Assembly (NCBI GenBank): GCA_031555325.1
Contig: JAVBUM010000031.1
Span: forward strand, 743 to 64,742
Reading direction: 5' to 3'
DNA from: Niveibacterium sp.
GTDB taxonomy: Bacteria > Pseudomonadota > Gammaproteobacteria > Burkholderiales > Rhodocyclaceae
DNA length: 64,000 nt
The notes under the pieces are model-generated. The model had not been told where the DNA came from and searched no databases. It saw only the letters and a program-made list of their open reading frames with translations. The position numbers were made by a program, and so were the translations under genes. Below, in pieces: positions 1 to 64,000 of this stretch. Numbering within the stretch: the first letter of the stretch is position 1; the number at the start of each line of letters is the position of its first letter.

Positions 1-612
1 CGACTGGAACGACTCGGCCTACTGGAAACTGATCTGATTGCGGTCCACGGGGTACATCTGACCGCAGACGAGATTACAACTCTCGCCGCCCATGGGGCCA
101 GCGTCGCACACTGTCCAGCCTCCAACATGAAGTTGGCCAGCGGCATCGCTCCAGTCGCCACGATGCTTGAAAAAGGCTTGCGAGTCGGCCTTGGCACTGA
201 CGGTGCGGCCAGCAACAACCGGCTCGACATACTTGGAGAAATGCGTTTGGCAGGACTCCTCGCCAAGGCCACAAATCGGCATGCAGACACTTTCCCTGCT
301 CATGCGCTCTTACGTGCGGCCACGCTTGACAGCGCAGTTGCGCTGCGGATGGATGAGCAGATCGGATCGATTGTGCCTGGTAAGTATGCGGACCTCGTCG
401 CAATCCGCCTTGATGACATCCCGTACGCTCCAGTATTCGACCCCGTGGGACATATTTCCTATGCGGCGGATCGTCGTTGCGTTTCCGATGTCTGGATCGC
501 CGGAAAGCCGCGAGTGCGGGGACATTCGCTGTGGCAGATCAACAACATCGAATTGCTGCGCCGCGTTCGGCTATGGCAGAATCGATTGAAAATACTGGCC
601 ACAGGCCGATAA
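1..612 (+). CDS. TRZ/ATZ-family amidohydrolase (MTA/SAH deaminase-like), 5' end outside window
   Basis: Frame open from base 1 (RLERLGLL...AVHGVHL...AHCPASNMKLASG, GLGTDGAASNN, GSIVPGKYADLV), typical amidohydrolase motifs. Confidence 0.88.
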   Translation, partial: RLERLGLLETDLIAVHGVHLTADEITTLAAHGASVAHCPASNMKLASGIAPVATMLEKGLRVGLGTDGAASNNRLDILGEMRLAGLLAKATNRHADTFPAHALLRAATLDSAVALRMDEQIGSIVPGKYADLVAIRLDDIPYAPVFDPVGHISYAADRRCVSDVWIAGKPRVRGHSLWQINNIELLRRVRLWQNRLKILATGR

Positions 613-706
613 GCACCCGCGTCTCAATATTGCAACGACGTGATGGGTGCACTCATGGGGAACCTCGGGCCGTCTCGGTTCGCAAAAACATTGCAACGAG
701 GAGAAT

Positions 707-1447
707 ATGAAACAAGGTCACAAACTCGCTCTCGTGGCTATCGTTGCAGCGCTGGGCTTGTCCCCGCTCGCGAATGCCCAGCAAGCTGATATTAAGATCA
801 GTCCCAGTACCAAGATCATTCCATACGCAATCGACGCCCGTAACGTCGTCGTTCGTAGCGGCACGGGTCTGTGCGTTCGCACTGGCTACTGGACCAAAGA
901 ACTAGCCGCAAGCACGCTCGTCGAAGGATCCAATCTGCCGGCCGGCTGCTTCTGTGACAAGGATCTGCTGCCGAAGGAAGTCTGCGAGCCGCCGGCACCG
1001 GCTATCACTCGAACTCAGCCCCCGCCGCCGCCGAAAAAGGATGCTCCTGAGCCCAAGACCGAAAAGGTCACCTTGGCTGCGGACACCCTCTTCGACTTCG
1101 ACAAGGCGACGCTGCGGCCCGAGGGCAGGACGACGCTTACAGAGTTTGCAGGGAAAGCCAAGGCGCTGACCATCGAAGTGATCATCGCTGTGGGCCATAC
1201 CGACCGCATCGGTACCGACAAGTACAATCAGGCACTGTCCGAACGTCGCTCTGCGGCAGTGAAGGAATTCTTGGTTGGCCAAGGCATCGATCCAAATCGC
1301 GTTTATACCGAAGGCAAGGGTGAGACGCAGCCTGTGTCGGACTGCAAGAATCTCGGCAAGGAAACTGGCAGCAACAAGAAGCTGGTGGAATGCCTGCAAC
1401 CCGATCGTCGCGTGGATTTGGAAGTTATCGGAACGACCAAGCCGTAA
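707..1447 (+). CDS. ompA: OmpA-family outer membrane protein
   Basis: RBS GAGGAG before ATG 707; signal peptide, Pro-rich linker, OmpA C-domain (LFDFDKATL, VGHTDRIG, YNQALSERR, DRRV). Confidence 0.92.
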   Translation: MKQGHKLALVAIVAALGLSPLANAQQADIKISPSTKIIPYAIDARNVVVRSGTGLCVRTGYWTKELAASTLVEGSNLPAGCFCDKDLLPKEVCEPPAPAITRTQPPPPPKKDAPEPKTEKVTLAADTLFDFDKATLRPEGRTTLTEFAGKAKALTIEVIIAVGHTDRIGTDKYNQALSERRSAAVKEFLVGQGIDPNRVYTEGKGETQPVSDCKNLGKETGSNKKLVECLQPDRRVDLEVIGTTKP

Positions 1448-1463
1448 CTCCTGGCACTTCACG

Positions 1464-1498
1464 AAAAAAGCCCTGCTCTCAGAGTAGGGCTTTTTTTT
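1464..1498 (+). terminator. Rho-independent terminator (bidirectional type)
   Basis: AAAAAAGCCCTGCTCT-CAGAGTAGGGCTTTTTTTT hairpin with U tract directly after ompA. Confidence 0.9.
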
Positions 1499-1552
1499 CG
1501 CCACGAGTCTAGGGACAATCCAGTTCAGATTCTCTTCACTTTATTCCACTCC

Positions 1553-2266
1553 ATGAAAGCAACCAGCCACCTAAACGCCGACCCTGCCGAACTACGCAAG
1601 TTCAGCGAACTCGCCCATCGCTGGTGGGATCCGCAGTCCGAATTCCGGCCTTTGCATGAGATCAATCCACTTCGCTTGGAATGGATCGAGGCTTCAGCGA
1701 GACTTCGCGACAGGCGCGTAATTGACGTCGGATGCGGCGGCGGCCTTCTTTCCGAAGGCATGGCCGCACGTGGCGCAATAGTGACAGGTATAGACCTTTC
1801 GGAGCGTGCTCTTGGGGTAGCAAGACTCCATCTGTACGAAAGCGGCCTACACGTCGACTACCACCAGATCTCTGCAGAGGAAATTGCTTGCGACCAGGCG
1901 GAGGGCTTTGACGGTGTCACATGCATGGAAATGCTCGAGCACGTACCAGATCCCGCCAGCACTATTGATGCATGTGCAAAGCTCGCACGGCCTGGTGCGG
2001 CGGTATTTTTTTCCACCATCAGCAGGAATCCGAAGGCTTATCTACTAGCCGTGGTAGGTGCCGAGTATCTACTGCGGATGCTACCGCGAGGCACTCACGA
2101 ATACGCTCGTTTCATCAAACCATCCGAACTCGCCCGCATGGCACGTACTGCTGGTCTTCTTGTTGAGGAGGTGATCGGGATGACTTACAACCCCTTTACG
2201 AAGCGATATGCACTTGGGTTAGATACGGACGTAAACTATCTCGTACGTTGTAGGAAGCTCGCTTGA
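1553..2266 (+). CDS. ubiG: Bifunctional 2-polyprenyl-6-hydroxyphenol methylase / 3-demethylubiquinol 3-O-methyltransferase
   Basis: [39 protein letters not shown] motifs. Confidence 0.97.
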
Positions 2267-2934
2267 TGAGTGTCGAATGCATACTTTTCGATCTGGATGG
2301 CACCCTCGCGGATACGGCGCCCGATCTCACATTGGCCCTAAACCGTATCCGCGATGAAGAAGGTCTCTCGTCCATAGAGGCGGAACGATCCCGTGCGTTT
2401 ACGTCCCAAGGAGTACGCGGCCTACTTCGGATCGGCTTTGGCCTTCACCCTGACGACCCAGCTTACCCGGAGATGGCACGTCGATTCCTGGCCCATTACG
2501 AGCATGCCATATGCCTTGAGACACGTCTGTTCGATGGAATCGAAGCAGTGCTCACAGAACTGGAAAGGCTAGGCATCAAATGGGGTATCGTCACAAACAA
2601 GCATGCGAAATTCACTACTCCGCTACTCGCAGCTCTACAACTCGATCGGCGTGCTGCATGTGTGGTCTCTGGTGACACTACTCCTCGCGCAAAGCCATTC
2701 CCCGACCCTTTGCTCTATGGCTGTGCTGTTGCGGGCGTAGAGCCTCAACGCAGCATCTACATCGGCGACGATCTTCGAGACATTCAGGCGGGACGTGCCG
2801 CAAATATGATGGCCTTTGCAGCAGCTTGGGGTTACCTCGGACAAGAGGCGCCAATCGAGACTTGGGGCGCGGACGCCATCATCGCAGAACCACATATGCT
2901 GATCGAAGAGCTGGGCAGGCTAGTTCTGCGGTAG
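2266..2934 (+). CDS. gph: HAD-IA phosphatase (phosphoglycolate phosphatase-like)
   Basis: FDLDGTLADT, VTNK, KPFPDPLL, YIGDDLRDI; conserved position after ubiG. Confidence 0.88.
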   Translation: MSVECILFDLDGTLADTAPDLTLALNRIRDEEGLSSIEAERSRAFTSQGVRGLLRIGFGLHPDDPAYPEMARRFLAHYEHAICLETRLFDGIEAVLTELERLGIKWGIVTNKHAKFTTPLLAALQLDRRAACVVSGDTTPRAKPFPDPLLYGCAVAGVEPQRSIYIGDDLRDIQAGRAANMMAFAAAWGYLGQEAPIETWGADAIIAEPHMLIEELGRLVLR

Positions 2935-2986
2935 AATTCGAACTGCCACTTGAAAATCTTCGTGGCACCCCAATAGTCGGCTATAA

Positions 2987-3348
2987 GGGGGCGACCTGGT
3001 TTCGACGTGGGTTGCGAAGCAGCTTGGTGCATACCGAGGTCCAGTCACCTCGTAAATCCGCTGGAAAACTATACTCGCCAACGACGAGTCCTTCGCTCTG
3101 GCCGCTTAAGGCCTAGGCCGCTGCACTGATACGTCACTGGATCAGGCTGGGCAACTGGCAGCAGCGTCATTTACAGTGAATCGGTTTGTGTCGGGTTACT
3201 TGGCACAATCCTAAATCCAAGGTGACTCGCTGCTGGTCGGCCTGCCATTCGGCTAAACCAGTGGTCAAATTCAAGTAGGATGGCTAAGTATGTAGATCCG
3301 GTTGTAGAGAGCTTACGGACGCGGGTTCGATTCCCGCCGCCTCCACCA
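2987..3348 (+). ncRNA. ssrA: Transfer-messenger RNA (tmRNA)
   Basis: 5' GGGGGCGACCTGGTTTCGACG; tag ORF 3077-3109 ANDESFALAA*; 3' T-arm GGGTTCGATTCCC and CCTCCACCA end. Confidence 0.97.
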
Positions 3349-3374
3349 AGACGTAGTATCAAGCAGCACCAAAC

Positions 3375-3415
3375 AGGCCAGAACACCTAGCAATATCAAG
3401 GGTTCTGGCCTTTTT
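3375..3415 (+). terminator. Terminator-like hairpin after ssrA
   Basis: AGGCCAGAAC/GTTCTGGCCT 10-bp stem with 17-nt loop, followed by a T run. Confidence 0.7.
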
Positions 3416-3911
3416 GTTGGGCCAACAAGTTCGGACTACCTCACTGCTAGCCCCACTCGTTTGGGCATCATTCGTAAGGGCGTCGCCACCTGATCGCCGA
3501 CCAAAGTAGATCGGCTTACTCTGGGTAATTACCGGACACTTCATTAAGTATTGCACAGAGCAGCGGGAAGAAGCCCGAAACTTCTCGCGCTTGAAGTAGA
3601 TCCAGGCGAGAACAAGAGCGCGCGACGGGCGGAGAAAACGTCGGCAGCTGCGTCAATTCCGCACAAGGAACTGTACCCAGTAGTCGTGGCCCCGCTCGGG
3701 ATCCCTTCGCCAAGTCTGCGCTTCAACCGTTGTAGCGAAGAAGAGCAGTCTCGCACAACCTGCAACAAAGGCTTACTCAATGCTGAGCTTCGGTCTGCCA
3801 CAATAGCTTGGCATCCACGACCCCGGGGAACTAGGCAGATCACCTCGGACCACTGCAATCTGTTTGGATTTGGCTGATTCCCCCACATTCCAAGTCAAAG
3901 GAGCGTATGTC

Positions 3912-4169
3912 ATGGCCATCTCTGCTTTCCCCCACATACATTCCGGCCATCTGCTTTCTTGGATCGCCAACTGTGCCGGCTACACGATTTCAAAAGGAGC
4001 GCGGGCCGTCTGGAGTGCAATCGCGAGCATGGGAGTCCCGCACGACATGACGCTTGATGAATTAGAGCGCTATATGGAGAAGGCGCAAAGCCCTGAGGAC
4101 GAAGCACGGCGCCTGCGCACCTGGGATGAGCATGTAGGTCGTATGCGGGGCTGGCCGCCGCGGCACTAG
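3912..4169 (+). CDS. Small hypothetical protein (85 aa)
   Basis: AAGGAG RBS upstream of ATG 3912; charged helical C-terminus DELERYMEKAQSPEDEARRLRTW. Confidence 0.55.
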   Translation: MAISAFPHIHSGHLLSWIANCAGYTISKGARAVWSAIASMGVPHDMTLDELERYMEKAQSPEDEARRLRTWDEHVGRMRGWPPRH

Positions 4170-4213
4170 AATCTGTTCTAAACGATGCTATTTGAGTTTC
4201 TTTTGTTCCGAAA

Positions 4214-4226
4214 AATCAAATAGTTA
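4214..4226 (+). promoter_or_regulatory. IHF consensus site
   Basis: AATCAAATAGTTA matches WATCAANNNNTTR exactly, within an AT-rich tract. Confidence 0.5.
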
Positions 4227-4279
4227 TAAATATTTTTACAGAACTAAGTTTGATAATTAAAACGACAAGACAGCCCTTA

Positions 4280-4292
4280 AATCAAGGGGTTG
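4280..4292 (+). promoter_or_regulatory. IHF consensus site
   Basis: AATCAAGGGGTTG matches WATCAANNNNTTR exactly, with an AT-rich upstream tract. Confidence 0.5.
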
Positions 4293-4393
4293 CAGGAACA
4301 TTGTCATAGTTCAGAATAAGCTCTAGGCCGGCATGAGGCCACGGCAACTCGGTTTTTTGCGTAGCCGGCCATAGGGTTCGTTCTGAGGCGGTT

Positions 4394-5020
4394 TCAGCCG
4401 CGCGCCAGCGCCGCCGCCTCCGACGCCAGTTTTTCCACCGCGTTCCAGTCACCCACAGCAATGCGATCTGGCGGCAACATCCAGGAACCGCCGACGCAGA
4501 TGACGTTTGGCAATGAAAGCCACTCGGAAGCATTTGCAGGATTGATCCCGCCCGTAGGACAGAAGCGGACTTCCGCAAAAGGTCCGCTAAATGCGCGGGC
4601 CAGACCGAGACCGCCAATCTCCATTGCAGGGAAGAGCTTCAGGCGGTCGAACCCCATATCCATGGCAGCCATGACCTCCGAAGCACTACCCACACCGGGC
4701 AACAACGGCAGTTGCGCACCGCACGCCGCGGCCCCAAGCTCGTGGGTCAGTCCAGGGCTCACTGCAAATTGAACACCGGCCTTCTGCACGATATCGAACT
4801 GCTCAACGGTACGTACCGTTCCAGCGCCAACGACAGCATCCGGCACCTCAGCCATGATCCGCTTCATCGCATTAAGCGCTACGGGCGTACGCAACGTCAC
4901 TTCAAGCGCTCGCAAACCACCGGCGACCAGTGCACGCGCCATCGGTACAGCATCCTCGATACGATCAATGCGGATCACCGGAATCACCGCGCCAAGGCGC
5001 ATTACATCTTCTGCTTTCAT
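4394..5020 (-). CDS. eda: KDPG/KHG aldolase
   Basis: VIPVI, LEVTLRT, VGAGTV, FAVSPG, KLFPA, FCPTGGI motifs. Confidence 0.96.
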   Translation of the reverse strand: MKAEDVMRLGAVIPVIRIDRIEDAVPMARALVAGGLRALEVTLRTPVALNAMKRIMAEVPDAVVGAGTVRTVEQFDIVQKAGVQFAVSPGLTHELGAAACGAQLPLLPGVGSASEVMAAMDMGFDRLKLFPAMEIGGLGLARAFSGPFAEVRFCPTGGINPANASEWLSLPNVICVGGSWMLPPDRIAVGDWNAVEKLASEAAALARG

Positions 5021-5166
5021 AACATTCCCTCAGGGGGACCAAGTCCGGCGACGTTACGCCTGTCGGGCTCAAGAGTTCAATCGCGACGTGATCGGCTCCG
5101 CGTGCCTCAACAGCGAGCAGGCGTAGCCTTCACAATCCCAGCCAAGGCTGTAAGAGCCAAATTGCC

Positions 5167-6111
5167 TCAGGCAAGAAGCCCCGTGAGCATCGCCGCAAGT
5201 GGGATAATTGCACCTGGATACTGGATCACAGTTGCAGCAAGCCGGTTCCCGGCGCGCGCAGCAGCATCGGGCGCCAGCCCGTGCAACCGCGCTGCTAGAT
5301 AGCCCGCCGCAAACGCGTCACCCGCCGCAGTCATGTCGACGACGCGCGAAACGTGCTCGACCGGAATCATGGCACGCAGCCCATCCTCGCCACGCACCTC
5401 CGTCGGGAGCGCTCCACGCTTGATAACAACCTCGCGGCAAGGATAGGCGGCTACGCGTTCAAGCATCTGCGCCTCGCCCTGCGCCTCGTGAACCTCCAAC
5501 TCATCGGAAAGGGTCACGAGCGCAATGTCGGCCAGCGCGTAAGCAGTCTGGTAAGCCACACGCGCCGCCTCAGCGGAAGGCCACAGCCTCGCGCAATAGT
5601 TGTTGTCGAAAACAATCATCGCGTCCTGGGCGCGGAGCGATTCCATCAGCCTGTACAGGCGGTCGCGCCCAGCTGGGGACAGGATCGCAAGGCTAATGCC
5701 TGAGAGGTAGAAGACATCGACTTCATCTTGGCGAGCTTCAAGCGAATTTGTTTCGCCCTCAAAATAATTGCGTGCGGCACTATTCTGGCACCAATAGGAG
5801 AAAACACGCTCCCCCGTACCACCGACCTGAATTGTATAGAGCCCGGGCAACTCGCCTGGGCGTTTGCAGACGAATTCGGTTCCGATACCCTCGGACTCCC
5901 AATTGGCGAGCATCGCATTGCTGTAGGGGTCATTATCGCCGATGGCGGTCGCATAGCTCACACGGTAAGCACCACCAGCAAGACGAGCAAGGTAGACCGC
6001 CGTGTTGAAGGTGTCCCCACCGAAGGACTGACGCATCAGCTCCGGCTCTACGTTACGTAGCTCGATCATGCATTCGCCGAGCGCGACGACATGTTTCTGC
6101 GATGCTGTCAT
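5167..6111 (-). CDS. kdgK: 2-keto-3-deoxygluconate kinase (PfkB family), with substitutions at conserved positions
   Basis: GECMIEL, FGGDTFNTAVYLAR, LPGLY, YLSGISLAIL, AAGDAFAAGY; adjacent to eda. Confidence 0.9.
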   Translation of the reverse strand: MTASQKHVVALGECMIELRNVEPELMRQSFGGDTFNTAVYLARLAGGAYRVSYATAIGDNDPYSNAMLANWESEGIGTEFVCKRPGELPGLYTIQVGGTGERVFSYWCQNSAARNYFEGETNSLEARQDEVDVFYLSGISLAILSPAGRDRLYRLMESLRAQDAMIVFDNNYCARLWPSAEAARVAYQTAYALADIALVTLSDELEVHEAQGEAQMLERVAAYPCREVVIKRGALPTEVRGEDGLRAMIPVEHVSRVVDMTAAGDAFAAGYLAARLHGLAPDAAARAGNRLAATVIQYPGAIIPLAAMLTGLLA

Positions 6112-6154
6112 GGCTGTCTGTTGCCGCACGACGGACCCGGGAATAGCACTCGGA

Positions 6155-6325
6155 TCAACGCGCCGCACACGCCCCTTCTGGATTGTGATGAACGAAATAG
6201 CTGGCCCTCGACAAGCCAACCCTCTCCACCGTCAGGAAGAGGGCAGCCCCCGTGCCAGGAAGGATCTGCTGACGCAGGTTCACATAGATTCGCTCTGCTG
6301 CGGTCCGTAATCTGTTGAATGGCAT
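6155..6325 (-). pseudogene. Probable degenerate GntR-family regulator N-terminal fragment
   Basis: MPFNRLRTAAERIYVNLRQQILPG...VGLSR resembles the start of a GntR winged-HTH; only 56 aa with no effector domain. Confidence 0.45.
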
Positions 6326-6580
6326 GTTTCGGAGTTTCTTAATTGAAACACGTTGCACGGGGATGAGCCGAATCTGACCTCCCTCCCCGCCTGCAATTCT
6401 AGGGCCAGCCTCGCTCTTACGCTGCTCGCACTCGTGATGATCCGCACCCAATTCGAAGTTGGGCAAAAGAACCAGAGCGACAAACCGCAATCTGGCAATG
6501 GCAGGAAGGCAAACCGCTCAGGAAATGCTACTCGGGCAGATCCAGGCAAGCGCAGTACTGCTCACCATCCGAGACGAAGA

Positions 6581-7501
6581 TCAAGCAGTATCAACAGGCT
6601 GCGCCTCAAGACTTGCAGGCAGACCGAAATGCTCGCGACAAAGCGCCAGAAAAGCGCGCGCCGCATACGACAGATAACTGCCCTGCTCCCAGACAAGAGC
6701 AAGCCGCCAAGGAATTTCAGGTTGGACAAGGCGACTATGCGCGAATCGCTCAAATCCGAGACGCGCGCAAAGTTGGGCCGGCAGCAAAGCAATGCCAAGC
6801 CTTGCATCGACAAGTTCCGCAATAAAGTCCCACTGCCCGCTGCGTGCAGCAATCCGAGGGGTGAGGCCAAGCCCTGCGTAAGCCGTAAGAATGCGGTCAG
6901 ACAGCGCATACGTCTCGGTAAAGAGGATCAGCGCCTGATCGGCAAGCTCGGTCAGCGTGATCTCTTCGCGACCGGCCAACGGTGCATCGTGAGGCATCAG
7001 CGCATGGAGCGGCTCTCGCGTGAATTCAAGCCCGGCGAGTCGTACCGCCGGTGACGGCAGGACGGTTACCGCCAGTTCCACCTCACCTTCTCCAATCGCA
7101 CGCTCAAGGCGACGGGCACCATCCTCGATCAGCCGTAATGCAATACCCGGATGGCGCAGTCCGAAGCCCCTTAACACGGGCGCAAAGAATGTCGCGCCAA
7201 CCATGGGTGGCAGGCCGAGCACCAATTCACCACGCGACAGATCCGCAAGTTCAGCCAGCTCGCGACGCAAGCGACCGAAGTCGCCAATCAGACTTTGCCC
7301 CCGCTCGAATACTACGCGCCCAGCGTCTGTAAGCCGTTTGCTGCGTCCTTCCCGCAGGAGCAACGGTGCGCCAACTTCTTCTTCCAACTGGCGAATCATC
7401 TTGCTGATCGTTGGCTGCGTCACATGTAGTACTTCGGCTGCGCGTGTAAACCCGCCCAGACGTACCACCTCAACGAAATAACGGAGCGCACGCAAATCCA
7501 C
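6581..7501 (-). CDS. LysR-family regulator (CidR-like)
   Basis: MDLRALRYFVEVVRLGGFTRAAEVLHVTQPTISKMIRQLE HTH; divergent from a cidA/lrgB pair. Confidence 0.93.
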   Translation of the reverse strand: MDLRALRYFVEVVRLGGFTRAAEVLHVTQPTISKMIRQLEEEVGAPLLLREGRSKRLTDAGRVVFERGQSLIGDFGRLRRELAELADLSRGELVLGLPPMVGATFFAPVLRGFGLRHPGIALRLIEDGARRLERAIGEGEVELAVTVLPSPAVRLAGLEFTREPLHALMPHDAPLAGREEITLTELADQALILFTETYALSDRILTAYAGLGLTPRIAARSGQWDFIAELVDARLGIALLPAQLCARLGFERFAHSRLVQPEIPWRLALVWEQGSYLSYAARAFLALCREHFGLPASLEAQPVDTA

Positions 7502-7607
7502 GAATCATTCCTCATTGGAATGCTATCGATAAGAATAAGTCATTTTTGCTATCCATCCAGCCACTCTAGACTTCATCCTGTCCCTGCAGTAATCGAGCAC
7601 CAGAGCC

Positions 7608-8003
7608 ATGTCCGCTGCCTCCGTCTCCCACTTCGCCCGCACCCTGATTCAGGTCGCCGCGCTGGCGGTCATCTTCATCGCGGCAGACTGGATCGCCCGC
7701 CACGCCCTATCCGGCTTCCCAGCGAGCGTGCTCGGCCTAGCCCTCCTGCTTATCCTCCTCGCCGCCGGAATCGTGCCGCGTGGATGGCTTGCCGACGGTG
7801 CACGCTGGCTGCTCAGCGAAATGCTGCTGTTTTTCATTCCCGCAGTGATCGGAGTGATCCAGTATCCGAATCTCGTTCGCGAGCATGGGCTCGCGATCCT
7901 CGCAGTAATCGTTGGTAGCACCTTCTGCGTCATGGCCGCAACAGCACTGGCCGTCGACCTGACCTGGCGACTTGAAGAGAAGTTGCGCAAGGTTCCAGCA
8001 TGA
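7608..8003 (+). CDS. CidA/LrgA holin-like membrane protein
   Basis: Four TM segments, FPASVLGL, EMLLFFIPAVIGV. Confidence 0.9.
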   Translation: MSAASVSHFARTLIQVAALAVIFIAADWIARHALSGFPASVLGLALLLILLAAGIVPRGWLADGARWLLSEMLLFFIPAVIGVIQYPNLVREHGLAILAVIVGSTFCVMAATALAVDLTWRLEEKLRKVPA

Positions 8004-8674
8004 TCGCTTGGATCTGCCTTGCCGCGACTCTCGGGCTGTATGCCGCGGCGCGGCGCCTCTACCGACGCTACCCACGCGCCTGGCTGTCACCACTCATCGT
8101 AGTGCCACTGGTCCTCATCGCATGCTTGAGCGCAGCACATGTTCCCTACGCTCTGTACGCCACTCGCGCACACTGGCTTGGCTGGCTGCTCGGGCCGGCT
8201 ACTGTCGCATTTGCCGTGCCGATATACGAGCAGCGCTCAACGATCCGAAGCCACTGGCTACCGCTGGGGGTCGGAGTCGTGGTCGGAATGGCCGTGGCGG
8301 TAGTAAGCACAGTTGCGCTAGCGCGCCTCTTTGATCTACCAGCAACGCTGGAACGCAGCTTAGCGGTCCGCTCGATCAGCACACCATTCGCAATGGTGGC
8401 CGCGCCCGAAATCGGGGGTGCAGCGGATCTCGCCGCCGTATTCGTGGTGCTGACTGGCGTGACCGGTGCGATGATTGGTCAGCTCCTGCTCGCCTTCCTG
8501 CCCATCCAGTCGAGCGTGGCCCGAGGCGCACTCTTCGGAGCCGGGGCGCACGCAGCAGGCACCGCAACGGCTCACTCACGCGCTCAGGACGAAGGCGTAA
8601 TTGCGAGCCTGACAATGATCATCGCTGGCATCATGATGGTCTTCGTCGCCCCCTGGCTGGCCCCATTGCTCTAG
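8000..8674 (+). CDS. CidB/LrgB family membrane protein
   Basis: LLGPATVAFAVPIY, RSISTPFAM, GAHAAGTA; 4-bp overlap with the cidA-like gene. Confidence 0.92.
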   Translation: MIAWICLAATLGLYAAARRLYRRYPRAWLSPLIVVPLVLIACLSAAHVPYALYATRAHWLGWLLGPATVAFAVPIYEQRSTIRSHWLPLGVGVVVGMAVAVVSTVALARLFDLPATLERSLAVRSISTPFAMVAAPEIGGAADLAAVFVVLTGVTGAMIGQLLLAFLPIQSSVARGALFGAGAHAAGTATAHSRAQDEGVIASLTMIIAGIMMVFVAPWLAPLL

Positions 8675-8688
8675 GGCCAGCGCCTCAC

Positions 8689-9489
8689 CTACTGGTTGGC
8701 GCACACAGTCGCCACATGGTAGTTGGCGATGTGCACAAACTGGGCGAGCGAGAGCGTCTCACCCCGTGCAACCGGGTCGATACCAAGTGCCTCGAAATCA
8801 GCGACATTCAGGTAATCGCGCAGCGTATTGCGCAATGTCTTCCGGCGCTGGCCAAAAGCTGCCGTCACGATCTTTCCAAGCAATGACGCATCCGCGCAAT
8901 CAAGCGCTGTCGTAGGCTTGGGAATCATGCGGACGATGGCTGACGTTACCTTTGGGGCAGGGCGGAAAGCCCCTGGTGAAACATCGAACAGCTTAACCAT
9001 GTCGAAGCGGTACTGGAGCATTACTCCCAAGCGCCCATAGGCTTCGGTGTCCGGCTCGGCAACCATCCGGTCGACAACCTCCTTCTGCAGCATGAAAGTC
9101 ATCTCACGCACACGATCAGCAGAGTCGGCCAAATGAAACAAAAGTGGCGTCGATATGTTGTACGGCAGGTTACCAACAACCTTCAGCCCCGTCGGCAACC
9201 GCGCAAAATCGAACCGCAGTGCGTCACCTTCATGGATCGTCAGCACCTCAGGCGAATATGCCTCCTTCAAGCGCGCGATGAGATCACGATCGATCTCCAC
9301 GACATGCAGGTGATCGCAAGTCGCCAGCAACGGTCCGGTCAGCGCACCAAGCCCGGGTCCAATTTCGACTACCGCATCGCCAGGCTTGGCGGCAATCGCA
9401 GCGACGATCTTCCGGATGACATTAGGATCGATGAGGAAGTTCTGGCCAAAGCGCTTGCGCGCCTGATGCCCGTGCAGCGTGCCTGTCAT
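8689..9489 (-). CDS. rsmA: 16S rRNA dimethyladenosine transferase
   Basis: [38 protein letters not shown]. Confidence 0.97.
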
Positions 9490-9588
9490 ATCCAGCCTCT
9501 ACTGAGCCGCCTCAACGAGAGTGGCCCCGCGCCGGGAGGTAGTAAGCAAAGCGCACGTGGATGTGCCAGCCCCGACGGCCTTTCCATA

Positions 9589-10503
9589 TCAACCACGTTT
9601 ATCCCAAGCCGTGATCTTGTCGCGAATCGGCGCTATCGCTGCAAATCCAGCGCGTTCGCCTTCGATGATTGCCTCGTTGCGACCTTGGAAACTGGCAACA
9701 GGCAACGCCTGGATCTGCGGCCGGATCACGACATCGGCCTCCTTCAATTCATAACGGCCGATGGTGTTACCCATGATCGCGATGGTATCGAGGAGCACAT
9801 CAATGCTACCGGACCCCTTCTTGCCTGAAGGGCGGCCCGAGATGTCGACCGCAATAACGATATCCGCACCAAGTTGCCGCGCGGCACGCGCCGGCACCGG
9901 GCTGACCAGCCCACCGTCGACATATTCGTGCCCGCGAATCACCACCGGCGAGAATACGCCGGGGACCGAAGCCGATGCGCGCACCGCCTGCCCCACGTTG
10001 CCGCTGCCAAACACCATCGGCTCACCGGTGCCAAGATCGGTCGCAACCGCTGCAAAACGCCGCTTGAGCCCTTCGATCGGTTTGTTGCTGACCTGCTTGT
10101 TGATGAACGCCTCTAGTGCTTCGCCCTTGAGGAATCCACGCTCAAACAGCGCCCAATCCTTGAAACTCGCTTCTTCAAGCTGGATTGCGAGCTTTTGCAG
10201 ATCGAACGCACCAAAGCCAGCAGCATAGAGTGAACCCACCAAGCTACCGGCACTCGTACCGACCACAATGTCGGGCGATATGCCATTGGTATCAAGCGCC
10301 TTGATCACGCCAATATGTGCAAAGCCGCGCGCCGCACCACCCCCTAGAGCGAGTCCGATCTTCGGCTTCGCGCGCACAACCGGCGTTGCTGGCGCTGGGC
10401 GCGGCGGCTCTGGTTGGGGCGCCGAAGTTGAAGTAGGTGCGGTGGTCTGACAGGCAGCAACCAGCAGCGTCGCACTGCCCGCGAGGAAATCACGTCGTTT
10501 CAT
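9589..10503 (-). CDS. Patatin-like phospholipase, probable Tat lipoprotein
   Basis: MKRRDFL...LVAAC; GGGAARGFAHIG, GTSAG, DGG. Confidence 0.9.
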   Translation of the reverse strand: MKRRDFLAGSATLLVAACQTTAPTSTSAPQPEPPRPAPATPVVRAKPKIGLALGGGAARGFAHIGVIKALDTNGISPDIVVGTSAGSLVGSLYAAGFGAFDLQKLAIQLEEASFKDWALFERGFLKGEALEAFINKQVSNKPIEGLKRRFAAVATDLGTGEPMVFGSGNVGQAVRASASVPGVFSPVVIRGHEYVDGGLVSPVPARAARQLGADIVIAVDISGRPSGKKGSGSIDVLLDTIAIMGNTIGRYELKEADVVIRPQIQALPVASFQGRNEAIIEGERAGFAAIAPIRDKITAWDKRG

Positions 10504-10505
10504 GC

Positions 10506-11492
10506 TTATATCTTGATTGCGCGGACCATAGAGAGCGCGACATCGATTGCCGCAGCGAGGCTGCCAGGATCCGCACGACCTGTCCCCGCTAAATCCAATG
10601 CCGTGCCATGATCAACCGAAGTACGGACGATGGGCAGGCCAAGTGTGATGTTCACGCCGCCGCCGAAGCTCGCGTACTTGAGTGTCGGCAGGCCCTGGTC
10701 ATGAAACATCACGAGTACGGCATCGCCACGTTCGAGCTGGTGTGGCGTAAACATCGTGTCTGCCGGAAGTGGACCGATTAGATTCATTCCTTCGCCGCTA
10801 AGGCGCTCGATCACTGGCGAAATAACCTCGATCTCTTCGTGCCCCATATGACCGCCCTCGCCCGCATGCGGATTGAGGCCGGCCACAAGGACGCGTGGAG
10901 CCGAAATACCGAACTTATGGACAAGGTCCGAGTGAAGGATCCGCAAGGTAGATTCCAGCGAATCCTTTGTGAGCGCAGCCGATACGTCCTTGAGCGGAAG
11001 GTGCGTCGTGGCCAGCGCCACGCGCAGCCCACCGCCAGCAAGCATCATCACTACACGCGGCGTTCCGGTGCGTTCGGCCAAGTATTCGGTATGACCTGTG
11101 AACGCGATGCCAGCATCATTGATCACGCCCTTGTGAACAGGAGCGGTGACCATTGCATCGAAATCGCCCGCCACGCAGCCATCGATTGCCGCATCAAGCA
11201 TTGAAAGCACGTGTGCAGCATTTGCCGGATCGACGTGGCCGGCTACCACAGGCTTTCCGAGGGGAATATCCAGCACGTCAAGCGTGCCGGACTCAGGCGC
11301 CTCATCCCGCCGCCACGCACGCAGCCGTACTGCGAGCCCCAGTGATTCGGCTCGTTCCGCAAGCAGTGCAAGACTGCCTATTGCGACGATCTGCGCAGGC
11401 AACGCTCGCGTCGCGATCTGAACTGCGAGCTCCGGACCGATCCCAGCGGGCTCGCCACAGGTCAGCGCCAAGACCGGCGGTCTGTCCATCAC
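10506..11492 (-). CDS. pdxA: 4-hydroxythreonine-4-phosphate dehydrogenase
   Basis: GEPAGIGPE, TAPVHKG, GHTEYLA, GLNPHAGE, RTSVDHGTA. Confidence 0.97.
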   Translation of the reverse strand: MMDRPPVLALTCGEPAGIGPELAVQIATRALPAQIVAIGSLALLAERAESLGLAVRLRAWRRDEAPESGTLDVLDIPLGKPVVAGHVDPANAAHVLSMLDAAIDGCVAGDFDAMVTAPVHKGVINDAGIAFTGHTEYLAERTGTPRVVMMLAGGGLRVALATTHLPLKDVSAALTKDSLESTLRILHSDLVHKFGISAPRVLVAGLNPHAGEGGHMGHEEIEVISPVIERLSGEGMNLIGPLPADTMFTPHQLERGDAVLVMFHDQGLPTLKYASFGGGVNITLGLPIVRTSVDHGTALDLAGTGRADPGSLAAAIDVALSMVRAIKI

Positions 11493-12820
11493 TTCTTGTC
11501 TGCGGCAGTTTGTTCAGCTCGGGCAGCAAACGGCGAGCGCAACTCGACGAAGGCCTTATCGCGCAGCTGGCGTACGAATTCGTCATATGCCTCGTCGGAC
11601 TTGCGCTCGCGCAACGCGTTTCGCGCCTGAGTCTTTTTGCGGTCACTCGAAACATCCTCGGTGCGACGCTCCTGCACCTGGATTAAGTGCCAGCCAAACG
11701 GCGACTGGACCGGCATCGACAGCTCGCCTGGCTGCAGGGCGTTCATTGGACGCTCGAATTCCGGCACCGTCTCACCGGGACTGATCCAGCCAAGGTCACC
11801 CCCCTTCGGCGCACTACCATCACCGGAATAGCGCTTGGCTTGTTCGGCGAAGTCCGCGCCGCCCGCGATACGATCGTGAATCTGCATCAGTCGCTGGCGA
11901 GCCTCCGAATCACTCATCGTGTCCGTGGTCTTGATCAGTATGTGACGGACGCGCGTCTTGGTTACCTCTTCCGGTCCGCTGGCCGTTGCACCGCGCTGAT
12001 CGACCAGCTTGACGATGTGCAGCCCTGCGGGGCTCCGGAGTACGGCCGACAGGCCTCCCGGGCGAAGCATGCGGATGGCATCCGCATAAAGTGTCGGAAG
12101 ACGATCCGGACGGCGCCAGCCGAGATTGCCGCCCGAAAGGGCATCGGGTGCGTCGGAACTGGCAGCCGCAAGGCGGCTGAAGTCTTCGCCCGAGCGTGCC
12201 CGAGCCAGGATCTGTTCCGCTTTCTCCTGCAGTTTCGCCCACTGTGCACTATTGGCGCCTTCTGGTGCGCGCAGCAGGATATGAGCCACCTGCACTTCCT
12301 CATTGCTCGCCGCGACATTGGCTCGCAGGAAGGCTTCGATCTCCGTGTCGGTGATGAGGACACGACTATCGACCTCACGCTCACGCAGCCGGCCGATCGT
12401 CATTTCGTTGCGAATCTCCTCGCGGAAACTGCTCCAGTCGAGCCCGTCCTTCTGCAGGGCCTGGCGGAACTGCTGTACGGTCATCTTGTTGTTCTCGGCG
12501 ACACGCACGACCGCGCGCTCAAGCGTTGCATCATCGATGCGGACAGAAGTCTCGCGTGCAAACTGGAGTTGGACCCTCTCGTAAATCATGCGCTCGAGCA
12601 TCTGGCGCTCGAAGACGTCCTGTGGCGGCATCTGTGCGTTCTGCCTCTTCAACTGCGCCTGATACTGTCCGACACGCTGGTCAAGCTCGTGCCGCGTAAT
12701 GACCTCGTCATTTACCACAGCAGCAATCTGGTCGAGCGACTGGCGCGCCGAATGAGCCTGCGACACCGCGAGCATCGCAACGGCGGCGAACATCAGGCGG
12801 AGAAAATAGTTCATTTTCAT
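11489..12820 (-). CDS. surA: Periplasmic chaperone/PPIase SurA
   Basis: IAAVVNDEVIT, two parvulin domains (GGNLGW, GGDLGW); located between lptD and pdxA. Confidence 0.95.
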   Translation of the reverse strand: MKMNYFLRLMFAAVAMLAVSQAHSARQSLDQIAAVVNDEVITRHELDQRVGQYQAQLKRQNAQMPPQDVFERQMLERMIYERVQLQFARETSVRIDDATLERAVVRVAENNKMTVQQFRQALQKDGLDWSSFREEIRNEMTIGRLREREVDSRVLITDTEIEAFLRANVAASNEEVQVAHILLRAPEGANSAQWAKLQEKAEQILARARSGEDFSRLAAASSDAPDALSGGNLGWRRPDRLPTLYADAIRMLRPGGLSAVLRSPAGLHIVKLVDQRGATASGPEEVTKTRVRHILIKTTDTMSDSEARQRLMQIHDRIAGGADFAEQAKRYSGDGSAPKGGDLGWISPGETVPEFERPMNALQPGELSMPVQSPFGWHLIQVQERRTEDVSSDRKKTQARNALRERKSDEAYDEFVRQLRDKAFVELRSPFAARAEQTAADKK

Positions 12821-12848
12821 TGGTTCCTCAGGTGCCGCAAGACGGCCG

Positions 12849-15137
12849 TTACTGCGAGCCGAATACCGGATCGGCGACCGGTTGGTTGATGCGGCCATAG
12901 CCGACGACACTGCGTTCGAGCAAGCTGACCGGGCTGTTGCCCACGCTTACGACACCACCGAACTCAAACTGGATGTAGTAGGCGGTGGTATAGAGGCCAC
13001 TGGTGTTGAGCAGCCTGTGGCCGAGTCCGCGAAAAACCCAGCAACCACCGTTGTATTCGACCCCCGCAAGGGCTTCGGTGAGCTTATCGGCTTTCTGGTC
13101 ACCCGACACCCGCGCCACGCCATAGAAATTGCCGTAGATCGGCCACTGGATCGCAAAATCGAGATCGGTGTACTGGTCACGCAGGTAGCGGTACGACATC
13201 GACAGGACCCGCGCGAAACCGGGCCGGTAGCGCACGCCAAGATTCAGTCGCTCCATCTCGCCATCGCGCGGATTGTACTGGGTGAACAGATCAAGTGTTG
13301 TCGATGGCAAGACCTGTCCAGAGAACTGCGCCAGCAAGTCAGCAATCTGCCCGGTACGTGTGCCTGTACCCGGCAAGGTGACGCGTTGATCGTTGAAGTA
13401 GTAACGCGTGCCGAACGACGCCCGCAGCAGCTCGACGCCAGTTTCAGAGTTAATCAGGCGTGAGCTGATCGCCGCAGTAATCTGGTTGGCATTCGCCCAG
13501 CGGTCCTGGCCCGAGTAGATGTTCTCGGAAAAAATCTGGCCGAAGTTGTAGTCGGCAAGTGCCGTGTCGAACACCGGCAGATCATCCTGAAACCGGTACG
13601 GCACATTGAGATAGTAGAGCCTCGGTTCGAGTGTCTGCTCGTAGGTCTTGCCACGGAACTCCGTCTGGCGGTCGAAGAACAGTCCAGAATCGAGGCTGAA
13701 GATCGGCAGCACGCGAGTTTCGTTGGAAGGCCCGGCCGTAACCCGTTCATCAAGGCTGTACTGCGTAATGTGGAGACCAGCCTTTGGCGTGATGAAGCCG
13801 GCCGGTCGCACGAAGTTGTACTGGATCTGCGGATACGTATAGGAGCGCCAGCCGGTATCGGCATTACCAAGCTGGAAATACGTGGCATCAAACGGCACTC
13901 GCAACGAAAAACCGTTCAACTCCGGGAAATACGCTTGGCCGGATACTTCGGGTAAACGGTTGTACTGGGGTGTACCAGCGATCGTCTGCAAGCGTTGTGC
14001 GAGCACATTCGAGGTAAACCAGGAACCATTTGTCCAGGACAAGGCACCTTCGCGGAACAGCGTATCAGTCGAAGTCTGCGTGACGCGGGACGACAGATCG
14101 TTGAAGTAGTCCTTGTCGCTGACCGCGTTGTAGTTCACCCGTCCCGAAAACCCATACCCGAAGGTCTGCATATGCTGGAACGAGATCGCTGATCGGTCTT
14201 CGCCCGTAACACGGTCGTTAGGCAGGTATTCCGTCTGCAACTGCCCGCTGAAGGTTGGTGTGAGATAGCGGAACTCGTTGTTGAGCTGGATGCCGCGCCG
14301 GGTCAGGATCCGCGGCACAAGCGTGTCGTCGTAGTTCGGCGCGAGGTTGAAGTAATACGGAATCGTCAGATCGACACCGGTAACGTTCGAGGTGCCGAAC
14401 GTCGGCGCTAACAGGCCCGAGCGGCGATCACCCGTGAGCGGGAATGCAATCGCCGGCGTGTAAAAGATAGGCGCCCCCCCGAAATGAAAGGTCGCCCCGC
14501 TGCCGTTACCATCGTTCCGGTTGTAGTCGAGATCCAGTTCCTTCGCCTTCAAATACCAGTCCGGATCGTTCGACTCGCAGGTGGTAAACAGAGCGTTCTT
14601 CAGGATGTAGTGGTTCTCGCCAAGCAATTCCATGGATTCGGCCGAACCGAATCCCTTGACGGTCATCTTGCCGCTTCGTCCCCCCGACGTAGTCGTGCGC
14701 TGGCGCTCGATCTGAAAGGAAGGCTCGTCGAACTTGCCCTTTTGCTCATCCACATAAAGTTGCAGATGCGGTCCGGTCACGACGTCTGTACCACGGAAAA
14801 GCTTGACGTTGCCAGCCGCATCGACCATGTCAGTAAGCTGGTCGTAGCTGACTGCATCCGCCTCGAGCCGCGTTGCGTCGCGGCGAATCTTAACGGAGCC
14901 GGCTGCCTGCACCCGTACATCCTGTACGCCTTCAACCTTGTCGGCTTCTATACGCGTAGGCCCTGACGGGGTCGCAGGTCGCTGGGGCGTGCCGGCAGTC
15001 GAAGCACTCGCCGCTTGGGCAAGCATCAAACGGAAAACGTCCACCGAGTACGCGGGGGCGTCTGCAAAAGCAGGCGTCGCCGCTATCGCAAGCAGCGGCA
15101 ACAGACGCGAGAATCGAAAGCGAGGCAAGGGCGGCAC
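12849..15137 (-). CDS. lptD: LPS assembly protein LptD
   Basis: OstA-like N-domain, FTTC..W, RSGLLAP, IPYYFNLAPNYD, beta-barrel, YNGGCW. Confidence 0.95.
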   Translation of the reverse strand: MPPLPRFRFSRLLPLLAIAATPAFADAPAYSVDVFRLMLAQAASASTAGTPQRPATPSGPTRIEADKVEGVQDVRVQAAGSVKIRRDATRLEADAVSYDQLTDMVDAAGNVKLFRGTDVVTGPHLQLYVDEQKGKFDEPSFQIERQRTTTSGGRSGKMTVKGFGSAESMELLGENHYILKNALFTTCESNDPDWYLKAKELDLDYNRNDGNGSGATFHFGGAPIFYTPAIAFPLTGDRRSGLLAPTFGTSNVTGVDLTIPYYFNLAPNYDDTLVPRILTRRGIQLNNEFRYLTPTFSGQLQTEYLPNDRVTGEDRSAISFQHMQTFGYGFSGRVNYNAVSDKDYFNDLSSRVTQTSTDTLFREGALSWTNGSWFTSNVLAQRLQTIAGTPQYNRLPEVSGQAYFPELNGFSLRVPFDATYFQLGNADTGWRSYTYPQIQYNFVRPAGFITPKAGLHITQYSLDERVTAGPSNETRVLPIFSLDSGLFFDRQTEFRGKTYEQTLEPRLYYLNVPYRFQDDLPVFDTALADYNFGQIFSENIYSGQDRWANANQITAAISSRLINSETGVELLRASFGTRYYFNDQRVTLPGTGTRTGQIADLLAQFSGQVLPSTTLDLFTQYNPRDGEMERLNLGVRYRPGFARVLSMSYRYLRDQYTDLDFAIQWPIYGNFYGVARVSGDQKADKLTEALAGVEYNGGCWVFRGLGHRLLNTSGLYTTAYYIQFEFGGVVSVGNSPVSLLERSVVGYGRINQPVADPVFGSQ

Positions 15138-15237
15138 GCGGAGATCGGGGCTAAACGCCCCTTTGCTAAAATCGTGGATCTTACATCATGCATTTGCGCA
15201 TCCCCTGCGGGGTAATGCAATCGAGGAGCTTTGCGTT

Positions 15238-16236
15238 TTGGATCGACTCGCGCGTCTCACCAAATGGCTGGGAGAACAACAACCCAGCCGCACTTTCAGC
15301 CTCTCGCCCGCTTCGGCCGATGCGAGTTTTCGCCGCTACTTTCGCGTCCACTTCGACAATGGCGAAACCCTGATCGCGATGGATGCTCCGCCCGAACAGG
15401 AGAACAGCGAACCCTTCATCGCCGTGGCAAAGCTCTTTGCCGAAGCCGGCGCCCATGTACCCGAAATCCATGCAACCGACCTCAACGAGGGTTTTCTGCT
15501 GCTTTCCGATCTCGGAAACACCACCTACTTCCAAGCGTTGAATGAGGACAATGCCGCAGCCCTCTACGCCGACGCGCTGGGTAGCCTTGCAGCCATCCAG
15601 CGAGCGAGCCGCCCGGGAGTCCTGCCGGAATACGACCGCGAATTTCTGACACGCGAGCTCGAATTGTTTCCAGTGTGGTACATCTCGCGCCATAAGGGCA
15701 TGGCATTGTCCGAGGCAGACACCTCTGTGTTGTATGACGCCTTCGACACCATCCTCGACATTAATTGCGCCGAGCCACAGGTCTACGTCCACCGCGACTT
15801 TCATTCACGCAACCTGATGGTCTGCGAAGACCGCAACCCTGGCGTGCTCGATTTCCAGGGCGCGCGCTATGGACCGCTTTCGTATGATCTTGTCTCACTG
15901 TTCAAGGATTGCTACATCGAGTGGGACGAGGAGCTCACGCTAGACTGGCTGGCGCGATATTGGGGCGTCGCGCGCGACCTCGGCCTGCCAGTTCGCACCG
16001 ACTTCGCTGAGTTTCATCGCGACTACGAATTTATGGGACTGCAGCGGCATCTCAAGGTCCTTGGCATCTTCGCCCGGCTGCACCACCGAGATGGTAAGGA
16101 CGGCTATCTGAAGGATCTGCCCCGTGTCTGGAGCTACGCACGCAAGACTGCCGAACGGTATCGCGAGCTAAAACCACTCGCCCGCCTGCTCGACCGCATC
16201 GAACCCGTGCAGCGCAACGAAGGCCTCACCTTCTGA
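15238..16236 (+). CDS. amgK: Aminoglycoside-phosphotransferase-family sugar kinase (AmgK-like, peptidoglycan recycling)
   Basis: SADASFRRYFR, HRDFHSRNLM, LDFQ, QRHLKVLGIFARL; GAGGAG RBS before TTG; paired with murU. Confidence 0.88.
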   Translation: MDRLARLTKWLGEQQPSRTFSLSPASADASFRRYFRVHFDNGETLIAMDAPPEQENSEPFIAVAKLFAEAGAHVPEIHATDLNEGFLLLSDLGNTTYFQALNEDNAAALYADALGSLAAIQRASRPGVLPEYDREFLTRELELFPVWYISRHKGMALSEADTSVLYDAFDTILDINCAEPQVYVHRDFHSRNLMVCEDRNPGVLDFQGARYGPLSYDLVSLFKDCYIEWDEELTLDWLARYWGVARDLGLPVRTDFAEFHRDYEFMGLQRHLKVLGIFARLHHRDGKDGYLKDLPRVWSYARKTAERYRELKPLARLLDRIEPVQRNEGLTF

Positions 16237-16925
16237 TGCGCGCCTTTGTCTTCGCCGCTGGCCGCGGTGAGCGCATGCGACCGCTGACGGACAGCACACC
16301 CAAACCGCTGCTGCAGGTGGGTGGCAAGCCGCTTATCGTCTGGCATCTGGAAAAGCTCGCTGCAGCAGGTTTTCGCGACATCGTGATCAACACCGCCTGG
16401 CTGGGCGACCAGATTGAAGCCGCGCTCGGCAACGGCTCATGCTGGGATGTCCGCATCGCATGGTCGCGCGAAGGCGAGGCACTCGAGACCGCGGGCGGTA
16501 TCGCGTATGCCTTGCATCTGCTGGGCGACGAGCCGTTCGTTTCTATCTCGGCCGACATATTCTCAGACTACGACTACTCGCTTCTTGTCCCGCGACTCCA
16601 AGCGATGCGCGATTCACCGTCCGCGCCCGATGCACACCTCGTGATGGTTCCGAATCCGCCCTTCCATCCGGCGGGCGATTTCGCGATCCACGCAAACAGC
16701 CAACTCGCGCTGGAGGGCGACGAGAAATACAACTACGCGGGCTTCAGCCTGCACCGCCCAGCGCTATTCCGCGATATCGTGCCCGGCTCGCGGCTTGCCA
16801 TGCGGCCAATCTGGAACACATTGATCCCGGTGGGTCGTGCGACGGGCGAACTGTTCACCGGACGCTGGGAGAACATTGGCACGCCACAGCAGCTCGCCGC
16901 GCTCGACGCTGCCCTCAAAACCTGA
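16236..16925 (+). CDS. murU: N-acetylmuramate alpha-1-phosphate uridylyltransferase
   Basis: AAGRGERMRPLTDSTPKPLL, ETAGGI, WENIGTP. Confidence 0.88.
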   Translation: MRAFVFAAGRGERMRPLTDSTPKPLLQVGGKPLIVWHLEKLAAAGFRDIVINTAWLGDQIEAALGNGSCWDVRIAWSREGEALETAGGIAYALHLLGDEPFVSISADIFSDYDYSLLVPRLQAMRDSPSAPDAHLVMVPNPPFHPAGDFAIHANSQLALEGDEKYNYAGFSLHRPALFRDIVPGSRLAMRPIWNTLIPVGRATGELFTGRWENIGTPQQLAALDAALKT

Positions 16926-16937
16926 CAGGACATCAGG

Positions 16938-18251
16938 ATGGACTTCGACCCCACTCCGTTCGCAGCCCGCCGCCAGCGCCTCTCGGAGGCGATGATCGAG
17001 GCCGGCGGTGGCATTGCGCTCATCCCCGCCGCGCACCAGTCGCTGCGTAATGCAGACGTCGAATACCCCTATCGCTTCGACTCAAACCTCTACTACCTGT
17101 CGGGATTTCGCGAGCCCGGGGCATTGATTGCCATCGTCGCCGGCAGCCAACCTCGCAGCATCCTGTTCTGCCGCGAAAAGAATCGTGAACTTGAAACTTG
17201 GGAAGGCTTCCGGCACGGCCCTGACATGGCAGGCAGGATCTTCGGATTCGACGAAGCTTGGCCGATCAGTGAGCTGGAAGCCCATCTGCCCGACCTCCTC
17301 GCCGACCAGCCGACGGTATTCAGCGCGATCGGCATCGATCGTGAGCACGACCAGCGCGTCGCCGATGCAATCAATACCGTACGTGATCGTGCGCGCAGCG
17401 GGGTCATGCCCCCTGTGCAAGTCGCCGAATTGCGGGAGATCCTCGACGAGATGCGTCTCTTCAAGGACCCCTACGAACTCGCCGCGATGCGTCGTGCCAC
17501 CACGATCGCGGCAGCGGCTCACGTGCGCGCCATGCGCTTTGCACATCCCGGTCGCTTCGAATATCAGGTCCAGGCCGAACTGGAACACGAATTCATGATG
17601 GCTGGCGCACAAGCATCCGCCTATCCACCGATCGTCGCGAGCGGTGCCAACGCCTGCGTCCTCCACTACGTAGACAATCGCGCCGAACTACATCCGGGCA
17701 CCTTGTTGCTGATCGATGCGGGTTGCGAAGTCGATGGCTACGCCTCAGACATCACACGCACCTTTCCGGTGAGTGGGTGCTTCAGCGGGCCACAACGCGA
17801 AGTCTACGAACTGGTTCTCGCCGCCCAAGCTGCGGCATTCGACGCGGTCCGCGTCGGACAACCTTATGTCGCCTACCACGATGCTGCAGTCGCCGTGCTG
17901 GTAAGCGGCTTGGTCGATCTCGGCCTACTTGCCGGCTCAGTCGACGGACTCATCGAATCCGGGGCCTACAAGCGCTTTTATATGCACGGTACCGGGCACT
18001 GGCTTGGCCTCGATGTTCACGATGCAGGCCGCTACAAGATCTCCGGAGACTGGCGCCCGCTCGCCGCACGCCAGGTCGTTACGGTAGAACCCGGCCTCTA
18101 CATCCGCGCAGCCGACGATATTCCGGAACGCTTTCACGACATCGGTGTCCGCATCGAAGACGACGTCCTGGTGACGGAAGCAGGCATCGAGATCCTTACC
18201 GACGCAGCACCACGCAGCATCAACGACATAGAGACACTGACAAGTCAATGA
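16938..18251 (+). CDS. pepP: Xaa-Pro aminopeptidase P
   Basis: YRFDSNLYYLSG, LIDAGCE, SDITRTFP, HGTGHWLGLDVHD, EPGLY, RIEDD. Confidence 0.96.
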   Translation: MDFDPTPFAARRQRLSEAMIEAGGGIALIPAAHQSLRNADVEYPYRFDSNLYYLSGFREPGALIAIVAGSQPRSILFCREKNRELETWEGFRHGPDMAGRIFGFDEAWPISELEAHLPDLLADQPTVFSAIGIDREHDQRVADAINTVRDRARSGVMPPVQVAELREILDEMRLFKDPYELAAMRRATTIAAAAHVRAMRFAHPGRFEYQVQAELEHEFMMAGAQASAYPPIVASGANACVLHYVDNRAELHPGTLLLIDAGCEVDGYASDITRTFPVSGCFSGPQREVYELVLAAQAAAFDAVRVGQPYVAYHDAAVAVLVSGLVDLGLLAGSVDGLIESGAYKRFYMHGTGHWLGLDVHDAGRYKISGDWRPLAARQVVTVEPGLYIRAADDIPERFHDIGVRIEDDVLVTEAGIEILTDAAPRSINDIETLTSQ

Positions 18252-19408
18252 GTACGGATACCGAAATCCTCGTCATCGGTGGCGGACCCGTCGGGCTCGC
18301 ACTCGCCCTCGCACTGCATCGCGCGGGCCGCACTGTGCGCATTGTCGATGCCCGGGAAGCAGGTGCCGGCAGCCGCGACGCGCGGGTGCTCGCGCTTTCC
18401 CATGGCACTCGGCAAATACTCGAACGGCTTGATGCTTGGCCGTCGACCGGCTGGACCCCGATCAAGCACATCCACGTTTCCCAGCGTGGCGCGCTCGGTC
18501 GCACCCGCATTGAAGCGTGCGATTATGGCGTTCCCGCGCTCGGCTATGTCATTGCTGCCGCACGCCTTTACGAATCGCTCGCAGCCCGCGCCGCAACGGC
18601 CCACATCTCGATTGATCATGGCAAGCGCGTAGCGCACCTGCCGACTGACGACGAACGCGTGATTGCTGAACTGGAAGGCGACCGCGGCGACAGCATCACA
18701 GCACGGCTAGCTGCCTGCTGCGAAGGCGGCATCGGCGGCGACGACACCGCAGCCTTGGCGGTCAAGCAACGCAATTACGACCAGCATGCACTGATCGCGC
18801 GCGCGACAGTTGCTGCACCGCACGACAACATCGCCTTCGAGCGCTTCACATCTGAAGGTCCGCTCGCCCTGTTACCGCATGGCGCAGACTATTCGGTGGT
18901 GTGGACTGTCTCACCCGAACGGGCGGCCGAATTGGGCGCACTCAACGACACGGCATTCCGCATTGCCTTACAGACAGCCTTTGGCCATCGCGTACGCTTT
19001 TGTGGCATATCGGAGCGCGCAAGCTTTCCGCTCGGCCTAAGGGTACGCAGCCAACCAATCGGCCAGCGGCGCATCTGGCTTGGAAACGCAGCGCAAACGC
19101 TGCATCCGGTTGCAGGGCAGGGCTTCAACCTCGCACTGCGCGACGTCTGGACGTTGGCCGACCTGCTCGATTCATCCTCTGTGCCGGATCCCGGTGCAGG
19201 CGAAGTACTCACCCACTACGCCCACCGGCGCCTGTTCGATCGGTCAGGGACCATCGGGCTCACCGACGGACTCGTCCGCGTGTTTTCGAACAACGATCCA
19301 CTGCTCCGGCACCTGCGCGGTGCCGGGCTGTTCGCGCTCGATACCCTGCCCCCCTTACGCCATTTCCTCGCCAAACGTATGCTCTTCGGCGCCCGCGCAT
19401 GGCCTTGA
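18248..19408 (+). CDS. ubiH: UbiH/Coq6-family FAD-dependent hydroxylase
   Basis: IGGGPVG, ERFTSEGPLALLP, GNAAQTLHPVAGQGFNLALRD; follows pepP. Confidence 0.9.
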   Translation: MSTDTEILVIGGGPVGLALALALHRAGRTVRIVDAREAGAGSRDARVLALSHGTRQILERLDAWPSTGWTPIKHIHVSQRGALGRTRIEACDYGVPALGYVIAAARLYESLAARAATAHISIDHGKRVAHLPTDDERVIAELEGDRGDSITARLAACCEGGIGGDDTAALAVKQRNYDQHALIARATVAAPHDNIAFERFTSEGPLALLPHGADYSVVWTVSPERAAELGALNDTAFRIALQTAFGHRVRFCGISERASFPLGLRVRSQPIGQRRIWLGNAAQTLHPVAGQGFNLALRDVWTLADLLDSSSVPDPGAGEVLTHYAHRRLFDRSGTIGLTDGLVRVFSNNDPLLRHLRGAGLFALDTLPPLRHFLAKRMLFGARAWP

Positions 19409-19524
19409 CCTATGTGTCGCATACCGCAGCCAAAGGCTCGCGTCGCAACTTGGACATAGATTGACCGACGGGGTCAGTGGCAGTGGGGTAGAATTACGGG
19501 CTTTTCCCAAGCGTCGCCCTCCCC

Positions 19525-20559
19525 ATGCAGTTCGCCGGATTCACCCTGCGCAACAACCTGTTCGTCGCGCCCATGGCGGGTGTGACAGACCGGCCGTTCC
19601 GCCAGCTTTGCAAGCGGCTAGGGGCGGGACTTGCCGTATCGGAGATGGTGACATCCAACGCGTTGCTGTATGCGACGGAGAAAACTCGCCGCCGGACCGA
19701 TCATTCTGGCGAGGTCGAACCTGTCTCGGTCCAGATCGCTGGCGCTGACCCGGCAATGATGGCGGACGCAGCGCGTTTCAATGTCGATAACGGCGCCCAG
19801 ATCATCGACATCAACATGGGCTGCCCGGCCAAAAAAGTCTGCAACGTCGCGGCTGGCTCGGCGCTCTTGCGGGACGAAGCCTTGGTTGCGCGGATTCTCG
19901 ACGCAGTGGTTTCGGCGGTACCTGGCGTTCCGGTCACATTAAAGTTCCGTACAGGCTGGAGCCGCGAAAGCCGCAACGCGGTACGCATTGCGCAGATCGC
20001 AGAGGATTCCGGCATCCGCCTGATCGCCCTGCACGGCCGCACTCGCGAAGACAAATACATGGGCTGCGCCGAGTACGACACGATCGCTGAGGTCAAATCC
20101 CGGACTGGAATTCCGGTCATCGCCAACGGCGATATCGACAGCGCGCACAAGGCGCAGATGGTGCTTGACCACACCGGCGCAGACGGTGTGATGATCGGCC
20201 GCGCTGCCCAGGGCCGCCCATGGATCTTTCGCGAGATCGAACACTACCTGGCCACTGGTACGGAATTGGCGCCGCCCAAAGTTAGCGAGATTCGCGAAGT
20301 TTGCCGAGAGCATCTCGCCAATCTTTATGCGTTCTACGGCGAGGACTCCGGCGTACGCATCGCGCGCAAACACATCGCCTGGTACACGAAGGGGCTAGTC
20401 GGCGCACATGCGTTCCGTCAAACCATGAACGTGCTCCCGGATACCACCGCACAACTATCTGCGGTAGACGACTTTTTCGGCAGTCTCTCCATGCTTGGTG
20501 ACCAGCTGAGCTTCGAAGCGACCGCCGACAACAATGATATGCAGGAGCTCGCGGCATGA
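19525..20559 (+). CDS. dusB: tRNA-dihydrouridine synthase B
   Basis: APMAGVTD, DINMGCPAKKV, HGRT, IANGDI, MIGRAAQGRPW. Confidence 0.96.
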   Translation: MQFAGFTLRNNLFVAPMAGVTDRPFRQLCKRLGAGLAVSEMVTSNALLYATEKTRRRTDHSGEVEPVSVQIAGADPAMMADAARFNVDNGAQIIDINMGCPAKKVCNVAAGSALLRDEALVARILDAVVSAVPGVPVTLKFRTGWSRESRNAVRIAQIAEDSGIRLIALHGRTREDKYMGCAEYDTIAEVKSRTGIPVIANGDIDSAHKAQMVLDHTGADGVMIGRAAQGRPWIFREIEHYLATGTELAPPKVSEIREVCREHLANLYAFYGEDSGVRIARKHIAWYTKGLVGAHAFRQTMNVLPDTTAQLSAVDDFFGSLSMLGDQLSFEATADNNDMQELAA

Positions 20560-20792
20560 GCCGCTCTGACGATATTTCTGACTGCGTCCGCCGTGCGCTG
20601 GAACGGTATTTCAAGGATCTCGACGGCGAGAAGCCAACGGGTATTTATGACATGGTGTTGCGTAACATCGAGCGTCCGATGCTGGAGATCGTCATGAAAC
20701 ATGCGGAAGGCAACCAGACACTGGCGGCCGAAATACTCGGCATCAACCGCAACACCCTGCGACGCAAGCTGACCGACCACGAATTGCTCTGA
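20556..20792 (+). CDS. fis: Fis DNA-binding protein
   Basis: [21 protein letters not shown]; dusB-fis operon. Confidence 0.95.
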
Positions 20793-20823
20793 TGCCGCAC
20801 CTGCGGCTGCAAAGGCTCCACAA

Positions 20824-22422
20824 ATGAAAGTAACCCAAGCCCTTCTCAGCGTTTCCGATAAACAAGGTATCGTCGAATTCGCGCGTGAACTTGCCGCGCT
20901 CGATATCAAGTTGCTCTCCACGGGCGGCACGGCCAAGGCCCTGCGCGATGCCGGCCTGCCAGTCACGGACGTCGGCGATTACACCGGATTCCCGGAAATG
21001 CTCGACGGCCGCGTCAAGACGTTGCATCCGAAAGTCCACGGCGGCATCCTCGCGCGCCGCGATCTGCCCGAACACCTCGAAACGCTGTCAGCGCACGAAA
21101 TCCCACGTATCGATCTCGTTGTGGTGAATCTCTACCCCTTCCAGGCCACGGTGGCCAAGGGCGGCTGCACACTGGAAGATGCGATCGAGAACATCGATAT
21201 CGGTGGGCCAACAATGGTTCGTGCTGCAGCCAAGAACCATGGCACCGAGACCGGGGGCGTCGGCATTGTGACCGATCCCTCCGACTATGCCTCGATCGTC
21301 GCTGAACTGAAATCAACCGGTAGCGCGCTGTCGTACAAGACGCGCTTCGAGCTTGCGCGCAAGGCCTTTACCCATACGGCACGCTACGACAGTGCCATCT
21401 CCAACTGGCTGACCGCCGTCGATAGCGAAAAGCTCGCACCCGCCGAGACTCCAGTTCGCGCCGACTACCCCGCCTGCATCCAGTTTGCCTTCGACAAGGT
21501 ACAAGAGATGCGCTACGGGGAAAACCCGCATCAGAGCGCCGCGTTCTACCGCGACCCCAATGCAGCCCTGGGTGGCATCGCCGGGTACCGGCAGCTCCAG
21601 GGCAAGGAACTCTCGTACAACAACATTGCCGATGCGGACGCTGCCTGGGAATGCGTCAAGGCATTTGACGCTTCAGCGACGCCAGCGTGCGTTATCGTCA
21701 AGCACGCCAACCCATGTGGTGTGGCGCTCGGCATTACGACGGAAGAGGCGTATCGCAAGGCCTTCCAGACCGACCCAACCTCGGCCTTCGGCGGCATCAT
21801 CGCTTTCAATGCGCCGGTTGATAGCGCCACGGCAAAGGCTGTTGCCGCGCAATTCCTTGAAGTGCTGATTGCACCTGCATACACGCCCGAAGCGCTCGAA
21901 GTACTCGCCACGAAACAGAACGTGCGCGTCCTGACCTGCGAACTCGGACGTGTCGCACAAACCGACTTCAAGCGAGTCGGTGGCGGCCTCCTGGTGCAGA
22001 GCTCGGACAACGCGACGGTTTCGCGTGAATCGCTCAAAGTTGTCACGCGCCGCACACCGACCGAACAGGAATGGAATGATCTGCTCTTCGCTTGGCGGGT
22101 TGCCAAATACGTTAAGTCAAACGCAATCGTCTACTGCAAGGACGGCATGACGATCGGTGTCGGTGCAGGCCAGATGAGCCGTGTGGACTCCGCGCGCATT
22201 GCCAAGATCAAGGCGGAGAACGCCGGACTGTCCATCATTGGGACAGCGGCCGCCTCGGATGCCTTCTTCCCGTTCCGCGACGGCCTCGACGTACTCGCCC
22301 AGGCCGGCGCAACGGCGGTAATCCAGCCCGGTGGCTCGGTGCGTGACGGAGAAGTCATCGCTGCTGCCGACGAACAGGACATCGCGATGGTGTTCACGAG
22401 CATCCGGCATTTCCGCCACTGA
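20824..22422 (+). CDS. purH: AICAR transformylase / IMP cyclohydrolase
   Basis: [44 protein letters not shown]. Confidence 0.98.
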
Positions 22423-22433
22423 CTGAGGGCTTC

Positions 22434-23045
22434 ATGAGTAGCAGAATCGTGCAGGCTGTTGTCGGCCTGCTAGGGATCATGTTGTGCTCGCTGGCGCTGG
22501 CGCAGGAGGCGCCAGCCAAAGCCACGAATTCTGATGAGCCCTGGTACACACAGGGCTGGAACACGGTAGTGACGGAGAGCACTAACATCGTCAAGGATGG
22601 AGGCTGGGACTTCTACTTCCCAGTCAAGACTTTCCACCTGCCGATCGCTTACACGGCAGAGCAGCGTGAAAAATACAATAACAGCCCGATGCCTGCGTTC
22701 GGCATCGGTCGCGGCCTGTTCCTTGAGAACGGCAATTGGGAAGGGCTCTACGCAATGGGATTCCGCGATTCCAACGACAAGCCGTCGTGGATGGCCGGAT
22801 ACTCGTACCGCTGGCTTTGGAGCGCGCCATCAATCAACGGTTTCTACGGAATCGGCGTCACTGCATTCCTAATGTCGCGCGAAGACTACCTTAACTACTT
22901 TCCGTTTCCGGCCGCCCTGCCAATGTTCACGCTTGGTTTTCGCAATGTTTCGTTCGAGAGTGCCTTCGTGCCCGGAGGCAAGGGCAATGGCAATGTATTT
23001 TTCATCTGGATGAAGCTCGAAGAGAAAGAAAGGCCTCGCTCATGA
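22434..23045 (+). CDS. pagP: Lipid A acyltransferase PagP-like outer membrane beta-barrel
   Basis: Signal peptide; TFH (catalytic His), [14 protein letters not shown] (Asp-Ser), [19 protein letters not shown] align with E. coli PagP as recalled. Confidence 0.85.
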
Positions 23046-24313
23046 AACTGCTCGTCATCGGCTCTGGCGGCCGGGAACACGCGCTGGCCTGGAAGCTAGC
23101 GCAGTCACCACGCGTGCAGAAGGTCTATGTAGCGCCCGGCAATGCGGGGACCGCGCACATGCCGGGCATCGAGAATGCTCCGATCACGTCGATTCCAGTG
23201 CTGATCGAGTTCGTCAAGCGTGAAGAGATCTCGCTGACAATCGTTGGCCCCGAGGCACCACTGGCTGCGGGTGTGGTCGATGCGTTCCGCCACGCCGGGC
23301 TGCCCATCTTCGGCCCAACCAAGGCCTCCGCACAGCTTGAGTCCTCAAAGGACTTCGCCAAGCAGTTTCTCGTCCGCCACAAGATCCCGACGGCGAAGTA
23401 CAAAACGTTCACAGATGCGAAACCCGCCCACGCCTACGTGGACGCAGAAGGTGCTCCTATCGTTGTCAAGGCTGACGGGCTTGCCGCCGGCAAGGGCGTC
23501 GTTGTCGCCATGTCGGTCGAAGAGGCGCATGCCGCGATCGACATGATGCTGGTCGGTAACAAGATGGGGGACGCTGGCGCACGCGTGGTCATCGAAGAGT
23601 TCATGCAGGGAGAAGAAGCCAGCTTCATCGTTATGGCCGATGGCCGCCACGCGCTTGCACTCGCCACGAGCCAGGACCACAAACGCTTGCTCGATGGCGA
23701 TCAGGGGCCGAATACCGGCGGGATGGGCGCCTATTCACCTGCACCGGTAGTCACACCGCAAGTGCACGCACGCGTCATGCGCGAGATCATCCAGCCCACG
23801 CTTGCAGGCATGGCGGTCGAGGGGCACCCCTACACAGGCTTCCTGTACGCGGGTCTGATGATCGATGCTGAAGGCGCTCCGCGCGTCGTCGAGTTCAACT
23901 GCCGGATGGGCGACCCCGAAACGCAGCCGATCATGGTGCGGCTCAAGACCGATCTGGTCGAATTGGTCGAAACAGCGCTAGCGGGGAAACTCGATCAGGC
24001 AGAAGCCGAATGGGACCGCCGCGACGCACTCGGGGTGGTACTCGCCGCAGCCGGATATCCAGAGGATCCGCGAAAGGGCGACATTATTGAAGGACTCACG
24101 GGCAAACACGAGGACGTCGAGGTCTTCCATGCCGGCACTGCCTTGGCCAAGAACGATCATGTTGTAACTGCTGGCGGCCGGGTGCTATGTGTTACCGCAC
24201 TGGGCGACTCGGTCAAGCTCGCACAGGCCAAGGCCTATGATGCCATCGCGCAGATTCATTTCGAGGGTATGCAGTACCGACAGGATATCGGCCATCGCGC
24301 CGTAAAACGCTGA
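23042..24313 (+). CDS. purD: Phosphoribosylamine-glycine ligase
   Basis: GSGGREHAL, APGNAG, LESSKDFAK, KADGLAAGKGV, GPNTGGMGAY. Confidence 0.98.
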   Translation: MKLLVIGSGGREHALAWKLAQSPRVQKVYVAPGNAGTAHMPGIENAPITSIPVLIEFVKREEISLTIVGPEAPLAAGVVDAFRHAGLPIFGPTKASAQLESSKDFAKQFLVRHKIPTAKYKTFTDAKPAHAYVDAEGAPIVVKADGLAAGKGVVVAMSVEEAHAAIDMMLVGNKMGDAGARVVIEEFMQGEEASFIVMADGRHALALATSQDHKRLLDGDQGPNTGGMGAYSPAPVVTPQVHARVMREIIQPTLAGMAVEGHPYTGFLYAGLMIDAEGAPRVVEFNCRMGDPETQPIMVRLKTDLVELVETALAGKLDQAEAEWDRRDALGVVLAAAGYPEDPRKGDIIEGLTGKHEDVEVFHAGTALAKNDHVVTAGGRVLCVTALGDSVKLAQAKAYDAIAQIHFEGMQYRQDIGHRAVKR

Positions 24314-24316
24314 TAC

Positions 24317-25231
24317 ATGCAAGCCGACGCCAACCAGGTCAAGGGCTTTCTGCTCGAACTTCACGCCAGCATCATCGCTGAGCTGGAGGCGCTCGATGGC
24401 GAACGGGCATTCCGTATCGACCGTTGGGACCGCCCCACAGGTGGCGGAGGCATGACCGCCCTCATCGAAGGCGGTGCACTATTCGAGCGTGGGGGCGTCG
24501 CCTTTTCTCATGTCACAGGCGACAAGCTACCACCATCGGCGACCGCACATCGGCCCGAGCTCGCCGGAGCACATTGGGAGGCTATGGGCGTCTCGCTCGT
24601 GATGCATCCGGAGAACCCATACTGCCCAACCGCGCACATGAACGTACGCTTCTTCATTGCCTTGCCAGAGGGGCGCGACCCGGTATGGTGGTTCGGCGGA
24701 GGCATGGATCTAACGCCCTACTACGGCTTTGAGGAGGACGCACAGCACTTCCATCGTGTCTGCCACGACGTTCTGGCACCATTCGGCGGAGATGTGCATC
24801 GGCGCTACAAGCAGTGGTGCGACGAGTATTTCTTTATCAAGCATCGCAACGAACCACGCGGCATCGGCGGCATTTTCTTTGACGATTTGTCGGAAGGGGG
24901 CTTCGATCGCTGCTTTTCGCTGACCCATGCCGTCGGAGAAGCCTTCACTCGCGCTTATACGCCCATCCTTGAACGTCGCCGGGGGACCCCCTTCGGAGAG
25001 CGCGAACGAGATTTCCAGTGTTACCGGCGCGGTCGTTACGTGGAATTCAACCTGGTCTGGGACCGCGGTACGCTGTTTGGCCTCCAGTCGGGCGGACGGA
25101 CCGAAGCGATCCTCATGTCGATGCCACCGCTCGTGAAGTGGCGCTACGACTGGCAGCCCGAGCCGGGCAGCGCCGAGGCGCGGCTATACGAAGTGTTCCT
25201 CAAACCGCAGGACTGGGCTGCCATGGCTTGA
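24317..25231 (+). CDS. hemF: Oxygen-dependent coproporphyrinogen III oxidase
   Basis: [40 protein letters not shown]. Confidence 0.97.
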
Positions 25232-25385
25232 CTGCAAGCGACAGTGCCCGGCGATACTCGCTGATGCATACCCCCTCACTCCAATCCCGACGCCGCGGCA
25301 TCGCTGCCCGCTTCCGCGCGGACCGCATGCGCACGTCCATCAATCTGGAATGAGCTGACACATCCAGCCAAACAGGTTTCCCCGG

Positions 25386-25418
25386 AAGGCCGCGATCGCT
25401 CGCGGCCTTTTCGTTTTT
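25386..25418 (+). terminator. Rho-independent terminator
   Basis: AAGGCCGCGA-TCGC-TCGCGGCCTT 10-bp stem followed by TTCGTTTTT. Confidence 0.8.
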
Positions 25419-25545
25419 CAGCACCCACTGGTAATAAGCGCGGGCCCCACCTGCTGCCTGATAGGAGACCATATCAGTGGTTCACGACTATCACGCCCAC
25501 CTTGACCGGATGGCCAAAAAAGCAAGAGCCCTGAAACCCAACCGG

Positions 25546-26721
25546 TCAGCTCTCGCCGATCTCCGCGGCGAGCCTGAAGTGACGCATCGCGAGCGCTTCC
25601 CGATCGATGCGCTCGCCAAGCCGTGCAAGCTCGAGATGGGCCGCACGCGTGGGAGAAATCGACAGAGAGGCCTCAAGATAGCTCTGCGCCTTGCCCCACA
25701 GCTGCTGCTGAATGCAAAGACGACCCAGCGTGAGCAGCAGGCGTTCGTCAGAACGGCGCTCACGTACCCAGCGTTCGGCATCCGCAATCCGATCGAGCAC
25801 CTTACCGCCCTCGATTCGTCCAAACCGCTCAGCGAGTTGAGAATCCCACTGCGCGTCGAGCGCATTCGAGATTGCCTCGGCAGCGAGATCGGCCTCACCC
25901 ACTGCGGCGAGCAGCGGTGCCGCCCCGCGCACCAGACTGCCATCTTCCCGTTCGGATTTAGGAATCGAATTCCAGTAGCGCGTGAGCACTCCAGCATCGC
26001 CCTCTCGCTCACGCATGCTTTCCAGATGAGCACGCCGGATGAGCGGCGCAGCCTGATCCGGTGTCAATGCACGATGACTGGCGAGCTGTCGAGCAAGACG
26101 CAAAACTTCAGCCCAGTCTCCACGGGCAGCAGCAACCTGAAGCGACAGGCGCAGCGCCGCGATCTGCCTCGCACCACCACTGCGCAGGGCATCAAGCCGC
26201 TCAGCCGCGACATCGAATTCACGATCCGTCACGGCAAATTCGGCCTCCGTCATGAGGCGCGCCGCACGCACTTCGCCGTCATGCAATGACGCTTTGGCCA
26301 GCCATTCGTCACAGCGTTTGAGCTCACGCATTGCGTGAGCGGCCCGCGCCGCGATCAGCGCAGCAAGCCCACGAGACGCACCAGCGTCATGGGCCGCGAT
26401 AGCCTGCGCGAAAGCACGTCCATAACGTCCCTCGAGCATGAATCGCTGCGCATCCTTCAGCGCCTGCTCGGCCCGCTCATGCTTCTGACGCTCACGAAAA
26501 CCAGCGACAGCCGTCGGAAGAGAAAGCGCTCGGGCAACGACGCGCGTCGCCACATACAGTGCTGCGAAGAGCAGGACGAAAACGATCACCAGCAGATTCA
26601 GTGAAACGTGCACACGCCACGGGGCGAACACGAACAGCGCATAGGCCTCGTTGTAGGAAAGCGCGACGGCAATGCCAACCGCAAGCGCGAAGATGCCGAG
26701 CAGCCAGAGGAGGATCCGCAT
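25546..26721 (-). CDS. hemY: HemY-like TPR membrane protein
   Basis: Two N-terminal TM helices, TPR helices, LGRLC..QLWGKA; hemCDXY order. Confidence 0.88.
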   Translation of the reverse strand: MRILLWLLGIFALAVGIAVALSYNEAYALFVFAPWRVHVSLNLLVIVFVLLFAALYVATRVVARALSLPTAVAGFRERQKHERAEQALKDAQRFMLEGRYGRAFAQAIAAHDAGASRGLAALIAARAAHAMRELKRCDEWLAKASLHDGEVRAARLMTEAEFAVTDREFDVAAERLDALRSGGARQIAALRLSLQVAAARGDWAEVLRLARQLASHRALTPDQAAPLIRRAHLESMREREGDAGVLTRYWNSIPKSEREDGSLVRGAAPLLAAVGEADLAAEAISNALDAQWDSQLAERFGRIEGGKVLDRIADAERWVRERRSDERLLLTLGRLCIQQQLWGKAQSYLEASLSISPTRAAHLELARLGERIDREALAMRHFRLAAEIGES

Positions 26722-26730
26722 CGACGATCC

Positions 26731-27795
26731 TCAGCGCCCGCCAGCCTGGCGCACGTTGCGCAGCGCTGCCAGTGTGTCGTTGAGATTGGGCAGCTCGATC
26801 GACAGGCGGACGTTCTGCATGTTCCTCAGCTCCGCGATTCGCTGCGCCACGTCTCGATCCGCAACATCGAAATAGCGATCCATCCAAGCGGCAGCTTGTT
26901 TCGTATCATCGCGAAAAACGCGGCCATCACGCTGCAATAGCGCAAGTCGGGCAGAGAGCAGCCGCAAGCGCAGATTTTCGCGCAGGAAGACGGCTTGCGA
27001 CGGCGATAGAAGCGCGGGATCAGGCCGGTCGAGCCGCTCAATGCGGATCACATTGCGAATATCGGACCAGATGTCAGAAGCGAAAGCGGCGAACCAGCTC
27101 GGCGCCTCCTCAACTGGAGCCGACTGCCCCGCCATTGGCGTGCGCGCTTTTTTTTCTGCCCGTGGAGAGTGTTCAAACGCAAGCGGCAGCGTATCGATGC
27201 GATCGATGAGATTTTCCAGCGATAGTCCAAGCGAAGAAATGTCGGCCATCGGAACCGCCTTGAGGCGATCGATGTCGTGCGCGATGGATTTGCGCAAAGG
27301 CAGCAACTGGGGTCGGTCGAACCCCGAGAGACGCTGATCAGCTGACTGCAACGCAATCAACGCCGCTTGAACGTTGCCAGCCAATTGAAGTTGCTGCTGT
27401 GCAACACCCAGCGCCTGCTCGACTTCCGCCAGCACCCACTCGTCGCGCGAACGCGAGAGATCCTGGTACAACGCCTCAAGCGCCGCCTGTTGGCCCTGCG
27501 CCTCGGCCAATTTGGCTTCGAGGACCGCTACGCGGTTACCCTGTGCGTTCATGCGCTCCTGAACGTCACGCGCCTGCGATTTGGCTTCACGTGCTGCAGC
27601 ATCGGACTCGCCCAGCCGCTGAGCCACCTGCGTTTGCAGCAGATCGAGACGCGTCCGGGTTTCGATCCACTGCCACGCTAGCACGGCCAACCCTATAAGT
27701 AGCGCAATGACGAGCGGATTGCCGATCAGCGTACGCCATGACCTGCGATGCGGCGCTGAGGTTGATGCAGTTTCGGTAGCGGCTTGGGAATCCAT
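26731..27795 (-). CDS. hemX: HemX-family protein
   Basis: TM plus coiled coil, EWVLAEVE, LRENLRLRLL. Confidence 0.88.
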   Translation of the reverse strand: MDSQAATETASTSAPHRRSWRTLIGNPLVIALLIGLAVLAWQWIETRTRLDLLQTQVAQRLGESDAAAREAKSQARDVQERMNAQGNRVAVLEAKLAEAQGQQAALEALYQDLSRSRDEWVLAEVEQALGVAQQQLQLAGNVQAALIALQSADQRLSGFDRPQLLPLRKSIAHDIDRLKAVPMADISSLGLSLENLIDRIDTLPLAFEHSPRAEKKARTPMAGQSAPVEEAPSWFAAFASDIWSDIRNVIRIERLDRPDPALLSPSQAVFLRENLRLRLLSARLALLQRDGRVFRDDTKQAAAWMDRYFDVADRDVAQRIAELRNMQNVRLSIELPNLNDTLAALRNVRQAGGR

Positions 27796-27817
27796 GATGG
27801 CAATGATAACCGAGGCG

Positions 27818-28579
27818 TCAGGATCGGGCGCCGTAGTAGCCCAGAATGCCCTGCATGAGGCCTACATCACCCCCCGCGGTCTCGTAAACATCATCGAAAC
27901 CGGCTTTGCGTGCAGCCTCAGCGATGCGGCCATGCGGTACGAATACAGGCTTTGCAGTCAGCGAAACAACCCCCTGCTCACGCAACAAACCGGCCAGATG
28001 CCGAACCGCTTCACTGCTCGTCAGTGTCAGCGCATCCGCGCGTAGAAATTCCGCACAGGAAACGAGAGGAAGGCGGCGCCGATAGCAAGTTGCGATCTCC
28101 ACGGTCGCGCCTCGCTTGCGAAGCTCATCTGCCAAAAGTTCGCGCCCGCCATCCCCGCGTAGGATCAACACCCCATGCCCATGAATGCGCTCCGCGGAAA
28201 ACTCTGGCAACCCGAGCACACCCTCCGTATCGAAACGATCCGGCGGGGCAAGCACATCGGCGAAGCCGGCCTCATACAGCGCGCGTGCACTTCCCGGCCC
28301 GACGGTCGCCACGGCCGGGCCAGGTGGCCATGCACGATGCTTGCGGATCTGCGTGACACCGTGTGCAACAGCATTGGCGCTGACAAAGAAAACGCGATCG
28401 AAGCTGTCGAGACGTGTGGCCAGATCGCGATAGTCCGTACCCTCATGAGGCTCGATCTCGATCAGCGGCACCTCCAACGCTACGCCACCCGCCGCCTCGA
28501 TGGCTGCCGTCAATGCTGCGGCTTGGCCTGGTGGCCTGGTGATCGCTATACAGCGACCTGTAAGCACGGATTCAGGCAT
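27818..28579 (-). CDS. hemD: Uroporphyrinogen-III synthase
   Basis: [34 protein letters not shown]. Confidence 0.93.
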
Positions 28580-29522
28580 TGCCTGCTGCGAGTTCAGCGA
28601 GGATTGCTTCAGCACCACGCGCACGCAGCGCGTCAGCAACGGCAAGCCCGATCGCAACGGCATCAGTGGGTGCACCGCGAAGCTCTGCGCGCGCGAAGCG
28701 CTGGCCGTCAGGCGTGGCGACAAAGGCACGCAGCCAGAGCTTGGCATCCTCGATCTTGGCATGTGCGCCAATCGGGACCTCGCACCCCCCCCCGAGCGAC
28801 TTCGTCAGTGTCCGCTCGGCATTCACGCATGCAGTGGTCGGCTCATCGACAAGGGGCGCCAGCCAGGCTGCAACGTCACTACGCGAGGCGAGTGCCTCGA
28901 TCGCCAGCGCACCTTGCCCTGCAGCAGGCAACGACACACCATCCGGAAGGCATGTGCGAATCCGCTCGCCAAGCCCCAGCCGTTTGAGTCCGGCGGCCGC
29001 CAGGACGATGGCGTCATACTGCCCCTCGTCCAGTTTGCGCAAGCGTGTGCCAAGGTTGCCGCGTAACGGCGCGACCGCAAGGTACGGATACTGAGCATGG
29101 ATCTGCGCTTCTCGGCGCAGGCTTGACGTTCCGACCACGGCTCCCGGCGGCATCTCGTCGAGGCTTGCGTATTTCGATGAAACGAGGGCGTCCAGCGGAT
29201 CCTCACGCTCAAGAATCGCGGCAATGCAGAACGGGTCAAGAAGCTCCGCCGGCACATCCTTCATCGAATGCACCGCGATGTCGGCTCGGCCATCAAGTAG
29301 CGCCGCCTCCAGTTCCTTCACGAACAGTCCCTTACCGCCCACTTTTGAAAGAGTGCGATCGAGGATCTGGTCGCCTCGGGTCGTCATCCCGAGCAGTTCG
29401 ACGCTGCACCCCGGATAGAGCGCAGCCAGCTTTGCTTTCACATGTTCGGCCTGCCATAGCGCAAGTGGACTCTCGCGCGTCGCGATGACGATGCGTTGGG
29501 GTGCGGACGGATTGTGGGTCAT
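28572..29522 (-). CDS. hemC: Hydroxymethylbilane synthase (porphobilinogen deaminase)
   Basis: [44 protein letters not shown]. Confidence 0.97.
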
Positions 29523-29717
29523 CGGATTTATGCTGCAGCGTAGGAGATTCAGGTGCCGCGATGGTACCACCGCCCGAAATCCGCAGCGTCTGATCGGCAA
29601 ACCCCTGATAAAATAGGGTTTTTGTGCGGCCGCGAATTTGCCGCGCAGAACTTCCGCGTCGGGCGGGCCCCGTTTTCCCACCGGCCGCGTTCCCCCACCC
29701 CCAATCAAGACACAAGA

Positions 29718-32465
29718 ATGAGTGATCAGGACAAGGATCTTCCGCTTAGGGAAGATATCCGGCTGCTGGGCCGGATTCTCGGCGACACGGTGCGCGCCCA
29801 GGAGGGCGAAGCGGTTTTCGATCTTATTGAGAGCATTCGGCAGACGTCGATCCGATTTCGTCGCGACGATGACATTACCGCCCGCCGCGAACTCGAAGCC
29901 ATGTTGGACTCGCTCACACGCGAACAAACCAACCAAGTGGTACGCGCGTTTTCCTACTTCTCGCATCTGGCCAACATCGCCGAAGACCAGCATCACATCC
30001 GCCGTTCGCGCGCCCACGCGATTGCGGGTTCGGCTCCCCGCGAAGGCACGATGGCGGCCGCAGTATCGAGCGCGTTGGCTGCCGGAGTGAGCCCCCAGCA
30101 GATCACCCGCTTCTTCGAGGATGCCTTCGTCAGCCCGGTGCTGACGGCGCACCCGACCGAAGTCCAGCGCAAGAGCCTGCTCAACTGTCAGATGCAGATC
30201 GCCCGCCTGCTCGACACGCGCGATCGCATCCAGATGACACCGGCGGAAACCGACGAAAGCGATACCGACCTGCGCCGCACCGTGCTGACGATGTGGCAGA
30301 CCCGGATGCTTCGCCCAGCCAAGCTTTCAGTGCTCGACGAGGTCAAAAACGGTCTTTCGTACTACGACTACACATTCCTGCGCGAACTGCCGAAGCTCTA
30401 TGTCGCGTTGGAGGATCTGCTCGCCAAGGACGACCCGACGTGGCGGACGACAGAATTGCCGCCATTCCTGCGGCTCGGCAGCTGGATCGGTGGCGACCGC
30501 GACGGCAACCCGTATGTCACGGCCGGTGTCCTGCAGGAAGCACTTCGCATGCATTCGACAGTTGCCTTCGAGTTCTACCTCGAAGAACTACACACACTGG
30601 GCAACGAACTCTCGCTTGGAGCACCCCATGTATCGGCCTCCGACGCACTCATCGAACTCGCCGAATCCTCACCCGACCAATCACCGCACCGCTTTGACGA
30701 ACCATACCGTCGTGCGCTGACTGGTATCTACGCCCGCACTCACGCGACGGCGGCACGCCTGCTTGGCATGCGGATCGGCCGCCTGCCGGTCGGCGAAGTA
30801 ACCGCATACGCTACTGCCGATCAGTTGCTGGCCGAGCTCGAAATCGTTCATCGTTCACTAGTCGCCAATGGTTCCGAAACCATCGCGGGCGGCCGCCTGC
30901 GGCGGCTCCGACGTGCGGTCAAGGTATTTGGCTTTCACTTGGCTGCAATCGATCTGCGGCAGAACTCAGATGTTCACGAGCGTACGGTGGCAGAACTCTT
31001 GACCGCGGCAAACCCCGAGCTCGACTACCTCGCGCTCAACGAGGAAGGCCGCGTCGCGCTACTCATTGCGGAACTCTCGACTTCACGCCCGCTCGCCTCG
31101 CCCTTCGTTCAATACTCGGACGAAACCGTTGGCGAACTGGCGATCTTCCGCACCGCCGCCCAAGCACACCGCTTGTACGGTCCTGCCTGCGTGCCTAATT
31201 CGATCATCTCGAAGACCAATGACGTTTCCGACATGCTTGAACTGGCCGTGCTGCTCAAAGAGGTGGGTCTGCTGCGTCCGCACGAACGCACGCTGGACAT
31301 CAACATCATTCCGCTCTTCGAGACGATCGGCGACCTTCAGGCGGCAAGCGGCACGATGGATCATCTGTTCTCGCTACCAGCCTATCGCGAGTTGCTTGCC
31401 ACCCGAGGGCAGGCGCAGGAGGTCATGCTTGGCTATTCGGATAGCAACAAGGATGGCGGCTTCCTCACTTCCGGCTGGGAGTTGTACAAGGCGGAAATCC
31501 AGCTCGTCGAAGTATTCCGCAAGCACGAAGTGAAGATGCGCCTGTTCCACGGCCGGGGCGGCTCAGTTGGCCGCGGCGGCGGCCCAAGCTATCAAGCCAT
31601 CCTCGCACAGCCGGGCGGCGCGGTTCAGGGGCAGATCCGCCTGACGGAACAAGGCGAGGTGATCTCCTCGAAGTATGCCAATCCGGAAGTCGGTCACCGC
31701 AATCTCGAAGTGCTGGCTGCGGCAACCTTCGAGGCAACATTGCTTGCGCATCCAGAGGCCGCTCCGCGCCCCGAGTACCTCGCGATCATGGACGAGCTAT
31801 CCGCCACCGCGTTCGCGGCGTATCGCGGACTGATCTACGAAACCGAAGGCTTCGAGAAATACTTCTGGGAATCGACAGTGATCTCCGAGATTGCCCATCT
31901 CAACATCGGTTCGCGTCCAGCATCACGCAAGAAGACTTCCGCGATCGAAGACCTCCGAGCAATTCCGTGGGTGTTTTCATGGGCGCAATGCCGCCTGATG
32001 TTGCCCGGCTGGTTCGGATTCGGCTCGGCTGTGCAGACCTTTCTCGGAAAGCATCCAGACGGACTGGCGAAACTCCAGCAGATGTACAAGGAGTGGTCCT
32101 TCTTCACCACGATGCTATCCAACATGGATATGGTGCTGGCCAAGAGCGACATCGCAATCGCATCGCGCTACGCGGAACTCGTCCGCGACAAAGCTTTGCG
32201 CGAGACAATATTCCCGCGGATCCGTGGCGAACATCAGGCAACCATCGATGCGCTACTGGCCGTCTCGGGTCAGCAGGCACTACTCGAAGGCAATCCGCTG
32301 CTCAAGCGTTCAATCCGCAACCGCTTCCCATACCTCGATCCGCTGAATCACGTCCAGGTCGAGTTACTCCATCGCTACCGAGACGGCCACACGGACGACA
32401 AGCTCAAGCGCAACATCCATCTGTCGATCAACGTCATCGCCGCAGGCCTGCGCAATTCGGGCTGA
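29718..32465 (+). CDS. ppc: Phosphoenolpyruvate carboxylase
   Basis: [55 protein letters not shown]. Confidence 0.98.
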
Positions 32466-32490
32466 GCGCCGGATTTCGTCCGGCGTTAAC

Positions 32491-32524
32491 AGACAAACGG
32501 CACCCGCAACGGTGCCGTTTGTCT
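32491..32524. terminator. Hairpin between convergent ppc and algR-like genes
   Basis: AGACAAACGGCACC-CGCAAC-GGTGCCGTTTGTCT perfect 14-bp stem. Confidence 0.8.
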
Positions 32525-32539
32525 TGCTGGAACAACGCT

Positions 32540-33298
32540 CTAATCCGACGTGTCCTCACTCAAGACGGCTGCCCTCAGCACCGGCCATTGCCTGCGGCTT
32601 ACGGGCAGGCGCTCATCAATCGTGTTAAGCCGTACGTTCCACTGTTCTGCTGCGTCGTCGCGCTCGAACCCCGCAATCGCTGTGCGTGCAACCAGACAAT
32701 TGCGGTGGATACGAATGAACCGCTCCGGAAACTCCTGCTCCAGATGCACCAGCGACTCATCAAGGAGGTGTTCGCGCTGTGCCGTTCGCGCGGTGACGTA
32801 CTTGAGTTCAGCCTTCAGGTAAAGCACTTCCGCGATCGGCACCAAGGTGATCCGGCCACGCTCACTGCTCGCAAAGTGACGCCGCGGCTCAGCGAATCCG
32901 TCAAGCAATTCACGCAAGACCGGCAAGCCGGCCCTGACCCGAGCTAGCGCGGCTTCGAGCCGTTGCGCCCGAACTGGCTTGAGCAGGTAGTCGATCGCGT
33001 TGAGCTCAAAGGCTGTAACTGCGTACTTGTCGTACGCAGTTGCAAAAATGATTTGCGGCGGCGAAGCCAAGCGCGACAAGTGTTGGGCAAGCTCGATGCC
33101 GTCCATGCCCGGCATTCGTATGTCCACAAACATCAGATCGGGCTTAGCCTGCTCATACAGGCGAAGCGCCTCATATCCGTTGGCCGCCAAACCAATAACG
33201 CGCGTCGGCTGCGTCACAGCCACATCGCCAAGCAAGTCTCGCAGACGCTCGCGTGCGGGGGCTTCATCATCGACGATGATTACGTCCAAGGGATTCAC
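32540..33298 (-). CDS. LytTR-family response regulator (AlgR-like)
   Basis: Receiver DDE...DIRMP, YLLKP; LytTR FIRIHRNCLV...LPVSRR. Confidence 0.93.
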   Translation of the reverse strand: MNPLDVIIVDDEAPARERLRDLLGDVAVTQPTRVIGLAANGYEALRLYEQAKPDLMFVDIRMPGMDGIELAQHLSRLASPPQIIFATAYDKYAVTAFELNAIDYLLKPVRAQRLEAALARVRAGLPVLRELLDGFAEPRRHFASSERGRITLVPIAEVLYLKAELKYVTARTAQREHLLDESLVHLEQEFPERFIRIHRNCLVARTAIAGFERDDAAEQWNVRLNTIDERLPVSRRQWPVLRAAVLSEDTSD

Positions 33299-34329
33299 TG
33301 CTGGGTATTCTCCCGTTTGATCGGCAAGCGGATGTGCACCAGGTAGCGACCGCCGCGTCGCCCGGTTTCCATGCTGGCCTCAATGTCGAAAAAGAGCGCC
33401 AGTCTTTCACGGATATTCGCTTGCGCCATGCGGTTGCCGGAACTTTGCCGCGCTTCGGCGCAAATAGGGTTGGCAATCTCGATGTGCAGTTCCCGACCCC
33501 GTCGTTCGATGCACACGTCGATGCAACCGGGCTCAGATGACGGCTCAATGCCGTGATAGACCGCATTCTCGATCAGCGGCTGGAGCATGAGAGGGGGTAC
33601 ATAGGCATCCATCGGACACTGCTTGAGGTCCCAGTTGACCGTCAGGCGTTCGCCCAGACGCAAGCGCTCTAGTTCGAGATAGCGCTCGCACAAGTCGATC
33701 TCTTCCTCGAGCAGAACAAGCCTGCGGTTTTCCTGCATGAGCGCGCGAAATAGATCAGCGAGTCCTTCGAGCGCCTGCTCGGCCCGTCGCGGGTCAGACC
33801 GGATAACACCCAGCACACCATTGATGCTGTTGAAGAAGAAGTGCGGCCGAATTCGCGCGTTGAGCGCCAGCACGCGCGCCTCAGCGATCGCAGGTGTCGC
33901 TGCACTCGCCCTCCAGTGGAAACAGCTCATCATCAACATGACAGCAACAAGGGTCCAAGCCGACCAGCGGATCAGGTCAGGCTGAAACCCGAATCGCTCC
34001 AACAAGGGCACGCTGCCAAGCAGACCGACAAGCGCCAAGCCAAAAATCATCACCGCCCCGCGGCGGAAGCCGAGCCGCTGGATCGTCGGTGCAAAGAGGT
34101 ACGCCACCACAAGTGCAAACAACAGCGGAAACTCAACGCATCCAGCCATGCCAACGATTTCGTCTGGCAATGCATCAACCTGCCGATTGCGCAGGAGCAC
34201 GGTCAGCAACGCAAACGTGTTAACCACCAGCATCGCGCGGATCGTGACTCCAAGGTTCCTGAAGTCCGGCGCGGGAATCCACCCCTTGAGAGCCACTTGG
34301 GCATCAGGCTTTTGCCGTATACTCGTCAT
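33295..34329 (-). CDS. LytS-type sensor histidine kinase (AlgZ/FimS-like)
   Basis: ALNARIRPHFFFNSIN, LQPLIENAVYHG; argH-algZ-algR-hemC synteny. Confidence 0.92.
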   Translation of the reverse strand: MTSIRQKPDAQVALKGWIPAPDFRNLGVTIRAMLVVNTFALLTVLLRNRQVDALPDEIVGMAGCVEFPLLFALVVAYLFAPTIQRLGFRRGAVMIFGLALVGLLGSVPLLERFGFQPDLIRWSAWTLVAVMLMMSCFHWRASAATPAIAEARVLALNARIRPHFFFNSINGVLGVIRSDPRRAEQALEGLADLFRALMQENRRLVLLEEEIDLCERYLELERLRLGERLTVNWDLKQCPMDAYVPPLMLQPLIENAVYHGIEPSSEPGCIDVCIERRGRELHIEIANPICAEARQSSGNRMAQANIRERLALFFDIEASMETGRRGGRYLVHIRLPIKRENTQQ

Positions 34330-34493
34330 TTCTTGGGCGCCAACGGCGCCTTTTTCTCTGCAGCCCGCTGAACCTGTGAAAACGTTGTAGTGGCTGTCCG
34401 AACCCGAAGCGGGAAGTACATCGCTGCTTCGAGATTGGCGCATCCATCCGTTGGTCTACAGGCCTTCAGCCCGCGCCAACATATTCCCTGATT

Positions 34494-35900
34494 ATGACAG
34501 AGCGTTCACCATCGTCGCAGGACAGCGAAGCCAAGGGCTGGTCCGGCCGCTTCAGCGAGCCCGTTTCCGATCTCGTCAAGCGTTTCACCGCTTCCGTATT
34601 CTTCGATTGCCGCATGGCCGAACAGGACATCCGCGGCTCACTGGCCCACGCGAAGATGCTCGCACGGCAGAACATCATCAGCGGTCAGGATCTCGCTGAT
34701 ATCGAACGCGGCATGGCACAGATCCAGGAAGAGATCCACGCGGGCAAGTTCGAATGGAGCCTTGATCTCGAAGACGTCCATCTGAACGTCGAACGGCGGC
34801 TTACGACTTTGGTCGGCGATGCGGGCAAGCGACTGCACACGGGCCGCTCACGTAACGATCAGGTCGCCACTGATATTCGCCTCTGGCTACGGGACGCGAC
34901 GGATCAAGCGATCGCCTTGCTTGCCGAATTCCAGCGTGCGCTCTGCGACATGGCCGAACAACATGCTGCGACGCCGATGCCTGGCTTCACCCACCTGCAG
35001 GTGGCGCAACCGGTAACCTTTGGCCACCATCTGATGGCCTATGTCGAAATGGCGCGGCGCGATGCCGAGCGGCTCACCGACGCCCGCCGTCGCATCAATC
35101 GTCTGCCACTGGGCGCCTCGGCACTCGCCGGCACCAGCTATCCGATCGACCGGGAATTCGTCGCCCGCGAGCTGGGTTTTGAGGCAGTCTGTGAAAACTC
35201 CCTCGACGCCGTATCGGACCGCGATTTCGCAATCGAATTCACTGCCGCCGCCGCGCTGGTCATGACACACCTGTCGCGTCTGTCTGAAGAACTGATCCTC
35301 TGGATGAGCCCGCGAGTTGGATTCATCGACTTGGCGGACCGCTTCTGCACCGGCAGCTCGATCATGCCGCAAAAAAAGAACCCAGACGTACCCGAACTCG
35401 TACGCGGCAAGACAGGGCGCGTTAACGGCCATCTCGTCGGTCTGCTCACGCTGATGAAGGGCCAGCCGCTGGCCTACAACAAGGACAATCAGGAAGACAA
35501 AGAGCCCCTGTTCGATACCGCGGACACGCTGATCGACAGCCTCCGCATCTTCACCGACATGGTCCCGGGCATCCGCGTCAAGGCCGACGCAATGCGGGAT
35601 GCGCTCAAACAGGGCTTTGCCACCGCTACCGAACTGGCCGACTACCTTGCCAAGCGTGGATTGCCGTTCCGCGACGCACACGAGGCCGTCGCGCGAGCGG
35701 TCAGGGAAGCCGAGACGCGCGGCTGCGACCTGCCGGACTTGCCGCTCGATGTGCTCAAGGGTTTCTCGAATCTGGTATCCGAGGATGTTTATCAGGTACT
35801 GACGGTCGAAGGCGCACTGGCGGGACGCAACCATATTGGCGGCACAGCCCCAGAGCAGGTTTGCGCGGCTGTTGCCCGCACCCGCGCCCGGCTCGGCTAA
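34494..35900 (+). CDS. argH: Argininosuccinate lyase
   Basis: [36 protein letters not shown]. Confidence 0.98.
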
Positions 35901-35905
35901 GCAGG

Positions 35906-36775
35906 ATGTCCGTGCTGGAGGAGGCCGTCGAAAGCGCACTGCGAGGCGTGCTTGGCACCGATTTCCGGCTTGCCGGCGACGCACTGGCCGGCAAGATCGA
36001 AGGAACACGTGGAGAGCGGTTCTTCCTAAAGTTGCGCCCTGCGGCAGAAGCCGATCGGCTTTCGGCTGAGGTGGATGGACTACGAGCCTTGGCCGAGAGC
36101 GAAACCTTCAAGGTGCCCACTATCATCGTACAAGGCGAAGTCGGTGAAACGGCTTTTCTCGCCACGGAGCATCTCGACCTGAAGCCCCTGTCCCATGCAA
36201 ATGGCGCCCATGCAGGAGAAGCACTCGCTACGCTCCACGCACCAAGGTCTGGAAGCTACGGTTGGCGGCGGGATAACTACATCGGAGCCACGCTTCAACA
36301 CAACGCCCAAAGCGAATCGTGGCCAATCTTCTTTGCTTCCCAACGATTGCGCCCGCAACTCGCGCTGGCGGCTAGCAAGGGCTACCGGGGTGCACTGCAA
36401 CAACATGGCGAGCATATCTGCGAAAAAATCGCAGCCTTCTTTCTTGAATACCGGCCCGCCCCCGCCCTGCTCCACGGCGATCTGTGGAACGGAAACATCG
36501 GTGAATTACCAGACGGGGCTCCAGCGCTTTTCGACCCTGCCGTCTGTATCGGTGACCGCGAGACGGATGTGGCGATGACCGAGCTGTTCGGTGGTTTTCC
36601 CGAAAGTTTCTATGCGACATATCGCCGTGCCCGCCCGCTCGACTTCGGCTACGAACAGCGTAAGCAGTTGTACAACCTCTACCATATGCTCAATCACCTG
36701 AATCTCTTCGGCCGCAGCTATTTACGGCAGGTGGAGTGGATGGCAACCAAGCTGTTCGACGAATTGCGCCACTAA
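35906..36775 (+). CDS. Fructosamine-kinase-family protein
   Basis: FFLK, DNYIGATLQ, LHGDLWNGN, DPAV, ELFGGF, YNLYHMLNH. Confidence 0.92.
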   Translation: MSVLEEAVESALRGVLGTDFRLAGDALAGKIEGTRGERFFLKLRPAAEADRLSAEVDGLRALAESETFKVPTIIVQGEVGETAFLATEHLDLKPLSHANGAHAGEALATLHAPRSGSYGWRRDNYIGATLQHNAQSESWPIFFASQRLRPQLALAASKGYRGALQQHGEHICEKIAAFFLEYRPAPALLHGDLWNGNIGELPDGAPALFDPAVCIGDRETDVAMTELFGGFPESFYATYRRARPLDFGYEQRKQLYNLYHMLNHLNLFGRSYLRQVEWMATKLFDELRH

Positions 36776-36996
36776 GCCCGGCACACCTCCGTCGATATTT
36801 TTGACATTTCTGGCGGCGCTCACTTATCTGCCTGGAGAGGTTTCCCGTAGGATCTTGATTAAAAAGGCAGTTTTAAAAAGAGCGCAAAGCGCACGATTTT
36901 TGCTTTTAGACTCTTGACCGGTTCTGCAAATTCCGCTCTTGTGACGTAGTTGGGTGTCTTCAGAGCGACAGCTTGTCCACAATGGCAGGACCACGA

Positions 36997-37671
36997 ATGG
37001 AAATCAGCACCATGCGAGATCAAGCCCCGAATCCGAATACTCTTCTCGACGACCAAAGCGAAACAGCGGGGCGGGACGTTCAGTCCTCAGCGCGCCGACG
37101 CTGGATCCTTCGCAGCGGCATCACGGTTGCACCCGTCATATTGACGCTGGCGAGTCGACCCGTACTGGGCAATGGGCTGGGACCCAACGGCTGTATATCG
37201 CCGTCGGCAACGCTCTCGGGCGCCTTGAGCCAAGCCACGAACCAAGTCGGTACCTGTAGCGGGGACGGTTATAGCGCTTGGAAGAGTCTGGCGACGGCAC
37301 CCATACCGCCGGATTGGGCATCGACTGAGTTTCACCCGCTTTTCTCAAGCGATGGGGGCGTTGGCAGAAAGTTCTATAGCGCTAATGTGCCCCTTAAGTT
37401 TGGCGAAATTCTCCAGCTCAACGGTACGATGGCCGGTCAGGATGCGGCGGGGAATTTCGATCAGGACTTGGTCGCAGGCCATATGATTGCGGCGTATCTG
37501 AATCTGACCCAGAAGCCTAGCTCCATATCGGACAAGGCAATGACTGTTGTCCGGCTGCTGAAGCTCTGGCGCGAATGGGCACTCACGGGGCAGTACCTTC
37601 CATACGCTGGCGCAACACCGTGGAACGGTGCGGCAATCGTAGATTACCTGACGCGCAGCCACCTCGCCTGA
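36997..37671 (+). CDS. Hypothetical protein with twin-arginine/hydrophobic leader and Cys/Ser-rich motif; candidate substrate of downstream enzymes
   Basis: SARRRWILRSGITVAPVILTLASRPVLG followed by CISPSATLSGALS; 7-bp gap to the PqqD gene; start uncertain (36997 or 37012). Confidence 0.8.
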   Translation: MEISTMRDQAPNPNTLLDDQSETAGRDVQSSARRRWILRSGITVAPVILTLASRPVLGNGLGPNGCISPSATLSGALSQATNQVGTCSGDGYSAWKSLATAPIPPDWASTEFHPLFSSDGGVGRKFYSANVPLKFGEILQLNGTMAGQDAAGNFDQDLVAGHMIAAYLNLTQKPSSISDKAMTVVRLLKLWREWALTGQYLPYAGATPWNGAAIVDYLTRSHLA

Positions 37672-37678
37672 GCATACC

Positions 37679-37939
37679 GTGCCGCGCGAACATGCCTCGC
37701 GTTGGCTAATGCGCGAGTGGGATGACGGCGCGGTCGTTTATGACCGCAAAACCGGGGACACCCACGCAATCGATCCGTTTGCGGTTGAATTCCTTTGCCT
37801 GCCCGAATCGGCACGATACGATCCGGCGCAGGCGTCAGCGCTGCTCCAGAAAAGCTTCGGCGGCGAAATTGACGCAGAAGCCCTGCGTCGTGGAATCGAC
37901 GCAGCAATCAAACAACTCCGCCGCATCGAATTGCTTTGA
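37679..37939 (+). CDS. Stand-alone PqqD/RRE-family protein (HPr-rel-A system type)
   Basis: 86 aa, GTG start; beta-strand segment WDDGAVVYDRKTGDTHAID then helices ending QLRRIELL; precedes HprK-like kinase. Confidence 0.8.
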   Translation: MPREHASRWLMREWDDGAVVYDRKTGDTHAIDPFAVEFLCLPESARYDPAQASALLQKSFGGEIDAEALRRGIDAAIKQLRRIELL

Positions 37940-38862
37940 CCCAGACCATGCGCGTCGGCGATCTATCGCGCGACGAACTGCGAAGCCGGCTCCACGGCAC
38001 GGGCCTATACTTGCGCTCGGGTCCGCTCGTATTCGACATTCACAGCCGCGAACCCGAAATCAGCAACAATCTGTCGCTGCTTTACGCGGATAGCTTGCTC
38101 GCGACAGGTGACTTCGCCGATTTCCATGTGGAGGTTCGGCGCGTCCGCGGGCTCCGTGGCAGGCTGAAGCCACAGATCGAATTCGTCATCGACGAACGTG
38201 GCCCATTCCAACCCCTACCACGCCCGCAATCCTTTGCGATGCTTGAATGGGGCATGAACTGGTGCGTTGCCACACAGTGCCACCAGTTTCTGGTCATCCA
38301 CGCTGCAGTGGTGGAGCGCAACGGATTTGCCGCAATCCTCCCTGCTCCACCCGGCTCTGGCAAGAGCACGCTTTGTGCGGCGTTGATCCACGCAGGCTGG
38401 CGCTTGTGTTCAGACGAACTGACACTGCTCGACCCGGACGATGGCATGGTCGTCGCGCTGGCCCGACCCGTGAGCCTCAAGAATGCCTCAATCGAAGTCA
38501 TCCGCGATTTCGCCCCACAGGCGATTTTCGGAGAGGAAATACCCGACACCAAGAAGGGGCGCATATCGCACCTTAAACCGCCGCGGGCGAGCATCGAGAA
38601 TGTTGCACTCCGAGCCCGTCCGCGCTGGATTGTATTTCCACAATGGGAGGCGGGCGCATCGCTGTCTCTTTTCAGCCAGCCGAAATCTCATGGATTCATC
38701 CAGCTCGCTGAAAACGCATTCAACTACAGCATGCTCGGCGAAACTGGCTTCGACCTACTCGGCCGAGTGATTAACGACAGCGAATGCCTGGGGTTGCGCT
38801 ACAGCCGACTCGATGACGCCATCGCTTGGTTCGAACGGGTCGCTGATGAGGCCAACCGATGA
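37936..38862 (+). CDS. HprK-related kinase (kinase A type)
   Basis: VIHAAVVE, Walker A APPGSGKST, GWRLCSDEL, RPVSLKN; 4-bp overlaps with both neighbours. Confidence 0.88.
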   Translation: MTQTMRVGDLSRDELRSRLHGTGLYLRSGPLVFDIHSREPEISNNLSLLYADSLLATGDFADFHVEVRRVRGLRGRLKPQIEFVIDERGPFQPLPRPQSFAMLEWGMNWCVATQCHQFLVIHAAVVERNGFAAILPAPPGSGKSTLCAALIHAGWRLCSDELTLLDPDDGMVVALARPVSLKNASIEVIRDFAPQAIFGEEIPDTKKGRISHLKPPRASIENVALRARPRWIVFPQWEAGASLSLFSQPKSHGFIQLAENAFNYSMLGETGFDLLGRVINDSECLGLRYSRLDDAIAWFERVADEANR

Positions 38863-39995
38863 TCCGCGACGCAGTACTCCCCATCATTCGCGATCCGGCC
38901 TCCGCACTTGGCCTCGGCATGCAAGGCTGGGACAACCTGTTGCGTGAGGCGTGGATCGCCAATCTTAGTGCGCGAATTGCGGAGGACCTTGCACACCTTG
39001 GACCGCCTGATCTGGTACCACCTCCGGTCCGCCCACACCTCTTGAGCGCGCGGCGGATCGCACAACGTCAACGGATCGCCACGCTCGCCGAAATCGAGCG
39101 CGTGCGGACTGCACTCGCCGATGGCGGAATCCGCCTCGTTCTGCTCAAAGGTGCGGCTTATCTTGCGGCCGACCTACCCAACGCCCTGGGACGCGTGTTC
39201 GGCGATATCGATCTGCTCGTCCCGCGAGCGTTGCTCATCGAAACCGAAGCAATGGCGCTCAAGCATGGCTGGATCGGCACCCATCATGATGCGTACGATC
39301 AGCGCTACTACCGCCAATGGATGCACGAATTGCCCCCGCTGCACCATGTAGTGCGGGAATCAACGCTCGACGTGCATCACAACATCCTGCCTGCTACAGC
39401 GAGGCGTCCGCCTGATGCAGCGCTGCTCCTGGCCGATGCAGTCGAGACCACGATTCCAGGGATCTTCGTCCTGGCTCCGCCGGACATGGTGCTCCACAGT
39501 GCCTGTCACTTGTTCCACGAGGGCGAACTGGACAATGGATTACGGGATCTCGTCGATCTGGATGGTCTGCTGCGCCATTTCGGCGGTACGCCGGATTTTT
39601 GGGATCGCCTCGAAACACGAGCTGGCGCCCTGCACCTCGAACGCCCGCTACGCTATGCGCTTCGGATGTGCGAACTGATGCTGGGGACACCATTCCCACG
39701 CCCACTGCTTGATAACCATGCACCTTGGCCCGCCGATTTCCGCGAGCGCATGCTGGAGCAGCTCTACCTGCGCGGACTCCGCCCCAACCACCCGTTGGCC
39801 GGCGACCGCTGGACACCACTCGCCCGCTGGTTGTTGTATGTACGCGGCCACTGGCTGCGCATGCCGCCTCACTTGCTCGCTGCTCATCTCTCCCGCAAGG
39901 CATGGCTACGTTGGACAGGTTTTGAATTCGGCTCGGACCACCGCGAAGAAGCCGAGATCCTGAAAGCAAAACCCCGGTCTGAAGACCGGGGTTAA
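38859..39995 (+). CDS. Nucleotidyltransferase family protein (NTP_transf_5-like)
   Basis: LLKGAAYL, RVFGDIDLLV (DxD), DVHHNI, HSACHLF, LRDLVDL. Confidence 0.87.
   Translation: MIRDAVLPIIRDPASALGLGMQGWDNLLREAWIANLSARIAEDLAHLGPPDLVPPPVRPHLLSARRIAQRQRIATLAEIERVRTALADGGIRLVLLKGAAYLAADLPNALGRVFGDIDLLVPRALLIETEAMALKHGWIGTHHDAYDQRYYRQWMHELPPLHHVVRESTLDVHHNILPATARRPPDAALLLADAVETTIPGIFVLAPPDMVLHSACHLFHEGELDNGLRDLVDLDGLLRHFGGTPDFWDRLETRAGALHLERPLRYALRMCELMLGTPFPRPLLDNHAPWPADFRERMLEQLYLRGLRPNHPLAGDRWTPLARWLLYVRGHWLRMPPHLLAAHLSRKAWLRWTGFEFGSDHREEAEILKAKPRSEDRG
39970..39993 (-). terminator. Probable grxD terminator lying inside the last codons of the convergent nucleotidyltransferase gene
   Basis: AACCCCGGTC-TGAA-GACCGGGGTT perfect stem; T run follows on the minus strand. 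Confidence 0.65.
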
Positions 39996-40014
39996 GCGCC
40001 GTATCGAAGGCTGA

Positions 40015-40341
40015 TCAAGCGCCGACGACGCCGGCTCCCTCCAGCAGCTTCTGCAGCTCGCCGGACTGGTACATCTCCTTCATGATGTCGCAGCCGCCAA
40101 GGAATTCACCACCAACGTAGAGCTGGGGGATCGTCGGCCAATTCGCATACTCCTTGATACCTTGGCGTACATCTCCGTCTTCCAGAACATTCACCGAAAA
40201 GTAGCTCGTCACGCCACACAGTTTGAGAATCTGTGCTGCGGTCGACGAGAAGCCGCATTGCGGAAACTGCGGCGTACCCTTCATGTACAGCACGACCGGG
40301 TTGCTGGTGACGGTCTGATGGATACGATCCTGCACGCTCAT
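40015..40341 (-). CDS. grxD: Monothiol glutaredoxin Grx4
   Basis: MKGTPQFPQCGFS, WPTIPQLY, GGCDI. Confidence 0.97.
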   Translation of the reverse strand: MSVQDRIHQTVTSNPVVLYMKGTPQFPQCGFSSTAAQILKLCGVTSYFSVNVLEDGDVRQGIKEYANWPTIPQLYVGGEFLGGCDIMKEMYQSGELQKLLEGAGVVGA

Positions 40342-40492
40342 GTTCTGTCCTTCCAATTTCGTGGGCGGGGCACTGGGCACCCGAAAACCTTGCTTCAGAT
40401 CCATTGAAGCGAAGGCAAATACTTGAGTAATTTGATCGGGTTCTAAGTGTAAGAAAACCCGCCACAGGCGTCAAACAGAACCACGTCATCCT

Positions 40493-41380
40493 CTATTCCG
40501 GCCACTGCCCAAGACTGACACGCTCGATGCCCGCCAGATCGTGCAACGACTTGATCTCGCGGAACCCTGCGTCCAAGAGCAGATTCCGGACAGCGGAAGA
40601 TTGGTCATAACCATGCTCAAGCAACAGCCACCCACCTGATGCCAGATGTGCTGGCGCTACCTGGATAATGTGACGGATATCCCGCAGGCCATCGGGTCCC
40701 GAGACCAGCGCTGCCAGAGGCTCGCAGAGCAGGTCTCCTCGCCCAAGGTGTGGATCCTGGTCGGCGATATAGGGCGGATTCGCAACCAGCAAATCAAACC
40801 GTTCACCGGGTAGCGCGGAATACCAGTCGCTCCGAACGAAATACACTCTCGCACTGAGGGTCGCTGCATTTTCGCGTGCGATTTCCAAGGCCCTGTCGGA
40901 TGCGTCGACCGCCCACACCTCGGCAGTTGGCGCCTCACACGCGAGGCTGACCGCAATCGCTCCGCTACCCGTGCCGAGATCAAGCACCCGCGCGCGCGCC
41001 TTCGAAAGTCGCTCCAATGCTGCGTCAACTAACAGTTCTGTTTCGGGGCGGGGAATGAGAACACCAGGCCCAACGGTGAAGCGACGGCCGTAGAACTCGC
41101 GCCACCCGATGATGTATGCGATCGGTTCGCCACGCTCCCGCTGGGCAACCCAATCGAAGAACATTGTCGCCGCAACGGGATCAAGCAAACGCTCCGGGAA
41201 CGCAATCACCGCTGCGGCACTGGCACCACTGGCCTCACGCAAAAGCAGTCTGGCCTCGGCTTGGGTGATACGTAGCCGCGCTGTCGTAAGCGCCTCGCCA
41301 AAGCTCCAGTCGCGGCTCACTTGCGTGCTATCGCTGTGTGCAGCGGCACTTGGGTTATCAAGCTCATGCGGTGGACGCAT
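40493..41380 (-). CDS. prmC: Release factor glutamine methyltransferase
   Basis: GEPIAYI, LIPRPETE, DLGTGSG, NPPY, EHGYDQ; alternative GTG start at 41320. Confidence 0.95.
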   Translation of the reverse strand: MRPPHELDNPSAAAHSDSTQVSRDWSFGEALTTARLRITQAEARLLLREASGASAAAVIAFPERLLDPVAATMFFDWVAQRERGEPIAYIIGWREFYGRRFTVGPGVLIPRPETELLVDAALERLSKARARVLDLGTGSGAIAVSLACEAPTAEVWAVDASDRALEIARENAATLSARVYFVRSDWYSALPGERFDLLVANPPYIADQDPHLGRGDLLCEPLAALVSGPDGLRDIRHIIQVAPAHLASGGWLLLEHGYDQSSAVRNLLLDAGFREIKSLHDLAGIERVSLGQWPE

Positions 41381-41385
41381 GATGC

Positions 41386-42468
41386 TTACTCGCTCTCGGT
41401 CAGTGCAGCCAGCAGCTCCGCTCGATGCTCAGCGCGCAAGGCTTCAATCACTTCGCCGATATCTCCATCCATGGCAGCATCAAGCTTATACAGCGTGACA
41501 TTGATCCGATGGTCGGTAATCCGGCCCTGCGGAAAGTTGTAGGTCCGAATCCGCTCGGAGCGGTCACCGCTTCCGACCAGACTCTTGCGCGTAGCAGCCT
41601 CCTTCGCCTGCTGCTCACGCATCTGCACATCTTTGATGCGCGCCGCTAGCACAGCAAGCGCCTGGGCCTTATTGCGGTGTTGCGATCGGTCATCCTGGCA
41701 TTCAACGACGATGCCTGTTGGCAAATGCGTAATTCGAACAGCAGAGTCGGTCTTGTTGATGTGTTGTCCACCGGCGCCGCTTGCACGAAAGGTGTCGATC
41801 CGGATCTCAGCCGGGTTGATCGCCACTTCACCAAGCTCATCAGCCTCCGGCATCACGGCAACGGTGCAGGCCGAGGTATGAATCCGGCCCTGCGTTTCAG
41901 TAACCGGCACGCGCTGCACACGATGCCCACCCGATTCAAATTTGAGCTTTGAGTACGCATCATTGCCAACAATCCGCAGGATGACTTCCTTGTACCCCCC
42001 TAGGTCCGATTCACTAGCGGATACAATCTCCACGCGCCACCCTTGGCGTTCGGCGTAGCGAGTATACATTCGCAGCAAATCGCCAGCGAACAGGGCTGCC
42101 TCTTCGCCCCCCGTCCCGGCTCGGATTTCAAGAAAGAGATTTCGCGCGTCGTTAGGGTCTCGCGGCAGCAGGGCGCACTGTAGTTCGCCATCGAGTCTGG
42201 CAACTTCAACTCTGGCCACATCGATTTCTTCGACAGCCAGATCCTTCATCTCAGGATCGGCAAGCAGCTCCTGCGCACTCCGGCCAGCGTCCTCAGCCCG
42301 CAGGTAGTCTTGCCAGAGGGCAACGATCGGAGCGAGTTCCGAATGCTCGCGATTCAGTTTACGGTAGCGATCGATATCGCTGACTGCATCCTCCGCTCCG
42401 AGCAAGCCATCGAGTTCAGCGAGACGATGCGCAAGATGTTCGAGCTTTTCCCGAATACTGAGTTTCAT
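41386..42468 (-). CDS. prfA: Peptide chain release factor 1
   Basis: [11 protein letters not shown] specificity motif, [15 protein letters not shown]. Confidence 0.98.
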
Positions 42469-42503
42469 GACGGAAAGATGAGGTGCGGTCGCGGTAGCGA
42501 CGA

Positions 42504-43754
42504 CTAGGAGCGGTCGAGATTGAAAAGCCGGCGCACGAGATCAGACGACTCGGCAATCTGATCCCGCTCGGCACGGTTCAAGAACTGGGTCGGCGCATGC
42601 ATCAGCTTGTTGGTGATCCCTTGAGACAGCGCTTCAAGCAACGCCTTGGGATCCTCTCCACGAGCAAGGCGCTGGAGCGCCCTTTCGAGCTCAATTCGAC
42701 GCAGATCTTCGGCTTGACCGCGCAGCGCGCGAATCACGGGTACCGCTTCGCGTGCCTCGACCCAATGCAGGAAGTCCGACACCTCCCCCGAAATGATGGC
42801 TTCGGCCTCGCTCACTGCCTGACGGCGAGAGTCAATGCCAGCGGCCACAATCTGCGCGAGATCATCAACGGTGTAGAGGAAAACATCATCGAGATCACGG
42901 ATTTCGACTTCGACATCGCGCGGTACCGCAAGGTCGACCATAACGATCGGGCGGTGGCGGCGACTCTTGATAGCCCGCTCGACCATGCCGAGCCCAATGA
43001 CTGGCAGTGGGCTCCCTGTACAGCTCACGACGATGTCGTAGTGCACCAACTGCTCAGGGAGCGCCTCAAGCGTAATCGCCTGTCCGCCGAATCGTGCGGC
43101 GAGCCCCTCGGCACGCGACAGCGTACGGTTGGCAATAGTCAATCGACGTGGCCCGCAGCCAGCGAAATGGGCGGCACACAGCTCAATCATCTCGCCAGCC
43201 CCCACGAAGAGGACATTCTGGTCGCCGACTGAACCGAAGATCCGCTCCGACATACGTACTGCCGCCGCAGCCATCGATACTACATTGCTCCCGATCGCCG
43301 TCGACGAACGAACCTCCTTAGCCACAGCAAACGTCTTCTGGAACAGCTTATGCAGTAGCGTTCCAAGCGTTCCTGCACGCTCGGCGGTCCGAGCCGCCTC
43401 CTTCATCTGACCAAGGATCTGCGGCTCGCCCAGCACCATGGAATCGAGGCCGGACGCGACACGGAACATGTGGCGCACGGCATCTGCATGAGGCAGAGTG
43501 AACAAATGGGGCGCAAGTTGAGGCAGTTCGACCCGATGCCAGTCCGCCAGCCAGTCAGCGACAGCTTCTGGCGCTTCAGTTGCGCAATACAGTTCGGTGC
43601 GGTTGCAAGTCGATAGAATCGCCGCTTCGCGAACGGGACGCTTGTGGACCAAGCTACCGAGCGCCTCCATCAATCGCTCCGGCTGGAACGCCACACGCTC
43701 CCGCAACGCGAGCGGCGCGGAATGGTGATTGATGCCAAGGGCGAACAGGGCCAT
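42504..43754 (-). CDS. hemA: Glutamyl-tRNA reductase
   Basis: [39 protein letters not shown]. Confidence 0.97.
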
Positions 43755-43954
43755 TGATGAACCGGACATGGTTTCGTACAGATTCGAGCGAATATCGATC
43801 AGAAAGCAGCCAATCTAAACCGGATCAGCCACCACCGATCCCCTTCGCGTCCGCGCTGCGCAAGGCTTTGCTAGCCGCCAACGCGGGATTCTACCACCCG
43901 CCTCCGCACGGCATCGAACATGAACATGTCGCAAAAGGCCCGTATTTCACAACA

Positions 43955-44413
43955 CTATTTGACGATCCGCAGCCGCGGTCGCCCACCGCTCGGCGGCGGA
44001 TCTTCATTCCCGCCTTCGGTAAGCGTTGGCTCAAGACTCTCAGGCTCCGCCTCCTGTTGGGTAATCGCCGAGTCCTGAGCTGCCGCCTCTGAACCCACGG
44101 CCCCCACCTCGAAAGCCATACCCTGTCCGTTCTCACGCGCGTAAATCGCGGAGATATTGTCAATCGGCACATAGAGCTGATGCGCCACGCCACCAAAACG
44201 GGCCTGACAACTCATTGCCTCATTGTCCAGTTGAAACTTGTTCGTAGCGTGTGGAGCAATATTCAGCACGATCTGCCCGTCGCGAACAAAGGCGCGGGGT
44301 ACCCGCACGCCTTCACCGACAATAACGGCCAGATGGGGAGTAAGCCCCGCATCCAGGCACCAATCATAGATTGCCCGGATCAGGTACGGTTTCGTCGAAG
44401 GGATATCGCTCAT
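43955..44413 (-). CDS. sspB: ClpXP adaptor SspB
   Basis: STKPYLIRAIYDWC, GQIVLNI, YARENGQGMAF, C-terminal RPRLRIVK. Confidence 0.96.
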   Translation of the reverse strand: MSDIPSTKPYLIRAIYDWCLDAGLTPHLAVIVGEGVRVPRAFVRDGQIVLNIAPHATNKFQLDNEAMSCQARFGGVAHQLYVPIDNISAIYARENGQGMAFEVGAVGSEAAAQDSAITQQEAEPESLEPTLTEGGNEDPPPSGGRPRLRIVK

Positions 44414-44496
44414 TTGGGCATCCGGCGTACGGCCGGAACATATCGGAAGGTCTGCGGCACCCTCGTGCCGACACGAGGGGTCACCGCATGGTTGGC

Positions 44497-45093
44497 TCAG
44501 CGACGCATCGCACGCTCGGAAGGCGTCAAGGCGTCAATAAACCCTTGGCGACTGAAAATCCGTTCGGCATATTTCATGATCGGTGCCGCAGCTTTCGGAA
44601 GCTCGATTCCATAGTGCTCCAATCGCCAGAGCAGTGGAGCAATCGCAACATCCAGCATCGAGAACTCTTCACCTAGCATGAACTTCTGCTTGACGAACAT
44701 CGGCGCGAGCTGTGCGAGCTGATCACGAACCAGCGCACGGTTCTTCTCGGCCCCCTTGGCGTTCTTCTCTAACGCCTCGATATGAGAGAACAGCTCTTGC
44801 TCAAGCGAGTGCAGCAACTGGCGCGCCTTGGCCCGCAGGATCGGGTCAGGCGGCATCAACTGCGGATGCGGAAAGCGCTCATCGATGTATTCATTGATGA
44901 TGTTCGGCTCGTAGAGCACCAGATCACGGTCGACCAGCACGGGTACGCGGTTGTAAGGATTGATTACCGCGATATCCTCCGGCTTGTTGTACAGATCGAC
45001 ATCGATGACCTGGAAGTCCATGCCCTTCTCATAGAGCACGATCCGGCAGCGGTGGCTGAAGGGATCCGTGGTGCCGGAATACAGGTTCATCAT
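44497..45093 (-). CDS. sspA: Stringent starvation protein A
   Basis: MMNLYSGTTDPFSHRCRIVL, NPYNRVPVL, EYIDERFPHP. Confidence 0.97.
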   Translation of the reverse strand: MMNLYSGTTDPFSHRCRIVLYEKGMDFQVIDVDLYNKPEDIAVINPYNRVPVLVDRDLVLYEPNIINEYIDERFPHPQLMPPDPILRAKARQLLHSLEQELFSHIEALEKNAKGAEKNRALVRDQLAQLAPMFVKQKFMLGEEFSMLDVAIAPLLWRLEHYGIELPKAAAPIMKYAERIFSRQGFIDALTPSERAMRR

Positions 45094-45125
45094 CGTATGT
45101 TACCCCGGTAGTTGAAATATCAAAG

Positions 45126-45155
45126 ACGACGCGCCGCAGTTCTGCGGCGCGTCGT
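45126..45155 (-). terminator. Hairpin after petC (probable terminator)
   Basis: ACGACGCGCCGCAG-TT-CTGCGGCGCGTCGT 14-bp perfect stem. Confidence 0.75.
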
Positions 45156-45196
45156 TAACTGCGTTGCCAGGCGATACATGCATCGCCTCAAGCCTT

Positions 45197-45949
45197 TTAG
45201 TGCACGTCCTTCCAGAAGGACTTCTTCATCGCATACGAAAGACCAGCCAGAACGATCAGCACGCCAATCACTGCATAGCCAATCTGCTTACGGGTGTTCT
45301 GGGCAGGCTCTCCCATCCACACCAGGAAGGAGACAAGGTCACCCATCGCCTTGTCATAATCGGCAGGGCTCAATGCGCCAGGTTTCGCCACTTCCAGTTT
45401 TTCAAGACGCGAAGTCTTATTCCCGTGGCCATCATCTTCCGTAACAAAGTGAGCCACCTGCTCGCCCTGGAGTTCCCACAGCACATGCGGCATGCCCACG
45501 GCGGGAAATATGCGGTTATTCCAGCCAGTCGGGCGCTGATCGTCACGATAGAAGCCACGCAGGTAGGAGTAAAGCCAGTCGGCGCCGCTTCCCAGTTCAG
45601 AGCCACGAGCACGCGCAATGACCGAAAGATCCGGAGGCACCGCGCCGAACCACTTTTTGGCCTCATCACGGTGCATTGCGATCGTCATCGGCTCGCCGAT
45701 CTTGTCCGATGTGAACATCAGGTTATTACGGATCTGATCCTCTGACAGACCGATATCTTGAAGGCGGTTGTAGCGAAGCAAGCTTGCCCCGTGGCAATTC
45801 AGGCAATAGTTAACGAACAGCTTGGCCCCGTGTTGCAGCGATTTCTGATCGAAACTGACCGGCGCCTTGTCGAGGACGACCTCTTCCGAGGCCGTCGCAA
45901 CGAACGGCAGCAGCAGCGCGGCAGCAGCCAGCGTACGAAGGATTTTCAT
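45197..45949 (-). CDS. petC: Cytochrome c1
   Basis: YCLNCH haem motif, PPDLS, VGMPHVL, C-terminal TM. Confidence 0.96.
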   Translation of the reverse strand: MKILRTLAAAALLLPFVATASEEVVLDKAPVSFDQKSLQHGAKLFVNYCLNCHGASLLRYNRLQDIGLSEDQIRNNLMFTSDKIGEPMTIAMHRDEAKKWFGAVPPDLSVIARARGSELGSGADWLYSYLRGFYRDDQRPTGWNNRIFPAVGMPHVLWELQGEQVAHFVTEDDGHGNKTSRLEKLEVAKPGALSPADYDKAMGDLVSFLVWMGEPAQNTRKQIGYAVIGVLIVLAGLSYAMKKSFWKDVH

Positions 45950-45957
45950 GGTGCGGC

Positions 45958-47340
45958 TCATTTCCAGGTGACCCTTTCCGGTTCGGGTTTCGTCTTCTCA
46001 AGCTTCGAGTAGATCGGCATCAGCGCGAAGAACAGGAAGTAGAGGACAGTGCAGATTTGCGCGAGCATGTTGCGCGCCGGGCTGGGCGGCTGAACGCCCA
46101 GGTAACCCAGGATCGCGAACACCACGACAAAGATTGCAATGGCGATCTTTGTCAGCGCCCCCTTATACCGGATCGACTTGACCGGGCTACGGTCGAGCCA
46201 GGGTAGGAAAGCGAGCACGACCACACCCGCACCCATCATCACGACACCCCAGAACTTGGCGTCGATGAAGAACATACCGCCGATCACCAGCACGGCAATC
46301 ACGGTCACGATAGCCTTCCAGATCGCTGGCGCGCGCATTAGTGCCCAGAGCCAGATCGCAGCCATGCCAAGCTGCATCACGATGAGGAAATCCGACGTGA
46401 CAGCACGCAGAATCGAGTAGTACGGCGTGAAGTACCACACCGGTGCAATATGCGGCGGCGTCTTTAGCGGATCGGCAGGGAAGAAGTTGTTGAACTCCAG
46501 GAAATAGCCACCGCCTTCCGGCGCGAAGAACAAGATCGCACAGAAGAAGATCAGGAACACCACGACGCCGAAGATGTCTTTTACTGTGTAGTACGGGTGG
46601 AACGGGATGCCGTCGAGCGGGATACCGTTAGCGTCCTTCTTCTTCTTGATCTCGATACCGTCCGGGTTGAGCGAACCGACTTCGTGCAGCGCAATGATGT
46701 GCGCTACGACCAAACCGATCAGGACTAGCGGAACAGCGATGACGTGGAACGAGAAGAAGCGATTCAGCGTCACATCGGAAACCACGTAGTCACCACGGAT
46801 CCAGATCGAAAGATCCGGCCCAACCAGCGGGACTGCGGAAAACAGGTTCACGATGACCTGCGCACCCCAGTACGACATCTGACCCCAGGGCAGCAGATAG
46901 CCCATGAAGGCCTCGGCCATCAGGCACAGGAAAATCAGCGAGCCGAAAATCCAGACGAGCTCCCGCGGCTTGCGATAGGAGCCGTAGATCAGACCGCGGA
47001 ACATGTGTAGATAGACGACGATAAAAAACGCCGACGCGCCCGTCGAATGCAGGTAGCGGATGATCCAGCCGCCCGGCACATCGCGCATGATGTATTCGAC
47101 GCTGGCAAAGGCGACCGGAATGCCGGCAGCATTCAGCGAGGCGTCCGGCTTGTAGTGCATGACCAGGAAAATCCCGGTCACGATCTGGATCACCAGCACC
47201 ATCAGCGCGAGCGAACCGAAGAAATACCAGAAGTTAAAGTTTTTCGGTGCGTAGTACTCGGACAGATGCTCCTTCCACATCGAGGTGAGCGGGAAGCGTG
47301 CATCGATCCAGTTCAGCAGTTCTTGCGATTTGGTAGTCAT
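45958..47340 (-). CDS. petB: Cytochrome b
   Basis: GIFLVMHY, RYLHSTGAS, LPWGQMSYWGAQVI, HIAPVWYF. Confidence 0.97.
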   Translation of the reverse strand: MTTKSQELLNWIDARFPLTSMWKEHLSEYYAPKNFNFWYFFGSLALMVLVIQIVTGIFLVMHYKPDASLNAAGIPVAFASVEYIMRDVPGGWIIRYLHSTGASAFFIVVYLHMFRGLIYGSYRKPRELVWIFGSLIFLCLMAEAFMGYLLPWGQMSYWGAQVIVNLFSAVPLVGPDLSIWIRGDYVVSDVTLNRFFSFHVIAVPLVLIGLVVAHIIALHEVGSLNPDGIEIKKKKDANGIPLDGIPFHPYYTVKDIFGVVVFLIFFCAILFFAPEGGGYFLEFNNFFPADPLKTPPHIAPVWYFTPYYSILRAVTSDFLIVMQLGMAAIWLWALMRAPAIWKAIVTVIAVLVIGGMFFIDAKFWGVVMMGAGVVVLAFLPWLDRSPVKSIRYKGALTKIAIAIFVVVFAILGYLGVQPPSPARNMLAQICTVLYFLFFALMPIYSKLEKTKPEPERVTWK

Positions 47341-47343
47341 CGC

Positions 47344-47940
47344 TTAGGCTCCCTTGCTGTCTTCGCCGATCAGGATGCGCGTATCGGACAGATACGTATG
47401 CGGCGGAACCGGCAGGTTGTCGGGCGCCGGCTTATTCTTGAAGACACGGCCGGAGAGGTCGAACGTCGAGCCGTGGCACGGGCAAAGGAAACCACCATGC
47501 CAATCAGCGCCCAAGCCGCTATCGGCGCCCGTCTGGAACTTTGTGCTCGGAGAGCAGCCCAAGTGGGTGCAAATGCCAATCACTACGAGATATTCGGGCT
47601 TGATCGCACGCGCTTCACCCTTGATATAGGGAGGTTGTTCTGAACGTACAGATTCCGGATCCGCCAGCTCGTTCGTATCTTTGTTCAATGATGCCAGTTG
47701 ATCGGGCGTCCGGCGCATGATCCAGACCGGTTTGCCACGCCATTCGACCGTCATCATGTCGCCCGGCTGGAGTTTGGAGACATCCGCCTCCACCGGCGCG
47801 CCGGCCGCTTTGGCGCGTTCCGACGGCGTAAGACTCGCCAGGAAGGGTACTGCTGCTCCTGCCGCAGCCGCCCCCCCGACGGCCGAGGTAGCGATCACCA
47901 GATTTCTCCGGCCGCCATCCATTTTTGTATCGTCGCTCAT
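47344..47940 (-). CDS. petA: Rieske iron-sulfur subunit of bc1 complex
   Basis: GRRNL Tat-like leader, CTHLGC, CPCHGS. Confidence 0.97.
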   Translation of the reverse strand: MSDDTKMDGGRRNLVIATSAVGGAAAAGAAVPFLASLTPSERAKAAGAPVEADVSKLQPGDMMTVEWRGKPVWIMRRTPDQLASLNKDTNELADPESVRSEQPPYIKGEARAIKPEYLVVIGICTHLGCSPSTKFQTGADSGLGADWHGGFLCPCHGSTFDLSGRVFKNKPAPDNLPVPPHTYLSDTRILIGEDSKGA

Positions 47941-48125
47941 GACCCTCTATCCCCGGAATACAACCCGATTTGCGGAATTTCGCAGTAAATCCAAGCGATT
48001 ATATCGGAGTGGTCACGCCGGTTGAAGAGTCGGCGACTCCAGTCGAGCCAAGGCCCGCATCAATCCTTGCTATGCGGCAAATCGGTACTGTTAAGGAAAC
48101 GCTCCAACCCGCCACGAACATTCGT

Positions 48126-49322
48126 TCAGATTGCGTGGCGCGAGCGTAGTGCGGCAATCTGATCAACTGATACGCCAAGCTCGGAAAGCAGTGCATCAGT
48201 ATGCTCACCGAGCGTGGGGCCAATCCAGTCCGTAGCGCCAGGCGTGGCGCCAAGCCTAGGCACGATACCGGGGATGCGGAAGGGTTTTCCATCAGGCAAA
48301 CGTGCCTCCTCCAGCATGCCACGCGCAGCGAACTGGGCATCTCGGAACATGTCGCCAACCGAATACACCTTCGTAGCCGGCACTTCGGCAGCTTCCAGCA
48401 CCGACAACACTTCATGCGCATCGCGAGTTGCGACCCAGGTATCGATCGCAGCGTAGATCTCTTCGGCCCGGGCGCTACGGCCCGCGTTCCCGGCCAAGTC
48501 TGGGTCACATGCGAGATCTTCACGCCCGATCCCGCGCATCAGGCGAACAAAAATAGCATCACCGTTCCCACCGATGACAATGTGCTCGCGATCGCGGGTT
48601 GTGTGGGTATTAGAAGGTGTAATCCCTGGCATGACGTTTCCAGTCCGTTCCCGTACGAAACCTGCAACATCGAACTCAGGCACCAGACTTTCCATCATCG
48701 AGAAGACCGCCTCGTAGAGCGCGACGTCGACAATCTGGCCACTGCCACCGTTCTGCTCCCGGTGACGCAGCGCGAGCAATGCGCCAATAGCTCCCCAAAG
48801 TCCGGAGATTGAGTCCCCGATCGAAATTCCACTCTTGACAGGCGGGCGATCCGGGAAACCGGTGACATAACGCAAGCCGCCCATCGATTCACCGATGGCA
48901 CCAAAGCCCGGTTGCTGCGCCATCGGCCCGGTCTGGCCAAACCCGGAAAGACGCACCATCACCAGACCAGGGTTATCCGCGTGCAGCATCTCCCAGCCCA
49001 AACCCAGCTTTTCCATGACGCCGGGGCGAAAATTCTCGACCACGATGTCAGCCCCGGCACAGAGCCTCCGCGCTATCGCCACCGCTTCCTGATCCTTCAA
49101 GTTGAGCGTAATCGACTTCTTATTGCGCGCCTGCACATACCACCAGAGCGAAGTCCCCTCGTACAACTTGCGCCACTGCCGAAGTGGGTCTCCTCCATCT
49201 GGCGATTCAACCTTCACCACCTCTGCCCCGAATTCGGCGAGCACCCGTGCGCAGAAAGGCCCTGCGATGAGAGTGCCGAACTCGATGACACGAACACCCG
49301 AAAGGGGTTTGGTATTACCCAT
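48126..49322 (-). CDS. Family III CoA-transferase (CaiB/BaiF)
   Basis: IAGPFCAR, ARNKKS, ENFRPG, LSGFGQTGP, SIGDS. Confidence 0.93.
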   Translation of the reverse strand: MGNTKPLSGVRVIEFGTLIAGPFCARVLAEFGAEVVKVESPDGGDPLRQWRKLYEGTSLWWYVQARNKKSITLNLKDQEAVAIARRLCAGADIVVENFRPGVMEKLGLGWEMLHADNPGLVMVRLSGFGQTGPMAQQPGFGAIGESMGGLRYVTGFPDRPPVKSGISIGDSISGLWGAIGALLALRHREQNGGSGQIVDVALYEAVFSMMESLVPEFDVAGFVRERTGNVMPGITPSNTHTTRDREHIVIGGNGDAIFVRLMRGIGREDLACDPDLAGNAGRSARAEEIYAAIDTWVATRDAHEVLSVLEAAEVPATKVYSVGDMFRDAQFAARGMLEEARLPDGKPFRIPGIVPRLGATPGATDWIGPTLGEHTDALLSELGVSVDQIAALRSRHAI

Positions 49323-49482
49323 GCATGTTCTCCTTGATCGAGGGGCTGCGGGTCTCGGCACGCATCCGCAGCAAGAACCGCGATAGGACATTGAACTGGA
49401 TTCACGTTCCACACTCAAATCCGCAATCTCTTTGCGCGACCCAAACGACGAAACAACACTTCTCGAACTGAACAAATCTCAC

Positions 49483-50400
49483 ATGAAGATCTCGCTCGAC
49501 GCTCTGGCGATGCTCGATGCAATCGACACGCGCGGCAGTTTCGCCGCTGCCGCGGACGCGCTGCATCGCGTACCTTCAGCGCTTACTCATGCTATTCGCA
49601 AGCTTGAAGAAGATCTGGGCTTTCCGCTCTTCGAAAAAGTCGGGCGCCGCTCCACGCTCACGCAAGCCGGCCGCACCCTGCTGGAGGAAGGACGCGTGAT
49701 CCTTAGAGCGGCAGGCGACCTCGAACGACGCGCACGCCGGGTGGCGACCGGCTGGGAGGCCGAGTTACGCATCGCGCTTGAGACGGTTGTCGACACCAAC
49801 GCCTTTTACAACCTCGTGAGCGAGTTCTACGGCAACTATGGCGGAACGAGAATCAAGCTGATGCATGAAGTACTTGGTGGCACGTGGGACGCGCTCGCAA
49901 CCGCTCGTGCAGATCTCGTGATTGGTGCCGCGGGCGATCCCCCTGCCGGCTCAAGCTACCAGACATGCGCCTGGGGCAGCCTCGAATTCGTTTTCTGCGT
50001 CGCCCCGCACCATCCGCTCGCAGCACAGGCAGATCCGCTGCCGTTAGCGACGGTCCGCGAATACCGGGCGGTTGTGATTGCCGACACCTCGCGGCAGTTG
50101 CTGGCACGGAGCGCCGGCCTGCTGGATGGACAGGACACTCTGACGGTGCCCGATCTCTCATCCAAGACTCTGGCCCAGCGTGCTGGCTTAGGTGTGGGAA
50201 GGCTGCCACGCATGCTGGCTGAAGCCGAAGCTGCTGCCGGGCGGCTGGTAATCAAGCGGCTAAACGAAGAGAACCGCCCCATGCCGCTCTCACTCGCATG
50301 GCATGCGCGTCATGAAGGGCGTGCGCTCGAATGGTTCGTGGCACGTCTCACGGAATCGGGCTGCGCCGAAGCTCTGCTGATCAGGCACTTGGCAACCTGA
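49483..50400 (+). CDS. LysR-family regulator
   Basis: GSFAAAADALHRVPSALTHAIRKLE HTH; divergent from the CoA-transferase. Confidence 0.93.
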   Translation: MKISLDALAMLDAIDTRGSFAAAADALHRVPSALTHAIRKLEEDLGFPLFEKVGRRSTLTQAGRTLLEEGRVILRAAGDLERRARRVATGWEAELRIALETVVDTNAFYNLVSEFYGNYGGTRIKLMHEVLGGTWDALATARADLVIGAAGDPPAGSSYQTCAWGSLEFVFCVAPHHPLAAQADPLPLATVREYRAVVIADTSRQLLARSAGLLDGQDTLTVPDLSSKTLAQRAGLGVGRLPRMLAEAEAAAGRLVIKRLNEENRPMPLSLAWHARHEGRALEWFVARLTESGCAEALLIRHLAT

Positions 50401-50404
50401 GACG

Positions 50405-50776
50405 TTACCGGTGATCGGCCATCTCACGGGCATTGGCAATCGACATCCGCCGGACGGCTTCTGCCGCCACAATCTGGTTGCGCATGCCCTCTGGAAGCGG
50501 GGCACCTCGTTCAACCTCAAGCGCTGCAATAACCCGCTCGGCCGGATCGGCGATTCGCCCAGCCGGCGGCATCGCCTTGCGGATCACGGATTCGGGTTGC
50601 CCAGCAATGCGCGCAACCGTCCGCACGAAATGTGTATTCGCCTTGCGTGTCTGCGCCTCGACGTAGGCCGCCTGACCAGGCGTCGGCGGCTCCGTTGCAC
50701 CGAGTGCCGTACAGAAAAACCACTGCGCAGCAAGCAACGCGTACCAGCAACTTTTGTTTTTCATCGCCCAGATCAA
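50405..50776 (-). CDS. Hypothetical exported protein
   Basis: Signal-peptide-like N-terminus; 4-bp overlap with the qor stop implies co-translation. Confidence 0.65.
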   Translation of the reverse strand: MIWAMKNKSCWYALLAAQWFFCTALGATEPPTPGQAAYVEAQTRKANTHFVRTVARIAGQPESVIRKAMPPAGRIADPAERVIAALEVERGAPLPEGMRNQIVAAEAVRRMSIANAREMADHR

Positions 50777-51747
50777 GGCAACAGAATGGTCGAACCCATC
50801 GTTTTACGGGCTTCGAGATCACGATGCGCTTGGGCCGCATCGGCCAGTCCGTAACGCTGGCGTACTTCGATCTCCACCGTTCCCGATACCACCACATCAA
50901 AAAGATCGCGCCCCATTGATACCAGCGCCTCACGTTCCGCCGCATACCCGAACAGCGTGGGACGCGTCAGAAACAGTGAACCCATCTGCGCCAGAATGCC
51001 GATATCCAACGGCGGCACAGGCCCAGAGGCATTTCCATAGCTCACCATCAAGCCGCGCGGCTGCAGGCACGCCAAGGAATCCATGAAGGTATCGCGGCCG
51101 ATCGAGTCATAAACGACCGGCACCCCCTTGCCGCCAGTGATCTCGCGTACCCGCTCGCTGACCTTCTCGGTACGGTACAGGATGGTGTGATCACAGCCAT
51201 GGGTGCGCGCAAGTGCCGCTTTTTCTTCTGTACCAACCGTGCCAATAACGGTCGCCCCCAAGGCCTTGGCCCACTGGCACACAATCAAACCCACGCCGCC
51301 AGCTGCAGCATGGATCAGGATCGTATCGCCCGCTTGCACGCCGTAAGTCTGTCGTAGCAGATACTGGGCGGTCAGCCCCGCAAGCATCATCGCGGCACCG
51401 GTGTCGAAATCGATCGAATCAGGTAATCGCAGCAAGAGGTTCGCCGGCATACACCGCGTTTCGGCGTAGGCACCGATCGGTCCACCGGCATAAGCCACGC
51501 GATCGCCCACGGCAAAGAGTTCGACCCCCTCACCTACAGCATCGACAACCCCGGCCGCTTCAAGTCCGATACCCGATGGCAGCGGCACTGGATAGAGGCC
51601 AGTACGATGATAGGTGTCGATGTAATTAAGTCCGAGTGCGTGATGCCGCAACCGGACTTCACCCGCGCCTGGTTCTGCAACCGGAACGTCTTCGAGTTTA
51701 AGGACGTCGGGGCCGCCAATTTCATGGAAACGGATAGCCTTGCTCAT
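50773..51747 (-). CDS. qor: NADPH:quinone oxidoreductase (zeta-crystallin family)
   Basis: GLNYID, HAAAGGVG, YDSIG, SYGNASG, RKTMGS. Confidence 0.95.
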   Translation of the reverse strand: MSKAIRFHEIGGPDVLKLEDVPVAEPGAGEVRLRHHALGLNYIDTYHRTGLYPVPLPSGIGLEAAGVVDAVGEGVELFAVGDRVAYAGGPIGAYAETRCMPANLLLRLPDSIDFDTGAAMMLAGLTAQYLLRQTYGVQAGDTILIHAAAGGVGLIVCQWAKALGATVIGTVGTEEKAALARTHGCDHTILYRTEKVSERVREITGGKGVPVVYDSIGRDTFMDSLACLQPRGLMVSYGNASGPVPPLDIGILAQMGSLFLTRPTLFGYAAEREALVSMGRDLFDVVVSGTVEIEVRQRYGLADAAQAHRDLEARKTMGSTILLP

Positions 51748-51780
51748 TCCCTTCTCCCGTAGAACCGCGGGCACTAAAGC

Positions 51781-54075
51781 TCAGCGTCCGCCCATCGCAT
51801 CAGCTGCGGCTTGCGCTACCGCCACAGCTGTGATGTTGACCAGCCGACGAACTGTTGCACTCGGCGTAAGAATCTGCACCGGACGTGCAGCACCAAGCAG
51901 GATTGGTCCAATCATCACACCGTCGCCGCCGCTGACCTTGAGCAGGTTGAATGCAATATTGGCCGCATCCAGATTCGGCATGACCAGCAGATTAGCCTCA
52001 CCCTTGAGCGTGGATCCTGGATTCACGCGTTCACGGATCTCCGGCGAGAGCGCGGCATCGCCATGCATCTCCCCGTCGGCCTCGAGGTGCGGCGCAATCT
52101 TGGCGAGAATGTCGCGGGCCTCTCGCATCTTGCGTGCAGAGGCTGAGGGCCGGCTGCCGAACGAGGAATGCGACAGCAGCGCGGCGCGCGGCTCGACGCC
52201 GAAACGTCGCAGCGCATCAGCTGCCATGCGTGCGATTTCTGCCGTCTGCTCCGCATCAGGATTTTCGTGAACGTGCGTGTCGCAGATAGCCATCATGCGG
52301 TTCGGCAGCAGCAGAAGATTCATCGCCGCAAGCAGCTTCACGCCATGGCGCATGCCAATCACGTTACTGACATGGTGCAAGTGATCAATGTAGGAACCAT
52401 AGGTTCCGCACACCATCGCGTCGGCATCGCCCCGATCAAGCAGCATGCAGCCGATTAGCGTGGGATCCCGCCGCATCTCAGCGCGAGCGATATCTGGGGT
52501 CACGCCATCGCGCACCATGCGATTGTGGTACGCAGTCCACAGCTCTCTATAGCGCGGATCATCCTCAAGATTGACGACATCGAAATCGCGCCCGGCCACG
52601 AGATTGAGACCGTATCGTTCGATCCGCATATCAATAACGGCGGGACGCCCGATCAGGATGGGTCGCGCCAAGTTCTCATCGATCACGACACGTGCTGCGC
52701 GCAGCACTCGCTCGTCCTCACCTTCGCAATAGACGACGCGCTTCTTCTCGATCGGCACCCGCTTTGCGGCAGTAAACACTGGCCGCATGATCGTGCCCGA
52801 CTGATAGACGAATTCGACAAGCTTCTGGGCGTAGGCGTCGAAGTCAGTGATGGGTCGCGTTGCCACACCCGACTCCATTGCCGCACGCGCCACCGCTGGC
52901 GCGATCTTGACGATCAGCCGCGGATCGAACGGCTTCGGGATCAGGTATTCGGGGCCAAAGCGCAGGTCACTGCCGCGATATGCCATAGCCACAACGTCGT
53001 TCTGCTCGGCACGCGCCAAGTCTGCAATTGCGCGCACACATGCGAGCTTCATCTGCTCGGTGATCCGGGTGGCCCCCACATCGAGCGCACCCCGGAAAAT
53101 GAACGGGAAGCAAAGAACGTTATTGACCTGATTCGGATAGTCCGAACGGCCTGTGGCGATGATCGCGTCCGGACGAGCCGCCTTGGCCTCCTCGGGCATG
53201 ATTTCGGGCGTCGGATTAGCGAGCGCGAAGATCAGCGGACGCTCAGCCATCCCCTTCACCATCTCCGCTGTCAGCACCCCTGGGGCCGAGAGCCCCAAAA
53301 ATACGTCAGCGCCATTGATGACCTCTCCAAGCGTACGTGCCGACGTGTGCTGCGCATAGCGCGCCTTGGTGGGCTCCATGCGCGCTTCGCGGCCAGCCCA
53401 AATAACGCCCCGCGAATCGCAGACGAACACGTTTTCACGCTTGAGGCCCAGTTCGCACATCAGATCGAGGCAAGCAATCGCTGCCGCTCCCGCGCCGGAG
53501 CAAACCACGCGAACCTCTTCAATCTTCTTGCCGACAACTTGAAGCCCGTTGAGAAGCGCTGCCGACGAGATGATCGCCGTGCCATGCTGGTCGTCGTGAA
53601 AGACCGGGATGTTCATGCGCTCACGCAGCTTCTGCTCAATATAGAAGCACTCGGGCGCCTTGATATCTTCGAGATTGACGCCGCCGAGCGTAGGCTCCAG
53701 CGCCGCGATGATATCGATCAGCTTGTCCGGATCGTTCTCCGCCAGTTCGATGTCGAATACGTCGACACCTGCGAACTTCTTGAACAGGCAACCCTTGCCC
53801 TCCATGACGGGCTTGCCAGCGAGAGGACCAATGTTTCCGAGCCCAAGCACTGCCGTACCGTTGGTCACCACACCAACGAGGTTGCCGCGTGAAGTCAGTT
53901 CGGCAGCCTGGGCCGGGTCATCGACGATTGCGTTGCACGCTGCGGCAACGCCGGGGGAGTATGCGAGCGCAAGATCGCGCTGGTTGGTAAGCCCCTTTGT
54001 CGGGGTGACCGAGATCTTTCCCGCAGTGGGGCGGCGGTGATACTCAAGTGCCGCTTCGACGAAATCCTTGTCCAT
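51781..54075 (-). CDS. maeB: NADP-dependent malic enzyme with PTA-like C-domain
   Basis: [46 protein letters not shown]. Confidence 0.97.
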
Positions 54076-54344
54076 TGTTTTCCAGCCTCTTTTCGATAGG
54101 GGTGCGGCCCACTGCGGCGGTGGGCCAAAGAATCGGACGAATGCTGCAATGGGGGGTGCGATGCGTTCTCACACATCGCAGTGCGCACGACCGAACCGAT
54201 AAGTTTAGCGCAGCTTGCGAGACAGGATTCGGGCGATTCAGTTGCTGGGCCAAGAAAAGCGCACCAGCGAAACCCAAACAACATCTCGTGCAGCACGGAC
54301 TTTTTGGCACAATGCGGTGGTGCACAAAACCCAGGAGATACGAC

Positions 54345-55157
54345 GTGCGACGCGTGGTGTTCAACCAAAAGGGCGGTGTAGGCAAGTCGACCATTGCCTG
54401 CAATCTCGCGGCAATTGCTGCAGCGCGGGGGCTCAGGGTACTGGTGGTGGATCTCGATCCACAGGCCAACAGCAGCCACTATCTGCTCGGCAAATCTGCT
54501 GACGAGCCGGGACGCACGATTGCGGATCTATTTGAACAAAGCCTGAGGATCCGTCTCGAATCAGACAGTGCAGCGTTGTTTATTCGCCCTACCCGTTTCG
54601 AAAGGCTCGATATCCTGCCTTCCTCCTCCACTCTCGGTGAACTGGCTGCAAAACTCGAAGCCCGCTACAAGATCTACAAGCTGCGCGATGCGTTGGCAGA
54701 ACTCGCCGGAACCTATGACGAGATCTATATCGACACACCACCCTCCCTGAACTTTTATTCGCGCTCCGCCCTGATCGCCGCCGACCGCTGCCTGATTCCA
54801 TTCGATTGCGACGACTTCTCTCGCCGAGCACTCATCGCGCTGAGGGAGAGCATTGAGGAACTGCGGTCGGACCACAATCCCGCACTGGCCGTCGAGGGTA
54901 TCGTGGTCAATCAGTTCCAGCCTCGAGCAAGCCTGCCCCGGCAGGTTGTCGCTGCACTGATCGCCGACGGACTCCCCGTACTGAAGCCGTACCTGTCGGC
55001 CTCCGTCAAGATCAAGGAATCACACCAGTTTGCAGCCCCGCTGATTCATCTGGAGCCAAACCACAAGCTGACGCAGGAATTCGCAGCTCTGTATGACGCA
55101 ATCTCGGAGCAGTCCCAACCCGTCAGCCAGACAGAAAGCCAGAAAGCAGCCGATTGA
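54345..55157 (+). CDS. ParA/Soj-family ATPase (orphan)
   Basis: AGGAG RBS plus GTG; deviant Walker [25 protein letters not shown]. Confidence 0.9.
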
Positions 55158-55920
55158 AAGTTTCCGGCTGCTCAACACAGGCAAGGTGGGCAGCATCCGC
55201 AATCTGTGCGAAATGCGCTCCCGTAATCATTGACGCCAGTTCACGCGCCAAATCCGGGGGTGTTCCGACGTCATGCTCGCCGCACACAACAAGCGTCGGC
55301 GCGCGGATTGCACCGAGACGGGAACGCGTATCAAGACCAGCGATCGCCGCACAGCAACCGATATAGCCTTCGCGCGGCGTGTTCGCGATCAGTTCGCGGA
55401 TCTGCAACAACCGCTGCGGGTTTGCCGCCCGCCACGCTGGCGTGAACCACCGCTCCAGTGTCCCCTCAACAAATGGCGCCACACCTTGCGTCGCAACCAC
55501 TCGTATCCGCTCGGGCCAGCCAGCCGCTCCAACAGGCGGATAGGCTGCAAGCGTATCGGCGAGCATCAGTCGCCTGACGCGCTCGGGATACTCGAAGGCG
55601 AGATGCTGGCCGACGAAGCCGCCAATCGATATACCCACCACATCACTTTGCGTAATGCCCAGCTCGTCCCACGCACCAACCACGTCTGCCGCCAAATCGG
55701 ACAGTGAGTAAGGCGCAACCGGGACCGCGCTGCGGCCATGGCCTCGAAGATCCAAGGCGAGAACCGAGTACTGCGTCGACAGCTTGGCAACTTGCGCGGA
55801 CCAGATGCTGTGGTCTACACCAAGCGCATGCAGCAGCGTCACCCAACGCCCTTGACCGCTGCGCTCTCCCCAAAGCCGAACCGCTTTCCTGGATGCTTGC
55901 ATCAGCCTCTCCACAGCCAC
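55123..55920 (-). CDS. Alpha/beta hydrolase, 3-oxoadipate enol-lactonase-like
   Basis: LHALG, DLRGHG, GISIGG nucleophile elbow, [12 protein letters not shown]. Confidence 0.85.
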
Positions 55921-56155
55921 AAAAACGTGAATGATCAGGTGTTTCTATAAGACGCCCGCGTCAACACCAATCTGACCATCGAGCATTTCTTAAGAATTTC
56001 AGCCCAACCTAGATCATGGTGCCTTTTTGTGCCATCTCTAACATGTGCAGCCAAACAAACGCAGGCCGCGAGTCGGCGTTCGGGCCCGAAACTTAAGTCG
56101 AGTCACAAGGCCAGTCGGAGCTGCAAGAATTTCCCTCTTGAAGCAGGAGCATATT

Positions 56156-58816
56156 ATGCCCGTCAGCACACTGGCCGACCTCGACGCATTGGTCTCACGC
56201 GTCAAAGCGGCCCAGCAGAAGTACGCCAGCTTTTCCCAAGAGCAAGTCGACCGGATCTTCCGCAACGCGGCACTTGCCGCAGCCGATGCCCGCATCCCGC
56301 TCGCCGTCCAGGCGGTGGACGAATCCGGCATGGGCATCATCGAAGACAAGGTCATCAAGAACCACTTTGCGTCCGAGTACATCTACAACAAGTACAAAGA
56401 TGAGAAGACCTGCGGCATCCTTGAGGAAGAACCCGAATTCGGCATCATGACGATTGCCGAGCCCGTGGGGATCATCTGCGGCATCGTGCCAACGACCAAC
56501 CCGACCTCCACCGCAATCTTCAAGTCACTCATCGCCCTCAAGACCCGCAACGGCATCATCTTTTCGCCGCACCCGCGCGCGCGCAAGGCTACCAACGCCG
56601 CCGCGCACCTCGTGCTTGAAGCGGCAGTCGCCGCTGGCGCACCGAAAGACATTATCGGCTGGATCGACGAACCCTCCGTCGAACTGTCCAACGCGCTCAT
56701 GCGCCACCCCGACATCAATCTGATCCTCGCCACCGGCGGCCCCGGCATGGTCAAGGCCGCATACTCGTCCGGAAAACCGGCGATCGGTGTCGGTGCAGGC
56801 AACACGCCGGCCGTCATTGACGAAACAGCCGACATCAAGCGCGCCGTCGCTTCCATCCTGATGTCGAAGACCTTCGACAATGGGGTGGTCTGCGCGTCCG
56901 AGCAATCGGTCATCGCTGTCGATGCTGTATATGACGCGGTGCGCGAGCGCTTCGCGCATCACGGTGGCCACCTGTTATCGAAGAAGGAAGCCGATGCGGT
57001 CCGCAAGGTCATCCTCGTCGAAGGCAATCTGAACGCCGCGATCGTTGGCCAGTCTGCGCTCAAGATCGCGCAGATGGCCGGCATCGAAGTGCCGCCCTAC
57101 ACCAAGGTGCTGATCGGTGAAGTGTCCGACCTGACCGAGGCGGAAGCCTTCGCGCACGAAAAGCTCTCACCTACGCTGGCAATGTACCGTGCCCGCGACT
57201 TCATGGACGCTTGCGACAAGGCGGCGGCGCTGGTTGCCCTCGGCGGCATCGGCCACACGTCTGTCCTCTACACCGACCAGGATCTGCAACCTGATCGGGT
57301 CCGCCACTTCGGTGACAGGATGAAGACCGCACGGATCCTGATCAACACACCGTCCTCGCAAGGCGGCATCGGTGATCTTTACAACTTCCGGCTTGCACCA
57401 TCACTCACGCTTGGCTGCGGTTCATGGGGCGGCAACTCGATTTCCGAGAACGTCGGCCCCAAACACCTGATCAACAAGAAAACCGTAGCAAAGCGAGCCG
57501 AGAACATGCTGTGGCACAAACTCCCCAAATCGATCTATTTCCGTCGCGGCTGCCTACCGTTCGCGCTTGAAGACCTCCAGGGCAAGAAGCGTTGCCTGAT
57601 CGTCACCGATCGCTACCTGTTCGAGAACGGCTACGTCGACGAAACGATCGATCTGCTCAAGAACCAGGGCATGGAAGTAGAAACCTTCTTCGAGGTCGCA
57701 GCCGACCCGACACTGGCCGTGGTGCGCAAAGCCCTCTCGCTCGCCAACGCGTTTCAGCCCGATGTGATCCTGGCGCTTGGCGGCGGTTCACCGATGGACG
57801 CAGCCAAGATCATGTGGGTCATGTACGAACATCCGGACGTCGCATTCGAAGACCTCGCACTGCGCTTCATGGACATCCGCAAGCGCATATACAAGTTCCC
57901 GAAACTGGGTGTGAAGGCCCAACTCGTAGCCGTTCCAACCACTTCAGGCACCGGCTCGGAAGTCACACCCTTCGCCGTGGTAACCGACGAGCAGACCGGC
58001 GTAAAGTATCCAATCGCCGACTACGAGCTGACGCCGAACATGGCGATCATCGATGCGAACCTGGTGATGAACATGCCGCGCTCGCTCACTGCCTTCGGCG
58101 GCATCGACGCGGTAACCCATGCGCTCGAAGCCTATGTGTCGGTGCTGGCCAACGAGTACTCAGACGCACACGCCCTGCAAGCCCTCAAACTACTCAAGGA
58201 ATACCTGCCGTCCTCATACGAGAACGGCGCCAAGGATCCGAAGGCGCGCGAGCAGGTCCACAACGCAGCGACGATCGCTGGCATGTCCTTCGCCAATGCG
58301 TTCCTGGGGGTGTGCCATTCGATGGCGCACAAGATCGGCGCTGAATTCCACATTGCGCATGGTCTGGCCAACGCGCTGCTGATCACAAACGTCATCCGCT
58401 ACAACGCGGCCGATATCCCGACAAAGCAGGCGGCCTTCAGCCAGTACGACCGTCCGCAGTCGGTAGCCCGTTATGCACAAATCGCTCGTCACCTCGGCAT
58501 TGAGGCACCGCGCGACCACGCACGTGTAGAGAAGCTGGTGGAATGGGTGGAAGACCTCAAGAAGCAGATCGGTATCCCAGCTTCGATCCAGGCGGCTGGC
58601 GTATCGGAAGCGGACTTTCTCGCCAAAATCGACAAGATCGCAGTTGACGCCTTCGATGACCAATGCACGGGTGCAAACCCGCGCTATCCACTGATCAGCG
58701 AACTCAAGCAGCTATTGCTCGACAGCTATTACGGTCGAGCTTATGTGGAACCCTATGAACGCGTCGGAGAACCGGCCGCCGTGGCGGAAAAGAAAGAAGG
58801 CAAGCAAGCGGCATAA
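56156..58816 (+). CDS. adhE: Bifunctional acetaldehyde-CoA/alcohol dehydrogenase
   Basis: AGGAG RBS; PTTNPTST, GVGAGN, FDNGVVCASEQ, GGGSPMDAAK, HSMAHK, HGLAN. Confidence 0.97.
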   Translation: MPVSTLADLDALVSRVKAAQQKYASFSQEQVDRIFRNAALAAADARIPLAVQAVDESGMGIIEDKVIKNHFASEYIYNKYKDEKTCGILEEEPEFGIMTIAEPVGIICGIVPTTNPTSTAIFKSLIALKTRNGIIFSPHPRARKATNAAAHLVLEAAVAAGAPKDIIGWIDEPSVELSNALMRHPDINLILATGGPGMVKAAYSSGKPAIGVGAGNTPAVIDETADIKRAVASILMSKTFDNGVVCASEQSVIAVDAVYDAVRERFAHHGGHLLSKKEADAVRKVILVEGNLNAAIVGQSALKIAQMAGIEVPPYTKVLIGEVSDLTEAEAFAHEKLSPTLAMYRARDFMDACDKAAALVALGGIGHTSVLYTDQDLQPDRVRHFGDRMKTARILINTPSSQGGIGDLYNFRLAPSLTLGCGSWGGNSISENVGPKHLINKKTVAKRAENMLWHKLPKSIYFRRGCLPFALEDLQGKKRCLIVTDRYLFENGYVDETIDLLKNQGMEVETFFEVAADPTLAVVRKALSLANAFQPDVILALGGGSPMDAAKIMWVMYEHPDVAFEDLALRFMDIRKRIYKFPKLGVKAQLVAVPTTSGTGSEVTPFAVVTDEQTGVKYPIADYELTPNMAIIDANLVMNMPRSLTAFGGIDAVTHALEAYVSVLANEYSDAHALQALKLLKEYLPSSYENGAKDPKAREQVHNAATIAGMSFANAFLGVCHSMAHKIGAEFHIAHGLANALLITNVIRYNAADIPTKQAAFSQYDRPQSVARYAQIARHLGIEAPRDHARVEKLVEWVEDLKKQIGIPASIQAAGVSEADFLAKIDKIAVDAFDDQCTGANPRYPLISELKQLLLDSYYGRAYVEPYERVGEPAAVAEKKEGKQAA

Positions 58817-58831
58817 TTTGCCAGCAAAACT

Positions 58832-58862
58832 GAAAACGCCCCGGCGACCCCGGGGCGTTTTC
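58832..58862 (+). terminator. Hairpin after adhE (probable terminator)
   Basis: GAAAACGCCCCGG...CCGGGGCGTTTTC inverted repeat. Confidence 0.8.
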
Positions 58863-58986
58863 GTATATCACTGCGCCAATCGGATACGGATCGCAGTTGC
58901 CCAGCACCTTCCAGAACCAGAGCCTGGGGCGCGCTACCCGCCCAGACAACCACTCTGCCAGGTCGCAATCCCCTCTGGAGCCAGCC

Positions 58987-59799
58987 ATGCCCGATCGCCC
59001 CATCGTCGAGAAGTCCGCAACCAGCGGATACAAGAAATCCACCCTGCTTGAGCAGGATCCTGCTCGCTACATCCTGCGTTGCGTTCTCGCCGGGATGTAC
59101 CTATCGATTGTGGTGCTTGTTTTCTGGTCAATCACCCACAACATGAGCGACCCCTCCGTCGGCAAGCTCCTGGGTTCTTCCTTCTTCGGGGTCGGCCTGT
59201 CGATCATCGTATTCACGAACTCCGAGCTATTCACCAGCAACAACATGTACATGGCCGTCTCATCAGCGGAAGGCCGCACGAGCTGGACGCAGAGCGTGAA
59301 ATTGTGGACGGTCTGCTGGCTCGGCAATTTCGTTGGAGCAGTGCTACTCGCACTAATCCTTGCGGGTGCTGGTGTGCTGGCAGAACTCCCCCCTGACCAC
59401 GCGCTCTACAGTGGCGCTCTGCACAAGGTTCACCAGAGCGCCAGCGCCATCTTCTTCAAAGGCATCCTGGCAAACTGGGTCGTCTGCCTTGCCGTTTGGA
59501 TGTCGCTGCAGATGAAGGAGGAAGTAGCCAAATTGCTTTCCCTGATTCTTGTGGTGTTCATCTTCCTCTATCTCGGTTTTGAACACTCCATCGCCAACAT
59601 GGGCACATTTTCGATGGCATTGCTTGGGGGACACAGCACGCTTACCCTGGAAGAAGCGGCTTTCAACCTGCTTTTCAGCACTGCAGGCAACATCATCGGC
59701 GGAGCGGTCTTTGTCGGGCTGCCCTACCGTTTCCTCAGCCCCGGGGCACGCCATCTGACACATAACGAAGCTCAGGGCGTGGGACTGAAACACCCATGA
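58987..59799 (+). CDS. Formate/nitrite transporter (FNT) family channel
   Basis: GGAG RBS; LAGMYLSI, SELFTSN, GILANWVVCLAVW, FEHSIANM, GNIIGG. Confidence 0.93.
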   Translation: MPDRPIVEKSATSGYKKSTLLEQDPARYILRCVLAGMYLSIVVLVFWSITHNMSDPSVGKLLGSSFFGVGLSIIVFTNSELFTSNNMYMAVSSAEGRTSWTQSVKLWTVCWLGNFVGAVLLALILAGAGVLAELPPDHALYSGALHKVHQSASAIFFKGILANWVVCLAVWMSLQMKEEVAKLLSLILVVFIFLYLGFEHSIANMGTFSMALLGGHSTLTLEEAAFNLLFSTAGNIIGGAVFVGLPYRFLSPGARHLTHNEAQGVGLKHP

Positions 59800-59961
59800 A
59801 GTCTTGACACTTCCTGAGACGCTACGGAGAGGTTGCGGCACCAGAAAAATCTGATCAAAAGCGTGAAAAATTCACGTTAACCCTAATCAAGCCCTTTCGC
59901 CTTAGTCCGTTAGATGACCATCCAGGCGGCTTTGACAGCCAAACCCTCAACGGAGGTCTTC

Positions 59962-61575
59962 GTGAACATCGGACAACGTCTAACCGCGCTCGTTACTGGC
60001 GCGGTTGCCATTCTTCTCTTAGTCGGGGGTAATGCGCTCTACCAGTTCAAGCAGGTTGAAGCGCACGTAAACAGCCTATCAAACGTGGCGATCCGCGGCC
60101 TTGAGACAGGCTCCACCATCCGCGTGCTGTATCGCCGTGCGGAGGCCTATTCACTGCGCTACATGTTGGAAGACAACGAGGCTGATCGCGCCAAACTGAC
60201 TTCCCACATTCAGGAAACCCGCGACGAACTCACGAAAGCGTTTGCCGAGTACGACTCGTCGATCACAGACCCCCAGGATCGCTCCCTTTTCGAAGCAGCC
60301 AAGACCTCGGTCAACAATTACAACGCTATCCTCGACAAAGCCCGTGGCATTGCAAACCGCGGTAACCAGGAAGCGGCCCTTCAGATCATTAATAATGAGG
60401 GCGAAAACGCTGCTGACGCGACAACAGAGGTCATGCGAAAACTCATGGCCCACAACTCAGAAGTGGCAACCCGCGATATCAAGGCGGTCAGCGCGTTGCA
60501 GGATGAAGCGTTCGGACGCCTTGTTGCAGTGCTGGTCATTTCGATCACACTCCTCGGAATCGCCGGTTACATGCTGATCCGCAGCATCCGTCGCCCATTG
60601 ATTGAAATGCGGAGCGTGATGGACAAAGTTTGCAGCTCGCTCGACCTGACCCTTCGTGTCAACGGCTCCAAGCAGGATGAAATCGGCCAGGCAATGAGTG
60701 CATTCAACCGCCTGCTCGACAACCTCCAGACCAGCCTACGCGACATGAGCCAGAAGATCACTCAGGTGTCAGGTTCTGCCGCGGAAGTTTCCCGTACGGC
60801 CGGAGAGCTCTCCGACACGGCCGGCTATGCAAGCGAAGCCGCCTCCACAATGGCTTCGACGGTCGAAGAAGTCACTGTCTCAATCAACCATGTCGCTGAA
60901 CGCGCTATCGAAGCCGATGCACTGTCCCGCGAGTCGGGCCAGCAGGCAGCGGGCGGAGGCACCGTGATTGAGCGGACGGTAGGCGAAATCACCTCGATCG
61001 CGGGCGATGTCCGTGAGTCCGCAGGCAAGATCGCTGCGCTGCAAGCACAGACGGAGAGCATCGGCGCCGTTGTAAGCACAATCAAGGAAATTGCCGACCA
61101 GACGAATCTCTTAGCGCTCAACGCGGCAATCGAGGCAGCGCGCGCTGGCGAACAAGGTCGTGGCTTCGCCGTAGTCGCAGACGAAGTAAGAAAGCTGGCT
61201 GAACGTACGACTGCTTCAACCCAAGAAATCGAGAATACGATTCTCGCAGTGCAGTCGGGCGCCGACCAGGCGGTTCTGCGCATGCAGGAAACCGTTTCCC
61301 GCGTCGAAGCCAGCGTTGAAGCCGCACGCGAAGCCGGAACGGCAATCAGCGGCATTCGCAACAGCTCTGCGGAAGTCGTCAAGCGCGTCGCAGACATCTC
61401 AAGCTCGATCCGCGAGCAGGGCGTCGCAAGCAACAGCATGGCCCAAGTAGTCGAACGCGTGGCCCAAATGTCCGAAGAGAATAGTGCCGCCGCCAGCCAA
61501 GCAGCCCAATCTTCAGCAACCCTGCAGCACCTTGCTGAAGAGATGGAGGCTACGGTCAAGCGGTATCGCGTCTGA
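59962..61575 (+). CDS. Methyl-accepting chemotaxis protein (four-helix-bundle sensor, HAMP)
   Basis: GGAGG RBS plus GTG; two TM helices; [37 protein letters not shown]. Confidence 0.96.
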
Positions 61576-61611
61576 CCGCTGGCGCTTCGCCATTCCTGGC
61601 AAGTTCACGAA

Positions 61612-61645
61612 GAAACGCCCCCCCGCATCAGGGGGCGTTTTCCTT
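61612..61645. terminator. Hairpin between convergent MCP and SDR genes
   Basis: AAACGCCCCC...GGGGGCGTTT inverted repeat. Confidence 0.7.
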
Positions 61646-61668
61646 CATTCCCTCACAACTTCTCCTGA

Positions 61669-62439
61669 TCAGGAACTTGCCATTCGTCGCGTGGCTTTGG
61701 CATAGACACGCCCCGGAATCAGCCGCAAGAGCCTACGTACATACGCGGCTCTGCCAGGGTAGTGAATCTCGAAGCGTCCATGCGCAATGCCTTCGAGAAT
61801 CTGTTTCGCAGCCTCCCGTCCCTGCGCTACTGAATCTGGACGAAGACCCATACCCAATGCATCGGAAGGCGCAGGGTTGAAGAGAAATACGCTCACGCCC
61901 TTGCTCTTGAGATCCCGATGCAAGGCTTCAGCGAAATTGACGACCGCAGCCTTGGCAGCACCAGATACGAGTGTGCGAATCTGCCTGCTGTCGCCTGCGA
62001 CGCTACCTACGATTGCGATCGCGCCCTCTCCTTGCTGCAGCAGCTGGGGCAGTACCGCGGCCGCACCATTGATGACGCCCATAAGGCTCGTTTCGATCGT
62101 CTGGCGTGCGCCCTCGATGGTCAAATCACCAGCACCCAGCGGCGCGCCCCCCCCTGCACCAACACTCAGCACCACCATATCGACCCCCCCCCACGTATCG
62201 AGCAACTGAAGCACGGAGGGTAGAAGGGTTCCTGGCGCAGTCAGATCCAGCGGCATGGCGATACTGTCGGGATGGCGCGAGACAAACCGCTCAAGACGGT
62301 CGCGATTGCGGGCCGAAAGAGCCAAAAGTGCCCCCTGCTCGGCGAGCAGGTCTGCAAGTGCGGCTCCGACCCCGGCAGTCGCGCCGATGATCCAGACGCG
62401 CTTTTTCTTCCAGTTGCGTATCGGCGTGTTCGATGGCAT
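61669..62439 (-). CDS. Short-chain dehydrogenase/reductase-like protein lacking the catalytic Tyr
   Basis: WIIGATAGVG Rossmann motif, GSVAG, SGAAK in place of YxxxK, FEIHYP. Confidence 0.85.
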   Translation of the reverse strand: MPSNTPIRNWKKKRVWIIGATAGVGAALADLLAEQGALLALSARNRDRLERFVSRHPDSIAMPLDLTAPGTLLPSVLQLLDTWGGVDMVVLSVGAGGGAPLGAGDLTIEGARQTIETSLMGVINGAAAVLPQLLQQGEGAIAIVGSVAGDSRQIRTLVSGAAKAAVVNFAEALHRDLKSKGVSVFLFNPAPSDALGMGLRPDSVAQGREAAKQILEGIAHGRFEIHYPGRAAYVRRLLRLIPGRVYAKATRRMASS

Positions 62440-63788
62440 CTCTAGGACGAAGGTCTCGAACGGTCACGGCACGGAGCCTCGCATCACCCCATGGTGAAGC
62501 TGCTCCGAACCTGCTTGGCGCGATGCCAAGAAGGACGAACATCGCCCATGAAGTCTATCGAGCCCCGCAAGCATTTGTCACGATTTATAACAAATAGCAA
62601 GTGCATTGCACCGAAATGCGCCCACCTACCCCAGGCAGATGAACGCCTCCATTCGCAACGAAACCGATCGTCACTTAGCGCGGATCTGACTGCGGGCAGG
62701 CCAACCCCGGTAAGCGCGGCACCCCATCAAACACACTATTGTTGTGAATGATGAGTTTCAGGTGAATCGCGTCGGAAGACTCGAGCCCCTGAATCGGAGC
62801 TGCATCACCGCCAGGGTATACCACTGCAGTCATTGCAAGGCCGAGGAGGATCGAAGTGTGCGACATGTGTCTCTCCCTGTGGGACCTGGGGCTAGTCCGC
62901 TTTTGTCATGGACAAGACGTCCTGTATTTCACAAATTAGATCTTTCGCTGACCACCGTCAAATACTTACCCAAAACAAACGGGCAGGAGCGCGCAAAACC
63001 CTGGCGCCACAAGAATTAGCAGCAGAACGTGTCTTTCGAAGAAAGACAAACCCCGGTTTTACATTGCACCAATTGCTGCATACGCAGGGAATAAAGAAAT
63101 TTCGTGGCCGCTCTGTGGTCAAATTGACTGCTGCGCAGGCACAACCTGAAGAGCGACGATATGGACGTCGCCGAATCACTCATACGAAGCGATTGGAAAC
63201 CTATTGCGCATCGCAGTCACCCTGCAGATCACAGGGCGCTTGCACCTAAATGTCATGAGTTATTTTCAGAAACTCTATGACAATCATAGCGTTAGAGGAT
63301 ATTGCTGCGCGTAACGACTGTATTCAAGTGGGCACTCAGGCTAGCAAAAGCTGGACTTTGGGCGCCAGTCGACGGAAATCGGCTCACAAGAACCCTGTCA
63401 CAGAGCCGTTCCTGTTGCTCCGATTGATATGCAATATAGATGCAATCGCCCTGCTGCAGATCAGAATACGGCCGAAGCAGCATATTCTCAGCAGGAAAAG
63501 AAATTCTGATGCGTTGCAGCAATCGGGGCCAGAGGAGAAACACAAGAATCAATGCGGATACAAAATCGATACGGAATTTCGTCCTGTCATACCAACAAGA
63601 AAATTGCATGCGCTGGAAAAACTTACCATCTGCCGTAGCAAGCCACGATCTTGATCTCCCCTGCCAGACATTCCGAATCCACGATTTAAGCTCCCTCGCA
63701 CGGATTTCTGCTGAGACAAACAAATGTGAGGCCGCCACAAGGCACAAGCCCCATAATGTCAGCCGATACCGACAATGAGAGCGATGCC

Positions 63789-64000
63789 ATGCTGTACCCC
63801 GATCTTTTCAAATCACTCGAAGCTGCGCGCTGGAACATGGCAAGTGACGTGCCGTGGGACACATTCGACGCGGCCTTGCTCACCGACGAGCAAGCCCTGA
63901 CCATCAAGATGAATGCCATCACGGAGTGGGCTGCACTACCCGCAACCGAGATGTTCCTTCGCGACAACCGTGATGACTCCGACTTTGCGGCATTCATGTC
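63789..64000 (+). CDS. Ferritin-like di-iron protein (acyl-ACP desaturase-like), truncated by window end
   Basis: MLYPDLFKSLEAARWNM...IKMNAITEWAALPATEMFLRDN matches a conserved betaproteobacterial family as recalled; frame open to the end of the window. Confidence 0.8.
   Translation, partial: MLYPDLFKSLEAARWNMASDVPWDTFDAALLTDEQALTIKMNAITEWAALPATEMFLRDNRDDSDFAAFM

Follow-up and report, generated by a model that had tools for sequence, protein, structure and literature searches.

A candidate leader-guided protein-modification operon with a twin-arginine-type leader in Niveibacterium

What does an HprK-related kinase act on when it is encoded, in a proteobacterium, beside a PqqD-family protein and a nucleotidyltransferase-fold enzyme? 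Curated models exist for this HPr-rel-A trio and none for a substrate, so that a conserved, leader-bearing candidate makes the trio directly testable. In the window analysed here, a stretch of 64,000 nucleotides from Niveibacterium, the three genes follow a fourth, ORF1, which no Pfam or NCBIfam model matched. A sequence-only reading of the locus had proposed ORF1 as the substrate of a RiPP-like pathway, with the PqqD protein docking on its leader, the kinase phosphorylating it and the third enzyme adding a nucleotide.

A conserved four-gene unit and its genomic neighbourhood

The block spans 36997-39995 and consists, as the sequence-only reading had described, of four co-oriented genes joined by one 7-bp gap and two 4-bp overlaps (Table 1). 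An AGGA precedes the ORF1 ATG by 6 nt, a longer ORF1 starting from a TTG at 36973 is an alternative, and no match to the sigma-70 consensus was found on the plus strand of the upstream spacer. That spacer had been called AT-rich, which holds only modestly (GC 0.49 vs 0.60 in the operon and 0.59 in the window); modest AT-richness is usual for intergenic promoter regions. The block had also been regarded as inserted between housekeeping genes. The flanking genes were correctly named, but a recent insertion is not borne out: because the GC of the four genes (0.59 to 0.62) equals that of the flanks, and because the block likewise follows argH and the fructosamine kinase gene in Niveibacterium relatives, the operon is an old resident of this site. 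A metatranscriptome contig of 3523 nt covers 36077-39599, including the spacer, at a depth of 41.8 vs ~6 in the flanks; this RNA support is an assembled contig, the source of which may contain DNA. The four genes are a single conserved unit, lying under one transcript-derived contig.

Table 1. Coordinates of the operon, its motifs and its neighbours within the window
Feature	Position	Strand	Remarks
argH	34494-35900		upstream neighbour
Fructosamine kinase gene	35861-36775		upstream neighbour
Upstream spacer	36776..36996	+	221 bp; presumed promoter and RBS
ORF1	36997..37671	+	224 aa; candidate precursor/substrate; no family match; relatives adjoin trio
ORF1 leader, residues 31-58	37087..37170	+	S-A-R33-R34-R-W-I-L-R, h-region SGITVAPVILTLA, S53-R-P-V-L-G58
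ORF1 serine loop	37192..37263	+	C66-I-S-P-S70-A-T-L-S74-G-A-L-S78 ... C87; candidate modification sites just past predicted cleavage site
PqqD-family RRE protein	37679..37939	+	86 aa; TIGR04353, HPr-rel-A system peptide chaperone; 7-bp gap after ORF1
HprK-related kinase A	37936..38862	+	308 aa; TIGR04352; 4-bp overlap with PqqD gene
Kinase Walker A	38347-38370		PPGSGKST
NTP_transf_5 nucleotidyltransferase-fold enzyme	38859..39995	+	378 aa; PF14907; 4-bp overlap with kinase gene
Metal-binding motif of PF14907 enzyme	39201-39221		GDIDLLV (Pol-beta-type G-x-D-x-D)
grxD	40015-40404	-	downstream neighbour; then prmC, prfA, hemA

Word-sharing relatives of ORF1 numbered only eight, every one within the same four-gene block. 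With an iterated ORF1 profile, an ORF1-type gene was found to adjoin the PqqD/kinase/nucleotidyltransferase trio in 82 of the 83 loci with a kinase relative, lying directly upstream of the PqqD gene in about 75 and directly after the nucleotidyltransferase gene in six. Gene order was identical in about 75 of the 83 related loci, an arrangement far beyond chance. The possibility raised earlier, that homologous operons might mostly lack a protein with a twin-arginine (RR) leader, is answered by the 82 loci that have one, and ORF1 is by far the best candidate for the substrate that the sequence-only reading took it to be. In an even sample of the class (300 genomes), TIGR04352 scored above its cut-off in 21; 17 of these had an adjacent ORF1 match, three had an adjacent RR-leader gene with a different core, and the locus in the remaining one ends at a contig edge. 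Full-length ORF1 was found in none of the 279 sampled genomes that lack the kinase. ORF1-type genes and the trio are almost never found apart, an adjacency that fits a partner protein as well as a substrate.

The cassette is strongly tied to exosortase A/PEP-CTERM exopolysaccharide systems. XrtA was present in 17 of the 21 kinase genomes vs 31 of the 279 others (odds ratio 34, p=7e-12), in some loci of Massilia and Undibacterium the cassette adjoins genes of the PEP-CTERM locus, and in complete genomes it lies 29-108 kb from xrtA. Three kinase genomes, two of them 99-100% and one 81% complete, gave no XrtA match at E <= 1e-50, and a fourth (75% complete) gave a sub-threshold match only.

The ORF1 leader and the cores that follow it

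In ORF1 an N-region is followed by a twin-arginine leader, then by a serine loop and then by a helical domain of ~150 aa. The AF2 model of its mature domain reached a pLDDT of 80-96 and had no fold match in the PDB. The region around APVILTL, to which the leader had been assigned from sequence, is conserved more strongly than any other part of ORF1: residues 31-58 carry 2.69 bits per column, the folded domain 1.80. In ordinary signal peptides the reverse holds, the leader being less conserved than the folded domain. R33, R34 and S53 are conserved in 99%, 100% and 96% of sequences, respectively, column 54 is R or K in 56%, and the consensus of the whole leader is RRRFxKxGxAAxPV(I/L)xTLxSRPVLG. 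The invariant RR pair could serve RRE binding instead of export.

In its organisation, the ORF1 leader looks like a Tat signal peptide in every feature, and Tat-dependent export is predicted. A motif resembling S/T-R-R-x-F-L-K follows a polar n-region (family consensus RRRF(T/L)(K/R), here SARRRWILR) and leads into a moderately hydrophobic h-region and then S-R-P-V-L-G. At the predicted -3 and -1 positions (columns 56 and 58), V/A/G/S and G/A occur in all 80 sequences, residues compatible with signal peptidase I. TatC is encoded in the genome (233.8 bits).

Just past the predicted cleavage site, S70 and S74 of the serine loop are invariant in A1 and 97-99% conserved among the 80 sequences, with a spacing of exactly 4 in 80/80; S78 (94%), C66 (91%) and C87 (86%) are also well conserved. 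The same leader was found on unrelated cores. In L094, which has a 74-aa ORF, it precedes a core of 11 residues (...MRRRKLLKTGIVAVPAVMTLHSSVAAAGSACISCNASLI), and in L090, L092, L093 and L095 it precedes unrelated Cys-containing cores. All five divergent cores have a Ser 1-3 residues from the predicted cleavage site, and Ser and Cys stand together directly past the leader in 5/5, as in SACISCNASLI. As in RiPP precursors, one conserved leader heads several kinds of core: the ORF1 domain, four unrelated ones and one of 11 residues. At E<=1e-3 a leader-only profile matched 1936 cluster representatives, in every case close to the N-terminus, and the best 150 of these 1936 were 59-385 aa long, bar one repetitive outlier of 2981 aa. 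In its own genome ORF1 was the sole match to the leader-only HMM (E 2.4e-12; next best 0.0095). The leader-sharing family, of at least 1,900 sequence clusters, would be a new one, no description of it having been found in the literature searched. The S70/S74/S78 loop belongs to the ORF1-type core alone; leader-bearing cores do not all have it.

The RRE protein, the two enzymes and characterised relatives

The HPr-rel-A families that the sequence-only reading had named were recovered above their cut-offs, as was PF14907; of the models it had listed for searching, only PF05402 (PqqD) remained sub-threshold, at 14.6 bits. The PqqD-like protein scored 43.7 bits against TIGR04353 (cut-off 35). Modelled with AF2, a 65%-identical relative shows a beta3-alpha3 fold (strands E229-234, E237-242 and E247-251, then helices), and the best Foldseek matches to this model were the lasso B1 protein TbiB1 with bound leader peptide (5v1u, 5v1v; probability 0.95-1.0, TM 0.61-0.64). 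By this model the PqqD protein has an RRE fold, as had been supposed. In the natural read-through ORF1-PqqD chain of a relative, the model makes V-L-T-L a strand (pLDDT <50); ORF1 modelled alone has no strand there.

The kinase, present in a single copy in the genome, scored 368.7 bits against TIGR04352 (cut-off 200), also matched ScmC and HPr(Ser) kinase weakly, and found only a faint HprK match in the PDB (E 0.11). The nucleotidyltransferase-fold enzyme scored 186 bits against PF14907 (cut-off 31), and none of its relatives has a solved structure. Within the HPr-rel-A system of NCBIfam/TIGRFAMs the operon is a member, with TIGR04352 and TIGR04353 proteins encoded by adjacent genes; the models of that system name these two proteins only, and the substrate family and Tat-type leader are additions made here. 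No mention of either accession was found in the literature searched.

The closest characterised system is that of the linear polyphosphorylated peptides (LPP) of Bacillota, which comprises a precursor (LppA), an RRE (LppB), an HprK-like kinase (LppK), an NTP_transf_5 protein (LppN), an SpI-type peptidase (LppS) and an exporter (LppD) (Nat Commun 2026, PMC13381572). Like the operon here, it combines a PF14907 enzyme and an HprK-like kinase with an RRE that is a separate PqqD-type protein, and it lacks a lasso cyclase; the likeness is one of Pfam family for the transferase and the RRE (supplement of PMC13381572) and of description for the kinases. LPP precursors (35-200 aa) keep a conserved leader at the N-terminus and diverge at the C-terminus, for which there is a counterpart here. 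LppK polyphosphorylates core Ser3 (PMC13381572), a few residues past the leader cleavage site, and the candidate serines of ORF1 are similarly placed; the proposal that an HprK-like kinase phosphorylates a Ser near the leader/core junction thus has experimental precedent. Removal of the leader by signal-peptidase-type chemistry, found in LPP, is predicted for ORF1 as well, and LPP clusters are, like the cassette here, associated with polysaccharide loci.

The two systems differ in host, Bacillota vs a proteobacterium, and in leader: the LPP motif YxxPxVLxHQxIxFETxxS is missing from ORF1, which instead has a twin-arginine motif, an h-region and V/A-x-G/A. An archaeal-type SpI leader peptidase defines the LPP family, whereas no dedicated SpI peptidase and no MsbA-like exporter were found in the operon or among the gene clusters conserved across 81 loci, and here export would presumably use Tat and cleavage a housekeeping peptidase. 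LPP products are peptides, whereas the common core here is a predicted folded domain of ~165 aa with a C-x-S-P-S-x3-S-x3-S loop.

The phosphorylated lasso peptides offer a further comparison. In the paeninodin and pseudomycoidin systems, an HprK-family kinase (PadeK, PsmK) (poly)phosphorylates a Ser of the ribosomal precursor before further maturation, the B1 RRE binds the leader, and the NTP transferase is needed for a hexose on the phosphate (PMC8498205, PMC6993621). Unlike those clusters, the cassette has no cyclase, B2 peptidase or ABC exporter, and what it presumably modifies is a protein that bears an export signal. Lasso kinases target a C-terminal Ser and only 3/80 ORF1 proteins end in Ser, so the site must differ here; the Ser3 position of LPP fits. 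The Tat redox-enzyme maturation chaperones TorD, DmsD and NapD stay bound to twin-arginine signal peptides until their cargo is complete. Their logic is alike, a small cytoplasmic protein keeping the RR signal of one dedicated cargo during maturation, but they have an unrelated fold (an RRE winged helix here) and serve cofactor insertion, as against the covalent Ser modification proposed here.

A proposed pathway and its alternatives

The reading that we favour, and regard as somewhat probable from the sequences compared, is that the operon encodes a leader-guided RiPP-like protein-modification system with ORF1 as its substrate. In the cytoplasm, the PqqD/RRE protein would bind the leader around V-I-L-T-L-A-S-R-P and bring the neighbouring loop to the HprK-like kinase, and the kinase would place at least one phosphate on S70, S74 or S78, a step modelled on LppK (core Ser3) and on PadeK and PsmK (lasso precursors). 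The PF14907 enzyme may then build on this phosphate; a sugar, as in pseudomycoidin, is the likeliest addition, and a nucleotide a less likely one. Once modified and folded, the protein would leave through the Tat pathway, and a general signal peptidase would cut after G58, leaving the decorated serines near the new N-terminus. We know of no precedent for Tat export of a phosphorylated or glycosylated protein. The product would work alongside the exosortase A/PEP-CTERM exopolysaccharide system, in the envelope or the matrix.

That association also suits a rather unlikely explanation in which ORF1 is a partner: a periplasmic or matrix protein that Tat exports and that belongs to the exosortase A exopolysaccharide pathway, with the PqqD protein serving only as a signal-peptide proofreading chaperone and the two enzymes acting on a sugar-phosphate, a lipid-linked polysaccharide intermediate or PEP-CTERM proteins. 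Besides the XrtA co-occurrence, the PEP-CTERM neighbours and the proximity of xrtA, it draws on the ORF1 helical domain, which large secreted proteins with no trio nearby also have at their C-terminus, and on the PF14907 fold, likened to small-molecule nucleotidyltransferases in a Phyre2 result (PMC6993621). It leaves unexplained, however, how one leader stays conserved in front of exchanged cores, the shortest of 11 residues, and why the junction serines are invariant; the kinase genomes with no or only a sub-threshold XrtA match speak against it, and the characterised kinase relatives all act on ribosomal peptides (PMC13381572, PMC6993621).

That Ser phosphorylation is followed by transfer of a nucleoside monophosphate to the phosphate, giving the phospho-nucleotidylated exported protein of the sequence-only reading, is quite improbable. 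The metal site of the PF14907 enzyme is of the Pol-beta type, and nucleotidyl transfer is the default chemistry of that fold. Yet sequence does not discriminate hexose from nucleotide chemistry, and this step proved to be without precedent: PsmN, the only characterised PF14907 relative, is required for one or two hexoses on phosphoserine (+162/+324 Da), PsmK and PsmN together yielding phospho-hexosyl serine (PMC6993621), and LppN had no activity in a heterologous host (PMC13381572). Elimination of the phosphoserine, or of its nucleotidylated form, to dehydroalanine, captured by C66 or C87 as a thioether as in class III/IV lanthipeptides, strikes us as very improbable. The conserved cysteines near the serines and the Ser-Cys pairing past the leader of all five divergent cores would suit it, but the cassette holds no lyase or cyclase homologue, the kinase relatives leave a stable (poly)phosphate (PMC13381572), and the Cys pair may merely be a periplasmic disulfide. 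We give next to no credence to the trio being a remnant, or a trans-acting tailoring set, of a lasso-peptide cluster with ORF1 an unrelated neighbour. RRE, HprK-like kinase and NTP transferase were first described together in paeninodin-type lasso clusters (PMC8498205); against this, the lasso B2 peptidase (PF13471) is absent from this 100% complete genome, none of the 83 related loci has a conserved cyclase or transporter nearby, and ORF1 is linked to the trio in all but one of them.

Returning to leader-guided modification of ORF1, its fuller form is tentative, and we hold it somewhat short of an even chance: that a twin-arginine export signal is at the same time a RiPP-type leader. An RRE would read the Tat signal of a dedicated cargo and keep that cargo cytoplasmic for as long as it is being modified, the kinase and PF14907 enzyme would decorate the junction serines with (poly)phosphate-sugar or phosphate-nucleotide, and Tat would export the product, in a large, exosortase A-tied family that would be the Gram-negative counterpart of LPP. 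If so, polyphosphorylated-peptide chemistry would take in Proteobacteria as well as Bacillota and folded proteins as well as peptides, an RRE would recognise an export signal as its RiPP leader, and the modification would connect with exosortase-dependent floc and biofilm matrix formation, the biochemistry of which is, to our knowledge, largely not worked out. The operon would also offer a second handle on PF14907 enzyme function. The Tat-signal form of the leader, its occurrence on unrelated cores and the link to exosortase A are points that emerged beyond the sequence-only reading.

Operon layout, enzyme families and transcription

The four co-oriented genes, closely spaced or overlapping, that the sequence-only reading had described are all present in the ORF list (see table), and profile scores bore out the three families it had named. 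The kinase matched HprK-related kinase A (TIGR04352; 368.7 bits, cut-off 200), the PqqD-like protein matched the HPr-rel-A system PqqD family peptide chaperone (TIGR04353; 43.7 bits, cut-off 35), and the nucleotidyltransferase (NTase) matched NTP_transf_5 (PF14907; 186 bits), so that the trio, hereafter the cassette, belongs to the HPr-rel-A system catalogued in NCBIfam. Both the P-loop of the kinase (PPGSGKST) and the G-x-D-x-D site of the NTase (GDIDLLV) were intact. ORF1, the predicted exported protein encoded by the first gene, had no match among Pfam and NCBIfam models.

Genes of the candidate modification operon, in window coordinates
Gene	Position	Strand	Remarks
ORF1	36997-37671	+	224 aa counted from ATG; AGGA 6 nt 5' of start
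PqqD-like gene	37679-37939	+	7-bp gap behind ORF1
Kinase gene	37936-38862	+	overlaps PqqD-like gene by 4 bp
NTase gene	38859-39995	+	overlaps kinase gene by 4 bp

The operon is flanked by housekeeping genes, with argH and a fructosamine kinase gene upstream and grxD, prmC, prfA, and hemA downstream on the opposite strand. It had been described as an inserted block behind an AT-rich upstream region; the spacer is indeed modestly AT-rich (GC 0.49 versus 0.60 for the operon). The GC content of the four genes equals that of their neighbors, and argH and fructosamine kinase precede the same four-gene block in Niveibacterium genomes, therefore recent horizontal insertion was ruled out. The cassette was repeatedly found beside hemA-prfA-prmC, which in the window occupy 40015-43769, and six Thiobacillus/Hydrogenophilales-type loci (L016, L029, L031, L032, L043, and L051) showed the order prmC-PqqD-kinase-NTase-ORF1; this proximity may reflect synteny or a functional link. 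Upstream of argH, a putative LytS-type sensor histidine kinase gene was read at 33295-34443 (-); counterparts at that position carry PF06580, and in Niveibacterium loci L001 and L003 a LytTR response regulator gene adjoins it.

An invertebrate-gut metatranscriptome contained 97% of sampled words. A 3523-nt contig assembled from it corresponds to 36077-39599, running from within the fructosamine kinase gene across ORF1, PqqD, and the kinase gene and 741 nt into the NTase gene, with a word depth of 41.8 compared with ~6 on either side. Co-transcription of the four genes fits this assembled contig, from a type of library that can carry DNA. A terminator-like hairpin at 39579-39595 (+), TTCGGCGGTACGCCGGA followed by TTTTTGG, lies within the NTase ORF ~400 nt ahead of its stop codon. 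The RNA contig stops there, at 39599, with a drop in depth from 41.8 to 6.0, which could reflect chance, a break in the assembly, or attenuation. The RNA contig carries G at 38042 and 38118, where the window and a matching DNA run have A and C, respectively, probably owing to a co-occurring strain rather than editing.

Linkage of ORF1 to the enzyme trio

Word-sharing relatives of ORF1 were rare, numbering eight among 5.8 billion clusters, and all three whose contigs were examined lay inside the four-gene block. We assembled a set of 80 loci from Beta- and Gammaproteobacteria encoding kinase relatives (45-78% identity). Single-sequence tblastn already placed ORF1 next to the kinase relative in ~45 loci, and a locus-iterated ORF1 profile found a match in 82 of 83 loci (E 1e-17 to 1e-71). 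The ORF1 gene was immediately 5' of the PqqD gene in ~75 loci and immediately 3' of the NTase gene in six, where prmC stood ahead of PqqD. L082 was the sole locus lacking ORF1 by the iterated profile, and the PqqD gene was also not found there. In L082, a type IV pilin-like gene (5255-5770, +) and a large PilY1-like ORF, both tentatively named from sequence, precede the kinase relative, and rearrangement or decay may have produced this copy.

Of 300 genomes sampled evenly from the class, 21 had TIGR04352 above cut-off and 279 lacked the kinase. ORF1 matches adjoined the kinase gene in 17 of the 21, another three had an adjacent twin-arginine leader gene with a different core, and the last ended at a contig edge; full-length ORF1 was found in none of the 279 kinase-less genomes. 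Across the loci and this sample, the expectation that homologous operons would mostly carry a twin-arginine leader protein, on which the sequence-only reading had staked its substrate assignment, therefore holds. Additional precursor copies, sought beside cassettes and across the genome, were not found. Domains of the ORF1 helical type (GC-x-PGYW ... AAxLNA ...) made up the C-terminus of large secreted proteins (~475-600 aa) in L087 (1420-2937, -), L088 (1217-3001, -), and L089 (226-1653, +). These proteins had neither leader nor serine loop, no cassette was adjacent to them, and their genomes lacked it.

A conserved leader ahead of variable cores

In an alignment of 50 ORF1 members, R33, R34, S70, and S74 were invariant, and S53, C66, S78, W101, L168, N169, and W209 were at least 90% conserved. 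The family consensus reads RRRF(T/L)(K/R)xG, an h-region, and V(I/L)xTLxS(R/Q)P(V/A)(L/M)(G/A) in the leader half, followed by 2-7 residues, C-x-(S/T)-P-S-x3-S-x3-S, C-x-G-x-S-P-G-Y-W ... W-P, and a helical domain. Per column, the leader (residues 31-58) was the best conserved part of ORF1 (2.69 bits versus 1.80 for the folded domain), the opposite of the pattern in ordinary signal peptides. In formal terms, the leader carries the full set of Tat-signal features, and export is predicted: the RR pair is invariant, the h-region is moderately hydrophobic, 56% of members have a basic residue in the c-region, all 80 sequences have V/A/G/S at -3 and G/A at -1, and the genome encodes TatC. A leader-only HMM searched against the same genome recovered ORF1 (E 2.4e-12; next best 0.0095) and matched no other ORF. 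A strict pattern identified three further Tat-like signals in the genome; none was among the HMM matches, which rules out a generic Tat signal as the cause of leader conservation. This profile comparison marks the leader as a sequence family of its own rather than a generic signal.

Counted from the predicted cleavage site after G58, the conserved Cys falls between +3 and +8 and S70 mostly between +7 and +9. In each of the 80 sequences, S74 sits exactly four positions after S70. A C-terminal Ser target of the paeninodin kind was ruled out, as Ser is the last residue in only 3 of 80 family members. AlphaFold modeled the mature domain with confidence as helical (pLDDT 80-96) and left the leader disordered; the domain fold had no match in the PDB (best E 2.2).

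Among the 21 sampled kinase-positive genomes, five had a gene beside the trio that kept the leader ahead of another core. Such leaders include SRRKLLRGLAAGVPAIATLHVGPSAA, RRRLIRGASALPMLLTLRSKGLAA, SRRKFLKGASLTLPAIVTLHNGTALAA, and TRRRIMKGMAVVPAVLTLHSGKAMA, and in all five the predicted cleavage site has a Ser within 3 residues and a Cys within 7. One of the five is in L094 (3032-3256, +), where a 74-aa ORF ending ...MRRRKLLKTGIVAVPAVMTLHSSVAAAG-SACISCNASLI joins the same twin-arginine leader to an 11-residue core. The PqqD and kinase genes follow this ORF directly, the NTase gene is divergent upstream, and the space before the PqqD gene is too small for a larger domain; we read the ORF as a genuine mini-precursor belonging to this system. 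Searching 1.84 billion representatives with a leader-only profile (A3) returned 1936 proteins at E<=1e-3, all matched near the N-terminus. The best 150 of these were mostly 59-385 aa long, and some short matches are probably fragments. A conserved leader combined with variable cores is the pattern that characterizes RiPP-type precursor families.

The PqqD protein has an RRE fold. Top PDB matches of a model that includes it were the leader-bound lasso B1 protein TbiB1 (probability 0.95-1.0, TM 0.61-0.64), with the RRE of CteB, a sactipeptide synthase, coming next; the kinase and NTase had no useful relatives in the PDB. ORF1 and PqqD genes share one frame in 16 loci, which allowed leader docking to be probed with natural read-through chains, the 1-3 intervening stop codons being read as Gly. 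In the AF2 chain of the closest relative, leader residues V-L-T-L formed a beta-strand, but at pLDDT <50, and the strand was not seen in ORF1 alone. They correspond to V47-L51 of ORF1, the APVILTL stretch highlighted in the sequence-only reading.

Precedents and a proposed modification route

A literature search for TIGR04352, TIGR04353, and PF14907 returned nothing on this system, and the TIGR accessions were uncited in the library searched. In lasso-peptide systems, a Ser of the precursor is (poly)phosphorylated by the HprK-family enzymes PadeK and PsmK (PMC8498205, PMC6993621), and the NTP transferase PsmN is needed to place one or two hexoses on that phosphate (PMC6993621). The closest precedent of the cassette is the linear polyphosphorylated peptide (LPP) system of Bacillota, described in 2026, which comprises the RRE LppB, the HprK-like kinase LppK, the NTP transferase LppN, an SpI-type leader peptidase, and an MsbA-like exporter (PMC13381572). 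Its precursors (35-200 aa) have conserved leaders and variable C-termini, LppK adds several phosphates to core Ser3, LppN activity was not detected in a heterologous host, and the clusters are located in capsular polysaccharide loci (PMC13381572). The supplement assigns the transferase to NTP_transf_5 and the RRE to PqqD, and the words Proteobacteria, Pseudomonadota, and Gram-negative are absent from the main text (PMC13381572). By analogy, the cassette may work like the LPP and lasso-tailoring sets. The SpI peptidase with exporter that defines LPP is missing from the cassette, and the defining Y-x-x-P leader is not the cassette's leader. A lasso remnant was ruled out: a lasso B2 peptidase was not found in the genome, and neither cyclase nor exporter is conserved near the loci. 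In that survey of neighboring genes, frequencies are lower bounds because greedy ORF calling in these GC-rich loci picked up shadow ORFs.

We propose that ORF1 is the substrate, whose twin-arginine leader would be bound by the RRE in the cytoplasm. The kinase would then phosphorylate S70, S74, or S78, possibly repeatedly, and the PF14907 enzyme would extend the phosphate, with precedent pointing to a sugar. Finally, the completed, folded product would leave by Tat, and signal peptidase would cut after G58. We hold this chain as a whole to be somewhat favored. The sequence-only reading had the NTase add NMP to the phosphate, which is possible but lacks precedent, and we consider it quite improbable. 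New elements are the candidate substrate family, a Tat-type signal as leader, cores that may be protein-sized, and a link to exosortase A.

Exosortase A (XrtA) is encoded on a different contig of the genome (351 bits). In the 300-genome sample, XrtA exceeded cut-off in 17 of 21 kinase-positive versus 31 of 279 other genomes (odds ratio 34, Fisher p 7e-12), an association that parallels the polysaccharide context of LPP and may connect the cassette to an exosortase-dependent matrix. It would also suit the main alternative, in which ORF1 is an exported partner and the targets of the enzymes lie elsewhere, in polysaccharide synthesis; beside the invariant serines and leader/core modularity of the family, we regard this as unlikely. 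In several complete genomes, 29-108 kb separate the cassette from XrtA. At some Massilia/Undibacterium loci, the cassette adjoins PEP-CTERM locus genes, named by sequence reading as encoding a TPR lipoprotein, a chain-length determinant, a polysaccharide export protein, and an N-acyl amino acid synthase-like protein.

Follow-up and report, generated by a model that had tools for sequence, protein, structure and literature searches.

A conserved Tat-type leader and Ser loop linked to a PqqD/HprK-like kinase/nucleotidyltransferase cassette: a candidate substrate for the HPr-rel-A system

The described systems closest to the locus presented here are the tailoring branches of lasso peptide biosynthesis and the bufferins. 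HprK-family kinases phosphorylate a Ser of linear lasso precursors, and PsmN is required for the hexose found on the phosphorylated pseudomycoidin peptide (PMC8498205, PMC6993621). Bufferins (DUF2282, BUF_6/12Cys) are small proteins that are modified in the cytoplasm by an MNIO enzyme with a DUF2063 RRE-type partner. They carry a general-secretion signal peptide in place of a classical leader, are cut by signal peptidase and reside in the periplasm with disulfide bonding (PMC11626156). Although the bufferin signal peptide stands beside an RRE-type partner, it is dispensable for the modification, a conversion of Cys to thiooxazole (PMC11626156).

A further cassette, consisting of a PqqD protein, an HprK-like kinase and a PF14907 protein, is catalogued in NCBIfam as the “HPr-rel-A system” without a substrate or function. 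In the literature we found no paper naming its TIGR04352 and TIGR04353 families and no published description of the system, and two surveys of RREs are silent on kinases. Recognition of a signal peptide by a dedicated protein is familiar from the Tat proofreading chaperones TorD, DmsD and NapD, where a small cytoplasmic protein, encoded in one operon with its single substrate, binds that substrate's twin-arginine signal and retains it until maturation. These chaperones have other folds than PqqD and oversee cofactor insertion, not covalent side-chain modification. We know of no PqqD/RRE-fold protein that serves as a Tat proofreading chaperone.

The window, i.e., the whole 64,000-nt stretch of DNA that was analysed, contains a locus that belongs to the HPr-rel-A system: adjacent genes exceed the cut-offs of TIGR04352 and TIGR04353, and PF14907, the usual neighbour, is encoded beside them. 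All genes and motifs below lie on the forward strand. An ORF of 224 codons (36997–37671, stop codon 37669–37671), the candidate substrate gene, is the first in a four-gene operon. After a gap of 7 bp it is followed by the gene for a PqqD-family RRE, annotated as a peptide chaperone (86 aa, 37679–37939; TIGR04353 43.7 bits, cut-off 35). Next is the gene for HprK-related kinase A (308 aa, 37936–38862; TIGR04352 E 1.6e-110, 368.7 bits, cut-off 200), in which the P-loop GSGKST (38353–38370) is intact, and last a PF14907 (NTP_transf_5) nucleotidyltransferase gene (378 aa, 38859–39995; Pfam E 1.1e-54), where the motif G-D-I-D-L-L (39201–39218) retains an intact G-D-x-D. Overlaps of 4 bp join the PqqD gene to the kinase gene and the kinase gene to the nucleotidyltransferase gene. 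These four genes, and no more, lie between a fructosamine kinase gene and grx4, flanks that are of a housekeeping nature, and searches with Pfam and NCBIfam found no protease, exporter, lyase or cyclase homologue in the block.

The earlier note had treated the downstream PqqD protein as an RRE, and its TIGR04353 score and modelled fold confirm this assignment. The model (pLDDT 90.3) is rich in strands in its N-terminal half and continues with helices, and its best folds in the PDB are those of the lasso leader-binding proteins TbiB1 (5v1u/5v1v, TM 0.67) and TfuB1 (6jx3), together with the CteB and SuiB RREs. At the sequence level, neither the PqqD protein nor the kinase found anything meaningful in the PDB. 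The Pfam model Hpr_kinase_C matched the kinase weakly over the P-loop region (E 0.27).

The combination of a PqqD-like RRE, an HprK-family Ser kinase and a nucleotidyltransferase-fold enzyme is shared with lasso tailoring, as seen in PadeK of paeninodin, in PsmK/PsmN of pseudomycoidin and in the B1 proteins TbiB1/TfuB1. The differences are nevertheless considerable. Lasso precursors are ∼40 aa long, whereas the candidate substrate, at 224 aa, combines a Tat-type signal with a folded domain; the Ser modified by the known lasso kinases is C-terminal, whereas the candidate acceptors here are internal and sit in a Cys-bracketed loop. The kinase here is a TIGR04352 member with its weak Hpr_kinase_C match, and the likeness of the nucleotidyltransferase to PsmN is drawn at the level of enzyme type. 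The cassette also lacks the lasso cyclase, the B2 peptidase and an ABC exporter. We therefore rejected a lasso peptide cluster, there being no Asn-synthetase-like cyclase (C) and no transglutaminase-like peptidase (B2) among the four genes. Classical RiPPs pair a short precursor with a pathway protease, and here the precursor would be 224 aa long, with no protease or exporter in the block. As expected of an RRE-dependent precursor, on the other hand, an RRE-fold protein is encoded next to the ORF and the conserved N-terminal sequence is linked to the enzymes.

For the candidate substrate we follow the database gene call, which begins at ATG 36997, 7 nt downstream of an AGGA; other possible starts are TTG 36973, ATG 36982 and ATG 37012. 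Residue numbers refer to the 224-residue form from ATG 36997 (add 8 for the form starting at TTG 36973). The protein had no Pfam or NCBIfam match even at E ≤ 10, and its family comprises 7582 representative clusters at E ≤ 1e-3. We assessed conservation in an alignment of 27 proteins that are 19–54% identical to the protein of the window, and in a wider set of 142 family representatives with a mutual identity of at most 50%. In the 27-protein alignment the second Arg of the RR pair, C66, S74, C87 and N169 are invariant, and at least 90% of the sequences share R33, S70, G89 and W95. The mean pairwise identity is 0.43 in the leader and 0.41 in the Ser core (0.55 from C66 to S78), compared to 0.27 in the domain and 0.17 in the n-region. 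The RR motif, hydrophobic stretch, Ser segment and Cys residues were all found at the positions reported for them earlier, and this anatomy exceeds chance by far, since the family retains the pattern.

Our best explanation is that the ORF at 36997–37671 encodes a dedicated substrate of the PqqD/HprK-related kinase A/PF14907 cassette, which would be modified and then exported, and that the protein is built from three modules: a Tat-type signal peptide, a Cys-closed Ser loop and a helical extracytoplasmic domain. Taken as a whole, we consider this explanation about equally balanced between being right and being wrong.

The link between the substrate family and the cassette was found to be tight. 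Distant homologues (33–45% identity) share the gene order substrate–PqqD–kinase–nucleotidyltransferase, also when the surrounding genes are arranged differently, Thiobacillus being one example. A PqqD homologue lies between the substrate and kinase genes in all 30 loci examined. Of 30 HprK_rel_A loci drawn from across the class, at least 24 have a substrate homologue immediately upstream of PqqD, and the other four in which the upstream sequence could be read have a different protein in this place that carries a similar RR...TL.S leader. In a sample of 400 genomes, 31 had the cassette and 369 did not. All 22 full-length copies of the substrate belonged to genomes with the cassette (Fisher p 2e-29); 21 of them adjoin the cassette, directly upstream of it. 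Seven domain-only relatives were detected in the same sample, none with the leader or the loop, six of them in cassette-free genomes. Thus, the leader and the loop co-occur strictly with the cassette and the C-terminal domain does not. A link of this kind between the Tat-leader family and the cassette is not catalogued in NCBIfam, whose library has no substrate model. The operon does not appear to be a recent horizontal acquisition, a possibility that we rejected because the GC content is flat across the block and the hemA-prfA-prmC-grx4 synteny is kept in relatives. A hidden small precursor ORF is unlikely, given the 7-bp gap before PqqD and a Tat-leader protein as the upstream gene in every locus.

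Could the protein instead be an ordinary exported protein that shares the operon, with the enzymes acting on a small molecule, a polysaccharide or another protein, and with the leader and loop kept for structure or targeting? Exosortase/PEP-CTERM is found in 28 of the 31 cassette-positive genomes as opposed to 77 of the 369 others, and polysaccharide chemistry is common in such genomes. PF14907 is moreover a family without a defined activity, and the authors of the pseudomycoidin study left it possible that PsmN merely makes a substrate for host glycosyltransferases (PMC6993621). These points have to be set against the co-occurrence data, in which leader and loop, not the domain, track the cassette, against the loci where a different protein in the same position bears a similar leader, and against the nature of PqqD, a peptide-binding module with its nearest structural matches among the leader-binding B1 proteins. 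In secreted proteins it is usually the signal peptide that diverges most, yet in this family the leader is conserved best. We consider it unlikely, therefore, that the protein is a bystander. The same property sets the protein apart from bufferins, whose signal peptides are not specially conserved.

The leader contains the twin-arginine motif S-A-R-R-R-W-I-L-R (37087–37113, Arg codons 37093–37101), which compares with the Tat motif type [ST]-R-R-x-F-L-K and its invariant Arg pair near the N-terminus. It is followed by SGITVAPVILTLASRPVLG (37114–37170), which comprises an h-region of 14 uncharged residues, SGITVAPVILTLAS, and the c-region R-P-V-L-G, and which is our candidate RRE docking segment. 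A signal peptidase I site is predicted after G58, between 37170 and 37171. Among the 142 representatives, Arg is retained at the two positions of the pair in 137 and 141; next come [LF] and, in most cases, K or R. Near-invariance also marks the c-region S-[RK]-P-[VA]-x-[GA], with R or K as its basic residue in 128, V or A at –3 in 133 and G or A at –1 in all 142. The family leader signature reads P-V-[IL]-[LM]-T-[LV]-x-S-[RK]-P-[VA]-x-[GA]. An HMM of the leader scored 40.8 bits on the substrate protein and at most 12.2 bits on any other protein of the genome, and some 20 generic Tat-like signals in the same genome all lack the signature. We conclude from these sequence comparisons that the leader is specific to the system and not a generic Tat signal.

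An RRE docking strand had been proposed for the P-x-I-x-x-L segment of the leader. Its conservation proved to be moderate, with Pro in 103 of 142 representatives, and the stronger signature is T-[LV]-x-S-[RK]-P. Compared to the lasso leader motif Y-x-x-P-x-L, P46-x-[ILV]48 matches, but the Tyr is missing: three residues ahead of the Pro the family has A, G, T or V, and in no case Tyr. At –2, where lasso leaders have Thr, the residue is L, W, M or F. Six leaders of the second class, that of the different upstream protein, were read by eye; with the leader HMM three of them gave 29.6, 17.9 and 13.4 bits and the other three no match. The PqqD β3 motif, T-G-D-T-H-A-I-D (37751–37774) in the window, co-varies with leader class; this is suggestive of leader binding, although it is confounded by phylogeny.

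Two other readings of the leader deserve attention. The first holds that the acceptors are T50 and S53 inside the signal peptide, and that their phosphorylation reversibly blocks export as a regulatory gate. Of the 142 representatives, 131 have T or S at position 50 and 117 have S at position 53, which is unusually high for a Tat h-region, and T-L-x-S is common to the second leader class as well. Negative charge in an h-region is expected to prevent translocation. The Ser of the core loop are stricter still, though (142, 141 and 134 of 142), known RRE systems bind the leader and do not modify it, and the gate would leave no role for the nucleotidyltransferase or the Cys-bracketed loop. We find it improbable that the leader is itself the target.

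The second reading takes the N-terminal segment for something other than a Tat signal, be it a Sec signal, a membrane anchor or a purely cytoplasmic RiPP leader resembling a Tat signal, with the RR pair as a possible contact for the RRE or the kinase. When 27 family members were scanned against NCBIfam at E ≤ 10, the Tat HMM TIGR01409 had no match, a search in which the HMMER filters drop weak short matches. The bufferins, as the nearest case of a signal peptide with an RRE partner, use Sec and not Tat (PMC11626156). The composition of the leader nevertheless argues for Tat. Its Arg pair is nearly invariant, although a Sec signal could have Lys there; Ala, Gly, Thr and Pro abound in the h-region, which has little hydrophobicity; the basic c-region residue disfavours Sec; and all representatives follow the –3/–1 rule. 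The genome encodes tatC (221.2 bits, above cut-off), and the C-terminal domain occurs also in long multidomain proteins, two of them with the DUF domains described below. As all the sequence hallmarks of a Tat signal are present, the suggestion of the earlier note that this may be one is supported at the sequence level, and a different kind of N-terminal segment seems unlikely to us.

We now return to the dedicated-substrate explanation and to the loop in which its modification sites would lie. The Ser-rich core loop C66-I-S-P-S70-A-T-L-S74-G-A-L-S78 ... C87-S-G89 (37192–37263) begins after NGLGPNG with the Cys codon 37192–37194. The segment ISPSATLSGALS contains four Ser and one Thr and ends at 37230, and the second Cys follows within GTCSG (codon 37255–37257). 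C66 and C87 are the sole Cys of the entire protein and bracket a loop of ∼22 residues just past the predicted signal peptidase site. The loop is near-invariant in the family, with the motif C-[TS]-x-S-x3-S-G-N-x-S; in order along it, Cys, Ser, Ser, Ser and Cys are retained in 141, 142, 141, 134 and 140 of the 142 representatives. It is missing from the domain-only relatives. Conservation of the Ser motif against a varying remainder had been named earlier as a check, and in both alignments the core Ser and both Cys are indeed kept while the rest of the protein varies. The precise pattern put forward, C-x-S-x-S-x-x-x-SG-x-x-S, needs correction: its core Ser are general, whereas the first Ser is not, being T or S and one residue nearer the Cys in most sequences. 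We regard the serines of the loop, judged by their conservation, as candidate modification sites, and the C66/C87 pair probably closes the loop by a disulfide.

A bacterial lipoprotein was rejected. In a lipobox, L-[AS]-[GA]-C, the Cys is at +1 of the cleavage site, while here it lies 8 residues past G58, and in the family this distance is variable and the Cys never at +1 in the sequences inspected.

Since two invariant Cys flank invariant Ser, since class III/IV lanthipeptide synthetases are known to phosphorylate and then eliminate, and since AlphaFold2 places strand elements, at low to moderate confidence, beside both Cys (one residue at 65, two at 86–87) that could be a β-bridge between them, Ser activated by phosphorylation or nucleotidylation might be eliminated to dehydroalanine and attacked by the Cys to give lanthionine-like thioether rings, i.e., a cross-linked loop and not a phosphoprotein, but we judge this highly improbable in a four-gene cassette with no lyase or cyclase homologue and with housekeeping flanks, where a periplasmic disulfide accounts more economically for the Cys pair.

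Under the dedicated-substrate explanation, the PqqD/RRE protein would bind the signal peptide in the cytoplasm as a RiPP-style leader, and the bound leader would present the adjoining Ser loop to the kinase. The kinase may then phosphorylate one or more of S70, S74 and S78; the acceptor residue is assumed, because the kinase resembles HprK only remotely (see the Hpr_kinase_C match above). By analogy with PsmK/PsmN of pseudomycoidin, the nucleotidyltransferase may extend the phosphate with a sugar or a nucleotide. The modified, folded protein would leave by Tat, and the signal would be cut after V-L-G. We infer the binding of the leader by the RRE, the Ser acceptors, the chemistry, the Tat dependence and the coupling of modification to export. 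For the last of these we suspect that the Tat signal doubles as a RiPP-type leader and that PqqD retains the protein until the Ser loop is decorated and then releases it to Tat, a proposal that we put at somewhat less than an even chance. In being dedicated to one Tat substrate, PqqD would by analogy resemble TorD, DmsD and NapD. Points against the explanation as a whole include the missing TIGR01409 match, the remoteness of the kinase from HprK, the dispensable signal peptide of bufferins, the C-terminal Ser targets of lasso kinases as opposed to the internal candidate acceptors, and the second-class leaders, which resemble the leader of the substrate only modestly.

As the cassette has so far been catalogued without a substrate, a leader-bearing substrate family makes the system testable. 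If the Tat signal is indeed a leader read by an RRE, RiPP-style recognition would reach full-size exported proteins, PqqD would be a new kind of Tat quality-control chaperone, and two fields that have been separate, RiPP recognition and Tat proofreading, would be joined. The thousands of family clusters would then represent a large unrecognised class of decorated exported proteins. The link with exosortase-bearing genomes suggests a role at the cell surface or in the biofilm matrix.

The rest of the protein (37264–37668) is predicted to be a helical C-terminal domain, to which no function is assigned. The AlphaFold2 model is confident over residues ∼85–224, corresponding to a folded domain of ∼135 residues. 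A Foldseek search of the substrate model against the PDB gave zero matches at E ≤ 0.001, and no Pfam model covers the domain. Long proteins contain it too, sometimes in repeats, without leader or loop; in two of these proteins it is accompanied by DUF4215 or DUF11/DUF7507, which we read as surface-type domains. Because the family is large and lacks a Pfam model or a PDB neighbour, the domain merits a family definition of its own.

The operon is transcribed, as seen by a single metatranscriptome contig of 3523 nt that covers 36077–39599. Its depth is 41.8 relative to ∼6 in the flanks, but contig depth reflects expression poorly and may in part stem from DNA carry-over. A scan for σ70 promoters upstream of the substrate ORF found nothing. 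A degenerate σ54-like –24/–12 element, GCGCACGATTTTTGCT, lies at 36888–36903 with CG where the consensus has GG, and its link to the system is uncertain. The same degenerate variant is found upstream of the Niveibacterium homologue, and intact GG-N10-GC elements with a score of at least 10 of 12 precede the homologous gene in 10 of 23 loci; within the gene the count is 1 of 23, and on the antisense strand 0 of 23. At the opposite end of the block, where it converges with grx4, a GC-rich hairpin is found at 39970–39993.

Translation of 36973–37671 reproduced exactly the description that the earlier note had given of the first ORF of the block, with every feature in its place. On the forward strand, a twin-arginine motif, S-A-R-R-R-W-I-L-R (37087–37113; Arg codons 37093–37101), is followed by the uncharged stretch SGITVAPVILTLASRPVLG (37114–37170), by NGLGPNG and a first Cys at 37192 (C66), by the Ser-rich segment ISPSATLSGALS, which holds four Ser and one Thr and ends at 37230, and by a second Cys within GTCSG (C87, 37255–37257). 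The whole protein has no Cys beyond these two. The database gene call (P0005) starts at ATG 36997, the origin of the residue numbering used here, with AGGA 7 nt upstream, and yields 224 aa that no Pfam or NCBIfam model matches.

This candidate substrate gene is the first of four co-oriented genes, spaced by a 7-bp gap and then twice by a 4-bp overlap; GC content is uniform over the block. The partners are a PqqD-family protein (37679–37939; TIGR04353, 43.7 bits, cut-off 35), an HprK-related kinase A (37936–38862; TIGR04352, 368.7 bits, cut-off 200) and a nucleotidyltransferase (38859–39995; PF14907, E 1.1e-54), and the locus belongs to the HPr-rel-A system of NCBIfam. The kinase P-loop GSGKST is intact (38353–38370) and precedes R-L-C-S-D-E, the match to Pfam Hpr_kinase_C being weak (E 0.27). 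The G-D-I-D-L-L motif of the nucleotidyltransferase is also intact (39201–39218). The structure model of the PqqD protein (pLDDT 90.3) found its closest PDB folds in the lasso leader-binding proteins TbiB1 (5v1u/5v1v, TM 0.67, probability 1.00) and TfuB1 (6jx3), followed by the RRE domains of CteB, SuiB and ThcOx. Judged by this predicted fold, the PqqD protein is a genuine RRE. Housekeeping genes lie on both sides of the block, argH and fructosamine kinase upstream and grx4, prmC, prfA and hemA downstream. The cassette adjoins hemA-prfA-prmC-grx4 in several betaproteobacterial relatives (the window and loci L001 and L004, compared with the Thiobacillus locus L002), in varying relative orientation; for an accessory operon, this position is unusually constant.

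The same gene order was seen in three distant homologues (33–45% identity) from Niveibacterium, Thiobacillus and a metagenome-assembled genome. As the Thiobacillus flanks are rearranged, the block moves as a whole. In a sample of 400 genomes of the class, HprK_rel_A scored above cut-off in 31, and 30 loci were fetched. A PqqD-like ORF precedes the kinase gene in 30/30, and a member of the substrate family lies directly upstream of the PqqD gene in at least 24; the six loci without a family match comprise two that are incomplete upstream and four with a different protein at that position. In the reverse search of 400 genomes, all full-length copies (leader, loop and domain; 22/22) fell in cassette-positive genomes (Fisher p 2e-29), 21 of them within ∼1.3 kb upstream of the kinase gene; the remaining one comes from a fragmented assembly and sits on a different contig. 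A further seven matches were domain-only (profile positions ∼73–210, inside ORFs of 207–1352 aa), six of them in genomes without the cassette. Full-length copies thus track the cassette and domain-only relatives do not; therefore, the invariant Ser and both Cys form part of a leader-plus-core unit that accompanies the enzymes, and the C-terminal domain stands as a separate extracytoplasmic module. The reading with the best support makes the protein a dedicated substrate of the cassette. That the enzymes act on something else would have to accommodate this linkage, and we consider it unlikely.

A word-indexed search recovered 16 relatives of the substrate, and an exhaustive profile search 7582 representative clusters at E ≤ 1e-3 (335 at E ≤ 1e-30). 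An alignment of 27 sequences that share 19–54% identity with the window's protein has five invariant columns: the second Arg, C66, S74, C87 and N169. Mean pairwise identity is 0.17 in the n-region, 0.43 over the RR, h and c regions and 0.41 in the Ser core (0.55 for C66–S78 alone). In secreted protein families the signal peptide is normally not better conserved than the mature domain, unlike what is seen here. Among 142 representatives (≤50% mutual identity), the Arg pair is kept in 137 and 141, the conserved Thr position of the h-region has Thr in 105 and Ser in 26, and the c-region retains Ser in 117, R/K in 128, Pro in 124, V/A at −3 in 133 and G/A at −1 in all 142. Beyond the leader, 141 representatives retain the first Cys and 140 the second; the three Ser occur in 142, 141 and 134, and the Gly behind the second Cys in 135. 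The consensus reads RR[RK][LF]x[KR]xG...P[VI][LIV][LM]T[LV]AS[RK]P[VA]x[GA], then 1–10 residues, C[TS]xSGxxSGNxS, 4–8 residues and CxGx[ST]PGYW. The expectation that the Cys/Ser core and a P-x-I-x-x-L element would be conserved while the rest varied thus held for the core, near-invariant against 0.27 mean identity in the C-terminal domain, and in part for the leader element, whose Pro occurs in 103/142. Acceptors at T50 and S53, inside the leader, would make an export gate; next to the near-invariant core Ser, we find this placement quite unlikely. At 37219–37230 (S-G-A-L-S) most members read S-G-N-[LVT]-S, an N-x-S sequon with Asn in 122/142 representatives; the window's protein, like its nearest relatives, has Ala there.

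Judged by rule, the N-terminal segment has every hallmark of a Tat signal: the context [ST]-R-R-x-[FL] with an invariant Arg pair, a weakly hydrophobic h-region of 14 residues without charge, a basic c-region residue and a −3/−1 site [VA]-x-[GA]. The genome encodes TatC. The TIGR01409 Tat model did not match the family; with these hallmarks in place, a signal of another type seems rather improbable. Under a simple rule, ∼20 other proteins of the genome carry generic Tat-like signals, and the signature P-V-[IL]-[LM]-T-L-x-S-[RK]-P is found in none of them; the leader HMM scored 40.8 bits on the substrate ORF and at most 12.2 bits on anything else in its genome. On top of its Tat-like features, the leader therefore shows additional conservation that is specific to the system.

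We infer that the RRE would bind the signal peptide as a leader, that the kinase would phosphorylate at least one invariant Ser in the loop behind it, and that the PF14907 enzyme may extend the phosphate. The modified protein would exit via Tat, possibly with some gating of export, its signal being cleaved after V-L-G and its loop closed by the two Cys. The proposed chemistry is borrowed from lasso-peptide tailoring, where HprK-family kinases (poly)phosphorylate the C-terminal Ser of the precursor and PsmN, with catalytic D134/D136, is required for hexose on the phosphorylated peptide (PMC8498205, PMC6993621). A thioether product, in which activated Ser would become cross-linked to the two Cys, is very improbable. 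Small proteins with a general-secretion signal can serve as RiPP-like substrates, as bufferins demonstrate; modification there can also proceed without the signal peptide (PMC11626156), the strongest reason for caution about a signal peptide doubling as RRE leader. The locus is not a classical RiPP, since the block encodes no protease and its candidate substrate measures 224 aa; a lasso cluster was rejected, the block having neither cyclase nor B2 peptidase. We found no paper naming these families or a Tat-leader substrate for them in a search largely confined to openly accessible journals, so that this absence is not proof. We rate the locus as a candidate for RRE-guided kinase and transferase tailoring, a known kind, here applied to a putatively Tat-exported protein.

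In the four no-match loci and two weakly scoring ones, the position upstream of PqqD holds a different protein with a similar leader, e.g., SRRQFLKGTSLALPAVMTLHSGTAQA. These proteins form a putative second class of substrates. Three of their leaders scored modestly with the leader HMM (29.6, 17.9 and 13.4 bits) and the remainder did not match. Leader peptides in solved RRE complexes pair with the beta3 strand. In PqqD this strand reads SGDTH..D in most loci of the first class, as against SG[QE]TH[FI]LN in 6/6 of the second, a pairing that would fit leader recognition, though it is confounded by phylogeny. The second-class leader takes the form RR.[FL]LKG...PA[IV].TLHSG.A.A followed by a Cys, and the mature parts (L016, L024, L025, L027, L033 and L035) are unrelated.

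The structure model of the substrate is confident, and helical, only from about residue 85 on, and a PDB structure search with it returned no neighbour. The C-terminal domain (37264–37668) represents a large family that no Pfam model covers. Long multidomain representatives (P0021, P0054, P0102, P0105 and P0137 among them) repeat it in tandem up to six times without RR, leader or Ser loop, and two also carry DUF4215 or DUF11/DUF7507. There the domain begins EGC[TS]PG[YF]WK, with the Cys at family position 90, not C87. This Cys (G-C-T-P-G-Y-W-K) seems to go together with a C-terminal C-P-L motif, which points to a disulfide within the domain; both are absent from the window's protein.

The presence of the cassette goes strongly with that of exosortases, which occur in 28/31 cassette-bearing and 77/369 other genomes of the 400-genome sample (Fisher p 6e-15). 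The window's genome (G000) carries two exosortases and the PEP-CTERM-box response regulator PrsR (732.9 bits), the genes lying at C78:14092–15420, C54:26885–27595 and C53:29465–30184. The Thiobacillus cassette (L002) has as neighbours a sigma-54 activator and a histidine kinase, as well as a weak match to a PEP-CTERM domain.

One invertebrate gut metatranscriptome contains 96% of the words sampled. A single 3523-nt contig covers 36077–39599 at a depth of 41.8 against ∼6 in the flanks, which fits a co-transcribed, expressed operon, subject to the caveats of contig depth and DNA carry-over. The contig begins inside the upstream fructosamine kinase gene and differs from the window at two bases of the kinase gene, A>G at 38042 and C>G at 38118, probably strain variation. 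Sigma-54-type −24/−12 elements (GG-N10-GC, agreeing with TGGCACG-N4-TTGCW at 10 or more of 12 positions) occur 58–159 nt upstream of the substrate gene in 10/23 loci (L002, L007, L008, L010, L012, L019, L020, L023, L026 and L034), compared with 1/23 inside the gene and 0/23 antisense. The window has a degenerate element at 36888–36903, with CG for GG, and the same variant occurs in Niveibacterium (L001). A 10-bp GC-rich hairpin, AACCCCGGTC...GACCGGGGTT (39970–39993), overlaps the last nucleotidyltransferase codons, faces the convergent grx4 and could be a bidirectional terminator.
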